A DNA stretch of 57,554 bases, taken from the NCBI GenBank assembly GCA_018649885.1, contig JABIHA010000094.1:62001-119554 (forward strand), in the 5' to 3' direction. Below, in pieces: positions 1-57,554 of the stretch; within the stretch, counting starts at the first letter, position 1; every line of letters begins with the position of its first letter. The position numbers were made by a program, and so were the translations under genes. This DNA is from Bacteriovoracaceae bacterium (GTDB taxonomy: Bacteria > Bdellovibrionota > Bacteriovoracia > Bacteriovoracales > Bacteriovoracaceae). The notes under the pieces are model-generated. The model saw nothing but the letters and a program-made list of their open reading frames with translations, made no database searches and had not been told where the DNA came from.

Positions 1-57
1 AAAACATATCATGACTCTCAAACTCCCCTTCAGGTAAATTGACTAGTACTACCCTCT

Positions 58-84
58 TAAGATTCATCTAAAAAATTCCGATAA
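58..84 (+). promoter_or_regulatory. Putative sigma-28 (FliA) promoter
   Basis: TAAG-N15-TCCGATAA versus consensus TAAA-N15-GCCGATAA, 30 nt upstream of the ATG at 115. Confidence 0.5.
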
Positions 85-114
85 TTCTCATAGGTTTTGT
101 AACCTTGAGGTACC

Positions 115-639
115 ATGGCAGACAGTGATGACTACATCTCAAACATGTTATGCGAGACAGTTGTGAATAGCTCACAAGAGGTATCAGAGCATGTTGAAAC
201 CGACCTTGGTGAGTACTTTGAAACAAAGCTAACCCTAGTTAAAAACCAAGAAAGTATGGAAAATCAGCAATCATTTGATATTTCTCAAACCCTAAAGATG
301 CTAGACTCCTACCAAATTCCTACATACCTGGCAGAGTTTATTGATGGCATAGGATGTTACCGTTATATATTATTTGGAAATAGACTCGACTTTCCAAAAA
401 ACTGGCTTTTTTTTGAAAATGCTTCGGAGTATTCAACAGTTTTAAAACATTATTCAAAAGAAGATGACCCCTTCTACTTAGTAGATGCGCTAAAAAGTAT
501 CAAAGATGGCCTTGCAGATATACTCTTCATTAAGTCAGATGAAAAAATATATATTTGTCTTTTCAATTTAGGCGAAAGGCAAATTCTCACCAATTTATTG
601 GGCAAAAAAAAGGCAGCACTCGAAAAAAAGGCTGCCTAA
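115..639 (+). CDS. Hypothetical protein (174 aa, acidic N-terminus)
   Basis: ORF with RBS GAGG upstream of ATG; no family recognised. Confidence 0.75.
   Translation: MADSDDYISNMLCETVVNSSQEVSEHVETDLGEYFETKLTLVKNQESMENQQSFDISQTLKMLDSYQIPTYLAEFIDGIGCYRYILFGNRLDFPKNWLFFENASEYSTVLKHYSKEDDPFYLVDALKSIKDGLADILFIKSDEKIYICLFNLGERQILTNLLGKKKAALEKKAA
604..637 (-). terminator. Probable intrinsic terminator for the endonuclease IV gene
   Basis: AGGCAGC/GCTGCCT stem followed by a T-run on the minus strand. Confidence 0.55.
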
Positions 640-666
640 TATTTTTATTAAAATCGTATTTGTTTC

Positions 667-1503
667 TTAATGTAGCGTCATATAATAATCTTTTAACATC
701 ATCGCATCTTTTTCAAGATTAGGACTGTTACAGATTATATAACCCTTACAACCTCTGCCCTTTAGAGAATTTAAAAGACCTTTCCAATTAAAGCTTGAGC
801 TCTCAAGGTTGAGATGTTTTAAATCTCCCTTTGAGTTTGAACTGATTCCTGAAATATGAATGTGCATATTATCGAGACAGTTGTTACCAAGTTCCCCATT
901 TAAGCGATCAAGCAATGTATTGAATTCTTCTTCGGTATTATATTCACCAGTTCTTGCGTAAAGATGAGAAAAATCTAAGCAAGGTTGGCATGAATTTACA
1001 TTTTTAGTAAGACTGATAAGTTCTTCAAGGGAGCCAAATTGACTCGTCTTGCCAGTCAACTCAGGTCTTAATTCAATTTCAATATCAAGTCTAGACAGTC
1101 TTTCTTCGATAACATTCATTGATTTTTCAACCAAGTCGAATACATCATAAGGCGAATCTTTCATGTAGAAAGCTGCGTGAAAAGTCATAGATTCAGCCCC
1201 ACAAAGATCAGAGATTTTTGCAGTCTGAATGATTCTCTCAACCGAGGAATCGATCTTATCTTGTTCCCTAGCATTTAAATTAATGTAGTAAGGACCATGT
1301 GATGTAAGTGGGATATTAAGTTCGTAAGAAATTCTTCTGAGCGCTGAAGACACCTCGTCTTTCATCCTAACCCCATGAGCAAATTCAAGCTGCATGCAGT
1401 CCAGGCCCAATTGTTGAATCATCTTAACGCCTTCAACTGGGTTATTCTTTTTTAAGGTGCAGTTTGGAACACCTGCTGTTCCAAATAACAGACGGTTTGG
1501 CAT
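667..1503 (-). CDS. nfo: Endonuclease IV / AP endonuclease family 2 TIM-barrel protein (archaeal-like subtype)
   Basis: FGTAGVP, HGPYYINL, FH, RPExxGK, DFSH, HIHISG motifs. Confidence 0.8.
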   Translation of the reverse strand: MPNRLLFGTAGVPNCTLKKNNPVEGVKMIQQLGLDCMQLEFAHGVRMKDEVSSALRRISYELNIPLTSHGPYYINLNAREQDKIDSSVERIIQTAKISDLCGAESMTFHAAFYMKDSPYDVFDLVEKSMNVIEERLSRLDIEIELRPELTGKTSQFGSLEELISLTKNVNSCQPCLDFSHLYARTGEYNTEEEFNTLLDRLNGELGNNCLDNMHIHISGISSNSKGDLKHLNLESSSFNWKGLLNSLKGRGCKGYIICNSPNLEKDAMMLKDYYMTLH

Positions 1504-1852
1504 AATGTCTCTCTCCCCAATAATGGCGCTCCCCAGCGCTGGTCAAATAGTCTCTCCATCAAATTGGCATGGCCATTTTGATAACTATTTCATTTTACTT
1601 AAAACTTGCGAATATCAGTCGCTCTCTCTTAAAATCGATATATTCACATGCTGATGAAAACGAGGGGGCCTTTAAACTCTCTAAGCATCCAGGTTTTCAA
1701 TTGCCTTTGCAGGCTAACGGCCAAGTCATTGTAATGATTTGCTAAATAGTGGTGGACTAGCCGTTAATTGTTGTCTTTATAGCCTGAGACTGAGTTTTTG
1801 TCCATCAAATGGTGGCCAAGTGTGAAATATTGAAAGCATTGGGAGTGACTTT

Positions 1853-2656
1853 TTGAGATTATTGCGCTTAGTACTCATACTTTTCCTTTTATACCTACCG
1901 ATTTTGGGAATTTTTTCCACTATATTCGGTCAAAGAGGTGCAGCCGTAGGCCTTTTCTTCTTTGTGCCACTGATTATCTTTGTCTTCACTCTCGGTGACA
2001 GGGTCTTAATGAATATAGTTAATGGGCGAAAACTCCCATACTCGGGCAACCAAAAAATTTATTACATCTTAGGTAAGCTTGCTTTTTCCATGGATATGAG
2101 AGAGCCAAAAATTGTTATCTATAAGAGAGGAAGGCCTACTGCTCATTCCATAAAGACTTGGGTTTATAGAAACGGAATCATACTGATACATGCTGACTTG
2201 ATTAATAGACTGACACTGCCTGAGATACAATCAGTTCTGAGCTTTGAGATGCTAAGATTAAAATCTCATTTTTCATTGTCTCTACTAATATATAATTATT
2301 TTTCAATCATAACAAAACGAGCAATGCTCCCAATAAAGAAAGCATTAAATACAAACCGGCTCTCATGGATAATCTTATTCACTGGCTTTGTTACAACACC
2401 ATTTTGGGAAATAATAAAAATATTAGCTTTTAATCCTAAAAGCACACTTTCCTTAGACAAGCAGACTGCTAGCTTTCTGGGAGACTCATCTCAATTAAAA
2501 TCATCGCTTTCCAAGATTTATAGTCTAGAGGGCAACAGTAATATTTGGGAAGATTACACATTTTACGGTAGTATTATAGAGAAAAGCCGCTCGGGGCAAC
2601 TTGTTGAGCTTTTTGAAAGCAGAAAAGTTTTCGAGCGAAGAATTGCGAACCTATAA
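1853..2656 (+). CDS. HtpX/M48 peptidase-like membrane protein lacking the HExxH motif
   Basis: Two N-terminal TM helices; LINRLTLPEIQSVLSFEMLRLK aligns by eye to LLxxLxxxELxAVLAHELxH; D..A...G and C-terminal RIANL as in HtpX. Confidence 0.65.
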   Translation: MRLLRLVLILFLLYLPILGIFSTIFGQRGAAVGLFFFVPLIIFVFTLGDRVLMNIVNGRKLPYSGNQKIYYILGKLAFSMDMREPKIVIYKRGRPTAHSIKTWVYRNGIILIHADLINRLTLPEIQSVLSFEMLRLKSHFSLSLLIYNYFSIITKRAMLPIKKALNTNRLSWIILFTGFVTTPFWEIIKILAFNPKSTLSLDKQTASFLGDSSQLKSSLSKIYSLEGNSNIWEDYTFYGSIIEKSRSGQLVELFESRKVFERRIANL

Positions 2657-2667
2657 ACGAAGATAAA

Positions 2668-4560
2668 ATGGCAGACAAAAAAAAACCTATCATTTCCAAA
2701 GACTTCAATATAAGCAATTTTTATCCCCTATTTTTCACCATAGCGTTCATTATCGTTATGATCCAATACTCATTCTCCTCACTTGAGGCCATTTTTTATG
2801 ATCTTCGGGTAAAGTGGGATTTAGGTGTTGGAGCACCCGAGGCAATTGTAATCGTCACAATGGATGAAGAAAGTGATGATTTTCTTGGGGAAACATATCC
2901 ATATACATATGCAACACATAGTCGATTTCTTAAAAAATTGATTGAAGCACAACCAAAAATTGTCTCCTACTTTATTAGTCTAGAAGAACCTGAAACCGAG
3001 ATAGAGGAAAAATACCTCACAAATGTAAAAAACCAAATTGAGAGTTTTAAAAAAGTTGGTGGGAATTTTCGGTTTGCTAGCACTGTTGATAACTGGGGAA
3101 TTCAACTCCCTCCTGAGCCACTTCGAGGCCTTGGTATGTCATTGTCCCTTGTTGTATTTGATGAGGATCATTTTGCCAGGGATGATGTCACCAGACGAGC
3201 CATTGTTAACTATGCTGGCGAGAATACAATACACTTATACCTTGCCAATAAAATTCGAGAGCTCCGGGGCGAAAACCAATTGGAGGCAAACGCATTTTTA
3301 GGCTCCTACTACGTTAGGGAATATGATGCAACCTACACCTTATTTAGGTACACCTCCTCTGGGATTCCCGAGAAAGATAAAAATATAAAATTTATTCCCT
3401 ACCACAAAGTCGCTGTGGGAAGTTTTGATAAAGAACTTTTTAAGAACAAGCTTGTTCTAATTGGGCCTCAATATATTTCTAGTGCAGATGACTTCACTTT
3501 AACACCTTTTGCTAAAGAAAATTTGAAAACTCCAGTGATGTCGATTCACTCACAAATTATTCAGTCCCTCATAAAAGATAAAACCATCTACAAAGTTCCA
3601 AGAGTTGTATCAAATATAATTTCTCTTTTAATCGCAATATTTTTGTCTTTCGTTATTTCAAGAGTCCAGCCGGCAAGGGGCTTGCTTATCACCGTAGGAA
3701 CTATGCTCGGAGTAATTATCACCAGCTTTTTGCTCTTTAGCGCCTTGGGCATTTGGATATACCTATCCCATATCATTTTAACTATTTTCGTTGTTTATTA
3801 TATTTGGGTTCCATTTAGAGCGATCGCAGAATATCAAACACGTTATGCAATTGAAGAGGAGGCAAAGCTATTAAAGCAAGTTGATAATTTGAAGCAAAAC
3901 TTTATCTCTTTGATGAGTCATGATCTAAAAACACCTGTAGCAAAAGTCGCAGGGATCGCGGATATTCTCTACACCCAATTTAAGAATAATGGCGAGCAAC
4001 AAAAGCTGTTGAATGCCATTAAAGATTCGACCCATGAGCTCAATAAATTTATCTCAAGTATCCTTGACCTAACCAAGGTGGAATCGAGAAACCTTACACT
4101 CAAGGTCACTTCAAAAGATATAAACCAAATTATTGAATCCCTTGTGACTAAATTGAAGTTTCAAGCAACAAAAGCAGACATGGAAATTGAGACAGAACTA
4201 TCTCCACTTTATCCAATTGAGATCGATGTAGACCTAATTGCACGAGTTATTTCCAATTTAATAGAAAATGCGATTAAATATGCAGGCACTGGAAAGCTTG
4301 TAAAAATAAAGACTTGGGATGATGATAAGTGGGTCTATGTGGAGATTTCTGACAATGGGCTGGGAATAAATCCAGGAGATTTAGGACATATATTTGACAA
4401 ATTTTATCGGGTAAAGGACGACGCAAGTCACTCAATAAAAGGTTCTGGTTTAGGACTATTTCTTGTAAAATATTTTGTCGAGCTCCATCAGGGGACAATT
4501 GAAGTAAATTCGATATACAATGAGGGGACGACTTTTCTTATCAAACTCCCAAATGAGTGA
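2668..4560 (+). CDS. CHASE2-domain sensor histidine kinase
   Basis: IVIVTMDE CHASE2 start, three TM helices, H-box SHDLKTP, N-box NLIENAIKY, DNGLGI, GSGLGL. Confidence 0.9.
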   Translation: MADKKKPIISKDFNISNFYPLFFTIAFIIVMIQYSFSSLEAIFYDLRVKWDLGVGAPEAIVIVTMDEESDDFLGETYPYTYATHSRFLKKLIEAQPKIVSYFISLEEPETEIEEKYLTNVKNQIESFKKVGGNFRFASTVDNWGIQLPPEPLRGLGMSLSLVVFDEDHFARDDVTRRAIVNYAGENTIHLYLANKIRELRGENQLEANAFLGSYYVREYDATYTLFRYTSSGIPEKDKNIKFIPYHKVAVGSFDKELFKNKLVLIGPQYISSADDFTLTPFAKENLKTPVMSIHSQIIQSLIKDKTIYKVPRVVSNIISLLIAIFLSFVISRVQPARGLLITVGTMLGVIITSFLLFSALGIWIYLSHIILTIFVVYYIWVPFRAIAEYQTRYAIEEEAKLLKQVDNLKQNFISLMSHDLKTPVAKVAGIADILYTQFKNNGEQQKLLNAIKDSTHELNKFISSILDLTKVESRNLTLKVTSKDINQIIESLVTKLKFQATKADMEIETELSPLYPIEIDVDLIARVISNLIENAIKYAGTGKLVKIKTWDDDKWVYVEISDNGLGINPGDLGHIFDKFYRVKDDASHSIKGSGLGLFLVKYFVELHQGTIEVNSIYNEGTTFLIKLPNE

Positions 4561-4603
4561 TAAGCCGAGTAGTCAAACCTTCTGAAAATAATGGAGTCAG
4601 GTC

Positions 4604-6103
4604 GTGCAACGAGTATTAGTAGTAGATGATGATAAAGTCTTACAAGATTCAGTTAGAAGAGCTCTTGAGTTTCATCACTTTTTTGTAGATGTTGCAGATA
4701 ACGGACGAGAAGCCGTTAACAAGGTTTACCGAGAAAAATATGACCTTGTTGTAATGGATGTAAATATGCCAGAGATGAATGGCATAGAAGCACTCGTTGA
4801 AATGAAGAAAAATAACCCTTCAATCATTGTCATCATTGTTACTGCTTATTCAAATGTTCAAGATGCTGTTAAAGCAGTGAAAGAAGGCGCTTACAATTAC
4901 CTAGAAAAACCAATTACAAGTGATAATTTAGTTGCCCTAATCAAGCGTGCCCTAAAGGCAAGATCCCTAATTGAAACAATGGCATTCTCTGCTCCCCAAC
5001 TCTCTTTAGGCGGCGGAAATAAAGAGGACCAGTTTGTTGGTGAATCTGATGTCATGAAAAAAGTCTTTGGCATTATTGGAAAACTAGCACAAGTTAAAAC
5101 ACCCGTGCTCATTAGGGGTGAATCAGGAACAGGTAAAGAGCTTGTTGCAAAAGCCATTCACTTCAATGGCTCTAGAAAAGATGAAAAATTTGTCACCATC
5201 AACTGTGCTGCCATACCTGAAAATCTTATTGAAAGTGAATTATTTGGTCACGAGAAAGGTGCCTTCACTGGTGCCAACGAAAGAAAAATTGGTAAATTCC
5301 AGTACGCAAATGGTGGGACTCTATTTCTCGATGAGATTGGAGATGTTTCACAGGCCATGCAGGTAAAACTTTTGAGAGTACTGCAGGAAAAAACCTTTAC
5401 CCCTATCGGTGGAAACCGAGAAGTAACAGTGGATGTTAGGGTAATTGCAGCTTCTCACAAACCTTTTGAGAAAATGATTAAAGAGGGAACATTCAGAGAA
5501 GACCTTTTTTACAGACTGAATGTACTGCCAGTCTATCTTCCACCACTGCGTGAACGAGTATCAGATATTCCACATCTAATTGAGTATTACCTTAATTATT
5601 TTAATAATATTCACAACCTCCAAATTAAAGGTCTCACAGAAGAAGGGATGAAAATCCTTAGCAATCATAAATGGCCTGGCAATATTCGAGAGTTAAGAAA
5701 TGTTATAGAGCATGCTTTTATTATTGAATCTACTGATCTCATTCACCCGTCGAGTTTGCCTGAATCTATTTATAAAAGTGCACCAAACTCCACAGACAAT
5801 AATGCTGACGAAAGTAGCATGATCGACATTCAGGGAATTCAAAACTCTGTTTTCGATGTTGAAGGCGGCGGTGTCGACATAAAAGATGATTATAAATTTG
5901 TCTTTGCGACTAAAACTGAAAATAATGATATTAAGTTAGATTTTCAAGAAGCTAAAGATTTGTTTGAAAAAGAGTTTATCGTTCAGGCGCTAAAGCTCAA
6001 TAAGGGAAAAATTAATCAAACTGCTCTCAAGGCAAATATCCCTAAGAAAACACTTCTTAGAAAAATTGAAAAATACGGCATTAGCCCCAAAGAATTTTAT
6101 TAA
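4604..6103 (+). CDS. Sigma-54-dependent response regulator (NtrC family)
   Basis: REC domain, GESGTGKE, GAFTGA, LFLDEIG, WPGNIREL, C-terminal Fis-type HTH. Confidence 0.95.
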   Translation: MQRVLVVDDDKVLQDSVRRALEFHHFFVDVADNGREAVNKVYREKYDLVVMDVNMPEMNGIEALVEMKKNNPSIIVIIVTAYSNVQDAVKAVKEGAYNYLEKPITSDNLVALIKRALKARSLIETMAFSAPQLSLGGGNKEDQFVGESDVMKKVFGIIGKLAQVKTPVLIRGESGTGKELVAKAIHFNGSRKDEKFVTINCAAIPENLIESELFGHEKGAFTGANERKIGKFQYANGGTLFLDEIGDVSQAMQVKLLRVLQEKTFTPIGGNREVTVDVRVIAASHKPFEKMIKEGTFREDLFYRLNVLPVYLPPLRERVSDIPHLIEYYLNYFNNIHNLQIKGLTEEGMKILSNHKWPGNIRELRNVIEHAFIIESTDLIHPSSLPESIYKSAPNSTDNNADESSMIDIQGIQNSVFDVEGGGVDIKDDYKFVFATKTENNDIKLDFQEAKDLFEKEFIVQALKLNKGKINQTALKANIPKKTLLRKIEKYGISPKEFY

Positions 6104-6117
6104 GGTAAACAAAACCG

Positions 6118-6618
6118 ATGAATCGAATTTGGATGTTATCATTACTGATCGTGGGAATTATTATTGCTGACCAGCTTTCGAAAGGTGCAGTACAAAGCAA
6201 TTTTCACATTGGCGAGTCAAAAGTTGTTATTGATGGATTCTTTAATTTTACTTATATCACAAACAAGGGTGCTGCATTTGGATTTCTATCGGATGCATCT
6301 GACAGTATAAGAAAGCCATTGTTTTTATTCATCCCTGTGATTGCTTGTATATGGCTTGGATGGCTGATTTGGGCCTCAAGGAAACAAGCCCTTATTGCGG
6401 GCCTGGCTTACAGCCTGATTCTATCCGGTGCTATCGGAAACTTAATCGATCGATTTTCACTTGGTTATGTGGTGGATTTTTTAGATTTCTATTACAAGGC
6501 CAATCACTTCCCTGCTTTTAATATTGCGGATAGCGCAATCACAATCGCAGCATTTCTACTGGGCATAGATTTCATTCAACAAATAATAAAAAATCGAAAG
6601 CCACAAGAACATATTTAA
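6118..6618 (+). CDS. lspA: Lipoprotein signal peptidase II
   Basis: DQLSK, NKGAAFG, GAIGNLIDR, VVDF, FNIAD. Confidence 0.95.
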   Translation: MNRIWMLSLLIVGIIIADQLSKGAVQSNFHIGESKVVIDGFFNFTYITNKGAAFGFLSDASDSIRKPLFLFIPVIACIWLGWLIWASRKQALIAGLAYSLILSGAIGNLIDRFSLGYVVDFLDFYYKANHFPAFNIADSAITIAAFLLGIDFIQQIIKNRKPQEHI

Positions 6619-7373
6619 TGCTGCCAATCCTCTTTCAAAAATTTGGGATCACAATTTATAGTTACCCACTATTCATGGGCCTTGCCTGGGGTTGTGCTTA
6701 CTATATTTGTACAGGATTACTTGATAGTAAGAATCTAGACCCAAAAGGATTCCGAGCTTTTTTTTGGTTAAATTTTCTGGCTTCTTGGCTTGGGGCGAAA
6801 GTTTTTTATTTGATAAATTCCACAGGTGGATACTTTGCAAGCTACCTTGAGAGCCCCTCATTTTGGCTTGGAGGTGGATTTGTATTCCATGGTGGCCTAA
6901 TCTTTGGAATGGTCTTTTCCTTTATATATTTAGTGCTTTTAAAGAAGTTCTCCACTGAATCTGCAGTGCAACTAATAGCCTGCATTCCCATTGGACACGC
7001 CATTGGGCGAATAGGATGTTTATTAACCGGCTGCTGCTACGGGTCAGTCTGTAAACTTCCCTGGTCCATAAATCACTTTGGCACTCTCAGGCATCCCGTC
7101 CAGGCCTACGAAGCTCTATGCCTGTTTATCCTCGGCGCAATTTTATTAGTCCTTTCTAAAAAATCAAAGAATATCTACGCACCCTTAAGCGCCTATCTTT
7201 TTGGTTATGGGATTATTAGATTCTTCTTGGAATATTTACGAGGAGATTTAATAAGAGGAATCCTACCTATGGGGATCAGTAACGGACAACTTATCTCTAT
7301 AGGACTGACTGTAATGGGAATATTTTTATGGTTTATTACTAAGAAGCACTCTCGGGTTCAGCTTCCTCAGTAG
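6618..7373 (+). CDS. lgt: Prolipoprotein diacylglyceryl transferase
   Basis: GGFVFHGG, GRIGCLLTGCCYG, HPVQAYE, RFFLEYLRGD. Confidence 0.9.
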   Translation: MLPILFQKFGITIYSYPLFMGLAWGCAYYICTGLLDSKNLDPKGFRAFFWLNFLASWLGAKVFYLINSTGGYFASYLESPSFWLGGGFVFHGGLIFGMVFSFIYLVLLKKFSTESAVQLIACIPIGHAIGRIGCLLTGCCYGSVCKLPWSINHFGTLRHPVQAYEALCLFILGAILLVLSKKSKNIYAPLSAYLFGYGIIRFFLEYLRGDLIRGILPMGISNGQLISIGLTVMGIFLWFITKKHSRVQLPQ

Positions 7374-7791
7374 CGGCAGGCCCTTCAGCAACTTCTGGAA
7401 GCTCGATTCCACTGTCACTATGAAGTTTATCTAGCTCACCTTTTGAAATATAAAGCTTTGATTCAAGGTTTACACTTCCCCAAGCAATATAAGCATCATC
7501 CTGATTGTACATAGTGATTGCAAACCAAGGACAATCTTGAGAGCAGTTTTGGCAGCCAATACATCTCATTAGATCAATCTCAACAGTGTGCTTAAAATTA
7601 GGATCTGTGAGATCTGGGCCTGGAACAATTTCTATGGAATCAACAGGACAGCCAGCAATACAAATTTCGCAGCCTGTACACATGGCCGTGTGAACAACGG
7701 CCAAAAGCTTAGGTGGTTTCTTACCCTTTCGAGGAGTCTTGAGCCGCGCTGTATGGTATGGGTTTTGATATTTTGTGCTGTCTTCACTCAT
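7339..7791 (-). CDS. 2x[4Fe-4S] ferredoxin-domain protein
   Basis: CTGCEICIAGCP and CIGCQNCSQDCP. Confidence 0.85.
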   Translation of the reverse strand: MSEDSTKYQNPYHTARLKTPRKGKKPPKLLAVVHTAMCTGCEICIAGCPVDSIEIVPGPDLTDPNFKHTVEIDLMRCIGCQNCSQDCPWFAITMYNQDDAYIAWGSVNLESKLYISKGELDKLHSDSGIELPEVAEGPAATEEAEPESAS

Positions 7792-7955
7792 TACTTAAAA
7801 CTACCTCTCTAAGATCTTCATTATAGCGCATTAAATTCATGATTTATACAGCAAAACCATGCAAAATTTGTTATCAGTGTTGTAGGTAGACCGCTCAGAT
7901 AGCACTTCGCGTCTACATAAAAACTCTTTTATTTTTAACCGAGAAAGGGGTCTAA

Positions 7956-10900
7956 ATGTCTCGCCTGAGATTCGTTACAGCTTCTAGCCTATTTGATGGG
8001 CATGATGCCTCAATAAATATCATGAGAAGATTGCTTCAAAGCAAAGGTGCCGAGGTTATACACCTGGGCCACAATAGATCTGCAAAAGAAGTTGTAGATG
8101 CTGCCATTCAAGAAGATGTACAGGGAATTGCCCTCAGCTCTTATCAAGGTGGCCACATGGAATACTTCACCTACATTAGAGAATTACTTGATAGCGCTGG
8201 ATCCAAAAATATCAAAATTTTTGGTGGAGGCGGAGGGGTCATCACCCCCAGCGAGATGAAAAAGTTGCACTCATCTGGAATTACAAGAATCTATTCCCCA
8301 GGGGATGGAATGAAGCTTGGTCTCGACGGAATTATTAACGATATAATTGATCAGTCACAATTTTCCACTATCGAAGGCTTTCAATTTAAAGACCTAGCTG
8401 GAAAAAAAAATCTAAATCACCATCAAATTGGGAAGACCATCACATATATTGAAGAAAAGGGTGAGTTTCCATTTGAGGTTAAGAAAGGTGAAACAAAAGT
8501 TTTAGGAATAACTGGAACAGGCGGGGCAGGAAAGTCGAGTTTAATTGATGAAATTTTGCTGAGATTTTCTCGCTACTATCCAGATAAAAAAGTCGCCCTT
8601 ATTTCCATTGACCCCACTAAGAAGAAAAATCAAGGGGCCCTACTAGGAGATAGGATTAGACTTGGAAGTGCAACGTCTTCTCAATTTTACATCCGCTCTC
8701 TTGCAACAAGAGACTCTAAGACTGAGCTAAGTCCACAAATTGAAAAAACAACTATGTTTCTTAAGTCACTCGACTTTGATCTTATAATTGTAGAGACCTC
8801 CGGCATTGGACAGGCCTCTGATGAAATTACTGAAGTTGCCGATCAATTTCTATATGTAATGACCCCTGAGTACGGAGCTGCATCACAACTCGAAAAAATC
8901 GAAATGCTAGAGTCTGCACATTTTATTGCCATCAATAAATTTGAAAAAGCAAAAGGGATGGACGCACTAAGAGATGTTCGCAAACAATACAGAAGAAACA
9001 AACAACTCTTTGCCGGACACCCAGGATCCCCAGAAGATGATCAATTGCCAATTTACGGGACAATTGCTTCAAAGTTTAATAACCCTGGAGTCAATGATCT
9101 GTTTTTTGATATTTTAAGTGCATTTAAATTTCCTATTAGTGAGCAAATAAAAAACCTTGAAAAAAATAGGGCCAGCGAGCATGTTGCTGTCATCATTCCC
9201 TCAGGTAAGGTTCTCTACTTAAGAGAAATTTCAGACTTAGTAGAAAACTATAATCAAAAAACGGGGGAAACTTCAGACCAATTGGCAAACTGGGAGTCAC
9301 TCTCAGCTGCAGCAGCCTTACTGCCAGGTAACTCTGAGCTAAAAAAGAAGTTAGAAGAGGTAAAATCACTGATTCCAGGCAAGGTGTTCAGTGAAATAGA
9401 AGAGTACGACCGAGATATTGAAAAATACCACTCAGGAGAATTCTCATTTAATATTAGGGGAAAGGAATTAAAAACTCCAACAAAGTACCGCTCACTTTCA
9501 CAGCTAGAAATTTCAAGAGTTGGAATTCCAGACTTACAATATCCTTCTGAAAAATATCGGTTTATCAGGTCACAAAATTTCCCAGGGAAATTCCCTTACG
9601 CTGCCGGAACCTTCCCGTTCAAGAGAAAAGATGAAGAACCTAAGCGTCAGTTCGCTGGAGAAGGTGGTCCTCATAGGACAAATAAGAGATTTCACTTCCT
9701 TTCGGAAAATGATGAGGCCAAAAGATTATCTACTGCATTTGATTCAACAACTCTTTACGGTGAAGACCCTGCCATCAGACCTGATATTTTTGGAAAAATT
9801 GGTGAAGCAGGAGTAAGCATCTGCACACTTGAAGACATGGAAGTGCTCTATAGTGGCTTTGATCTATGTAATCCCAAAACATCTGTTTCCATGACAATTA
9901 ATGGCCCTGCAACAATTGTTCTTGCAATGTTCATGAACACTGCTATTAGGCAAAACCTTGGAGAAAAGGATTTTTGGGACAGCAAAAAAAGACTCGAAGT
10001 AATGAAAAATGTTCGTGGCACAGTTCAAGCAGATATTCTCAAAGAAGATCAAGCGCAAAACACTTGTATTTTCAGCCTTGAGTTTGCACTTAGATTGATG
10101 GGTGACGTTCAAGAATATTTTTCAAAAAACCAAATTAAAAATTACTATACCGTTTCCATAAGCGGCTATCATATAGCCGAAGCAGGGGCCAACCCTATCA
10201 CTCAATTGGCACTAACTCTGGCCAATGGATTTACCTACGTGGAGTATTATTTAAGCAGAGGATTAAAAATTGATGAGTTTGCAGAAAACCTATCATTTTT
10301 CTTCAGCAATGGGCTGGATCCTGAATATACTGTGATGGGAAGAGTTGCCAGAAAAATCTGGGCCATTGCTATGAAAGAAAAATATGGAGCAAACCTAAAA
10401 TCACAAAAATTGAAATATCATATTCAGACATCTGGACGATCCCTACACGCCCAAGAAATTGATTTTAATGACATTAGAACAACTCTACAGGCCTTTTTGG
10501 CATTGTCTGATAACTGTAATTCTCTGCATACAAATGCCTACGATGAAGCCATTACCACTCCCACAGAAGAAAGTGTGAGAAGGGCGATGGCGATCCAGCT
10601 CATTATCAATCGCGAGTTTGGATTAAATAAAACAGATAACCCTCTTCAAGGATCTTATATTTTTGAAGAACTAGCTCAAATTGTAGAGGACGCTGTTTTA
10701 AAAGAATTTGTTAGAATTTCTGATCGAGGAGGAGTTCTTGGTGCAATGGAAAATATGTACCAAAGATCTAAAATCCAAGAGGAATCCCTCCTTTACGAAT
10801 CACAAAAAGACTCAGGGGAAATTCCAATTATAGGTGTTAACACTTACATTGCCGAAAATATTTCAGAACAACTTAATGCTGAAATAGAAATCTCAAGATG

Positions 10901-11117
10901 CACGAATGATGAAAAGATGGATCAGATCAATCGATTGAATTCCTTTAAAGAAAAAAACAAAGATCATCATGATCGTGCAATTGAGAGTCTAAAAGATGTG
11001 GTCTTGAATGATGGGAATATCTTTGAAGAGTTACTAAGCACAGTCAATTATTGCAGCCTGGGTGAAATCACTAGCATCCTGTACGATGTTGGCGGCAAGT
11101 ATAGAAGGAATATGTAA
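7956..11117 (+). CDS. icmF: Fused isobutyryl-CoA mutase / GTPase (B12-dependent)
   Basis: B12 domain FDGHDASIN, G-domain GTGGAGKSS and ALLGDRIR, mutase domain RQFAGEG, QADILKE, SGYHIAEAG, HTNAYDEA. Confidence 0.93.
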   Translation: MSRLRFVTASSLFDGHDASINIMRRLLQSKGAEVIHLGHNRSAKEVVDAAIQEDVQGIALSSYQGGHMEYFTYIRELLDSAGSKNIKIFGGGGGVITPSEMKKLHSSGITRIYSPGDGMKLGLDGIINDIIDQSQFSTIEGFQFKDLAGKKNLNHHQIGKTITYIEEKGEFPFEVKKGETKVLGITGTGGAGKSSLIDEILLRFSRYYPDKKVALISIDPTKKKNQGALLGDRIRLGSATSSQFYIRSLATRDSKTELSPQIEKTTMFLKSLDFDLIIVETSGIGQASDEITEVADQFLYVMTPEYGAASQLEKIEMLESAHFIAINKFEKAKGMDALRDVRKQYRRNKQLFAGHPGSPEDDQLPIYGTIASKFNNPGVNDLFFDILSAFKFPISEQIKNLEKNRASEHVAVIIPSGKVLYLREISDLVENYNQKTGETSDQLANWESLSAAAALLPGNSELKKKLEEVKSLIPGKVFSEIEEYDRDIEKYHSGEFSFNIRGKELKTPTKYRSLSQLEISRVGIPDLQYPSEKYRFIRSQNFPGKFPYAAGTFPFKRKDEEPKRQFAGEGGPHRTNKRFHFLSENDEAKRLSTAFDSTTLYGEDPAIRPDIFGKIGEAGVSICTLEDMEVLYSGFDLCNPKTSVSMTINGPATIVLAMFMNTAIRQNLGEKDFWDSKKRLEVMKNVRGTVQADILKEDQAQNTCIFSLEFALRLMGDVQEYFSKNQIKNYYTVSISGYHIAEAGANPITQLALTLANGFTYVEYYLSRGLKIDEFAENLSFFFSNGLDPEYTVMGRVARKIWAIAMKEKYGANLKSQKLKYHIQTSGRSLHAQEIDFNDIRTTLQAFLALSDNCNSLHTNAYDEAITTPTEESVRRAMAIQLIINREFGLNKTDNPLQGSYIFEELAQIVEDAVLKEFVRISDRGGVLGAMENMYQRSKIQEESLLYESQKDSGEIPIIGVNTYIAENISEQLNAEIEISRCTNDEKMDQINRLNSFKEKNKDHHDRAIESLKDVVLNDGNIFEELLSTVNYCSLGEITSILYDVGGKYRRNM

Positions 11118-11118
11118 T

Positions 11119-11694
11119 ATGGCCGGTGTGTATACTAAAAGTGGTGATTCCGGAGAAACCTCACTCGTTGGCGGAACACGTTTATCGAAAGGTGATCCAC
11201 AAATTGATTTGTACGGAGAAGTTGATGAGTTAAACTCATTTTTAGGACTTGCCATTACAACTTTGCAGGCTTGTGAAAAACCCTTTGGCATTGAAGTTGA
11301 TTTTTTAAGATTCATTCAAAATAGACTCTTTAATCTTGGTAGTCTTTTGGCCTGTGAAAAAGAAAAAATTTCTCAATTTTCATTGGAAGAGCTTGCAGCC
11401 TGCGATGTTGAAAAAATAGAAAAAGAAATAGATCGTCTCGATTCTTTTTGTAAACCACTTACAAATTTCATCTTACCTGGCACTGGTGGTGAAAATTCAA
11501 CCGTTCATATTTGTAGATCAGTATGTCGCCGAGTTGAAAGAAAAATGGTGGTTGTGAATAACGGAAATAAGGAGCTAGAAGTTCCACTTAAATTTATCAA
11601 TAGACTCTCAGATTATTTTTTTGTACTTGCAAGATACTGTTCAAATAAATTAGACGAAAATGAAATTCTGTGGACTAATCAGAAATCGAAATAA
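11119..11694 (+). CDS. Cob(I)alamin adenosyltransferase, PduO type
   Basis: VYTKSGDSGET, GEVDELNS, RSVCRRVER, NRLSDYFF; start moved to ATG 11119 just after the icmF stop. Confidence 0.92.
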   Translation: MAGVYTKSGDSGETSLVGGTRLSKGDPQIDLYGEVDELNSFLGLAITTLQACEKPFGIEVDFLRFIQNRLFNLGSLLACEKEKISQFSLEELAACDVEKIEKEIDRLDSFCKPLTNFILPGTGGENSTVHICRSVCRRVERKMVVVNNGNKELEVPLKFINRLSDYFFVLARYCSNKLDENEILWTNQKSK

Positions 11695-12418
11695 ACTCCA
11701 CTTTCAGGGAATCAATTTCGATATATGTTTGATACTTCGCCAAGTATCCACTGTTCAAATATCTCACCTTTGATTTTCCGGATTCAAAAGTAAAGTCATC
11801 TCGAACATGGCTATGCCCACAAATAATGAAATCAATATTTGATTTAGGAAGTGCCACTGCTCCCTTCCTAAACGAGTCACGCGTCCCCTCTTCATCAAAA
11901 TACTTACTCCCACGCTTTTTTGAATTCGCGGATGCCTTAGCCCCAATAGCATCAATCATACCAAGGGGGAGAATATTTTCTACAATCGTTTTAGAAAATG
12001 AATTTGAGATAAATTTTCGATACCATTTATAAACACTATTTCCCGTTTCGAGAAAATCTCCATGGCAAAAATAAAACTTCTTATCCCAAAGATTCTTTTC
12101 CACTTCAAAAGGGTATAATTCAAAACCAGATTTGTCCCTAAAGCATTCACTATAAAGACGAGATAAGTGTAAATCGTGGTTACCCTCAATATAGGTAATT
12201 TTTCCAATATCTAAGAATTCATTCAACTTTGCGAAAGTATCACTAAATCTCTCCATATACTCCAGGTGAGGTCCAACCAAGAGATCAAAAATATCTCCCA
12301 GTAAATAAATCTCACTGTATTTTTTCAGGGTACATTGGTCTATAAATCTATGAAAGAGCTTTGCAGCTTCATCGTCTGGTTTTTTTATATGAACATCTGA
12401 AATTATTGCAATGGCCAT
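11675..12418 (-). CDS. lpxH: UDP-2,3-diacylglucosamine hydrolase (LpxH family metallophosphoesterase)
   Basis: SDVH, GDIFD, GNHD, HGD, GHSH motifs. Confidence 0.8.
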   Translation of the reverse strand: MAIAIISDVHIKKPDDEAAKLFHRFIDQCTLKKYSEIYLLGDIFDLLVGPHLEYMERFSDTFAKLNEFLDIGKITYIEGNHDLHLSRLYSECFRDKSGFELYPFEVEKNLWDKKFYFCHGDFLETGNSVYKWYRKFISNSFSKTIVENILPLGMIDAIGAKASANSKKRGSKYFDEEGTRDSFRKGAVALPKSNIDFIICGHSHVRDDFTFESGKSKVRYLNSGYLAKYQTYIEIDSLKVEFISISD

Positions 12419-12483
12419 GTATAAATGATGAGTGAAATATCATGGTCCGTCAAACAAGAGAAAATCAAAACCTGGAGTTAAAA

Positions 12484-13224
12484 TTAGGAGACTTGATCAA
12501 CATCTGCAAATCTAAAAACAAATAAATTCACCTTTTGTTTTTCGAGATCGGAGATGTCTATAAACTCAATGCAAACTTTATATCCCTTATAAAGTAGGTT
12601 ATTCTTCTGGTTTGGCTCAATAGGAATAAAGTTAACAATCTTTCCATTAAGAACAACTTCATTGCTTCCAAACATAAGATGAATTCCAGCAACGATATCA
12701 TCAATATTGAAGAACTTTTTTTCGAGCTTTGTGATAATAAATGAAAGTCCACCAGCAGAGAGATCAAAGCAGTCCTTTTCAAATAATTGAACCTTATTGG
12801 TTGCTCCCATATCAGAGGCAATATAGAAATTTGTCCGCATAATGATGCCATCCATCTTCTCTAATCTAAAGTATTTCCTTCTTTCGACTTGAGCAACCAT
12901 TGTTGGAAAACAAACAGATAGAACATTATCTTCTGAAAAAGATTTTACCTCTGCTTGAAAAAGGAATGATTCATCTGGGACATAAAAGTTAACAACATTG
13001 GATCCTGAAATAATTGATTTAACATCTTCAACATTAAGGTTGTTAACTTTAAAGGTTAATTCATTTGAATACTTGCAGACCATAGTGATTGCGGCTTCAC
13101 TTGTCTTTTTACTCGATCCAATTAGCCTCCAAACGATTACAGGCTTTCCTTCATTTTTAGCTCTATTTAAAGCATTCAAAATGTTTTTCGGATCATTTTC
13201 TTTTCTAAGAGGATTCACCGCCAC
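12484..13224 (-). CDS. YcgR-like / PilZ c-di-GMP receptor
   Basis: RRKYFR (RxxxR) and DLSAGG (DxSxxG); lies downstream of flagellins. Confidence 0.8.
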   Translation of the reverse strand: MAVNPLRKENDPKNILNALNRAKNEGKPVIVWRLIGSSKKTSEAAITMVCKYSNELTFKVNNLNVEDVKSIISGSNVVNFYVPDESFLFQAEVKSFSEDNVLSVCFPTMVAQVERRKYFRLEKMDGIIMRTNFYIASDMGATNKVQLFEKDCFDLSAGGLSFIITKLEKKFFNIDDIVAGIHLMFGSNEVVLNGKIVNFIPIEPNQKNNLLYKGYKVCIEFIDISDLEKQKVNLFVFRFADVDQVS

Positions 13225-13334
13225 AATTATTTCCTAGTTTAAAAAGGGGAAGCTCAGATAAATGAAATTCTTTATTTATCCAAGCCCCCTTAAAGAACCG
13301 TAGATTACTGCAATACCTACGATGCCTTTCTTAC

Positions 13335-14168
13335 TTATATTAAGTTAAGTGCTGCTTTTGGTATATTATTTGCTTGGGCCATTGAAGCAATCGCTGCACT
13401 TTTAAGAACGCTATTTCTTGCCAGTTTTGCTGATTCTTCTGCAATGTCCGCATCTTGAATACTGGCCCTCGCACTATCTTGGTTAAAAACCTGAGAGTCA
13501 ATATTTCTGGTTGTAATTTGTAATCTCGACTGAATTGAACCAAGTTTGGCCCTCATCCCCGCGATCATATCAAGACCTTCGTCAACCTGGGCCAAGTTAT
13601 CAATTGCATCATCTTTCTCAGCAATTGAAGAACCTTCGATTCCAAGCTCACTTGATCTCGCATTTGTACCATCTGCTTCAAATTGAATGATATTTTCTTC
13701 ACCGGCATAAGCACCAACAAAGAAGTCCATTGTACCGCTTTCATTTTCACCATTTAAAAGTGGCGCACCTGAAAATTTGGTAGACTCTGCAATTCGATCA
13801 GATTCTTTTACTAACTCTTGATATTCAAGATCGAGCATTCCTCTTTCTTTACTACCAACAGTATCTGATGCAGACTGCACAGAAAGTTCTCGAAGCCTTA
13901 TGAGAATATTTGACATCTCACCAAGGCCACCTTCAGCAACTTGTATAAGAGAGACACCATTATTAGCATTTCTCTTGGCCATTCTCAGACCTCTAACAGT
14001 CGCTTCAATTTTGTTCCCAATGGCTAAGCCGGCAGCATCATCAGCTGACTTAGTGATTCTTTTACCGGATGATAGTCTATTAAGAGCATCTTCCGAATCA
14101 GAACTGACGTTGTTAAGGTTTTTCATAACCCCCTGGGCCGCCATGTTACTTGCAATACGTAAGGCCAT
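13335..14168 (-). CDS. fliC: Flagellin (277 aa)
   Basis: RLSSGKRI..ADDAAGLAI, QVAEGGL, RAKLGSIQSRL, IQDADIAEE. Confidence 0.95.
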   Translation of the reverse strand: MALRIASNMAAQGVMKNLNNVSSDSEDALNRLSSGKRITKSADDAAGLAIGNKIEATVRGLRMAKRNANNGVSLIQVAEGGLGEMSNILIRLRELSVQSASDTVGSKERGMLDLEYQELVKESDRIAESTKFSGAPLLNGENESGTMDFFVGAYAGEENIIQFEADGTNARSSELGIEGSSIAEKDDAIDNLAQVDEGLDMIAGMRAKLGSIQSRLQITTRNIDSQVFNQDSARASIQDADIAEESAKLARNSVLKSAAIASMAQANNIPKAALNLI

Positions 14169-14239
14169 TTTAATCTCCTCGTTCTTTAAGGGTGTTTCAA
14201 CCTTAACCCGACCTATGGGCTCAGGTACTTACAAGAGGT

Positions 14240-14266
14240 TTATCGTCGGGTATGGAAAATAGTTGA
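14240..14266 (-). promoter_or_regulatory. Sigma-28 promoter of flagellin 13335..14168
   Basis: TCAA-N15-GACGATAA on the minus strand. Confidence 0.7.
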
Positions 14267-14461
14267 GCTTTTTTCTTTGGTTTTATTAACAAAAGTTATC
14301 TTTACCTGAAAAAACAACACGTTAGAGAACGTAAATAATCTATGTTTTTTAAGAAAAAAAGAGAGTTTTAGAATTTGGAAATGAAAATTTTAGATTTAGA
14401 GCTGGAAAATTTAGTCGTGAACTAACAATTTTAGATAAATTGAATAGTAATGATGTGATAA

Positions 14462-14517
14462 AGGAGACCCATAGGACCCCGGAATATTCATCCCGGGACC
14501 TAAGTTATGGGTCTCCT
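14462..14517. repeat. Nested inverted repeat just downstream of the upstream flagellin (terminator or mRNA-stabilising hairpin)
   Basis: Perfect 12-bp arms AGGAGACCCATA/TATGGGTCTCCT with an inner CCCGG/CCGGG stem. Confidence 0.7.
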
Positions 14518-14529
14518 CAAATTCTATCT

Positions 14530-15366
14530 TTAACCACTAATCAATCCTAGGGCTGTTCTTTTAGATTGATTGGCTTGTGCTAAAACTGAGGTAGTTGCTT
14601 GATCTAAAATATTAGCTCTTGCTAACTCTGCAGATTCCTCTGCAACATCTGTATCTCTTATTCGAGAATTCGCTGCTGACAGGTTTTCTGTTTGAATCAA
14701 CAAGTTTTCTACCGTTGATGATAATCTATTTTGAAGGGCACCAAGATTGGCTCTTTGGCCGTTCACATTTTTAATGGCACCATCAATAGTCTCTAAGTTT
14801 TCTTGGGATTGTACTTTCTCACTAACTCCCATTCCACCTAAATTTAGTCCTTCTGTTGTTGAATTAGCTTCCCCAGCATTATAGGAAATCCTATCGTACT
14901 CTGGACTATTTCTAATCCCAATTTGAAAATCAAACTTATCTCCTTGGCCATTTAAAAGGAGTTGCTCATTGTATCTCGTTGATTGAGATATCCTCTCCAC
15001 TTCTTGCATTAAATTTTGAAATTCAAGATCAGTGAACTTTCTTTCATCATTTCCAATGGTGTCTGATGAAGATTGAATTGAAAGCTCTCTTAGTCTAATA
15101 AGAATATTAGAGACTTCATTTAATCCACCTTCAGCAACCTGGATCATAGAGATACCATCACTTGCATTTCGTGATGCCTGTCTTGATGAACGAATGTTTG
15201 CTTTTAAGTTTTCACTGATTGCCAGACCGGCTGCATCGTCACCTGCTCTGTTAATTCTGCTACCCGATGCTAATCTTTCTAGTGCTTGACCTTGATCTTT
15301 TTTGACTTTTGTCAGCGCCCTTTGCGCTGACAACGATTGTACGTTGGTGTTAATTGCAATACCCAT
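14530..15366 (-). CDS. fliC: Flagellin (278 aa)
   Basis: INTN, RLASGSRINRAGDDAAGLAISE, RANLGALQNRL, SRIRDTD. Confidence 0.95.
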   Translation of the reverse strand: MGIAINTNVQSLSAQRALTKVKKDQGQALERLASGSRINRAGDDAAGLAISENLKANIRSSRQASRNASDGISMIQVAEGGLNEVSNILIRLRELSIQSSSDTIGNDERKFTDLEFQNLMQEVERISQSTRYNEQLLLNGQGDKFDFQIGIRNSPEYDRISYNAGEANSTTEGLNLGGMGVSEKVQSQENLETIDGAIKNVNGQRANLGALQNRLSSTVENLLIQTENLSAANSRIRDTDVAEESAELARANILDQATTSVLAQANQSKRTALGLISG

Positions 15367-15394
15367 AACTTAATCTCCTCGAAACATATAAAAC

Positions 15395-15430
15395 CTCCTT
15401 GTGGTTATTAACTGGAACTCACTCCTTGTG
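15395..15430 (-). promoter_or_regulatory. Two putative CsrA/RsmA binding sites in the flagellin 5' UTR
   Basis: CACAAGGAG twice (15422-15430, 15395-15403), each with GGA in a hairpin loop, matching the ACARGGA core. Confidence 0.6.
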
Positions 15431-15477
15431 AAATTCCCCTTACTAACTTTATAGCTTCACCCAAAAGCTATGCACTG

Positions 15478-15504
15478 ATTTCGGTAACCGTTTTAATTAC
15501 TTTA
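15478..15504 (-). promoter_or_regulatory. Sigma-28 promoter of flagellin 14530..15366
   Basis: TAAA-N15-ACCGAAAT on the minus strand. Confidence 0.7.
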
Positions 15505-15507
15505 TAC

Positions 15508-16452
15508 TTATTTGCTTTTTTCTTGAAAAAAAGTGGAAAATTTTTCCCAATATAACCGATACGAATCCTCGGTTAATGGGGTCTTTGAAGGGTAGCTATT
15601 TGAAAACTCATCAATAACATTGTGTAACTCTTTTGTTAGTCTTCGTTTTAAATAACCAAGTTGAAAGCTCTGACTATCTTTTGATTTTTTGAGATTTATT
15701 TTACCTATAAAGTCAGGCTCTCCATTCAGAAGATCAACATCAAAAATTTGGGTATGCTTCGAGCCCCATTCGTACAGAGAATTAGAAATACTCTTAGTAT
15801 TAAATAGGTCTGCCTTTGACACCACTATACAGTCTGCAACATCGAGAACTCCACTTTTGAGATGCTGTATCCCGTCCCCTGAGTTTGGATCATAAAGAAG
15901 GATTAAATTATCTACGTAATCTCTTAAGTAGGTTGTACTTTGCCCTCCTCCAACTGATTCAATGGTAACTGTATCAAAAGGAAAGTGACTTAAGATCATT
16001 ATGTATTTATCAAGATGAGGAGTCAGTCCTGACACGTCACCTTTATTAGAAACACTCCTTATATATACACCGTCATCCAAAAAGAATTTTTTTAGTCTGA
16101 CCCTATCGCCTAGTAATGCTCCTCCTCCATCAGGATTTGAAGGATCAATCAAAAGCATACCAAGTTGAGATGTAGGTTTTTTACTTCTATTATAAGATAT
16201 AAGTTGGTTTAGGAAGCTACTTTTTCCTGCTCCAGGTGTTCCCACTATTCCTAAGAGGGTCGGTCTTTTCTTTAACTTTAAGAAACTGGCCCATAGAAGT
16301 TCTTCATCTTTAGCTGAAAAGGATTCTACTTTGGTCAGAGCAGAGCGTAGCTCCTTTTTGTCACCTTTAGAAATTTTCTTGTAATCAATTTCGGATGTCA
16401 TATTTGTCCGCAGTAGGTTTTTTACCAGTGCTCTAAGATTTTCCTTGTGCAC
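15508..16452 (-). CDS. MeaB/ArgK-family G3E GTPase (start may be ATG 16401)
   Basis: [35 protein letters not shown]. Confidence 0.8.
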
Positions 16453-16891
16453 TTTCTATAATTTTAGTTGTCGATTTACCTTCAACAAAATCGAGACTCT
16501 TAACAACACCGCCATTACTTAAGACAATATCAGAGCCTACTATTTGATCAGGCTTCCAGTCCCCACCTTTAACCAGCACATCTGGCAATATTTCGCCAAT
16601 GAGATTATAGGGAGTACTCTCACTAAAAATAATTACAAAATCAACAGACTTCAAATTCTCAAGAATATATTTTCTATCATCTTCACAATTTATAGGTCTA
16701 TTATCACCCTTGAGCTCCTTTACACTGGAGTCAGAGTTCAATCCAACTACGAGTATATCACCCAGCTCTTTTGCTTTGTTTAAGTAAAAAACATGACCTG
16801 AGTGTAGGATGTCAAAGCAGCCATTAGTGAAGACTATCTTTTTGCCTTCACTCTGCGCTAATTCTCTAATTTGAGAAATTTGAGTTTTCAT
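16433..16891 (-). CDS. rfaE2: D-glycero-beta-D-manno-heptose 1-phosphate adenylyltransferase
   Basis: [31 protein letters not shown]. Confidence 0.92.
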
Positions 16892-17643
16892 TTTGTTTCA
16901 ATAACTTTGGTATCTGTTAATTTCCCTACAGCTCCGGCCAAACAAGGTAGGCCTAGTAGCACTAGGGACGACAGTGTAAGTACTGAGGCCATTAAACTTT
17001 GTGAAAAACTTGGGGGCTCTCCGCTAGAGTTGACTAGTTTTATACCAATGGCCTTCTTTCCCATAGTCTGCGATATATTCGAGTCTAAAATTGAAAAGTA
17101 GAGTAGGTAAAATACTGAAAATAACACCCCCATATAGATCACAACTTGTTCTCCATATATGATTCCTTTAAAGTTAATTCCCTGAGTTTTGGCCGCAAAA
17201 ATGAACGAGCCTACTAAAAGTGAAAAACCTAAAAGCACGAAAGCAACGTCAATGCTCCAGGCCCCTAGCCTGTAAACAATTTTTGCAGGAACTGCTGCTG
17301 CCTTCTTTACTGGAGCACTTTTTTTAGTTTCCGCTGGAACTGCCTTACTCTCCATTGCCGATTGGTAAAAGGGAGCAAGCTCAGAGTCAACAAGCGAGCT
17401 ATTAACACGAGGGTTATTTACTTTTACTTTTGGTACATCAATATTTTTAAATTCTGTTTTAGTTTTTGGCTTTGTTACAAAAACTTTTGCCGGGGCATGG
17501 TTAAGCTGTGGCTTCTCTCCACTATTAAAGCCCAGCCCTTTAGTAATTGGCTTAAAGCTAATTTCATCATCAATGTCATCAAGATTAATTTGATTCTGAA
17601 TACGCTTAGATTTTGAAACGTTATCAGCTTTGTGAGTATCCAC
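16888..17643 (-). CDS. RDD family membrane protein with long N-terminal extension
   Basis: [23 protein letters not shown] near the C-terminus. Confidence 0.8.
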
Positions 17644-17714
17644 AAACTCTCCCTGGTGCCGCTTTTAGTTATACCTGACTATATAATAGCAAGTATAAGA
17701 ATAAAATGTAACTT

Positions 17715-18413
17715 TTAGAGATCCCTTAATACATAACCAAACGCAGCAGGAACTGCTGTAGGCGCCCTAAGAATGGGAGTTGGTAGTGAAATTTGCTGGG
17801 TATTTTCAAGTGATTTCAGAAAATCGATTTCCTCTGGCCCAAAGCCCCCCTCGGGACCAATTAAAAGAAGTGAGCCTTCGCCCGCTTTTGATTCACTACA
17901 GCTTTCCTGCTTTCCACCAGGGTGAAAAAAATAAACCCTAGCGTATTTCCCGTAATTAATCTCTTCAAGCTTCACACCATTTTCAATTATCGGCATAAAG
18001 GGATTATTTGACTGCTCAAGAGCACTTGATAAAATTCGATCACACCTTTCACTACTCAAAAAATCTTTTTGGGAGTACTCAGTTAAAACACTCGTCACCT
18101 TTCGAAATCCAAGCTCAACTGAAAGCCTAATAATTTCTTCACTCGCCGCCTTTTTGACAGCACCAAAGGCCAAGTCAATTACAGCAGCAGATTCATGACT
18201 ACAAATATCCACCACATCTATAGATATACTTTTTTTTGAAACTTGAGTAACACAGCAGGTGACTTCAAGGCCTACTCCATCAAGAAGCTTAAGCTTTTCA
18301 CCACTTTTTACACGAATAACATTTTTAAGATGATGAACAACTTCTTTGGAATTAAGCTCTATCTTAGGGCCCGGAACTAAACTAGATAATTGCGTTAAAT
18401 AAATAGCTCTCAA
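17715..18413 (-). CDS. rsmE: 16S rRNA m3U1498 methyltransferase
   Basis: HHLKNVIRV, ELG, ALEQS, IGPEGGF, ILRA.TA. Confidence 0.88.
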   Translation of the reverse strand: MRAIYLTQLSSLVPGPKIELNSKEVVHHLKNVIRVKSGEKLKLLDGVGLEVTCCVTQVSKKSISIDVVDICSHESAAVIDLAFGAVKKAASEEIIRLSVELGFRKVTSVLTEYSQKDFLSSERCDRILSSALEQSNNPFMPIIENGVKLEEINYGKYARVYFFHPGGKQESCSESKAGEGSLLLIGPEGGFGPEEIDFLKSLENTQQISLPTPILRAPTAVPAAFGYVLRDL

Positions 18414-18415
18414 TT

Positions 18416-19390
18416 TTATACCCTTTTAAAAACGACCATGCCCCAATCATTTTTTTCACTATAAAATAGCTCTTCAAAGCCTGAGTCTTTAGTATAAAAC
18501 TGGATTAACTCTTCTTTTTGACATTTTAAAATGCCCGAGACAATCAAAATGCCTCCCGGTTTAGTTTTCTCCAAAAGAAAGTTGTGCTCATCAGTTAGAA
18601 TATCAAGTAATATATTGGCAAAAACTAGATCGAATTTTTGATCCAGATCTCTTTTGTTCTTAGTTACAACAAATCCGCCAAGGCAATGCATCTCATTAAG
18701 TTCAATATTTTGATGACAATTTTCTAGCGCCTCATCATCAATATCAAAGAACTGCACATTTTTAATTTTCTTTTTGAGGGCAGCAATACCAAGTATTCCA
18801 GAACCACATCCGAAATCCAAAACACAAGGTGCACCATCAAGATCCACAATTAATTTACAAAAGGCTTCAAGACATAAAAAAGTTGTCTCATGACTTCCAG
18901 TCCCAAAACCCTGTCCTGGATAAATATATAACTCATCTCTCTTTAGTGTTTCTTTTTCCCATGAAGGGATAATGGATAACTCATCATCAATGACTATTTT
19001 GCCATAAGACTTTCTCCACTCAGTATTCCAATCTTTTTCTTCTTTCAAAGTAAGTGAAGCAGTAATTTCGGGAAATTTCTTTTCTAGCTTATTCACAAAA
19101 GCAGAGGCCCGCTCTAGGTACTCATTTTCATTGTAAAAATACCCAACTCTGAATTCAGAACTACCAAGAACCTTCGATTCGACCTCTTCAATTACATCTA
19201 AAGGAAGATCTCCCCCACTATAGGATCTCTCCCCAAGAATTTCATCAACCTCAGGCTCATCCATGGAGTACTCACAACTTCCCTGGCAGCCATACTCTGA
19301 AAAAGCGATATCTTGCACGCTAGATTTTAACTGACCGTAATGCCCGTGAAAGTCGATCACAACTTCAGCATATTGTTTGGTATTTTCCAT
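18416..19390 (-). CDS. prmA: Ribosomal protein L11 methyltransferase
   Basis: DWNTEWR, PGQGFGTGSHETT, LDFGCGSGILGI, ANIL, SGIL. Confidence 0.92.
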   Translation of the reverse strand: MENTKQYAEVVIDFHGHYGQLKSSVQDIAFSEYGCQGSCEYSMDEPEVDEILGERSYSGGDLPLDVIEEVESKVLGSSEFRVGYFYNENEYLERASAFVNKLEKKFPEITASLTLKEEKDWNTEWRKSYGKIVIDDELSIIPSWEKETLKRDELYIYPGQGFGTGSHETTFLCLEAFCKLIVDLDGAPCVLDFGCGSGILGIAALKKKIKNVQFFDIDDEALENCHQNIELNEMHCLGGFVVTKNKRDLDQKFDLVFANILLDILTDEHNFLLEKTKPGGILIVSGILKCQKEELIQFYTKDSGFEELFYSEKNDWGMVVFKRV

Positions 19391-19557
19391 AACTTACGTA
19401 GCCTATTTTTTTTAACCTCTACTATATGTGAGGGAATTAATAATGAGTATGGTGCTGTAATTAATACAGCCCCATACCTGCGCGGTCATACTGCTTTTAG
19501 TTGCATAACATTTATGATAACCACTTAAAAATCTTTATTTTCTAGAGGACCTATTAC

Positions 19558-20175
19558 GTGTTAGTTATCGGAATTGCAGGTGGATCAGGATCGGGAAAGA
19601 CAACCTTTGCCCACAAAGTTATGCAGAGAGTTAAATCTAGTCAAATAGATCTTCTGCATATGGATTCGTACTATCTTAACAGACAACCTGAAGAACACTT
19701 CACAAAATCCGGTGTTCCCAACTTTGACCATCCAGAAGCATTTGATTGGCAATTAGTGAGGGATCACTTAGCAAAATTGAGGGCCGGAGATCAAATTGAT
19801 TCTCCTACCTATGACTTTGTTACCAATTCAAGAAGCACGCAAACGAAATCAAGTGGGCCATGTAAAGTGGTTTTGTTTGAAGGAATATTCTCACTATATG
19901 ACAAATCAATAAGAGATCTTTTAGATATAAAATGTTTTCTTCATGTTGATTCAGATATCAGATTTACCAGAAGACTACACCGAGATGTAAAAGAGCGTGG
20001 AAGATCCCTTGAGTCTGTAATTGAGCAGTACTATGATACTGTTAGGCCCATGTACCTAGAATTTCTCGAACCACAAAAACAATTTGCTGATTTTACAGTC
20101 GGTGAAGAAACAGATGTTGCCGCCGAAATTCTATCGGGGAAAATTACCCAACACCTGCAAAAACATGAGTGCTAA
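19558..20175 (+). CDS. udk: Uridine kinase
   Basis: IGIAGGSGSGKTT, DSYY, NFDHPEAFD, RDVKERGR. Confidence 0.93.
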   Translation: MLVIGIAGGSGSGKTTFAHKVMQRVKSSQIDLLHMDSYYLNRQPEEHFTKSGVPNFDHPEAFDWQLVRDHLAKLRAGDQIDSPTYDFVTNSRSTQTKSSGPCKVVLFEGIFSLYDKSIRDLLDIKCFLHVDSDIRFTRRLHRDVKERGRSLESVIEQYYDTVRPMYLEFLEPQKQFADFTVGEETDVAAEILSGKITQHLQKHEC

Positions 20176-21787
20176 TTCTAAAATTAAATTTACTCCGCTA
20201 GGAGGAGTTGCTGAAATTGGCTCTAACATGATGCTAGTTGAAAGCGAAAAGAGCTGCATTCTCATAGACTCTGGAATTCTTTTTCCCTATGAAAGCCTCT
20301 TTGACATCGACTACCTCATTCCAGATATGTCTGTACTTGATAAAAAAAAGGTTACCGATATAATCTATACCCACGGACATGAAGACCATATTGGAGCAGT
20401 TCCACATATTATTGAAAAATTTCCAAAGATAAAAATCCACTGCTCTAGCCTCACCAGAAAATTTTTACTTAAAAGATTGTGGAGTGACCAGTCCATGCCA
20501 GAAATCTCTCTTTTTGATGATCAATCAGAAATTGAGTTCGATGACTTTGTCGTGCACCCTATCCACGTTAATCACTCAATCCCACAAACATTTGGGCTCC
20601 ATTTTAAAATCAGCAAAAAGAGTATTTTTTATGCTTCAGATTTTAAAGTGGTAAAAGATTGTGTCTATGAAAAGGATTTTGATTTTAAAAGACTGGAAGA
20701 GCTATCAAAGGATTGCAAACAAAGAACACTCTTTGCTGATTCAACCAATATTTTAAAAAGGCAGGATTCTCTTTCCGAAACGGATCTGGTGGAGCCCATT
20801 AAAAAAATCATTAAAACTGCAAAACACTGGTCTTATATAACCTTTTTTTCCTCAAATATTTATCGACTCAAATCGATTTTGACAATTTCCAAAGAACTTG
20901 GAAAACAAGTCGTTCTATACGGCCGCTCAGTACAGGATAATTTTGATATCGCTAGAGACGAAGGAATTATTGGAGAAGATCTAGCAAAAGTCATTACCCC
21001 CTTTGCGGAAGTTAAAAAAGATCATAAAAATTTAGTCATCTGTCTTTCAGGTTGCCAAGGAGACTTTAGAGGAGCGCTAAATAGAGTTAGTAGTGGTGCA
21101 CATCCAGTATTTAAAATTAGAAAAGATGATCAATTAATATATAGTGCCAAATCCATTCCTGGAAACGAATCAACCGTAACCAGGCTCTTTAATCGAATAG
21201 TGGATTCAAAGGGAATCGTTTATACAGATTTTGAAGGTGAAATTCACGCCTCAGGCCATGCATCCAGAGAGGATTTAATTAATTTAATTTCTCGCTACGG
21301 GCCAAACCACTACATTCCTATCCATGGAAGCTCATACTTTCTTGAAAAAAACATTGAGCTTTCAAAAAGTGAATTCCCTAAAGTTAAAACTCATTCCATG
21401 AGAAATCACCACGAGCTTTGCTTTGATAGTGATAAGGGATGGAAAATAAAAGAAAAGGAGATCCTCCCTCCAAAGCTAATATATTCAAAGAATACCACTA
21501 TCGATAGAAAGACTATTTCACAGAGAAGAAAAATTGCACAGGCAGGCCTTGTACTCATAAATATTTCGATTTCGCGTGGAGCCAATCTTGAGATTGACCC
21601 CATTGGACTGCCCGAAGAAGCAAACGAGCTCTGCGAGCTCCTAAGTTCTGAAATCTCGGAAATCTTTCTTGTTAAAACTAAAAGGTTGAGCCAGAATGAT
21701 TTAAAAGAGGAGATTAGAATTTTTGCACGAAAATTTTTATCCACACACCTTGGTAAAAAACCAATTGTGCGAGTTAGTCTTTTTTAA
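20165..21787 (+). CDS. rnj: Ribonuclease J
   Basis: PLGGVAEIGSN, THGHEDHIGA, HSIP, DSTN, IPGNE, HASGH, PIHG; start set to ATG 20165. Confidence 0.9.
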   Translation: MSANSKIKFTPLGGVAEIGSNMMLVESEKSCILIDSGILFPYESLFDIDYLIPDMSVLDKKKVTDIIYTHGHEDHIGAVPHIIEKFPKIKIHCSSLTRKFLLKRLWSDQSMPEISLFDDQSEIEFDDFVVHPIHVNHSIPQTFGLHFKISKKSIFYASDFKVVKDCVYEKDFDFKRLEELSKDCKQRTLFADSTNILKRQDSLSETDLVEPIKKIIKTAKHWSYITFFSSNIYRLKSILTISKELGKQVVLYGRSVQDNFDIARDEGIIGEDLAKVITPFAEVKKDHKNLVICLSGCQGDFRGALNRVSSGAHPVFKIRKDDQLIYSAKSIPGNESTVTRLFNRIVDSKGIVYTDFEGEIHASGHASREDLINLISRYGPNHYIPIHGSSYFLEKNIELSKSEFPKVKTHSMRNHHELCFDSDKGWKIKEKEILPPKLIYSKNTTIDRKTISQRRKIAQAGLVLINISISRGANLEIDPIGLPEEANELCELLSSEISEIFLVKTKRLSQNDLKEEIRIFARKFLSTHLGKKPIVRVSLF

Positions 21788-21790
21788 TAC

Positions 21791-22321
21791 ATGGAATTTT
21801 TAACTGTTATTTTCGTAATTTTCACCTGCCTTTCCACCACAATTCTTGCTGTGATTCTTTATCTCATTTACAAAAATCAAGTTCAGCTCAATATGATCTT
21901 AAAAAAAGAAAGTCCTACAGAAAACCCTGTAGAACATAAAAGAGTTTCCACTACAACCTGTGTGAATCATCCCGACAATAGAGCAAAGGGATCCTGCAGT
22001 ATTTGTGAAAGTTACTATTGTGAACTATGCCTTCGGCAAAAAGTTAATATTCCCGTTTGCAGTGACCACCTATCCATCGTCACCGACAATAAGTGGATTC
22101 CTGTTAAAACAATCTACTCAACACCCGACAATCCTGAAAATGGCCTCGAGTTCCACGACCTAAAAAGATTTCACTGGAAGGAAAACCAAATCCCCTCCTA
22201 TATCGAAACCCAGTACAAAATCAATCTAGACAACGAAGCAATCGAAAGCTTCATCACCCTCTACACTACAGAAAAGCATCTCTCCTTGTTCACAAAAAAA
22301 AGCACCGATAAAAATGCCTAA
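21791..22321 (+). CDS. Membrane-anchored B-box-like zinc-finger protein
   Basis: N-terminal TM helix; CxxHP..CxxC..CxxC..CxxH. Confidence 0.7.
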   Translation: MEFLTVIFVIFTCLSTTILAVILYLIYKNQVQLNMILKKESPTENPVEHKRVSTTTCVNHPDNRAKGSCSICESYYCELCLRQKVNIPVCSDHLSIVTDNKWIPVKTIYSTPDNPENGLEFHDLKRFHWKENQIPSYIETQYKINLDNEAIESFITLYTTEKHLSLFTKKSTDKNA

Positions 22322-22458
22322 TAATTCATTTCTTTAAACACTTCATCCTAGTGAAATTAATGCGACGTCCCCAAAAATGCTTCGCTTAGATTAATATTTA
22401 ACACTTGAAATTGTAAAAAATTTAAAGGCATTCTATTCAAGAATAATCCAATTTATTT

Positions 22459-22481
22459 ATTAATTAATTAATTAATTAATT
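22459..22481. repeat. (ATTA)n microsatellite, about 5.75 units
   Basis: attaattaattaattaattaatt in the promoter region of 22511. Confidence 0.8.
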
Positions 22482-22510
22482 CTAAATTATTTGCTAACAA
22501 AGGAAAACTC

Positions 22511-22786
22511 ATGAAATTTATTTTAACATGTCTATTCGCAGTATTATCTATTAACCTCTTTGCGTATTCTGATTCTAGTAACAACCTCATTTCCCATGAG
22601 ATCTCTTCGAAACCCGGTTCAAAAACAGATCAAGAGCTTAGTGAGCAATGTAAATCTGAATTAAAGAAAAAGTTTAAAGAAAGATTACACGGAAAAGGGC
22701 TGTATTATCTAAGTATTAAAGAAAGCCATTTCCATGACGATCAAGGAAAAAGAAACTGTATTTGTCGTGCAAATGTTTTCTTATAA
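22511..22786 (+). CDS. Small secreted hypothetical protein
   Basis: RBS AAGGA, signal peptide MKFILTCLFAVLSINLFA. Confidence 0.7.
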   Translation: MKFILTCLFAVLSINLFAYSDSSNNLISHEISSKPGSKTDQELSEQCKSELKKKFKERLHGKGLYYLSIKESHFHDDQGKRNCICRANVFL

Positions 22787-22813
22787 TAAAAAACCTGAAT
22801 AAATCCAAATTTA

Positions 22814-23656
22814 TCAAATAAAATGGTAGTGCATACTTTCACCGATTTTTTTGTATCCGATTTTTCGATAAATGGAATTTGAAGTGGGATTTAAAAGGTC
22901 GGTAAATAAGTTGCACTTTTTCTTACCGCTTTCCAGTACTCGCTTCGATAAATAAGCAGTAACTAAACTGCCATAGCCATTTCCTCTATGGTGCTCAGGG
23001 GTGAATACCATTGAAATGGTCGCTGCATTTTTTGATTCCCTGGCCACTGCTGCCATTGATACAATTTCGCCACTTTTAAGTTTCCAAACATAGAGAGTTT
23101 TGTTTCTAATTTGCCTGTTAAGAATTTCAATGTACCTCTTATCAACTTCTTGCTCTTCTGGAAAACAATCTCTGACAAATCCCTCAACAAGGACTGTTAA
23201 TTTATCTAGGTCGCGCTCGTCAGCAAAAACAAGTTCTCCGCCACTATTTTTTGGAAGTTTTACCTCTAGTAGCTCATAAATACCTTGGTGCATTCCTAAA
23301 TTAGTCTTCGAGCTCCACTGCTTTGAAAAAAGGGAGCTAGGCTTTGAAGGGCCAACCACCCCCTTAAGGGTAATATTTTCTTTTTTAAAAAATTCACAAA
23401 GATGGATTATCCCTCCATCAATAATTCTTGAAACCACCAAAGGCCTTGATGGGTTTGAGAGCAATGCTTGCCCTGCTAATTTACCATTTTGGATTATTGA
23501 AAGAAAAAGTGGGTCACTCGCTTCTATTTCACTTTTCTGGATACCACACGCAAGGCCTAGAATTAAATTATTTATAGATTCACTTTTAAGTAAGTGCTCT
23601 TCATTACGAAAAAGAAAGTCATTTGCTGTTTTAAATTTCTCTATTTTAAAGTCCAT
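22814..23656 (-). CDS. GNAT family N-acetyltransferase
   Basis: VFTPEHHRGNGYG, LFTDLLNPTSNSIYRKIGY; ATG 23656 preferred because the upstream TTG lies in the ftsZ terminator. Confidence 0.85.
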   Translation of the reverse strand: MDFKIEKFKTANDFLFRNEEHLLKSESINNLILGLACGIQKSEIEASDPLFLSIIQNGKLAGQALLSNPSRPLVVSRIIDGGIIHLCEFFKKENITLKGVVGPSKPSSLFSKQWSSKTNLGMHQGIYELLEVKLPKNSGGELVFADERDLDKLTVLVEGFVRDCFPEEQEVDKRYIEILNRQIRNKTLYVWKLKSGEIVSMAAVARESKNAATISMVFTPEHHRGNGYGSLVTAYLSKRVLESGKKKCNLFTDLLNPTSNSIYRKIGYKKIGESMHYHFI

Positions 23657-23666
23657 CTTTTCTACC

Positions 23667-23696
23667 AAAAAAAAGCTCCCAAATGGGAGCTTTTTT
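23667..23696 (-). terminator. Intrinsic terminator after ftsZ (bidirectional form)
   Basis: AAAAAAGCTCCC-AAAT-GGGAGCTTTTTT. Confidence 0.85.
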
Positions 23697-23718
23697 CATC
23701 ATTCAAACTATTAGTAAT

Positions 23719-25242
23719 CTAGTTTTTCATTGAATCATTGCGAGTGCGCTCATCACGACGAAGATATGAAGGAGTATCAAACTCGTCTTCTTCGAAGTTT
23801 ATGAAGCCTAGTCTCTCGGCAATAGTCTTACCCTTACTTCCGGCTGCATCTTTTGGTCCATCATATGTATTAAGATTTCCAGAATTTGCATCTCTTCTTT
23901 CAGACATTCTTTCATCAACATCCATGGACTTTCCATGATCGTATTTTGCTGCTGCTTCTTTAATTGATTGAGCTAAGTTACTTGGTGCCTGTCCCCGATT
24001 TGATTGAGCCTCATATTCCATATTAGTAGGAGCATCATCCATCATCTGCATTTGATCGTCTTCTCTACGATATTCAGTGGTAGCAGCTTCTCTGGCTTCC
24101 ATTCTTTCTGGAGCCACGTGGACAATCTCTTCTTCATATTGAGGTTCTGAATAATTTCCAGTAGAAGCACTCATATAAGTATTAGCAGCTGGCCCTTGCA
24201 TATCCATTTGAGCATCTATATTTTCTCTTACTTCTGTTCTTCTCGGACTTGGTCTGTTTGCAAGCATATCTTTTTCTCTTCCGCCAAGACCTGTTGCAAT
24301 TACAGTTACTTTGATTTCATCATTCATATTGTCATCAATAACAGTTCCAAAGATGATTTCGGCATCTTCATCTGCTGCTTCCATGATCAGTGTAACCGCT
24401 TCATTGGTTTCAAAAGTTGTTAAACTTGCGTTACCAGTGATGTTGATGATAATTCCTGTAGCCCCATTGATGCTAATATCTTCAAGCAGTGGTGAGCTAA
24501 TGGCTTCAGTAGCAGCTTTGATCGCCCTTTCCTCTCCGCTACATACTCCAGTTCCCATAAGGGCAAGACCCTTATTGGCCATCACTGTTGCAACATCGGC
24601 AAAGTCAGCATTAATAAGACCTGTATTATTAATTAAATCAGAAATACCTTGAACGGCATGAAGCAGAACCTCATCCGCCTTCTTAAAAGTATCTATCAAC
24701 GATAGACTTTCACCTGCAAGGTATAAAAGTCTTTGATTAGGAATCGTAATAAGGGAATCCACACACTCTTCAAGAGATACAATCCCACTTTCAGCTTGCT
24801 TGAATCTTTTCTTTCCTTCAAATAAGAAAGGCTTAGTCACAACACCAACTGTCAGTGCACCCAACTCTTTTGCAAGTTTTGCAATTATTGGCCCTGCGCC
24901 TGTTCCTGTGCCTCCGCCCATCCCAGCAGTAACAAAAACCATATCAGCACCCTCGAGTACCTGACTTAGAGTTTCATATTCCTCAAGAGCAGCTTTGCGA
25001 CCTATTTCAGGATTTGCTCCCGCTCCGAGTCCCTTGGTAATCTCCGATCCCAACTGAACCTTTGTTGGGGCCATGCTCGCATTCAATGCCTGTGAGTCAG
25101 TATTTGCCACAATATATTCAACGCCAGATAATCCAGCTTTAATCATTGTATTTACAGCATTACAGCCACCGCCCCCAACTCCAATAACTTTTATCTTTGC
25201 TCCGGTCGCACTAACATTTTCGCCATCAGATATTTCAAACAT
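23719..25242 (-). CDS. ftsZ: Cell division protein FtsZ
   Basis: [15 protein letters not shown] start, [16 protein letters not shown]-terminal FDTPSYLR; start at ATG 25242 with GGAGGAG RBS. Confidence 0.97.
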
Positions 25243-25255
25243 ATACTCCTCCACA

Positions 25256-26494
25256 TTAAAAAATTTCTTTAAGAACATTTTTCATTGAATTGCTCAAGCG
25301 AGCAATTATATCACTTTGCTTAACTAAGCTGTTATCTTTTTCAACATTTGCTTTTGAAAGTTTATGCGACTCCAGCAGTAAACCAATTGCTGTGGAATAC
25401 TTTGGACTTTGCATAATATTAGTCATTCCACCAAGAGATTTCGGATGTCCTATTTTCACAGGTATCTCTAGTACATACTCTCCAAGCTCAACAATACCTT
25501 TAATTAAAGAGCCTCCGCCTGTGAAAATTATTCCACCGGCTATTTCATGCTCACTAACTTTTTCATCTAGAATTTCTTTTATGGTTCGAAGTAACTCTTC
25601 TGCGCGAGCTTCGAGTACCTTTGTCACTATTTTAAGTGGCACATCCCGAGGTTTTGTTCCGACAATACCTTGGGCTTGTATCAATTTTGACTGGTTCGTT
25701 TTCTCTGGGATTACACAGCCGAGCTCTGTTTTTATTCTCTCTGCTTCTATATGAGAAATTTTTAGCGCTACTGATAAGTCATTAGTGAAGTGTTGGCCGC
25801 CAACTGGAATAATTTGTGAATGTAGTAAACATCCATTACTCCAAATTGCCACGTCAGTTGTTCCACCACCAATATCAACAAGTACTACTCCCAATTCTTT
25901 TTCTTCTTCAGATAAAACTGATTCCGAAGAGGCTATTGGTTGGAGCACAATTTTAATGGGAATGACACCTGACTCTTCAACACACTTAACAAGGTTTTGT
26001 ATAAGAGAGACAGCTCCCGTGACAATATGAACTTTTACTTCGAGCCGAACGCCAAACATTCCAATAGGGTTTTTAATACCTTTTGAATTATCAACTTTAA
26101 ACTCTTGCGGGATAACATGGATTATTTCTCTGTCCGAAGGCATGACAACTGCTTTTGCAGCTTCAACTACCCGGTGAACATCTTCAAGCGTAACCTCTTC
26201 ACCTCTAACAGCAACAACGCCAGAGCTATTAAAGCTATAGATATGATTTCCAGCAACACCGACACTTACTTGGTCGATTTCTACGCCGGCCATAAGCTTT
26301 GCTTGCTCGAGAGATTTTTGAATTGATACAATTGTCTGGTCGATATTTACGACCGCACCTTTTTTAAGGCCTTGACTTGGATGAGAGCCCACTCCAATTA
26401 TTTCTAGTTCTGAATTATCGTTTTGAAAACCGATGACGGTGCAGACTTTAGTAGTGCCAATATCTAAGCCAACTTTGACTTCTCTTTCAATCAT
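25256..26494 (-). CDS. ftsA: Cell division protein FtsA
   Basis: [30 protein letters not shown]. Confidence 0.95.
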
Positions 26495-26585
26495 GAGATT
26501 CCCTTCTCACTCGCGCACATTGATGGAAAGATGGATTCATTCCATCCCATTGTTTAGGATAATACCCTAAACCCCTTTATATATC

Positions 26586-27344
26586 CTAGGAATTGTCTGA
26601 GAACTTGACAACAACTTTCTTTGAGTTTGAAAGATTTATAATAAGTGGAACCCTACGCTTCTTCTCCATATAAGAAATAAGCTTTTGAAGTTTTAATACT
26701 TTAGTCTTCCACTCTGCCTTTCCAAGGAATGCACTTGAAGGCTTTCCTCTAACTGACAATATAATTGTCAGAGCATTGTCATCAGATATTATCATCTCTG
26801 CTAACTTTGAGCGAAACTTGTCTTTTACTAATTTTATCAAGTATGCCAATTTTTTTTGAAGTTCAATATCGAGCCTCGAAAGTGGGATGGATATTACCGG
26901 AAGCTCTTTTTTGAGTTTTTTCTCGCCCCTTAGTAGGACCTCATAAGTGGGATCAAATAACTCACCATTTTCAACAAGTATTGCGCTATATCCCTCTTGT
27001 CCCTCTTCTTTATATACCTGAACCTTGAGAAGTGGGGCCGGACATTCATAAAAAAACGTCAGGAAATTGGAAACTTGGTTGTATTTAATTTTATAAGAGG
27101 ACAGGAAGTGCTTCTCTTTTAGACCTTCTCTTATAAATTTCTTCTTTAAACTTCTAAGCGACTTTGTTCTTTCATACTCAGACAAAAGCTCGAGGGTTAG
27201 ATTGCCAACGACCCTTGAGGGACAGCTTCCAAAGTAGGTTTTGTAATTTATTGAACGCTTTTTCATCATCGGCTTAGAAAAAGCTGATAAGGATACAGCA
27301 AATAATAGGCTTAAAATCAAAATAATTCTATGAACCCTATTCAA
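26586..27344 (-). CDS. Divergent FtsQ/DivIB-position protein
   Basis: Lies between murB and ftsA; N-terminal hydrophobic segment; C-terminal INLS..KKVVVK resembles the FtsQ tail (IDLR..VVV). Confidence 0.5.
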   Translation of the reverse strand: MNRVHRIILILSLLFAVSLSAFSKPMMKKRSINYKTYFGSCPSRVVGNLTLELLSEYERTKSLRSLKKKFIREGLKEKHFLSSYKIKYNQVSNFLTFFYECPAPLLKVQVYKEEGQEGYSAILVENGELFDPTYEVLLRGEKKLKKELPVISIPLSRLDIELQKKLAYLIKLVKDKFRSKLAEMIISDDNALTIILSVRGKPSSAFLGKAEWKTKVLKLQKLISYMEKKRRVPLIINLSNSKKVVVKFSDNS

Positions 27345-28230
27345 TTTTTACCTCTGGTTGAAATAAAACACCGTAGTATAGGTACAATTCATCGGAAACG
27401 AGCTCAACCATTTCCTTAAAACTATTATAGGAGGCATTTCCGATATTTTCCATAAAATTAGCGTGCTTGTGACTTATTCTTATGTCTCCTAAGGTAAATC
27501 CACTAAGTCCTAGGATATCGATACTCTTTCCGGCCCTTATTTGGTCATTATGGTTTTTAAAAACACAGCCACATGTCTTTGAATTCAATGGCTGCACATC
27601 ACTTCTCCATCTCAGATAATTTTTAATTTTCTCTCCGAGACCAACTTCAACGCCTCGGTTTTTTAAGGTGACCTCAAAAATAATGTCACCTTCTTTTAAA
27701 AAATTACAACATCTGTATGAAAAAGATTTTTCATCTACTGAATATGAAACCGTCTCCCCTTCCTTACTTACGACTCTAACCTCTGTAGCGAGAGACCCAA
27801 TTTCCCCCAAAGTCGTTCCGGCATTCATAAAAATGGCACCACCAAGAGTTGCAGGAATACCTGTGAAACTATCCCATCCCTTTAAATTGTACACAATTGC
27901 ATGCTGTGTTAGCTGAACTAGATTTAGTGAAGCCGGAAGCCTATAACTTTCTTTTTTCTCTTTAAGAATATCTTTTTCAATTTCAAACTCGAGCTTTAAA
28001 TAAATACCATCAAAGGATTGTGGAATAATTTGGTTGGCCCCCAACCCTAAAACCCTTACGCTGACTTGATTTTTATTTAACAGCACTTGAGCACTCTTTA
28101 GCTCATCAACACTTTTAATGGTGAGTAAACTCCCCGTTGCCCCGAGCTTAAAGGTGGTAAATGATGTTAAATCTGTTGATTCGGAAAATTGGTAGTTTTT
28201 TCTTAACTGACCTATGAGTTGATCGTTCAT
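27337..28230 (-). CDS. murB: UDP-N-acetylenolpyruvoylglucosamine reductase
   Basis: GIPATLGGAIFMNAG, FSYR, QP...CGCVFKN, HANF, EV. Confidence 0.92.
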   Translation of the reverse strand: MNDQLIGQLRKNYQFSESTDLTSFTTFKLGATGSLLTIKSVDELKSAQVLLNKNQVSVRVLGLGANQIIPQSFDGIYLKLEFEIEKDILKEKKESYRLPASLNLVQLTQHAIVYNLKGWDSFTGIPATLGGAIFMNAGTTLGEIGSLATEVRVVSKEGETVSYSVDEKSFSYRCCNFLKEGDIIFEVTLKNRGVEVGLGEKIKNYLRWRSDVQPLNSKTCGCVFKNHNDQIRAGKSIDILGLSGFTLGDIRISHKHANFMENIGNASYNSFKEMVELVSDELYLYYGVLFQPEVKIE

Positions 28231-29609
28231 TGCAAATTGCCAACGCTCTCTCGGGCGATTCTGCTAATTGAGCCCGCTCCCATCACTAGCACAATTGCGC
28301 TTTCACTTTGCAGTTCAGTAAGTAGGCCACCAATATCTTCCGCCTTATCAAGCATTTGAGCGAGTCCTGGATGTAAGTTGTTTATATCCATCACCAGCCT
28401 ATCAGAGTTAATACCAATGATTGGCTCCTCTCCGGCTGAATAAATTGGGGTTATATATACACTGTCAGCATTATTAAAGCTGTGTAACAAGTCTTTCCAA
28501 CTATTTTCTATTCTCGAAAATCTGTGAGGCTGATAAACCACGATGACTTTTTTGTCCCTGGTTTTCCTGGCAGTTTCAATAGTCATTTGGATTTCAGTAG
28601 GGTGGTGAGCATAGTCATCCAAAACCTCAAAATCATTCTTAGTGTAGATTAAATCAAATCTTCTTCCCACACCTCTGCATTTTTCAACACCCTTGATGAT
28701 TTGATCAAAATCAAGATCCAGTTGATGTGCAATGGAAAGAGCACCTAGGGCATTATACACATTGTGCTCTCCTGGAAGATTAATTTTAACTCTTCCAACA
28801 TCTTCTCCCTGGTAGCACAGGTCAAACTCTGAACCAAATTCAAGATGACTTATATTTGTTGCATAGTAATCATATTGATCTTTGTTTTTTTTGAGACCGA
28901 AAGTCACAATCGGACGTTTAATTTTCTTTAGTATTTGCTGGTTTCCTTTGTCATCGATATTGAGTGCACATTTGCCATAAAAGGGAATTTTATTAGCAAA
29001 CTTAACAAAGGATGAATGAAGCCGCTTTTCAGTACAATAGTACTCCATATGGTCGCATTCAATATTTGTGATAATTGAAAAAACAGGGCTGAGTAGTAGA
29101 AAAGTTCCATCAGACTCATCTGCTTCAGCAACAATAAAATCACCCTTGCCAACTTTTGCATGCCCACCAAGATTTTCAACAACACCACCAATGATGTGGG
29201 TCGGGTCTACATTGCATTCATGTAATATGGTTGCCAAAAAACTCGTAGTTGTCGTTTTCCCGTGTGTTCCAGCAACAGCTATTCCATATTTAAGTCGCAT
29301 AAGTTCTGAGAGCATTTCTGCTCTTTGAATTAGAGGAACTCCCGATTTTTTTGCTGCTTCAAATTCTGGATTTGAACTAGGGATGGCCGAACTATAGACG
29401 ACAACATCCGCACCACTTATGTGATCCTGATGGTGGCCAATTTTTACATCACAGCCCATTTTTTCTAGGCGAACAACGCTTGCTCCCCTAGCAATATCTG
29501 AACCTGAAACAAAATATCCTAGATTAACCAGCACCTCAGCGATACCGCTCATTCCAATACCACCAACGCCCACAAAGTGTACTTTGGTACGTTTCTTTCG
29601 TTTAAACAT
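28227..29609 (-). CDS. murC: UDP-N-acetylmuramate--L-alanine ligase
   Basis: GVGGIGMSG, AGTHGKTTT, EADESD, DDYAHHPTE, QPHR. Confidence 0.96.
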   Translation of the reverse strand: MFKRKKRTKVHFVGVGGIGMSGIAEVLVNLGYFVSGSDIARGASVVRLEKMGCDVKIGHHQDHISGADVVVYSSAIPSSNPEFEAAKKSGVPLIQRAEMLSELMRLKYGIAVAGTHGKTTTTSFLATILHECNVDPTHIIGGVVENLGGHAKVGKGDFIVAEADESDGTFLLLSPVFSIITNIECDHMEYYCTEKRLHSSFVKFANKIPFYGKCALNIDDKGNQQILKKIKRPIVTFGLKKNKDQYDYYATNISHLEFGSEFDLCYQGEDVGRVKINLPGEHNVYNALGALSIAHQLDLDFDQIIKGVEKCRGVGRRFDLIYTKNDFEVLDDYAHHPTEIQMTIETARKTRDKKVIVVYQPHRFSRIENSWKDLLHSFNNADSVYITPIYSAGEEPIIGINSDRLVMDINNLHPGLAQMLDKAEDIGGLLTELQSESAIVLVMGAGSISRIARESVGNLQ

Positions 29610-29624
29610 TTTTTTCTTCTTTGA

Positions 29625-30752
29625 TTAGCTCATCGCGCCTGTAGAGGGGATATTACCTTGAAATGAAATCTCCCGCAAGCCGTCTCTATAAGCTGATATA
29701 AGAAGTCCAACGGCGGCCAAATTCACCACCATGGAGGTTCCTCCATAGCTTATGAAAGGCAGATTGAGTCCTTTGGTGGGTAGAAGCCCAAGCACTACAC
29801 TCATATTCAAAAAAGCTTGAATTCCAATGGCAAAAAGTACAGCTGAAATAAATATTGCCGAAATACGGGACTTCACAGCTATTGCGAGCTTAAAACCAAG
29901 ACCCACTAGCATTAAAAAAGCGACTGCAATTAAGGCCACTCCAACAAATCCAATTTCCTCTCCAATAACGCTAAAGATGAAATCATTGTGGGCCTCGGGT
30001 AAATAAAAGAGTTTTTCATTACTGTTGCCAATCCCCTGCCCCCAAAAATGACCATTCGCGAAAGCAAGATAGCTTTGAATTATCTGAAACCCTGAGTTTT
30101 TCGGATCTTTCCAAGGATCTAGAAAAACCATTAAACGCTTGACCCGGTAGGGAGCTGAGATAAGAGCAATCATGGAAACAACAAACATTGATCCGATGAA
30201 TGAAAAAAAGTATTTTCTGGGAAATCGACTCATGAAACTCACAAACGATATAAGAAGAAGACAAATACAGAAGGTTCCATAGTCGGGCTGGAGAAGATTC
30301 ATGGACAAGGGCAAACTAAGAAAAATCCCTTTTACCCACCTCTCATTTTTGTCTAGTTCTTCAAAATTTTCAAAGTAAAACAAGGACGCTAATAAAATGG
30401 CATACTTTTCTATTTCACCTGGCTGAAATGACAATCCAAAGATTTTGATCCATCTATATGAGCCTTTGAGCTCAACTCCAATACCCGGAACAAAAGAGAG
30501 GACCAGGAAAAATGTTGAAATGCCCAAAAAAATAAAAGAATATTTATACCAAAAGCTAAATTTCGTTCGTGCAGCCACAAAAAGGGCCCCCGAGCCAAGT
30601 ACCACAAAAAATACCTGTCTTAAAAAGAAGAAGCTGGAGCTACCAAATGACTCTTTGGCGTAAATATAGCTTGAAGAAAAAACCATAATGACGCCGAACA
30701 CAATTAGCCCGGCCAAAATTAGAATCATTTGCTTGAGAGTTCTATCTTCCAT
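29625..30752 (-). CDS. ftsW: SEDS peptidoglycan glycosyltransferase FtsW
   Basis: RWI, FQPGE, QPDYG, LPEAHNDFIF, GEE, LPFISYGG; start probably ATG 30752. Confidence 0.93.
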   Translation of the reverse strand: MEDRTLKQMILILAGLIVFGVIMVFSSSYIYAKESFGSSSFFFLRQVFFVVLGSGALFVAARTKFSFWYKYSFIFLGISTFFLVLSFVPGIGVELKGSYRWIKIFGLSFQPGEIEKYAILLASLFYFENFEELDKNERWVKGIFLSLPLSMNLLQPDYGTFCICLLLISFVSFMSRFPRKYFFSFIGSMFVVSMIALISAPYRVKRLMVFLDPWKDPKNSGFQIIQSYLAFANGHFWGQGIGNSNEKLFYLPEAHNDFIFSVIGEEIGFVGVALIAVAFLMLVGLGFKLAIAVKSRISAIFISAVLFAIGIQAFLNMSVVLGLLPTKGLNLPFISYGGTSMVVNLAAVGLLISAYRDGLREISFQGNIPSTGAMS

Positions 30753-30808
30753 GATAGTTATAGGTCTCCAGGTTAGGCGAATTTTAAAAAAATTCAAACC
30801 TATACTAA

Positions 30809-32188
30809 TTATAGCTGGAAAATCAGTTTTTTGTAATAATTTCCCCTCTCCACGTAATCTCTGAAAATATCAGTTGCCTGATTACCGGGAGAAAGAACAA
30901 TTACGTCCCCTGTTCTTGATTTTTGATAAGCTAGAAGCACAGACTCTTCAAAAGATCCTACAAGATAGGTTTGAGTATAATCTCCAAGAGATCTATTCAT
31001 CTTCTCTTTGCTCTCACCAACCAAACACATAATTCTCGCTTTTGGTCCAAGTGCTGGTCCAAATTGTTCAAATTCCTGCTCAGTATCTTTTCCACCTGCA
31101 ATTAAAATCACTGGCCTTCTAAAAGCCGTAAGAGAATCAATTAAAGTGTGCATATCCTCGCACTTAGAATCATTGTAAAAAGATACACCATTTTTCTCTA
31201 CAATAAATTCAAGACGGTGAGGTATGCCTGGAAATTTCTGAATAAGCGTTTGAATAGAGCTATCTGAAATTTTCAAGGCCTTGGCCGCTGTAATTGAAGC
31301 AAGTAGGTTCTCTCTATTTTTTTCGCCCACAATTCTCATTTTCGCCACTACAAACTCAGAGTGGTAATGGATATTTGAGTGAACTCTCTTGTCGTGGAAA
31401 TGAGTTCCTTGAACTTCACTTAGTACACCCATTTTTACAAATGACTTTCTTGAGTACCAGTAAACCTGACAGTTCGCATTTCTAAAAAATGTATTGCTAC
31501 TAAGTTTATCAAAATTAACAATCAGGTAATCATCGTGAGTTAGATTTTTAATGACACTTAATTTTGTCTCAATAAACTCACCAACAGATTTGAAGTGCTT
31601 CTCTGGGTAAACATCACTGATATTTGTAAAGATAACAAGTCTTGGATGAAAGTTTTCAATTCTTTTGGTCTGAATGGCTGAAACATCTAGTACAACCCAA
31701 TCCACCTCATCTTTATCTGGCATCGCAAGATAATTAATAAAGGGATTTTCACTTGTTCCACCAACAAATACTTTCTTGCCTTCAAGCTTAAGAGCGTAAC
31801 CGATCATATGAGCTACAGTTGTTCTACCGTAACTTCCACAAACAGCAACAATTGGCTTTCTGCATAATCTGTGTGCAAACCCAAACTCACTGTATACTTC
31901 TTTTCCTTGGGAACGAGCATTTTCAAGTTGAGGTAAATTGCAATTTACACCCATTGAATAAATCACTAGATCTGCATCTAGGAAATCTTCATTTCGATGC
32001 TCTCCAAGAGTCATCTCTGGTGTTGGCCTAATTTTTTTAAGTTTTTTCACCGCTTTATTGAGATCAAATATAGGCTTAATATCTGTCACGCGAATTTGGC
32101 ATTCTAGGGTGTTGAAAAAATTTATCAATGCAAACCCTGTCTTACCAAGACCTACAATAAGAACTTTTTTTCCACGATACCGATCCAT
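30809..32188 (-). CDS. murD: MurD-like ligase with degenerate motifs
   Basis: GLGKTG, PHRLE, YNDSK, LSPG, ERG motifs and dcw position; P-loop reads GSYGRTT. Confidence 0.8.
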   Translation of the reverse strand: MDRYRGKKVLIVGLGKTGFALINFFNTLECQIRVTDIKPIFDLNKAVKKLKKIRPTPEMTLGEHRNEDFLDADLVIYSMGVNCNLPQLENARSQGKEVYSEFGFAHRLCRKPIVAVCGSYGRTTVAHMIGYALKLEGKKVFVGGTSENPFINYLAMPDKDEVDWVVLDVSAIQTKRIENFHPRLVIFTNISDVYPEKHFKSVGEFIETKLSVIKNLTHDDYLIVNFDKLSSNTFFRNANCQVYWYSRKSFVKMGVLSEVQGTHFHDKRVHSNIHYHSEFVVAKMRIVGEKNRENLLASITAAKALKISDSSIQTLIQKFPGIPHRLEFIVEKNGVSFYNDSKCEDMHTLIDSLTAFRRPVILIAGGKDTEQEFEQFGPALGPKARIMCLVGESKEKMNRSLGDYTQTYLVGSFEESVLLAYQKSRTGDVIVLSPGNQATDIFRDYVERGNYYKKLIFQL

Positions 32189-32202
32189 ATCTACTCACTT
32201 TT

Positions 32203-33279
32203 TTATCTAAGTTTTAATGTCGCGATTGATAAAATTGCTAACATAATGCTTATTATCCAAAATCTTACAATTACCTTTGGTTCAGGCCAACCCAGAAGTT
32301 CAAAATGGTGATGAATTGGAGCCATTTTAAAAACTCTCTTCCTTCTGGTTTTGTAGGAAAATACCTGAATAATCACTGATAGCGCTTCTACTACAAATAT
32401 GCCACCTATCAAAGTAAAAAGGAGCTCGTTTTTGGTCATTACGGCCAAAGTCCCAAGAGCCCCACCCAGGCTTAAAGAGCCTACATCTCCCATAAATATC
32501 TGAGCCGGGTAGGAGTTATACCACAAGAAGCCGACGCCAGCACCAATGACAGCGGCAGTAAATATCACAAGCTCGCCCACGCTTTCCACGTAGGGAATAA
32601 AAAGATAGGTCGAAACCCCAGAATGCCCAGCAGCGTAAGCAAGCACGCCTAAGCTGGCTGCACTTGTAATGATGGGTCCAATGGCCAAGCCATCTAGGCC
32701 ATCAGTTAAATTCACTGCATTACTTGAGCCCACAATGACAAAACTTCCAAAGAATATATAAAAATAACCTAAATCAAGCAGTGCTTCCTTCCTAAAGGGA
32801 ACATACAGTTTCCCGTCAATAACCCCGTACTTAATGGCGAAATATAGGACAATTGCTGAAATAGTAAATTGGAATAGAAGCTTTCCCCTTGCCGAAACAC
32901 CGTCAGTATTTTTTTTCACCACTTTTAGATAGTCATCAAGGCCACCGAGCAAAAAATAAAAAAGAGTTACGACCAGGGTTAAAATCAAAGGCATTGAATT
33001 GAAATTTCCACAGATAAGCGTGGCGAGCACAATGCTACCCAATATAAAGACACCACCAAGAGTGGGTGTGCCGGCTTTTTTCTTATGATTTTCGGGCCCT
33101 TCCTCTCTAATGACTTGCCCAAATTGGATTTTTTTCATTAGAGCGATAAATTTCTTCCCAAACCAAATGGAAAAAATACTCGCAAGAGCGAATGCCAAGA
33201 AAGATCTGGTGGTAATATATCTAAACACATTGAACGCAGAAATAGTTTCGCTCAGCGGGTAGAGAAAGTGATAGAGCAT
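32203..33279 (-). CDS. mraY: Phospho-MurNAc-pentapeptide transferase
   Basis: KAGTPTLGG, DDYLK, NAVNLTDGLDGL, FMGDVGS, APIHHHFE; start ATG 33279. Confidence 0.96.
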   Translation of the reverse strand: MLYHFLYPLSETISAFNVFRYITTRSFLAFALASIFSIWFGKKFIALMKKIQFGQVIREEGPENHKKKAGTPTLGGVFILGSIVLATLICGNFNSMPLILTLVVTLFYFLLGGLDDYLKVVKKNTDGVSARGKLLFQFTISAIVLYFAIKYGVIDGKLYVPFRKEALLDLGYFYIFFGSFVIVGSSNAVNLTDGLDGLAIGPIITSAASLGVLAYAAGHSGVSTYLFIPYVESVGELVIFTAAVIGAGVGFLWYNSYPAQIFMGDVGSLSLGGALGTLAVMTKNELLFTLIGGIFVVEALSVIIQVFSYKTRRKRVFKMAPIHHHFELLGWPEPKVIVRFWIISIMLAILSIATLKLR

Positions 33280-33317
33280 AACACCCTTCAGTAAAAGGTA
33301 CATTTATCGTAGTTTAA

Positions 33318-34709
33318 CTAAGGAGTTATATCTAGGAATGACTCTAATTGTAAAGAACGGCTTCCTTTTACAAACACTATTTTGATTCCATTTAAAATTC
33401 CTGAGAGCTCTTTGAAACTTAATTCCGAAATCTTTTCAAAAAGATAACTTTTTCCCGTAAAAGACTTTTGGTAATCGGCTGCAAACTTTCCAACGAAAAT
33501 GGCATTTTTCACACCTTGCTCGCTGGCAAATTGTCCCATCTCACGATGAAATTTTGCCGAACTTGGACCCAGCTCATTCATATCACCTAAGATATAAAGG
33601 GCCTGATCGTCCTGATAGCCGTCACTTATAATCTCTTGATGAAATCCCTTAATAGAAGCTTTCATAGAAGAGGGGTTGGCGTTGTAGGCATCGAGGAACA
33701 CCTTAAGTCCAAGATGCTCCACCCATGAGGATCGGTTTCTTCCCGGCACAAATGACTTGGACCCTGATTTAAAATTCTCAATCTCATCTGGATACAACGC
33801 CAAGCACAGAGACAGCGCAGCACTTAGGTTAAAGTAATTGTGCGCGCCAGTTAAATGCTCATTTTCGATGTTGAGCTCCAGAGCATTTACATTTAAAACT
33901 GCATTTTTCACATTGAGCTCAAGATTTTCTCCCTCACAAAGAAAAATGACATTTTTCCCAGCTGGAAGAGTTTTTAGATGCTGATCACTTCCATCAACCA
34001 CAAAAACACCTTGATTTTTACTGGCAGACATCACGCTATCAAACACAACCCTTTTTTCTTTGAAGACGTCTTCTTCATTTTTAAAGAACTCTAAATGGCT
34101 CATTCCAATATTAGTGATAATTCCACAACTCGGTTGTGCTATATCGCAAAGTACTTTTAATTCACCCGGGTGGTTCGTTCCCATCTCAAGCACAACTGCC
34201 TTTGTATCCGCACAAATATTTAAAAGCGTATAGGGAACGCCGAGGTGGTTGTTAAAGTTTTTTTCGGTAGATACTACACTCTCCCCAAAAATACCGTTTA
34301 GTAAGTGTGTAACCATATCCTTTGTAGTGGTTTTGCCGTTGGAGCCTGTTATGGCCACCACTGGAGCAGATGGATTTAATCCTCTCCACCATTTTAAATG
34401 ATGAGAGGCCAACTCCTGGATAAAGCTAATTGTATCTTTGCACTCTACAAAGTATCTGTCTGGGTACTGATTAATATGGCTTTCAATTTCTAAATATTTT
34501 GAACTGTTGAAAAAGACTACGGATGCCCCAAGCTCTAGCGCCTTTCCAATAAAGTTATGGCCATCAAAATTCTCCCCCACAATGGCCAAAAAACCATTGC
34601 CCTCTACGAGAGATCTTGTATCTGTTGAGTAACAAAAATCCCCAGCAGGAAGTTTGCCATAACTTTTAACGATTAACTGACATGATTTTAAAGTTTCGAC
34701 TTTAATCAC
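33318..34709 (-). CDS. murF: UDP-MurNAc-tripeptide--D-Ala-D-Ala ligase
   Basis: DTR, TGSNGKTTTK, NFNNHLGVP, EMG, DAYNANPSSM, GDMNELG, KGSR. Confidence 0.94.
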   Translation of the reverse strand: MIKVETLKSCQLIVKSYGKLPAGDFCYSTDTRSLVEGNGFLAIVGENFDGHNFIGKALELGASVVFFNSSKYLEIESHINQYPDRYFVECKDTISFIQELASHHLKWWRGLNPSAPVVAITGSNGKTTTKDMVTHLLNGIFGESVVSTEKNFNNHLGVPYTLLNICADTKAVVLEMGTNHPGELKVLCDIAQPSCGIITNIGMSHLEFFKNEEDVFKEKRVVFDSVMSASKNQGVFVVDGSDQHLKTLPAGKNVIFLCEGENLELNVKNAVLNVNALELNIENEHLTGAHNYFNLSAALSLCLALYPDEIENFKSGSKSFVPGRNRSSWVEHLGLKVFLDAYNANPSSMKASIKGFHQEIISDGYQDDQALYILGDMNELGPSSAKFHREMGQFASEQGVKNAIFVGKFAADYQKSFTGKSYLFEKISELSFKELSGILNGIKIVFVKGSRSLQLESFLDITP

Positions 34710-36082
34710 TTTTTTGAACCCTTTCTAGCCTTTTCTATAGCACCTATTTCAGAGTAGGACACTAGCTCTCCTTTAACAATTTGATAATCTTCATGTCCCT
34801 TTCCCAACATCAAGAGAATGCAATCATCTTTCATTTCTTCAAAAGCCTTGGCCACTGCTTTTTCTCGGTCTGGCTCTACTACTGTTTTATTTAAATCTAA
34901 GCTCGGTTTTATGTCTTCGATAATCTGGAGAGGGTCTTCGTCTCGAACATTATCAGATGTTAAAAAAATTCGATCAGCATCACCATTTACAATTCCTCCC
35001 ATAATAGGTCTTTTTTTTCTATCTCTCGATCCACCACAGCCGAACAGTACCCATAGTGACTTATCAGGGAAGGCTTCCTTGGTGGCCTTGATAATATTTG
35101 AAAAGGCATCAGGAGTATGTGCTGAATCGATAGCAAAGATGCGCCCATCGACTTCATAGATAAAAAATCGACCTTCGGGATATTTAAATCGATCAAGGTC
35201 TGGAGAAATTTCTTTACTGGTCAAATATTCACAAATGCCCAGGGCAATCTCTAAATTGCCTTTATTAAAAGTTGTTCTAAAAAAGGCTGGTAAGCTAGAA
35301 ATCCCCCTCTCTTCCAGAGTCCTGGGGATTGTAATTGAATAAATTTCTTTTAACCTTTCTTGCAAGTCCGTTTGTGAATTTGGAACAAAAATAGGAGCAT
35401 CCCCTATCAAGTAATTATCAAGAAATAATTTTTTGGCATTAAAATAATTTTCTTCATTTTCATGATAGTCCAGGTGATCACGAGTAAAGCTCATAAATGC
35501 TGAGACACTAAATGGAATTCCTCTTATTCTTTTTTGAACAGCTGCATGACTACTGACTTCAAGAAAACAATATTCATATTGATCTTTGAATTGAAATAAG
35601 ATCTTCCTTGTATCTATAAAAGAAGGCGTCGTTAAGGTAGACGTCGGTGCTATGATTTCATCTGCATTTTTAACACCAATGGTGCCTATGCTTATGGCCT
35701 TGATTCCCATTTGATGACAAATTTGAACACATAAGTGAACAGTGGTGGTTTTTCCATTTGTTCCGGTTATGCCAATAAACTTTTTACTACTATCAATTGG
35801 ATAAAACCTCTGGCAGTAAATATCTTGCAGATCATTAAAATCTTCTGCGCTGACGGCAATTGAGCCAGGAACCTCTTCGGCCATTTTTCCATTGACCACT
35901 AAAAACCCGTAACTGGACTTTGATACTCTTTGTAAAAATGCCTCAAGGGATTTTTGATCAGGGTTTAAATTATAAAAGACGAGAGTACTACTAGTTGAAT
36001 TCAAAAATCCATCAGATATATCTGTTATATCCTTATCAACAACTGCTTTTTCAACACATGATTTTATATCGGTATTACTCAT
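34706..36082 (-). CDS. murE: UDP-MurNAc-dipeptide--diamino acid ligase (probably meso-DAP)
   Basis: TGTNGKTT, EVSSH, DHLDYH, AHTPD, GCGG.RD, DNVR (DNPR-like), GKGHE. Confidence 0.92.
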   Translation of the reverse strand: MSNTDIKSCVEKAVVDKDITDISDGFLNSTSSTLVFYNLNPDQKSLEAFLQRVSKSSYGFLVVNGKMAEEVPGSIAVSAEDFNDLQDIYCQRFYPIDSSKKFIGITGTNGKTTTVHLCVQICHQMGIKAISIGTIGVKNADEIIAPTSTLTTPSFIDTRKILFQFKDQYEYCFLEVSSHAAVQKRIRGIPFSVSAFMSFTRDHLDYHENEENYFNAKKLFLDNYLIGDAPIFVPNSQTDLQERLKEIYSITIPRTLEERGISSLPAFFRTTFNKGNLEIALGICEYLTSKEISPDLDRFKYPEGRFFIYEVDGRIFAIDSAHTPDAFSNIIKATKEAFPDKSLWVLFGCGGSRDRKKRPIMGGIVNGDADRIFLTSDNVRDEDPLQIIEDIKPSLDLNKTVVEPDREKAVAKAFEEMKDDCILLMLGKGHEDYQIVKGELVSYSEIGAIEKARKGSKK

Positions 36083-37982
36083 ATACTGGAGGAGAATATC
36101 TAATTATAATTTTTTGTCCAGGAGAAAATCCCACTCCCGCTTTGAGGCTTTGGTAAGATGAAACTCCAGCCCCTCTATTTTCAAGTAATAAGCCCACCCT
36201 TTTAGCAAGTTTTCTGGCAGACAATTTATCAAGACCTCCAAATTCTGGAACTATGCGTTCTCCGAAATACCGACTCTTGCCTTGAACCCATCTGACAGAG
36301 TCTACTTCCATCTTCTCTTTCGATTTTTTATTAATTGCAAGGTCTCCAAAATGCTTATCCTTAAATAGGATATGTCTGGCCACTTTTTTAAATAATGGAG
36401 CAGCAACAGCACTTCCATAGAATTTCCCCGCATTCGGCTCATCAATATAAGCATAAATAACAAATCGATTTTTTACATTTGTCGGATAACCTATGAAGCC
36501 TGAGATATACGATCCATCATATTTACTATCTATCGCCTTTTGAGCGGTACTTGTTTTCCCCGCAATTGTGAAATAGGGAATCCTCGCACTCATGCCTGTT
36601 CCCTCTTCAACAGTTGTAACCAACATTTTTTCAAGTTTTGAAGCGACCTCTTTGCTAAGAACCCTTTCTCCAAGCGAGTCTTTATTGCCACCTTTAATTA
36701 GAGTCGGATTCATATAGACTCCACTATTTGCAATAACAGCGTAGGTACTCAGCATTTGAATTCCTGTTGTCGCAATACCTTGGCCAAAACTTATATTACT
36801 TAAACTCAGAGGTGATATATTTTCTTTTTTAGTAAATATTCCTCGAGATTCACCTGGAATTTCAATTCCTGTTCTCTCTCCAATATTAAATTTTTTGATT
36901 GTTTCTCTTAGTTTTGGATATTTTAAATCAAAAGCAATTTTTGTGGTCCCTATATTTGAGCTATGTTTAATTATATCTGAAACCGAAAGCCACTCAAACT
37001 TCTTCTTCGCTTCTGCCTCTTTTATGTAATGATCTCCAACTAAAAACCTTCCTCTTTCGCAATAGTAATGAGTTTCTTCAGTCACTATTTTATTTTCAAG
37101 GGCCGAGGCAACAGTAATTATTTTAAAAATAGATCCCGGCTCAAAGGGATCAGTAACAAAAGAAAGTCTTCTGTGTTCTGGCTTTGATTTTCCGACACTA
37201 TTTGGATCAAAGCTTGGATAATTAGCAACGGCCAAAATTTCACCCGTTTTTGCATCGAGTACACCGACTCCACCCTTTAAGGCCTTATGCTCTATAACAG
37301 CTTCTTTTAAAAATTTCTCTGTAGCCGCCTGAATATCTTTATCAATTGATAGTTGTAAGTCTGATGCCTTATTGTGAAAATCAATAGATTCTCTTTTAAT
37401 GGGCCTTCCCTTCGCATCCTTCAGGTATTTAACAATTTTAACCTCTCCACGAAGTTTCTCATTAAACTGATACTCAACACCTCCCAGGCCATCATTATCA
37501 ATACCTACAAAGCCAATGGTCTGAGATAAAAGATCTTTATTGGGATAAAATCGGCTATATTGTGCCTCAAGGAAAATTCCATCTAGTTTTTTAATCTCAG
37601 CGACCTGAGTATTTGTTAGCTTTACCTTCCTTGCAAGCCAAGTATAACGATCTCTTCCCTTTACTTTCGCAATAATTTTTCTATAGGTTATATGAGGAAC
37701 AATTCGCGATAACTTTTTATACCCTCTCCTATTTCCCTTAAGTAACTTTGGCAAAGTGAAAATATTGTAGGTTTTAATATTAATTGCGAGTGGATTGTTG
37801 TTTCGGTCTACTATATTTCCCCTATTGGGATATTCTTTATACTCTCTAATCAGTTGGCTCTCTGAGTAGGCCAGCAGTTTATCATTGTTAATGACTTGTA
37901 TATAAAGAGCCTTACTAATTACTAGCAAGAAAAGAAATACGAAAAAGGAGAAAACAATGGTCAGTCTTTTTTTTAAAATCAT
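36075..37982 (-). CDS. ftsI: Penicillin-binding protein 3 (class B)
   Basis: RGNIVDRN, R.YP, G..GVE, SxxK (GSIFK), SSN, KTS. Confidence 0.92.
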   Translation of the reverse strand: MILKKRLTIVFSFFVFLFLLVISKALYIQVINNDKLLAYSESQLIREYKEYPNRGNIVDRNNNPLAINIKTYNIFTLPKLLKGNRRGYKKLSRIVPHITYRKIIAKVKGRDRYTWLARKVKLTNTQVAEIKKLDGIFLEAQYSRFYPNKDLLSQTIGFVGIDNDGLGGVEYQFNEKLRGEVKIVKYLKDAKGRPIKRESIDFHNKASDLQLSIDKDIQAATEKFLKEAVIEHKALKGGVGVLDAKTGEILAVANYPSFDPNSVGKSKPEHRRLSFVTDPFEPGSIFKIITVASALENKIVTEETHYYCERGRFLVGDHYIKEAEAKKKFEWLSVSDIIKHSSNIGTTKIAFDLKYPKLRETIKKFNIGERTGIEIPGESRGIFTKKENISPLSLSNISFGQGIATTGIQMLSTYAVIANSGVYMNPTLIKGGNKDSLGERVLSKEVASKLEKMLVTTVEEGTGMSARIPYFTIAGKTSTAQKAIDSKYDGSYISGFIGYPTNVKNRFVIYAYIDEPNAGKFYGSAVAAPLFKKVARHILFKDKHFGDLAINKKSKEKMEVDSVRWVQGKSRYFGERIVPEFGGLDKLSARKLAKRVGLLLENRGAGVSSYQSLKAGVGFSPGQKIIIRYSPPVYE

Positions 37983-37985
37983 CGC

Positions 37986-38315
37986 TTAAGGTATCACAAT
38001 TATCTGTTTTTCACTGGGTTCTTTAAGTTTATATCTTTTGGCAAATCTTCGTAAATTGTTTACTGATAAAAGCTCTGCCTTCTCAGCTTTTAATTCCTTA
38101 TTCTCAAAACTAAGTTTTTCTATTTGGCTTCTAAATTGATTGAAGCTCAGATTTTGTTCAACATTTTTCATTCTAAATAAAATTGTCAAAATCAAAAGTG
38201 TGACAAAACAAAGTACTATGGGGAATCCCTGGGAGCTTAGAAGAAGTCTTTTTAGAAAGGCCTTAAATCTTCTTGAAATATCCAACTGTGCATTGGCCGA
38301 CCTTTTTACTCTCAC
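37986..38315 (-). CDS. ftsL: Cell division protein FtsL-like
   Basis: Basic N-terminus, single TM helix, coiled coil; lies between rsmH and ftsI. Confidence 0.75.
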   Translation of the reverse strand: MRVKRSANAQLDISRRFKAFLKRLLLSSQGFPIVLCFVTLLILTILFRMKNVEQNLSFNQFRSQIEKLSFENKELKAEKAELLSVNNLRRFAKRYKLKEPSEKQIIVIP

Positions 38316-38362
38316 TAGAATCCTCCTGATTCAAATGGCATCCATACCCTAACTACATCATA

Positions 38363-39304
38363 TCATAGCTTTTCTAATACACGCATCTTGGCGCTGCGCG
38401 AACGAGGGTTTTCTGAAACTTCATCCTCTTCTGCCATTAGTGGTCTTTTAGTAAGAATTTTAAAATGAGCTTTGTCCTCTAAAACTCGTTTTTTGAAACT
38501 TCTTTTAACAATGCGGTCTTCTAGGGAGTGAAAACTGATGATTGCAAGCCTTCCCCCAGGTGCTAGAAAATTAGGTAAAAACTCAGAAGCTGTCGCCAGT
38601 ACCTCAAGTTCATGGTTCACGGCAATTCTTAATGCCTGAAAAGTTTTAGTCGCTGGATGAATTTTTTTAAATCGATCTTTTTTTGGATAACAATGAAAAA
38701 CAATATCTTCCAAAGTTTTTGTGTCAACAATTTCGGCTTCTTCTCTTTTTTCCACTATGGCCTTGGCAATTCTTCTTGAATATCTCTCTTCTCCGTATTC
38801 AAAGATCACATTCGCAAGCTCTTCTTCATCAAGTTCATTGACTAAATCTTTGGCCGTTTGAATCTGATCATTGGTGCCATCCATTCTCATGTCTAGCTCA
38901 GCAGATTCCCGAAAAGAAAATCCTCTACTAATTTGATCAAATTGATGTGAAGAAACTCCTAAATCCATCAATATGCCATCGAACTTCACTCCCTCATCGC
39001 TGAGCGAGCTTTTATAGTACTCTTCAAATTCTGAAAAATTCATCTTGAGTAGTTTGCAACGATCTGTAAGATCTAACTCTTTTAGCTTTGTCTCACCATT
39101 ATTAATGGCCTCAATGTCTTGATCAACAGCGTAAACAAATGAGTTTGGGATTTCTTTTAGAATAGAGGTTGTATGCCCTCCAGCCCCAAAAGTTAAATCT
39201 AAATAGGTAGGACCCACACTTCGGTCCCCTAGGGACTCAGAAAAGAATTTTAAAACTTCTCTTCTTTGTACTGAATAATGCTTACCGTAGTCAGAGCTCA
39301 CCAC
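38363..39304 (-). CDS. rsmH: 16S rRNA m4C1402 methyltransferase
   Basis: TFGAGGH, DLGVSS, LDMRM, YGEE, FQALRIAVN, SFHSLEDR, NPRSRSAK. Confidence 0.96.
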   Translation of the reverse strand: MVSSDYGKHYSVQRREVLKFFSESLGDRSVGPTYLDLTFGAGGHTTSILKEIPNSFVYAVDQDIEAINNGETKLKELDLTDRCKLLKMNFSEFEEYYKSSLSDEGVKFDGILMDLGVSSHQFDQISRGFSFRESAELDMRMDGTNDQIQTAKDLVNELDEEELANVIFEYGEERYSRRIAKAIVEKREEAEIVDTKTLEDIVFHCYPKKDRFKKIHPATKTFQALRIAVNHELEVLATASEFLPNFLAPGGRLAIISFHSLEDRIVKRSFKKRVLEDKAHFKILTKRPLMAEEDEVSENPRSRSAKMRVLEKL

Positions 39305-40155
39305 TAACTCAAAAGTACTTTAAGAATTTCTTTATGAGCAGGCGTCTGCTGCTCAGGAGCCGTCACAACAGCGCACTGATTTTCTGGCTCAAATTTTGGC
39401 GGATTATTGTAAAGCTTTGGTATTAACTTACTTACAAGTTTTTGAGCTGACTTATAGTTTTCCCCCATGACATTAAGGATTTCCTCTAGCGAGCAGTGCT
39501 CTTCTTTCCAGCAATCATAATCGGTAACCATTGCCACTGTGGCATAGGACATTCCAGCTTCTTTTGCCAAAAAGGCTTCAGGAACATTGGTCATTCCGAT
39601 TACTGTTGCTCCAAAAGAGCGATATAATTCTGACTCGGCCCTTGTTGAAAATTGTGGTCCTTCAATGCAAATATATGATCCACCAACACTATGATCGATT
39701 TCTGCCTCATTTAAACAACCAGCAATCATAACTTGTAGATTTTTTTCCACTGGGTAGGCTACAGACACATGACCCACCATGCCTTCACCAAAAAAAGATC
39801 TCTCTCTTTTACCTTTCGTCCAATCTATAAACTGATCAGGTAATACAAATTTTTTCGGAGGATGCTCTTCTTTTAATGAACCAACGGCTGACACTGAAAC
39901 AATATATTTGGCACCTAAACTCTTGAGAGCAAAAATATTAGCACGATAATTAATCTCACTAGGTGCAATAAAATGGCCAGCGCCATGTCTTGCAACAAAA
40001 TAAAACAACGATTCGTTAAATTCGATCAATTGAATGGGTCCACTTGGTTTCCCAAAAGGGGTCAGGGTTTCATGACTTTCGACAACCTTAAAACCCTCTA
40101 GATTGTAGATGCCACTTCCACCAATGATGGCGATATGCGTCTTACCCTTTGTCAT
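39304..40155 (-). CDS. mtnP: S-methyl-5'-thioadenosine phosphorylase
   Basis: IIGGSG, RHG, NYRANI, SAVGSL, EGPQFSTRAES, GMT, VTDYDCW. Confidence 0.93.
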   Translation of the reverse strand: MTKGKTHIAIIGGSGIYNLEGFKVVESHETLTPFGKPSGPIQLIEFNESLFYFVARHGAGHFIAPSEINYRANIFALKSLGAKYIVSVSAVGSLKEEHPPKKFVLPDQFIDWTKGKRERSFFGEGMVGHVSVAYPVEKNLQVMIAGCLNEAEIDHSVGGSYICIEGPQFSTRAESELYRSFGATVIGMTNVPEAFLAKEAGMSYATVAMVTDYDCWKEEHCSLEEILNVMGENYKSAQKLVSKLIPKLYNNPPKFEPENQCAVVTAPEQQTPAHKEILKVLLS

Positions 40156-40286
40156 TTCGATATCCTCGCAATATTATTTTTTTTTATTTCCGACTATCAG
40201 TAACTTGGTACAAAAAACTGTGCAGTGCAAGTTCAAAAACCTAGTCTTTATTATGTAGAATACTTGAGCGTGGAAAGCAATTAAAT

Positions 40287-41498
40287 ATGGCTCGATTACA
40301 GAAGAAAATTATAAAAAAATACTTTGGGAATTTTAGCTTCTCAAAGGAGGCTTATCAGGTTGCCATGTCCACTTCAATTAGTGACTTTCAAGCTGACTTC
40401 GCTAAAATTTTCTCCAGCCATAAAAGAGACAATAGCGCCTCCGTTCATCTGCTAACTTTCTTAAAGGACACGGTGGGATCAGGCATATGGGTTTCAAGGG
40501 CAGCCTATAAAACTTTTACGTCTCTATTTTACAATCCATTAAAAGATCCTGGATTTGTAGATTGCAAAACACATAACTACATCGTTGGAAGAGTCGCATC
40601 TGGGAAAAAGATTCCAAAAGGTCTTATTTCTTCAGAGCAAATTTTTAGAACAATTTTTAATGAAATTCAGCACACTCATATTGATCCTACTTATAAGAGC
40701 CTACTTGATATTCCAGAAACAAATTCAACAATTGTGCTCGTTCCTGGAATGCTCAACGAGCTCTATAAAACCCATGCCTTTGAAAGGGCCGCAAAACACC
40801 TGCACGATACTTATGGCATCGAATATATAACGCCAAAAGTAAGTGGGAGAAAGGGAGCAAGCTTTAATGCTAATTTGCTTGGCAAGCAACTCGCAGACTA
40901 TGTGAAAGAAAACCCAAAAAGAAAACTTTGGCTTATTGCTTACTCCAAAGGTGGAATTGATTGCCTTCACTTTATGAAAAAGTTCAATAAATTTTCTGAG
41001 AAACATATTATCGGAATCTCAACAATTGCCTGCCCTATAATGGGCTCCATGCATATGGATCAAAACCCGCTACTAAAAGCCCTTGTCTCTATGGAAGTTT
41101 TTCAAAACTCGAGAATTTATCAATCAATTGATAAAGGCCGTGATCTGCTGGGAATTGAATTGCAAAAGACTGTCTCTCATAAAAAACAAACGAATTGGTT
41201 TAGACGAAATCATAAAGGTTTACCAAAAAAACCTTTTTATACATCTCTGGCACTCAATTCACATTGGTATGATGCCCATGCATGGATGGCGCTTACTAAG
41301 TTAATTTTTAGAAGTAATCATCAAAATGATGGGATTGTTGATACTGAGATGGCCAGGTTTCCAGACTATTTTGAATCAATCAATTTTGGAATCACCTATG
41401 GACATCACTTAATCGGTGCCAGGTCGAGCTTCTTTAATCAGGAAGCGCTTATAGAAGCGCACCTGATTACTTTGAAGTATTTGAAAAAAATAAAATAA
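40287..41498 (+). CDS. Alpha/beta hydrolase (lipase-like)
   Basis: LVPG, nucleophile elbow AYSKGG, NDG.V, late His. Confidence 0.7.
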   Translation: MARLQKKIIKKYFGNFSFSKEAYQVAMSTSISDFQADFAKIFSSHKRDNSASVHLLTFLKDTVGSGIWVSRAAYKTFTSLFYNPLKDPGFVDCKTHNYIVGRVASGKKIPKGLISSEQIFRTIFNEIQHTHIDPTYKSLLDIPETNSTIVLVPGMLNELYKTHAFERAAKHLHDTYGIEYITPKVSGRKGASFNANLLGKQLADYVKENPKRKLWLIAYSKGGIDCLHFMKKFNKFSEKHIIGISTIACPIMGSMHMDQNPLLKALVSMEVFQNSRIYQSIDKGRDLLGIELQKTVSHKKQTNWFRRNHKGLPKKPFYTSLALNSHWYDAHAWMALTKLIFRSNHQNDGIVDTEMARFPDYFESINFGITYGHHLIGARSSFFNQEALIEAHLITLKYLKKIK

Positions 41499-41519
41499 AA
41501 TCTACTTTGAAAACGCGCC

Positions 41520-41948
41520 CTAAATAATTCCCACTAAATTTATGGCCTTACCTAGAGACTTGCTTTGTCTTCCAATATAACTGCTGGATTCATCTCTTTC
41601 CGATTCTTCTTTGCAGTTAATACACAACTCAGCAGTGGGCCTTGCCTTGAGTCTTTCAAAGCGAATAGTCTCACCGCATTCTTCGCAGTCGCCGTATTCC
41701 CCTCGACTCATACGATCAAGCGCAGAACCAATCTTCTTAGAATAGAATAACTCCCTATTTCTAAGCCTAAGTCTTTCAGAGTTTGAAACATCAGCATTGG
41801 CCTGGTCGACCTCATCGCTTCTGTCTTCCTCATTTAAATTAAAATCGTCAGATAGGTAAATATCCTTCAACCCTAAACGTTCTTTCTCTCTTACAAGAGT
41901 ATCTCTTAAAAAAGAGATATGTTTTTCTTTTAGACCTTTTTGTCCCAT
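41520..41948 (-). CDS. dksA: DksA/TraR RNA polymerase-binding factor
   Basis: DEVDQA coiled-coil tip; YGDCEECG..RL.ARP...CINC zinc finger. Confidence 0.85.
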   Translation of the reverse strand: MGQKGLKEKHISFLRDTLVREKERLGLKDIYLSDDFNLNEEDRSDEVDQANADVSNSERLRLRNRELFYSKKIGSALDRMSRGEYGDCEECGETIRFERLKARPTAELCINCKEESERDESSSYIGRQSKSLGKAINLVGII

Positions 41949-41990
41949 AGCATCCTCCTCTATGACAACAAACCGTTTTGCTCGAGTGAA

Positions 41991-42581
41991 TTACTCGAGG
42001 CCCCCTTTAATATTTAACAATACTAACTTACTAATCATTTTAAGAGTTTCAAAAACTCCATCACCATGAGTGGCAACAGCTTCAAATGCCGGCCAATCTT
42101 TCTTATTAATTCTTTTTTGTAAATCTTCTATTGAAGAAGTATTTGGTAGATCTCTTTTATTCCACTGAAGTACTAAAGGCAACTTGTCCAAATCATAACC
42201 CTGTGCCACTAAGTTATCTTCAAGGCTTTTAAAGCTATCTAAATTATCTTCCATTCTCTCAACTTGAGAGTCTGCAACAAAAATAATTCCATCCACTCCT
42301 CTCAAAATAAGTTTTCTACTTGCTTCATAAAAGACTTGCCCTGGGACAGTGTAAAGATGGAAGCGAGTTCTAAATCCTCTTATCTCACCTAAATCAAGTG
42401 GTAAGAAATCAAAAAATAGTGTTCTTTCATTTTCGGTGTTTAAGGAGACCATTTTCCCCTTAACGTCGCTACTCGTCTGTTGATAGATGTGTTGAATGTT
42501 TGTTGTTTTTCCACCAAGCCCAGGACCATAGTATACAATTTTGCAATTTATCTCTTTAGTCTGGTAGTTAACAAACGACAT
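41991..42581 (-). CDS. mglA: Ras-like GTPase MglA
   Basis: [40 protein letters not shown]. Confidence 0.95.
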
Positions 42582-42592
42582 AATAGCGTACC

Positions 42593-43087
42593 TTAAATAC
42601 TAAAAAGTGAATCAATTTCATCATCACTTATATCTTTAAAAAGAAACTCATCCCTTTTACTTGTTTCGGGAGCCTCTGTAATCTGTTTTTCTTCAAGATA
42701 AATCATAAGCTCCACAGAAAGAGTTCGAACCTTATTTTTCAACTTGCCAGGGTTATCTACATTTTCAAATAGAACACCCATATATAGGTCATAAGAATTT
42801 GCTGTCAATGGAATTACGTAGATGCCGCACCCAGGTTGATCGAAGCTTAACCTAAAAACTCCATCTGTAGGCTGCGTAAAAAAACCAGAGATTGCGCTTG
42901 CTGCTTGCCATGCACCAGCACAAAGGGCCCCTATTGCTGCTGCAGATGAACTCTTTAAACTTTTAAATAAAAGATGCCCATCTTGTTTGATAACAAAAAA
43001 TTCAGCGCCTTGAAATTCAGCTCTCTCCAGTCGAAACTCCAAATACTCTTCAATTAAATGTGGCAAGCTTAATTGTTTTTCAAACAC
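42593..43087 (-). CDS. Divergent MglB-like roadblock protein
   Basis: Directly upstream of mgl[18 protein letters not shown] and acidic tail [10 protein letters not shown] as in MglB. Confidence 0.7.
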
Positions 43088-43096
43088 AAAAATATC

Positions 43097-43690
43097 CTAC
43101 ATAGGCCTTCGATATTCGAGGGCCTTTGAAATGGTCTGAGAATCTAAATACTCAAGGCTGCCACCAATGGGAACACCAAAGCCGATTCTCTCTACATTAA
43201 TACTATTGTCTATTGAGCTTTTAATATAAGAACAAGTTGCGTCTCCTTCAAGTGAAGGGTTCACGGCCAATATTACTTCAGCGATATCAAGTCTTTTAAC
43301 TCGCGCAAAAAATTTATCTATTTTTAATTCATCAGGTCCGATACCAAGAAGGGGATTCAAGACTCCACCTAGTACATGGTAAATTCCTTGAAATTCACCA
43401 CTATCTTCAATGGCCAGGAGATCCTTAACATTTTCCACAACACAAACAATTTTCTTATTAACTCTTTCAGAATCCTGACAAACATTACAAAGTGATTCGC
43501 TTGAAAGCATTCCACATTCACTGCAGTGTTTAATATGAGAAAGATTTTGAATAGAGTGAGCTAGTAACTCTCTCTCTTTCACACTCCAATTTAGAATTGA
43601 TAAAACTTGTCTTGTTGCGGTTCTAGGCCCAACACCTGGAAGCTGGCTGAAAGACCTGACACAATCATGAATTTGATCTGGTAACTTCAA
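43097..43690 (-). CDS. recR: Recombination protein RecR
   Basis: LPGVGPRTA, C4 zinc finger, YHVLGG, EGDAT, GGSLEYLD. Confidence 0.95.
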   Translation of the reverse strand: MKLPDQIHDCVRSFSQLPGVGPRTATRQVLSILNWSVKERELLAHSIQNLSHIKHCSECGMLSSESLCNVCQDSERVNKKIVCVVENVKDLLAIEDSGEFQGIYHVLGGVLNPLLGIGPDELKIDKFFARVKRLDIAEVILAVNPSLEGDATCSYIKSSIDNSINVERIGFGVPIGGSLEYLDSQTISKALEYRRPM

Positions 43691-43700
43691 TATCTTTTTC

Positions 43701-44012
43701 CTAAAATAAACCAGGAATATTCATTCCACCTGTAATTTTGGACATGGCATTTGAAACCATTTCCTGACTTTCATTCATGGCCTGGTTAACGGCCGTCTTC
43801 ACAAGCTCTTCGAGCATTTCAACATCTGAAGGATCAACGCATTCTTTATCAATTGAAATAGAAAGAAGCTCTTGCTTTCCATTAACCTTAACCTTAACCA
43901 TTCCTCCGCCCGAAGCTGCCTCAACTTCACGGTCATTCAACTCATTTTGAAGTGTTGAGATTTTCGCTTGCATTTGTTGTGCTTGCTTCATCATTTGATT
44001 CATATTTTTCAT
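43701..44012 (-). CDS. ybaB: YbaB/EbfC nucleoid-associated protein
   Basis: MMKQAQQMQ, SGGGMVKV, LEELV.AVN, PGLF. Confidence 0.93.
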   Translation of the reverse strand: MKNMNQMMKQAQQMQAKISTLQNELNDREVEAASGGGMVKVKVNGKQELLSISIDKECVDPSDVEMLEELVKTAVNQAMNESQEMVSNAMSKITGGMNIPGLF

Positions 44013-44020
44013 TTCGACCC

Positions 44021-46117
44021 TCAGGACAGTTTATTTTCGTTTACAATTATTTTATCAACTTTACTGTCGAATAGAGTTTGAGCTTCTTTAACAAATTGAT
44101 TTGCTAGAAACTCTTCTCTTTTAATTTGAGTAAGCTCATCTCTTTTTTTGTCTTCAACTTCGACTTTTGATAAAAATCCAGTCTTCTCTCTCTCTTTTTC
44201 ATCAAGTAGCGTAAAGACTAAATTTACATTCGCTTGTTCTTCTTCAAAATATTGCGAAATTTCACTTACCAATCTTTTTGTTGTGTTCGCATCTACTAAA
44301 TAATCATAGAAAATTTTACTCTCAGGTGGGAAACCGAGCTCAATGTGAATCATTCCATCTAATTTTAAAGGCCCCTTTAAAATATTACCTTGTTCAATAT
44401 TTGCAGCACTTGCAGGATATTTTTTAGAAAGGCGTCTTAGAAAGTTGTCCCAGTTTTTTTCTTCTGGCTCAGTGGGTTTCTCTTTTTCCACATTTTCTGG
44501 AGCTGCTTCAATTTTTTCATGGCCATCACCATCCTGAGTAGTCACACGCTCAACAACGCTGCTATCTTGAATCTCGGTCAATAGGGCCGCTCCATCAGCA
44601 AGAGGTTGTTCAGGTTTTTCGATTACTTGCTCAACTTTTTCTAAAACTTGTTCAGGTTTAACTGAAGGTTGTTCAGCTTTAACTGAAAGTTGTTCAGTTT
44701 TTTCTAATATTTGCTCGGGTTTTTCTTTCTCTTGTTGGTGACTATCCACCACTTGAGTGACATTTTGAGCAGGATCTTCAAGACCGGCCAACATTTCTGC
44801 AAATTTTTCGGATGGTTTTTCAAGGCTTGTGGGCACTTGTTCAGGTATTGCCGAAGTCTGTTCACAATTTTCTATAGGTTGTTCACATTTTTCTTGCATT
44901 TGCACAGAAACAGTAACAACTTGTTCAGGCAAATCACCTGTTTGTTCACCGCCAGCTAAAAGTTGTTCACCCTGATGTGAAGAGTTCTCTGAATTGCCGG
45001 ATAAATGAACCTTGTTCCCCAGATCTTTTTTAAAAAATGTTCCCCTAAGAGTAATTTTTTGGAGAACTATTTCCATAGTCTTTTCTGGAGCAATAGATCT
45101 GAGCATCCACTCAATATCTTTAACAAGCACTTCGTAAATCCAAAAGAGCTCTGCTGCACTCAGACTCTCCCACACCTCTTTTTCGATGTGAAAATTATCT
45201 TCGATATAAGAAAAATTATCCATATTTTGAATAAAGCGATAAAGAGAATCTAGTAAATCCACTGCAATATTTTTTACTTCAACATTCTCACAGAGAAGGC
45301 TTCTATAAATATGTGATACTTCTGTCACATCTTCAGACAGCATTCTCTCAACTAATTTTGTAATTACTGAACTTCTTGCAAGGCCTAGTGCATGTACAAG
45401 CTCACCCTCAGAAATAAAAGATTCTTTGGTGTAGCATAGTGCTTGTTCTAATAGTGAGAGACCATCTCTAACAGAACCCCCTGCCATGGATGCAATTTGC
45501 TCCAAGATAGCGGGAGACTCAAAGCCTATGCCCTCACCTTTGCAAACACGCTCAAGATGAGATGCAAGTATAGGTGTTGAAACATTTCTAAAATCAAAGC
45601 GCTGACATCTTGAAAGCACTGTTCCCAATAGTTTATTAACCTCTGTTGTTGCAAAAATAAATTTCACATGAGCAGGAGGTTCTTCAAGAGTCTTTAACAG
45701 GGCATTGAATGCACTGGTAGACAGCATATGGACTTCATCAATTATATAGACTTTATATTTTCCACGTACTGGAAGGTATTGGACATTACTAATGAGCTCT
45801 CTAACTTGATCAACACCGTTATTAGAAGCGCCGTCAAATTCCAGGACATCTATACTTGTCCCTTTATCAACTTCTATACATGAGTCACAAGTGAGACATG
45901 GGTTTCCATTATCAGATCGATTGAGACAGCAGATGGCCTTTGAAAAAAGTCTGGCTAACGTCGTTTTTCCTACTCCCCGGGTACCCGTAAATAAGTAAGC
46001 GTGCCCCACAGTATCGTTTTGGATAGAATTTCTTAACGACCGAACGATATGGGATTGCCCCACTACCTCTTCAAAAAGCTTTGGTCGCCATGACCTGGCA
46101 AGAACTTGATAGCCCAT
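44021..46117 (-). CDS. dnaX: DNA polymerase III subunit gamma/tau
   Basis: YQVLARSWRP, GTRGVGKTT, IIDEVHML, LKTLEEPP, SRC. Confidence 0.96.
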   Translation of the reverse strand: MGYQVLARSWRPKLFEEVVGQSHIVRSLRNSIQNDTVGHAYLFTGTRGVGKTTLARLFSKAICCLNRSDNGNPCLTCDSCIEVDKGTSIDVLEFDGASNNGVDQVRELISNVQYLPVRGKYKVYIIDEVHMLSTSAFNALLKTLEEPPAHVKFIFATTEVNKLLGTVLSRCQRFDFRNVSTPILASHLERVCKGEGIGFESPAILEQIASMAGGSVRDGLSLLEQALCYTKESFISEGELVHALGLARSSVITKLVERMLSEDVTEVSHIYRSLLCENVEVKNIAVDLLDSLYRFIQNMDNFSYIEDNFHIEKEVWESLSAAELFWIYEVLVKDIEWMLRSIAPEKTMEIVLQKITLRGTFFKKDLGNKVHLSGNSENSSHQGEQLLAGGEQTGDLPEQVVTVSVQMQEKCEQPIENCEQTSAIPEQVPTSLEKPSEKFAEMLAGLEDPAQNVTQVVDSHQQEKEKPEQILEKTEQLSVKAEQPSVKPEQVLEKVEQVIEKPEQPLADGAALLTEIQDSSVVERVTTQDGDGHEKIEAAPENVEKEKPTEPEEKNWDNFLRRLSKKYPASAANIEQGNILKGPLKLDGMIHIELGFPPESKIFYDYLVDANTTKRLVSEISQYFEEEQANVNLVFTLLDEKEREKTGFLSKVEVEDKKRDELTQIKREEFLANQFVKEAQTLFDSKVDKIIVNENKLS
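44598..44973 (-). repeat. Degenerate 21-bp (7-aa) tandem repeats within the dnaX linker
   Basis: xEQxxxx units, e.g. PEQILEK TEQLSVK AEQPSVK PEQVLEK VEQVIEK PEQPLAD; recurring TTGTTCA on the plus strand. Confidence 0.8.
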
Positions 46118-46297
46118 AAATGCAGTGACCCCCTGTCAGGCAACTGTTCCATAAATTGTGCACCAATATGAAACTGCGCGCCAAAACACTGTGCATAAAG
46201 AGGGGTAGAGTAGTCACCAACCGTTTCAAAGTCAATTTGCAAGGGGGCAATTGCAAGGATTTGTCATTGAATATTAAAGAATGAAAGAGATTGAAAT

Positions 46298-46392
46298 GTG
46301 GCCCAACACTAAACACAGCACCGATTGGCTACCGTTGCTTCGTTCCCGACCTGGCGGAGTTCACCCCCGTATACTTGTCTAGGTTGGACCAC
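46298..46392 (-). ncRNA. ffs: SRP RNA (4.5S)
   Basis: Terminal stem GTGGTCCAAC/GTTGGGCCAC; conserved domain IV GCCAGGTCGGGAACGAAGCAACGG; upstream of dnaX. Confidence 0.9.
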
Positions 46393-46445
46393 GGCTGAAT
46401 CTTAGTCTGAATTCTAATTTGTTGTCATGACACAAAGAGGCATGG

Positions 46446-48029
46446 CTATAACTTTTTCAGGCCCCACAGGACTTTATCAGCTTTTTTGTCCCAGTAATCG
46501 TCAAAGGGCACCTCAAAGTTTCCCTTGTCATCCACGCTGAGAACTCTGAAAAATAAATTCTTACCCCGGATTCTCTTGGTGCTGATGTGTTTATGGTCCT
46601 TAATCGCTCTTGCTTCGTAAACAAGATCTGACTTTCTAAAAAGAGGTCCACTACTTACTTGCACAGTATAGGTTACTGGGTCACCTTGAGGATCAAATGA
46701 ATCTTCCCAAGAAAAAGAGAGCTTCTTACCACTTTTCTTCTCAGGCTCGTCCATCCAAACCGGCATTGGCTTTTCTACATTATTCATAAACCTTTTATAG
46801 TTTTTCTCAACAACATTTTCGAGTCTATTGAACTCGCCTTCAAACTCTTTTAATTTTTGACCGTCAGTTGATCCAATTGTAGGTAAGTGCTCTAGTTCAC
46901 TTTTTCTTTTTACTTCAGAAAATACTACTGGTTTATAGCTATCAAGAAGTGCGCGAATTTTGGCCTGGCCTAAGTAATCAACCTTTAGTTCCTCGATTTT
47001 CTTAACAAGCCTGGAGACAAAACCTTTGGTCTCAAAAAATCTTTTATGAAGCCTAACATTTCCCCAGTTACCAAGTGCAAAATGCCAAGGAGCCATTTTA
47101 TTTTTCAACTGGTCTGGTTGACCATAAAAATCCCAAGCGGCATCGAAATCCCATGGGAGAAAATACCACTTTGATGAGGCCTGTGGACTATAAATATAGA
47201 AATTTTGACTGCTGGTATCTGCATTTCCAAATAGTATTGTTGTGGCAAACCACTCGAGGTAATTATCTTCATCGAAATGCTTTTTAAAAACAGCTTCAAA
47301 TGAATTACCTTTATTGTTAACGGCATCAAGCATTTCAATCAAGGGCGCGTGATCGTCACTTCCTTTAATCTCAAGTGCCACCTCAAAGTCCTCTACTCTA
47401 TATGTAGGATCAGACTTAAGTTTTATTTTATCTACTTCTCTTTTAAATCTAAACCTCTCGGCTTTATATAAATGCCCTTCTTTGTCCAAGCCTCTTGATT
47501 TAAGCCATCCCTTACTAGTGTGTTCAACCTGAGTGTAAAAACCATAGTCCTCGCCATCAATTTTTAAATGGATGAAGTTCGTCTTTAAGCTAGTCATATT
47601 GGGAAGAGTTTTTAATAAATCAAAACTTAGTTTATTTCTCACTCTCGTTAAATCATATGGGTGTCTATTTAAGTGAATTTTTCTTTGTCCCAAAAATTTC
47701 TCTGCCCCTTTGGGAAGTGTAATCTTAAAAGATTTTCTTGATCCTGCCCTTGTACTTTGCCCTCGAACTTTCATCTCGCCTGCAAAAGACTTTCCTGGAT
47801 AGCTATCCGATTTAAACGAAACGGATACAACCGGTACAAAAGTATCCTTCTCACTATCATCACGATTTAAATCTTTCATGGTGTGGCCAGCAGGGCCTGG
47901 GCTTGAGCTAAGCTCAATATTGATTACGGAGATGGCCTCGCCAATATAAACACTTTTATCTTCACGTAGTTGTGAGTGCGCAAGCGACGTTATTGCTAGC
48001 AAGATTATAAAGATGAATACTCTGGACAT
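46446..48029 (-). CDS. Secreted CotH-family kinase with C-terminal FN3-like domain
   Basis: Signal peptide, VRGQSTR, KSFKI, N.D...NFYIY, PWDFD, W..S.DPQGD.VTY. Confidence 0.82.
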   Translation of the reverse strand: MSRVFIFIILLAITSLAHSQLREDKSVYIGEAISVINIELSSSPGPAGHTMKDLNRDDSEKDTFVPVVSVSFKSDSYPGKSFAGEMKVRGQSTRAGSRKSFKITLPKGAEKFLGQRKIHLNRHPYDLTRVRNKLSFDLLKTLPNMTSLKTNFIHLKIDGEDYGFYTQVEHTSKGWLKSRGLDKEGHLYKAERFRFKREVDKIKLKSDPTYRVEDFEVALEIKGSDDHAPLIEMLDAVNNKGNSFEAVFKKHFDEDNYLEWFATTILFGNADTSSQNFYIYSPQASSKWYFLPWDFDAAWDFYGQPDQLKNKMAPWHFALGNWGNVRLHKRFFETKGFVSRLVKKIEELKVDYLGQAKIRALLDSYKPVVFSEVKRKSELEHLPTIGSTDGQKLKEFEGEFNRLENVVEKNYKRFMNNVEKPMPVWMDEPEKKSGKKLSFSWEDSFDPQGDPVTYTVQVSSGPLFRKSDLVYEARAIKDHKHISTKRIRGKNLFFRVLSVDDKGNFEVPFDDYWDKKADKVLWGLKKL

Positions 48030-48188
48030 TAATCCCCCGATTAATCAAAATTTAATGTTCCGCGCCTTGATATCAGGCCGGGGGAGTTTTGGCAAAAACT
48101 AAGGCCGTAATTGGAAGAATTGACAGGTTAAAAGCCCGAATTTATATAATTTTTTCACAATGACGCGGGGGAACTTCAGTACATCAGC

Positions 48189-48572
48189 TTAGATTATTCC
48201 CATGTCCTTTCCCTTCTTCATAATATCGGCTTTTTCTTCGTCGCTCATATTCGTGAACATTTCTTGCATTTTTTTGAGCTCTTCGGGGTCCATGTTTTTC
48301 ATCATCTCTTGCGCCTGGGCCATCATTTCGGCCTGGCTCATATTTCCGGTGGGAGCCTCTTGGGCAGGAGTGGGATCTGAGAAAATAATTCTCTCTCCGT
48401 CTACGTTGTAGTCAATATTGTGATGTTCTTTCATTTCTTCCATCACCTTGTTGAAGCTAAGGCCTTTATTGTCAGCCACTTCGTACATTTTTTCGGTAGG
48501 GAGGGAGACTTTTTTTTGGGGGAAGCCGTTTTCGGTTAGGGTTTTTATTATGTTTTTTATGAATGATTCCAT
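48189..48572 (-). CDS. Hypothetical protein with Met-rich helical C-terminus
   Basis: ORF with GGAG RBS; NGFP.KKVSLP motif. Confidence 0.75.
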   Translation of the reverse strand: MESFIKNIIKTLTENGFPQKKVSLPTEKMYEVADNKGLSFNKVMEEMKEHHNIDYNVDGERIIFSDPTPAQEAPTGNMSQAEMMAQAQEMMKNMDPEELKKMQEMFTNMSDEEKADIMKKGKDMGII

Positions 48573-48661
48573 TTTTTGGCTCCTGGGGGGTTTGTTGCCT
48601 CTAGGGTTTATCAGATTGGGAGGGGTTTTTCAGGCCTTGAATTTCAAGAATTACTTAGATG

Positions 48662-48678
48662 CTGGGACAGCCTTTGCA
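48662..48678 (+). promoter_or_regulatory. Putative sigma-54 (-24/-12) promoter
   Basis: CTGGGACAGCCTTTGCA = GG-N10-GC, close to TGGCAC-N5-TTGCW. Confidence 0.5.
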
Positions 48679-48781
48679 TTTTTTATGAATTTTTAGTTAG
48701 CATGAGTGTAAAAAATTTAGAATTGTATACTTACCTATAGCTAATCCCTAGTTTCAAAGAAAAAAACCAAGGGGAAAAGCA

Positions 48782-49111
48782 ATGAAAAAAATTGTATTGA
48801 GTTTAATAGTATTACTTTCAGTTTCTATTTCAGCAGAAGAGGTAATAGATTATCCTTCGTACACAAACTCGGATTCAAGTGGGATGATAGCAACTACAGT
48901 AGTCATACGAACAATGTCCTCTGATATTAAAATGACTTATACTAGCGCCCAAAGGGCAAAAGCGATTTACAGCTCTAAAGAAGAATGCATTAAAATGGCT
49001 GCTGAGGCTTCATCAAGCTACCTAGGCTTCAAAAGGGTAACTTGCCAAAATTTTTATACTCCAAAAAATACAGATGAATACAATGCTAAATGGTATTTAG
49101 AGGCTAACTGA
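48782..49111 (+). CDS. Small secreted hypothetical protein
   Basis: RBS AAGGGG, signal peptide MKKIVLSLIVLLSVSISA, two Cys. Confidence 0.72.
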   Translation: MKKIVLSLIVLLSVSISAEEVIDYPSYTNSDSSGMIATTVVIRTMSSDIKMTYTSAQRAKAIYSSKEECIKMAAEASSSYLGFKRVTCQNFYTPKNTDEYNAKWYLEAN

Positions 49112-49127
49112 GACTCGCCTTATAAAA

Positions 49128-49413
49128 TCACATACCTCTCGGCATTAGAATATTCATGGGTGTGCGTCTTTCAGCGAACACTGAGATGGGCTTAGGGTTT
49201 TTTCGGATTCTGGGTTTAAAGTTGCTGGGAGTTTTGGTGCTTGATTCACGGTGGACTGGGGAGTCCACCTTCTTCACATACCTCTTAGCTTCAAAAATGC
49301 TCGTTCGCATTTTTGCCGCAAAAGGTGCTTGATTCACGGGAGACTCGGGGTCTCCCTCAGTCACTTACCTCTCTGGGTCAAAACATGCCGCAGGCATGTT
49401 TTGACCCAGGAGG
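49128..49413. repeat. Composite repeat/hairpin array adjoining the tRNA-Ser 3' end
   Basis: TCACWTACCTCT x3 (49128, 49274, 49361) and GGTGCTTGATTCACGG x2 (49236, 49324), separated by hairpins including a perfect 17-bp stem at 49373-49409. Confidence 0.8.
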
Positions 49414-49503
49414 TGGCGGAGAACGGGGGATTCGAACCCCCGAATGAGTCGCCCCATTACACACTTTCCAAGCGCGCGCCTTCAACCACTCGGCCAGTTC
49501 TCC
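49414..49503 (-). tRNA. tRNA-Ser(GGA)
   Basis: GGAGAAC..GTTCTCC-G-CCA acceptor, anticodon loop TT-GGA-AA, long variable arm, GGTTCGAATCC. Confidence 0.96.
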
Positions 49504-49547
49504 GTTGAAAATTAACAACAATTTTTAACATATTGGTTTTTGAGAGT

Positions 49548-50315
49548 CTAGGAGCTCTTTGATAATGCATCGCCTGCATTTGAATTACGAAACTTCCCTC
49601 GGATTTTAGCTCTTTTCCTCACTTTCCAGTAACGCATAAGCCTGAGAAATTTTCTGTGTTCTTTTTCAGAGTCTAAAATAAATTCGACTCCATATGTTAG
49701 ACCTCGCCCCAATGAGTATTGCCTCTTACTCATAAGCCTTACTCTCAGAACGGCCTCTTTACCTAAAAAAGGTAGCTTCAATTGAATTCTCTCACCCACA
49801 TCAAGGTCTTCAAACAAAACTAAGCAGCCAGCCTTTCTTCTTATGTCAGTGAGCCTTCCCACAAGATTTAAATCTTCAACAACTCTAAAAACTTCAACCT
49901 TTAAATCTCCACGATATCTAAAATCATATTCCCACCATCTGATCCGAGGAAAGAAAAAGGGAGAGGACATACTGTGGGCCTCAATTAAAAGTAATATCAA
50001 ACTCAAAAGATAAATCAGACCAACCTGCGGGAATGGATCAGAGAAAAAATAATAGATGCTATTTTTTACTAAATATATGGATATAAAAAATGTGAAAGTC
50101 CAAAAAGTGTAATAGAGGTTTTTTAGGGTCTTAGTAAATAGATTGTAGAAAACTACAAGTAGGGCCAAGTAAGTAAAAAAATCGATGATACCAATTTTTG
50201 AGTAACCACATTCAACAATCAAAACAAATACATTGAGAATGAAATGACCTATGTGAAAATATTCTGCTTTCTCAAAAAGATCTAAGGTATTTAAATTTGA
50301 GATAAAATTCTTCAT
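49548..50315 (-). CDS. Membrane protein with C-terminal PilZ-like domain
   Basis: Four TM segments, PRIRWWE..RYR, G...DI, YGVEF. Confidence 0.65.
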   Translation of the reverse strand: MKNFISNLNTLDLFEKAEYFHIGHFILNVFVLIVECGYSKIGIIDFFTYLALLVVFYNLFTKTLKNLYYTFWTFTFFISIYLVKNSIYYFFSDPFPQVGLIYLLSLILLLIEAHSMSSPFFFPRIRWWEYDFRYRGDLKVEVFRVVEDLNLVGRLTDIRRKAGCLVLFEDLDVGERIQLKLPFLGKEAVLRVRLMSKRQYSLGRGLTYGVEFILDSEKEHRKFLRLMRYWKVRKRAKIRGKFRNSNAGDALSKSS

Positions 50316-50368
50316 GACTATATTTTATAGTTTTCCCCAAATTCTGCTAGATAGGGGGAAAACTACCA

Positions 50369-50854
50369 CTATTTGTAGCCGAGTCGCCTTTGCTTAAAAA
50401 ACATAGATAACATTTTAGAACATTTGTAATGATCAACACCTCCAATGATGGAAAGTTGATGATTAAGTTTAGGATCACCAAAGTGACGATAGCCCAAGCT
50501 GATGGCCCCACCCTTAGGGTCGAAGGCCCCAAAAATCACCCTTCTCACCCTGGCCTGGACTAAGGCCCCCATACACATAGTACAAGGCTCTAGCGTGGTA
50601 TAAATATCACAATCAGTTAGTCTCCAGTTCCCAATTTTTTTACCAGCGGCCCTAAGAGCAATAATTTCAGCATGACCACATGGGTCATAGTTTTTTTCTT
50701 TTAGGTTATGGGAGCTAGCGAGAACTTCTTTTTCTTTAGATATAATAACTGCGCCAATGGGCACTTCGCCTTTTTGAAAAGCTAGGTCGGCTTGCTCAAG
50801 GGCCATTTTCATAAACCATGGATCCCAGGGGAACCCATTAGCACTCAGCATCAT
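50369..50854 (-). CDS. tadA: tRNA adenosine(34) deaminase
   Basis: GEVPIGAV, HAE, TLEPCTMC, DPKGGA, FF..RR. Confidence 0.93.
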   Translation of the reverse strand: MMLSANGFPWDPWFMKMALEQADLAFQKGEVPIGAVIISKEKEVLASSHNLKEKNYDPCGHAEIIALRAAGKKIGNWRLTDCDIYTTLEPCTMCMGALVQARVRRVIFGAFDPKGGAISLGYRHFGDPKLNHQLSIIGGVDHYKCSKMLSMFFKQRRLGYK

Positions 50855-50899
50855 TTGCCTTTATTTTCTGGTCCTATAGAACCAACCTGAGAGATTAAA

Positions 50900-50976
50900 T
50901 GGCACAACCGGTACGATTCGAACGTACGACCTCCTGATTCGTAGTCAGGTGCTCTATCCAGCTAAGCTACGGCTGC
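50900..50976 (-). tRNA. tRNA-Arg(ACG)
   Basis: GCAGCCG..CGGTTGT-G-CCA, anticodon arm CCTGA-CT-ACG-AA-TCAGG, GTTCGAAT. Confidence 0.96.
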
Positions 50977-51092
50977 ACAAAAAAGATCAACACTATGTGT
51001 AGCCAAGCAGGCCCATGAAGTCAAGAAAGTGTATGACAATTACCCAGATTGGGGGTACTACCGGTAGACTATGACAATCAACCCCTCCATAG

Positions 51093-51974
51093 GTGAAAAT
51101 TATGATGCCCAATTTAAATGATCTAAAATATTTTGTTGAAGTCGCCAACTCAAAAAACCTTTCGAGGGCAGCAGAAAGATTAGGAATTTCACAGCCCTCA
51201 CTTTCTCTTGCGATTAAAAGACTAGAACAAATTATTGGAGTTGATATTTTAATCAGAACTAAAAGGGGAGTGTATCTCACCACCTCGGGAAAAGTTCTTT
51301 TGACTAACTCAAAAAGCCTTATTCAGAAATGGGAAGAAATAAGAGACTCAGCGTTTTCTTCTTCTAATGAAATCAAAGGGCGTTTTTCTATTGGATGTCA
51401 CCCATCTGTCGCACTCTATACACTAAAATATTTTGTCCCAGAAATTGTCGAAAAATACCAGGAGTTAGAACTATGTTTAAAGCACGATCTTTCTAGAAAA
51501 ATTTCAGAAGAAGTTATTAGCTTAAACTTAGACTTAGGGATTGTGGTAAACCCAGTTAGACACCCAGACCTTATCATTAGTAAACTATGTGAAGACCAGG
51601 TCACACTTTGGACAAGTGGAGGCAAGGCCAAATGTCTTGATCATAAATCTGGAAGTGCTGTTTTAATTTATGACCCCGAGCTCGTTCAGTCTCAGTCACT
51701 TGTTAAAAAACTAAAAAGAAAGGGAATCAGCTTTTCTCGAACGATAACCTCAAGTAATCTTGAGGTTATCACATCATTAACCGCCCAAGGTGCTGGAATT
51801 GGTATCATCCCAACAAGAGTTGCAACAAATCCACATGAAGGCGGTGTAAAATTAAAGCAACTACCAGGGGCGCCAAGCTATAAAGATGAAATTTCTGTAA
51901 TTTATAGGGTGGAAAACAAAAATACTGCTGGGATCAGGTTTTTATCAGATTCAATAAAAGACTTTTTTAAATAA
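51093..51974 (+). CDS. LysR family transcriptional regulator
   Basis: LKYF, SRAAERLGISQPSLS.AIKRLE, LDLGI. Confidence 0.92.
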   Translation: MKIMMPNLNDLKYFVEVANSKNLSRAAERLGISQPSLSLAIKRLEQIIGVDILIRTKRGVYLTTSGKVLLTNSKSLIQKWEEIRDSAFSSSNEIKGRFSIGCHPSVALYTLKYFVPEIVEKYQELELCLKHDLSRKISEEVISLNLDLGIVVNPVRHPDLIISKLCEDQVTLWTSGGKAKCLDHKSGSAVLIYDPELVQSQSLVKKLKRKGISFSRTITSSNLEVITSLTAQGAGIGIIPTRVATNPHEGGVKLKQLPGAPSYKDEISVIYRVENKNTAGIRFLSDSIKDFFK

Positions 51975-52057
51975 GAGGAACCACTTCCTAACTTGTTTTA
52001 AACCAATCTAAATATTATAATCCTCCCATTACTCATTCTATGCAAGAAGGCCATGTT

Positions 52058-52729
52058 ATGAACGACCAAGTAAAAAGAGAGCCCCGTATTGTCTACGCTC
52101 CACTCAACAGAGTCTTTTTAAATATTAAAGGAAGTCTAAAAAAAATTGTAAATATAAGCACAAGTGGTCTCGCCCTAAAAGTCTCAGAATTTGAAGAAAC
52201 ATTTAAACCTGGGGATCAAATAATTGGTGAAATTTGTTTTGATGGAGGAGAAAATCTAAGACTTGACCTTGAAGTAGTCCACACAGCAAATGAAACAATA
52301 GGGCTCAAAGTCAATAATATGCAACAATCATTTTTCATTGTTGTTTCAAAATATTTTTTCAGAGAAATAAGCGCACAAAAAATGAAGCCTGTTCGCTTCA
52401 CTAATACCAAGCAAGGCCCCTCCGGAGAAACCCATTAGCTTGAAGGCGGAGAAAACTGCGACCTTCTCTATGTCGTAAAAAATGAAAAGGTGATTCGATT
52501 TGAATTGCGATTTTTTGGAAATATCATCCAAGGAGGAAAAGATATTAGCCTTATTATAGCAAACCTAAATGACCCAGATCGCTTTAAACATTATGGTGGC
52601 TCAACTATTCTTGAAGATGGTGTCGAAGTAGATGACCGTGAGTTTCAAAATAACCTAAGGTTATTTATTAATAATATTAATGCTCTCTCAGAAGATGTAA
52701 AAGAAATGATTATTGAGTTATTCCCCTAA
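52058..52729 (+). pseudogene. PilZ-domain protein interrupted by an in-frame TAG at 52436-52438
   Basis: KREPR and NISTSG motifs; ORFs 52040..52438 and 52490..52729 share a frame and the intervening sequence is open (H*LEGGENCDLLYVVKNEK). Confidence 0.7.
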
Positions 52730-53844
52730 GAGCTCACTTCGCTTTGAGTTTTTGGGATCGTCAGAATAAATTTTGTATTTGAGCAATCATCATCAATTTC
52801 TAAATCACCACCATGGTTTTCTGCAATTTTTTTCGAAATACTTAACCCAAGCCCTGTTCCCCTTCCCGGTGCCTTTGTAGTAAAAAATGGATTCAATATT
52901 TTTTCCCGACAGGAATCACTAATACCCTTACCACTATCAATGACAGAAATATTAACAAGCTCTCCCCCATCTTCAATAATTACCTTGACCCATTTTTCAT
53001 CTAAACCCTCAAGGGCATCACAGGCATTATTGAATAAGTTCAGCAGTATTTGCGAAATAGATATTCCTCGACAATCAAACTTTAATTCAGGAGACCCTCC
53101 GACAGTGGAGAATTCTATCCCCTGACAGAAAAATCTACTCTCACAAAGAAGAAGGGAATCTGATACCACGTCTTTTACAACCATTGTTTCAAATGGATCA
53201 TTAGATTCATATCTAGAAAAATGCTTAAAACTATCAATAATTTTATTTGCCCTATCATAGGCCTTGATGATTTTTTCTGTACAAGACCTAACTTCACTTT
53301 CATAAGATTCTGATTTGCCATCGAGTGACTCTATCTTTTGGGCAAGTGAAAATATAATACCAAGGGGATTCGTCACCTCGTGAACCATTGAAGCCGAGAC
53401 CTCCCCGATTGATGCAAGTTTGCCTTGGAAAATTATTTGATCTTGAGCACTCTCTAAACTTTCTTCCAATTCTATTTTTAAAATTGCCTTTTCAACTCGA
53501 GCAAGTATGACATCATGATCAAAGGGTTTTTCTATAAAATCAAATGCTCCAAGTCTTAAGGACTCAACAGCAGTCCTCTTATTCCCATGACCCGTAATAA
53601 AAATCACTGGTATTTTGGAAGATCTTTCCTGTATCGAATTAATCAACCAAAACCCATCCTTACCAGGCATCTTTATATCTGAAATGATAACATCTGGGTG
53701 AAAATCCTGAATTGCCATCAACGCATCATCTGCCGAATGAGCACCCATTGTTTCATATACTGGACTCAGAGTGATCTGAAGTAGTTTACAAATCGTAACC
53801 TCATCATCAACAATTAAAATCCTTCGCTTTCTATTTTCATTCAT
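52726..53844 (-). CDS. Hybrid response regulator / histidine kinase (REC-HisKA-HATPase)
   Basis: ILIVDDE, DIKMP, KP, HEVTNPL, NLFNNACDA, DSGKGI, FFTTK, GTGLGL. Confidence 0.92.
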   Translation of the reverse strand: MNENRKRRILIVDDEVTICKLLQITLSPVYETMGAHSADDALMAIQDFHPDVIISDIKMPGKDGFWLINSIQERSSKIPVIFITGHGNKRTAVESLRLGAFDFIEKPFDHDVILARVEKAILKIELEESLESAQDQIIFQGKLASIGEVSASMVHEVTNPLGIIFSLAQKIESLDGKSESYESEVRSCTEKIIKAYDRANKIIDSFKHFSRYESNDPFETMVVKDVVSDSLLLCESRFFCQGIEFSTVGGSPELKFDCRGISISQILLNLFNNACDALEGLDEKWVKVIIEDGGELVNISVIDSGKGISDSCREKILNPFFTTKAPGRGTGLGLSISKKIAENHGGDLEIDDDCSNTKFILTIPKTQSEVSS

Positions 53845-55772
53845 TAGGATGCTCCCATTTCATTGGAATTCGGTAAATCATCATCTACAAATAAGGCTAG
53901 CTTTATAGTAAAGGTTGAACCACTCTCATCAGACGAGCTACAAGATATCTCCCCATTGTGCTCTACTACAATTCCATGGGATATCGATAGACCTAAGCCT
54001 GTCCCCTCTCCCACGTCTTTCGTTGTAAAAAAAGGATCAAATATTTTATTGGTTGACTCATCATCAAGGCCACAACCATTATCACTAAATTTAATAACAG
54101 CATATCTACCAACAACTTCAGTGCTTACCTTAAGAATACCGCTATTAGTATTTTCACTGCTCTTAATTGCATCTCGTGCATTAATTATTAGATTAACAAA
54201 AACCTGCTCGAGCCTTATGCCATCTCCACTTACAACAATGTCTTCACTCGCAAGCTCCTTTGTCACTTCAATTCCACTTAATCTCATTTGAGCATCTAGC
54301 AAAATAAATGACTTTTCCACTATTTCATTAATATTTACAGGCGAAAATTCTAGGTCGGTCTGCCTAGAAAAATCTCTCATATGATTAATTATATTAGACA
54401 TTCTTTTGACACTATCATTGATATCAATAAAATATTCCGAAATGTCCTTATGTATTTCTGGATGATTAAAACCAAGAGTTTTATCAATATGAGCACTAAA
54501 ACCCTGAATAATAGTCAGAGGGTTATTAAGCTCATGGGCCATACCCGCACTCAGCACTCCAAGAGAAGCAAGCTTTTCAGATTGAACCAATTGAGCATGT
54601 TTTTCAATGTATTTTTTTTCAATTAATTCTTTCTCAACAAGTAATTTTTTACTACTTTGATGCTGAACATTCGTTAGTAAAACAATTAATATGCATGACA
54701 ATATAGTCAGCATAAAAATGATGTTCTTATTACTATTTAAATTTTCAAATGCCTCATCTTTGTCAATTTCAGTTGTTATACCTATGGAAAAATGCTCATC
54801 CCATATCCAAGCGCCAACGACAGGTACCCCCCTATAATCGCGGTATCCTTTTAAATTCTTATTAATTTTGTGCGATGAACCCTTTCCATTTATTGAATCA
54901 TGCGCCATCACGGTTAGTGGTAATTCTTCATTTTTATTATACAAAATACTACCAAGTGTAAGATTCACACCAGGGTCGGATACCTTAATTGCAAGAGTTG
55001 ACTTTTGCCCCTTCTCCAATAGGTTTGCCTTTTTCAAGTGATCGTTGAACCTACTTTCACTAACCAAAAACCCTTTCCCGTTAAAAGCATAGGTCTCACC
55101 ACTTTTGCCTATCCTCCCCCTTTGCAAGATCTTTGTGAAATCCAGCAGAGGATCAATTCTAAAAATAAAAGCAGACTCAACTCCACCATTTGAATCAAAT
55201 ATTGGAGCCCCCACAAACATTGTAGGGGAACTTCCCCCCGTAGTCGTTCCTAGTTCCACATCTGATTTCAGGGGAGCACTCGTTGCTGTTTTTCCGGACC
55301 AAATATCCTTCCAAAATAATTTCACTCCTGCCAAAAGGTTTTTTTTGCCAATGTTGCTATCCCTTAAAGAGCTCAGATTAATCATTTCTTTTGAGACAAT
55401 AAAGTAGCCCTTAAAGTCATTTACATTAATGACCTTTTGCAAACTCTTTCTCAACTCTAAATGAATAGGCGAACTTTTAAGATCTTTTGATGTCTTCGAA
55501 TAATTTAAAAGTTTCCTGCTCGAATTTTTTATTTCAGGTGAGTCGGCCCAGACAATAGTAACAGCCGAAACCCTACTCCTCCAAGTAATGAGCGCTTGGT
55601 GAGTTGTTTCGAGGACAGTTTGTAAGGCATTACCCACATTTTCCTCTCCCCTCTCCTGCATTCGACTTATAAGAATTGAGTCAATAAAGAGCAGTAGAAA
55701 AATTGAAGCAACCGCCAGGGCAATCGCCCCACCACCTCGCAATTGCAAAAATCCATTTTTCACTAATTTCAA
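53844..55772 (-). CDS. Membrane sensor histidine kinase (Cache-like periplasmic domain)
   Basis: Two TM helices, GETY, YRDYRGVPV, AHELNNPL, NARDA, DNGCG, GTGLGL. Confidence 0.9.
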   Translation of the reverse strand: MKLVKNGFLQLRGGGAIALAVASIFLLLFIDSILISRMQERGEENVGNALQTVLETTHQALITWRSRVSAVTIVWADSPEIKNSSRKLLNYSKTSKDLKSSPIHLELRKSLQKVINVNDFKGYFIVSKEMINLSSLRDSNIGKKNLLAGVKLFWKDIWSGKTATSAPLKSDVELGTTTGGSSPTMFVGAPIFDSNGGVESAFIFRIDPLLDFTKILQRGRIGKSGETYAFNGKGFLVSESRFNDHLKKANLLEKGQKSTLAIKVSDPGVNLTLGSILYNKNEELPLTVMAHDSINGKGSSHKINKNLKGYRDYRGVPVVGAWIWDEHFSIGITTEIDKDEAFENLNSNKNIIFMLTILSCILIVLLTNVQHQSSKKLLVEKELIEKKYIEKHAQLVQSEKLASLGVLSAGMAHELNNPLTIIQGFSAHIDKTLGFNHPEIHKDISEYFIDINDSVKRMSNIINHMRDFSRQTDLEFSPVNINEIVEKSFILLDAQMRLSGIEVTKELASEDIVVSGDGIRLEQVFVNLIINARDAIKSSENTNSGILKVSTEVVGRYAVIKFSDNGCGLDDESTNKIFDPFFTTKDVGEGTGLGLSISHGIVVEHNGEISCSSSDESGSTFTIKLALFVDDDLPNSNEMGAS

Positions 55773-56066
55773 AACTCTTCCCCACCCTGATAAGAATTCA
55801 AACTATTATAAACCGTCTTCCTTGAGACCCATAGGTTATATTTAAGAATCCTGGTCACAAAAAGCCATGATACCATTGCAGTCTACTACTCCAACTTTAA
55901 GCAATAAATACGAGAGGATAGTGGTTAATCTTAGAAAGGAAAAACCCTAACCTACAAAACCAAAGCACCGCCTAACACCCTCCGTCATATAACGTCAGCT
56001 TGCCAAAAAATGAACTTGTTAATTTTTCGGTAGCACACACGGTGCTTTTTATATTATCTAGTATTT

Positions 56067-57113
56067 ATGAATTTAACTTTCGAGCAAAAATACAATGCTA
56101 TAGGAAAAAAAGAATCTCTTTATGAAGGGATTTTTGTAACTGCCGTCAAGTCGACAAAAATATTTTGCAGACCCTCTTGCAGAGCAAGAAAACCATTAGC
56201 TAAAAATGTTACATTTTACAAAAATGCTGAGGAGGCCCTAAGGTATGGCTACCGACCATGTAAAATATGTAAACCAATGGAAAATGAGAGTGAAACTCCT
56301 GGATACATTAAAGAGTTAATAAAAGAACTTCATCGTAATCCTTACCAGAAAATTAAAGATTGGAATTTAAAAAAGAGAAACCTGGAACCAAGTCATGTGA
56401 GACGGTGGTTTAAAAAACACCACAACATGACGTTTCATGCTTATCAAAGATTAATTCGAATCAACTCCGCCTACACTAAAATTCAAGAAGGTGATTCCAT
56501 CACACTTACGGCCTTTGACAGCGGTTACGAATCACTTAGCGGATTTAATGATGGATACAAAAATATATTTGGAAGTTCTCCCCAAAAGAACCCTGGCAAA
56601 ACAATTATATATATTGACAGGTTTTCCACAAAACTAGGCGCAATGTACGCTTGCTCAACAGACAAGGGAATATGCCTACTTGAGTTTACCGACAGAAAAA
56701 TGCTAGAAACTGAATTCAAAAATATTTGCTCGCGCTTTGATGCCGTCATCATTCCCGGCACAAACAAACACATAAAATTAGTCAAAAAAGAACTCAAACA
56801 CTACCTAGAGGGCAAATTAAAAAAATTTACAGTCCCACTCGATACTGCTGGCACAGATTTCCAAAAAAGCGTCTGGAAAATACTAAAATCCATCCCCTAC
56901 GGAAAAACCTGTTCGTACCTAGAGCAAGCAAAAAAAATGAACAACCCAAAAGCCGTAAGAGCAGTAGCAAACGCCAACGGCATGAACTCTATAGCAATCA
57001 TCATCCCCTGCCACCGAGTCATAGGAAGCGACGGAAGCCTAACCGGCTACGGAGGAGGACTCCCCCGCAAAAAATGGCTCCTCGAACTCGAACAATCCCA
57101 AAAAAATAAATAA
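56067..57113 (+). CDS. ada: Bifunctional transcriptional activator / O6-methylguanine-DNA methyltransferase
   Basis: CRPSC and PCKIC zinc site, AraC-type HTH, active site PCHRV. Confidence 0.93.
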   Translation: MNLTFEQKYNAIGKKESLYEGIFVTAVKSTKIFCRPSCRARKPLAKNVTFYKNAEEALRYGYRPCKICKPMENESETPGYIKELIKELHRNPYQKIKDWNLKKRNLEPSHVRRWFKKHHNMTFHAYQRLIRINSAYTKIQEGDSITLTAFDSGYESLSGFNDGYKNIFGSSPQKNPGKTIIYIDRFSTKLGAMYACSTDKGICLLEFTDRKMLETEFKNICSRFDAVIIPGTNKHIKLVKKELKHYLEGKLKKFTVPLDTAGTDFQKSVWKILKSIPYGKTCSYLEQAKKMNNPKAVRAVANANGMNSIAIIIPCHRVIGSDGSLTGYGGGLPRKKWLLELEQSQKNK

Positions 57114-57138
57114 AAAAACACTTTCAGCAGAGAGCTAT

Positions 57139-57283
57139 GAAGTAGCGGAGACCCATGTATGCCGGAGGCATACCATTAAACAGCAGGCGGCTCCTTTGAA
57201 GGAACGCAATCAACGGTGCAAATTAAATGATTTTCTAAATATTAGTGAGTTAAAGAAGTGGCGGAGACGCCGACCCTTGAACC
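57139..57283. repeat. Direct repeat GAAGTRGCGGAGAC x2 with degenerate tRNA-3'-end-like fragment and GNA-loop hairpin
   Basis: Copies at 57139-57152 and 57255-57268; hairpin GTATGCC-GGA-GGCATAC at 57157-57173. Confidence 0.55.
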
Positions 57284-57554
57284 TGTGCAGCTTAACTTAA
57301 GATAAGGTATGCATAAAGTCATAGCTATTTAATACGCTACCCATTATACAAGATTGAGAACTATTATGGTTCATGGAATATGAAAGTATTAAATTAAGAA
57401 AGAGCTTCTAAAATGGAAGTAACACGAGTCGCGTTTACAACACCTGACTAAAATTGCCTTTTAATTTTGAGTCATACGTCTTCAGTTAAAATTGTAATTA
57501 CTACAGAACAATTTTAACAAAGGAAAAACGTATGACTCATCAACAGTATCTCAT

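Follow-up and report, generated by a model that had tools for sequence, protein, structure and literature searches.

Why does the 3' end of an intact DNA-repair gene consist almost entirely of codons ending in A or C? The gene, ada, lies within a 57,554-nucleotide stretch of DNA (hereafter, the window) that forms the end of contig C57 in the genome of a Bacteriovoracaceae bacterium (5.45 Mb, 92% complete) that is present in marine metagenomes. Three features define the problem.

56067 to 57113, + strand: ada, single copy and intact, encoding a 348-aa Ada fusion protein (Pfam matches and alignment with 11 homologues).
56627 to 57120, + strand: tract rich in A and C at synonymous sites (G/T-rich on the - strand), ~96% in 56937-57110, with a sharp end at ~57120.
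57114 to 57143, - strand: weak, imperfect hairpin plus T-run, terminator-like, at the tract edge (RNA fold -6.4 kcal/mol).

The protein contains Ada_Zn_binding, HTH_18, Methyltransf_1N and DNA_binding_1 domains (Pfam), as in the bifunctional regulator and O6-methylguanine methyltransferase. Our recount of the last 58 sense codons (56937-57110) reproduced the original prediction exactly, with 28 ending in C, 25 in A, three in G (ATG, ATG and TGG) and two in T (TCT and AAT); its figure of 10 T-ending codons among the first 30 also agreed, and translation of the open reading frame confirmed that the protein is kept, with the PCHRV motif intact. Using the genome's own codon-family backgrounds to set the expected A/C share in a scan of 1.52 million synonymous sites, we found that the final 180 nt of ada have A or C at 54 of their 56 synonymous sites, against 28.4 expected (P = 6.8e-15), and the segment 56627-57104 (478 bp) scored 44.3, ranking sixth in the genome. 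The excess climbs toward the stop codon, with a decay length of ~320 nt in an exponential fit and a peak shift of roughly 60-fold; a gradient (AIC 349.7) is weakly preferred over a step (352.7), the two being 3 AIC units apart, and a constant excess scored 388.9. Conservation of the Ada protein is equal inside and outside the tract, the changes being confined to silent sites. The original prediction held that the bias strengthens toward a hairpin and repeat beyond the gene. The climb to the stop codon bears this out, but it halts at ~57120, and the non-coding DNA at 57121-57255, which includes the hairpin, is unskewed (70 of 135 positions A/C, 52%). The terminator-like structure at the tract edge was not called by a promoter/terminator scan that performed at chance level.

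A contig break caused by a repeat lies 440 nt away, which could point to an assembly or sequencing artefact.

57414 to 57554, + strand: terminal part of an insertion element present in several copies; these 140 nt recur at the ends of C98, C107, C114 and C139, and the element body is missing from the assembly.

We consider the chance of such an artefact negligible. Contig pieces from four of four sequencing runs overlap parts of the tract with zero differing letters (at a low depth of 2-5), an outcome that speaks for the sequence in the read-based check that had been proposed, and an artefact would not be expected to spare the encoded protein. A metagenome contig (L037) matches this DNA without a difference along 4167 nt and is possibly its source. 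The DNA between the gene and the insertion element (57114-57413) gave 12 short matches, with E values of 4e-4 or worse, in 300 genomes of the phylum.

The 3' part of ada could instead have been imported from a donor that favors A/C-ending codons. Consistent with import, ada was probably acquired horizontally, since a full-length match was found in only 1 of 24 family genomes and the best homologue, at 73%, comes from DNA of 56% GC; the step model is, moreover, just 3 AIC units worse than the gradient. Among 82 ada loci compared, however, one is the same sequence and the other 81 have A/C shares of 0.27-0.63 in the last 60 codons versus 0.96 here, such that none conserves the tract and none resembles the postulated donor. 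The same homologue is nearest to both halves of the gene (73% and 75%), similar tracts occur in gshB, pepN, fpg and an amidase gene, and in a paralogous family the skew is derived (see below). The search for ada homologues returned none with an identity between 73% and 100%, and silent sites are saturated at 73%. A blastn search of the 92% complete genome with ada returned only short chance matches, none longer than 34 nt among the matches listed. Import of the 3' part is, in our judgment, improbable.

The ada tract is one of many in this genome. The scan returned 18 segments scoring at least 19, of which 15 score at least 24, versus a maximum of 13.2 in three simulated genomes (gene calls were the longest open reading frames of at least 100 aa, shorter genes being counted as intergenic). 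Hosts or neighbors of tracts include four-helix-bundle genes (4 of 6 PF05635 matches), HNH genes, fpg, gshB, pepN, a formate/nitrite transporter gene and the amidase gene, with the following two as instructive cases.

L022:1242 to 2051 (contig C133): fpg/mutM, a second DNA-repair gene with a tract, the second strongest in the genome; the coding strand is G/T-rich from the 5' end.
C134:1551 to 1920 and 2589 to 2718: a gene of 1408 codons with two tracts in its interior, away from either gene end.

The skew is bound to the DNA strand: some tracts are A/C-rich and others G/T-rich on the coding strand, and two related four-helix-bundle genes have opposite skews. Ordinary codon bias, which the original prediction had dismissed, indeed provides no explanation, as similar tracts lie on coding and template strands alike. 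Selection acting on codon usage, on the structure of the mRNA or on an antisense element that overlaps the gene would be consistent with the many tracts that build up toward gene 3' ends. The sign at those ends nevertheless differs among genes (A/C in ada and the amidase gene, G/T in gshB, pepN and focA), tracts run across genes of both orientations and intergenic DNA, no homologue conserves the ada tract, and a search of 55700-57554 against Rfam returned no family at gathering score; we regard selection of this kind as highly improbable.

Two of the host families have features of their own. The PF05635 genes on C5, C8 and C20 have in common an upstream element of 55-60 nt with a GCGAAGC core, and all three have a tract, one with the opposite coding-strand polarity. 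The HNH family has 33 matches in the genome, including 17 near-full copies at 75-81% DNA identity with shared flanking repeats; a second HNH subfamily of three copies is G/T-skewed throughout.

The HNH paralogues made it possible to assign a direction to the changes. With the majority of 16 paralogues as the reference, the 3' tract of the copy on C135 contains 39 changes toward A/C and 11 away, the former comprising 20 T>C, nine G>A and 10 transversions, whereas the other 16 paralogues pooled gave 406 toward and 405 away (P = 1e-4 for the contrast); this polarization is by majority consensus, a strict count of private substitutions in the 17 paralogues being uninformative. Over 17 tracts, the shift on the G/T-rich strand is 2.14 +/- 0.07 logit for A>G and 1.69 +/- 0.11 logit for C>T, and the pyrimidine share at four-fold sites is near background (0.61 and 0.53 versus 0.57). 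C72, a low-complexity protein repeat, was excluded from the spectrum, edge-geometry and att-remnant analyses, and C72 and C134 from the four-fold count. The C135 counts, together with the equal shifts of A>G and C>T, indicate that the process is derived and transition-led and treats both transitions alike. No clear neighbor-base motif of the deaminase type was present in the 17 tracts, context effects being mild. Since the A>G shift is as large as the C>T shift and no single neighbor motif stands out, mispairing fits better than a deaminase; the genome encodes four genes of the dCMP-deaminase family. A diversity-generating retroelement was considered and rejected: there is no second copy of the region, the sole reverse transcriptase is on another contig without a tract, and A and C are both shifted.

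The tracts on coding and template strands, the opposite skews of paralogues and the 39 versus 11 changes in C135 substantiate the predicted local, strand-asymmetric process of T>C and G>A. We consider it very likely that the ada tract arose in place through a local excess of both transitions, fixed to one strand, that has nearly saturated the silent sites under selection that preserved the protein. The transitions would be A>G and C>T on the - strand, equivalent to T>C and G>A on its complement, the + strand.

The process is concentrated in the present lineage, as no tract scoring at least 19 was found in 1.92 Mb from 23 family genomes, although the rate in this genome predicts 6.3 (the relatives being non-independent). 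The four-helix-bundle genes were rejected as a general cause, 4 of 6 having a tract here and 0 of 28 loci in relatives. Family searches found MutS, MutL, UDG and DinB present as in relatives, providing no sign of a lost repair gene, and endonuclease V was found in 0 of 21 family genomes, such that its absence is not special to this lineage. Of 22 tracts, 18 agree in polarity with the local replication skew, a count in which weak tracts tend to agree by construction; of the 13 strongest, only 10 do (P = 0.09).

What, then, lies at the point where the ada tract stops? One candidate is the hairpin to which the original prediction had drawn attention.

57157 to 57173, + strand: hairpin with a 7-bp stem and a cGGAg triloop, single copy in the genome.

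Tracts do co-locate with hairpins of this type, as had been proposed: a tract lies within 500 bp of 3 of 8 intergenic cGNAg hairpins (stem at least 6) versus none of the 780 hairpins of other types (P = 7e-7, or 7e-5 if ada is left out), and 7 of 139 GC-GNA-GC cores (5 loci; 132 without) have a tract versus a background of 0.8%, although three of the five loci belong to one element family. Given also that the genome encodes three Y1 transposases, the hairpin could be a nicking site of the REP/Y1-transposase type at which repair synthesis recodes the flank. Tract polarity relative to the GNA strand varies between cases, however, a perfect cGNAg hairpin within 400 bp is absent at 14 of 18 strong tracts, and the 135 nt around the ada hairpin are unskewed. 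A REP/RAYT-type element would be multicopy, and this hairpin is not. The identical 17-mer elsewhere, in other genomes, has an adjacent tract in 0 of 39 places (two have a skewed window 650-1000 nt away), and the three Y1 transposase genes are on other contigs, none with a tract. A process centered on the hairpin is, therefore, upheld as far as the enrichment of cGNAg hairpins beside tracts goes and is not supported by these other observations, and we consider nicking at the hairpin unlikely. The same 17-mer hairpin also occurs within a conserved repeat of uncultured Pirellulales genomes (L191, L192, L214, L215 and L221). Elsewhere in the window, a copy of a MITE-like repeat behind tRNA-Ser(GGA), at 49170-49413, contains a cGCAg hairpin with a 17-bp stem and has no tract; members of this family often lie behind tRNA genes and contain motifs resembling tRNA ends, and among the copies returned by blast only that on C63 has a strong tract.

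The other candidate emerged from the supposed repeat near the hairpin, which turned out to be an att-like copy of the 3' end of a tRNA gene.

57256 to 57283, - strand: attR-like; duplicates the 3' end of tRNA-Ser(GCT), with an exact stretch of 18 nt and a worn T-arm part.
57139 to 57152, - strand: degenerate second copy of the tRNA-Ser(GCT) 3' end, 13 of 14 nt in common with 57255-57268; either an older att scar or a tRNA-linked repeat.
49414 to 50976, - strand: tRNA-Arg(ACG), a tadA-type deaminase gene, a PilZ gene and tRNA-Ser(GGA), the rest of a conserved tRNA cluster.
50977 to 56066: accessory block of LysR, PilZ, response regulator-kinase and Cache kinase genes, without a strong tract.

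Positions 57256-57273 match C64:65685-65702 exactly, namely 15 nt of the tRNA-Ser(GCT) end plus 3 nt of flank. On C64 the order is serS, tRNA-Ser(TGA) and tRNA-Ser(GCT), followed by an Xre HTH and IrrE/ImmA protease pair and, at the contig end, a tyrosine-integrase-like gene. In relatives, Ser(TGA)-Ser(GCT) precede tRNA-Arg(ACG) and tadA at 13 of 20 loci, and here tRNA-Arg(ACG)/tadA lie 6.3 kb to the left of the att scar, with the accessory block and ada situated between the Ser(GCT) att and tRNA-Arg(ACG). The exact 3'-end copy has the same orientation as the tRNA gene and would lie on the far side of an island, and the order and strand skew match the cluster in relatives. From this arrangement we infer that C64 runs through the island into reversed C57, which would make 57256-57283 the outer att scar and ada the first gene outside; C64 and C57 are separate contigs, and the join rests on synteny and matching skew rather than on the assembly; the four sequencing runs yielded no report of a joint between them. 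In the empty-site state, the 3' end of ada would lie ~145 nt downstream of tRNA-Ser(GCT), in antisense, with the tRNA-sense strand being the G/T-rich one. Within the window, a PilZ-domain frame (52040-52729) contains an in-frame TAG at 52436-52438 and is open from there to 52729, with the look of a broken gene.

Skewed flanks recur at other att-like copies. The genome contains 14 intergenic copies of tRNA or tmRNA 3' ends, 12 of them scorable, and 3 of the 12 have z of -6 or below downstream, against a base rate of 0.19% (P = 1.5e-6, or 2e-4 with ada left out and 0.02 with both ada and C74 left out). The three are ada, a tmRNA att on C5 and a weaker case on C74, and all are G/T-rich on the tRNA-sense strand.

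C121:727 to 10405: tmRNA plus an integrase/resolvase island with two att copies, and a further att copy at C5:47016; the arrangement is that of tandem elements at tmRNA.
C70:16554: tRNA-Lys(CTT) with an adjoining integrase-like gene; a 41-nt att copy lies at C74:2079-2119, and behind it is a foreign gene with moderate skew.

Flank homology confirms that the copy on C5 is a true att, since 79 nt of its flank have 90% identity with one of the att copies on the contig of the tmRNA, and the adjoining tract, the strongest in the genome, is placed beside the tmRNA attR in the same way as the ada tract beside its scar. On C74, the skew is broad and moderate and lies in a foreign gene. Nine of the 12 att-like copies have no tract, and a convincing att is found at only 2 of the 15 strongest tracts. 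Further att remnants at the edges of C20 and C143 (scores 12 and 14) were discounted because tRNA ends and those flanks are both C/A-rich. Literature searches, with most subscription papers outside their coverage, found no description of a recoded flank outside attR. An att site beside a one-strand tract is a new and testable landmark.

This geometry also raises the possibility that read-through transcription or R-loops from the tRNA-Ser operon at the empty site expose the - strand to deamination (C>T and A>G), the gradient being the fall-off of read-through. It suits ada, behind tRNA-Ser(GCT) with its G/T-rich tRNA-sense strand, as well as the tmRNA att on C5, and the fpg tract, which begins at the 5' end of the gene on the coding strand, fits as well. 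Yet none of the genome's own tRNA and tmRNA genes (36 listed, 32 scored) has z below -2.7 downstream, and tRNA-cluster loci of relatives have a tract in 0 of 20 cases, though several have genes directly behind Ser(GCT). Cytosine deamination is much faster than adenine deamination, and an A>G shift as strong as that of C>T is not what deamination would be expected to produce. We consider read-through fairly unlikely.

Repeated resynthesis of the - strand (or heteroduplex invasion) from a fixed junction at ~57120, with surviving G:T mispairs, is the account that fits best, and we assign it a slightly less than even chance. The - strand would be replaced again and again, from ~57120 to a few hundred bases into ada, and mispairs of G opposite T and of T opposite G that survive would leave the new strand richer in G and T. 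At ada, the junction would be the outer att scar left by integration at tRNA-Ser(GCT); at other tracts the role might fall to the tmRNA attR, to cassettes of four-helix-bundle or HNH genes, to local tandem repeats or to gene ends. We take hairpins and att scars alike as marks of DNA junctions where elements arrived and left. Such strand replacement would account for a shift that is equal for both transitions, for an edge that is sharp and one-sided, for the decay and for the association with mobile DNA; the enzymatic step, and a role of the att site as cause rather than marker of the tract, are presumed. The tracts are strand-bound, derived (a direction established in the C135 HNH copy and not in ada), transition-led and one-sided, and that in ada adjoins an att-like site. 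Because on the G/T-rich strand some tracts lie before and some after their edge, no single geometry fits all of them. More speculatively, the lineage may possess its own one-strand transition mutator, or a conversion bias favoring G:T, that sets out from junctions, such as outer att sites or cassettes with a cGNAg hairpin, and recodes a few hundred bases of the adjoining gene, a reading that we hold possible but doubtful.

Several known systems resemble these tracts in part. The heavy strand of mitochondrial DNA shows a gradient of C>T and A>G that leaves one strand enriched in G/T, but here the gradient extends over hundreds of bases of a bacterial chromosome with no known long single-stranded state. 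Integrative elements that target tRNA and tmRNA genes duplicate attR at the tRNA 3' end, and the locus described here has the corresponding duplicated tRNA 3' end, a tyrosine-integrase-like gene and an Xre/ImmA pair beside the tRNA gene. Replication errors left uncorrected in mismatch-repair-defective E. coli show the same two biases, both A:T>G:C and G:C>A:T changes favoring A and C on one strand, twofold and genome-wide (Foster et al., 10.1101/346874). One strand gains G and T in that case as well; the bias here, far above twofold, reaches up to ~60-fold, is local, occurs with MutS and MutL present and is not always directed by replication.

The closest counterpart is GRINS, and our literature searches, with the same limited coverage of subscription papers, found no other account of such tracts. 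In the 2021 description (PMC8256042), GRINS have strong GC and TA skews of the same sign that peak at third codon positions, can take either sign on a strand and leave the protein intact. They are often near transposases, integrases and endonucleases; the mechanism is left unexplained there, with C>T and A>G via mispairing proposed, and they are defined as duplicated and longer than 500 bp, although single-copy skewed regions are also mentioned (PMC8256042). The ada tract likewise has same-sign skews (GC -0.12 to -0.24 and TA -0.27 to -0.47 in six windows starting at 56667-56967, values within the GRINS range), strongest at third positions, and an intact protein. At 478 bp it falls just short of the GRINS length, however, and it has no counterpart at more than 80% DNA identity among the matches listed for the genome: it is single-copy, without a gene-conversion partner (three HNH copies of one subfamily do have a common skew), runs in a one-sided gradient to a fixed point and abuts an att scar. 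The ada tract thus resembles GRINS and is not a member. Local silent-site skew of this kind may mislead analyses of codon bias, selection and binning. The organism is uncultured, which limits direct tests, but GRINS-type skews lack a published mechanism, and where genes are duplicated, skew and copying are inseparable, whereas the single-copy, one-sided ada tract, with its measurable decay and definable site, provides a start point and a strand for such tests. If a lineage-specific process starting at junctions were indeed responsible, single-copy tracts would represent the seed from which GRINS develop, their starting point fixed and their polarity known, and activating a single integrase at a single att site would be a way to test what causes the GRINS skew.
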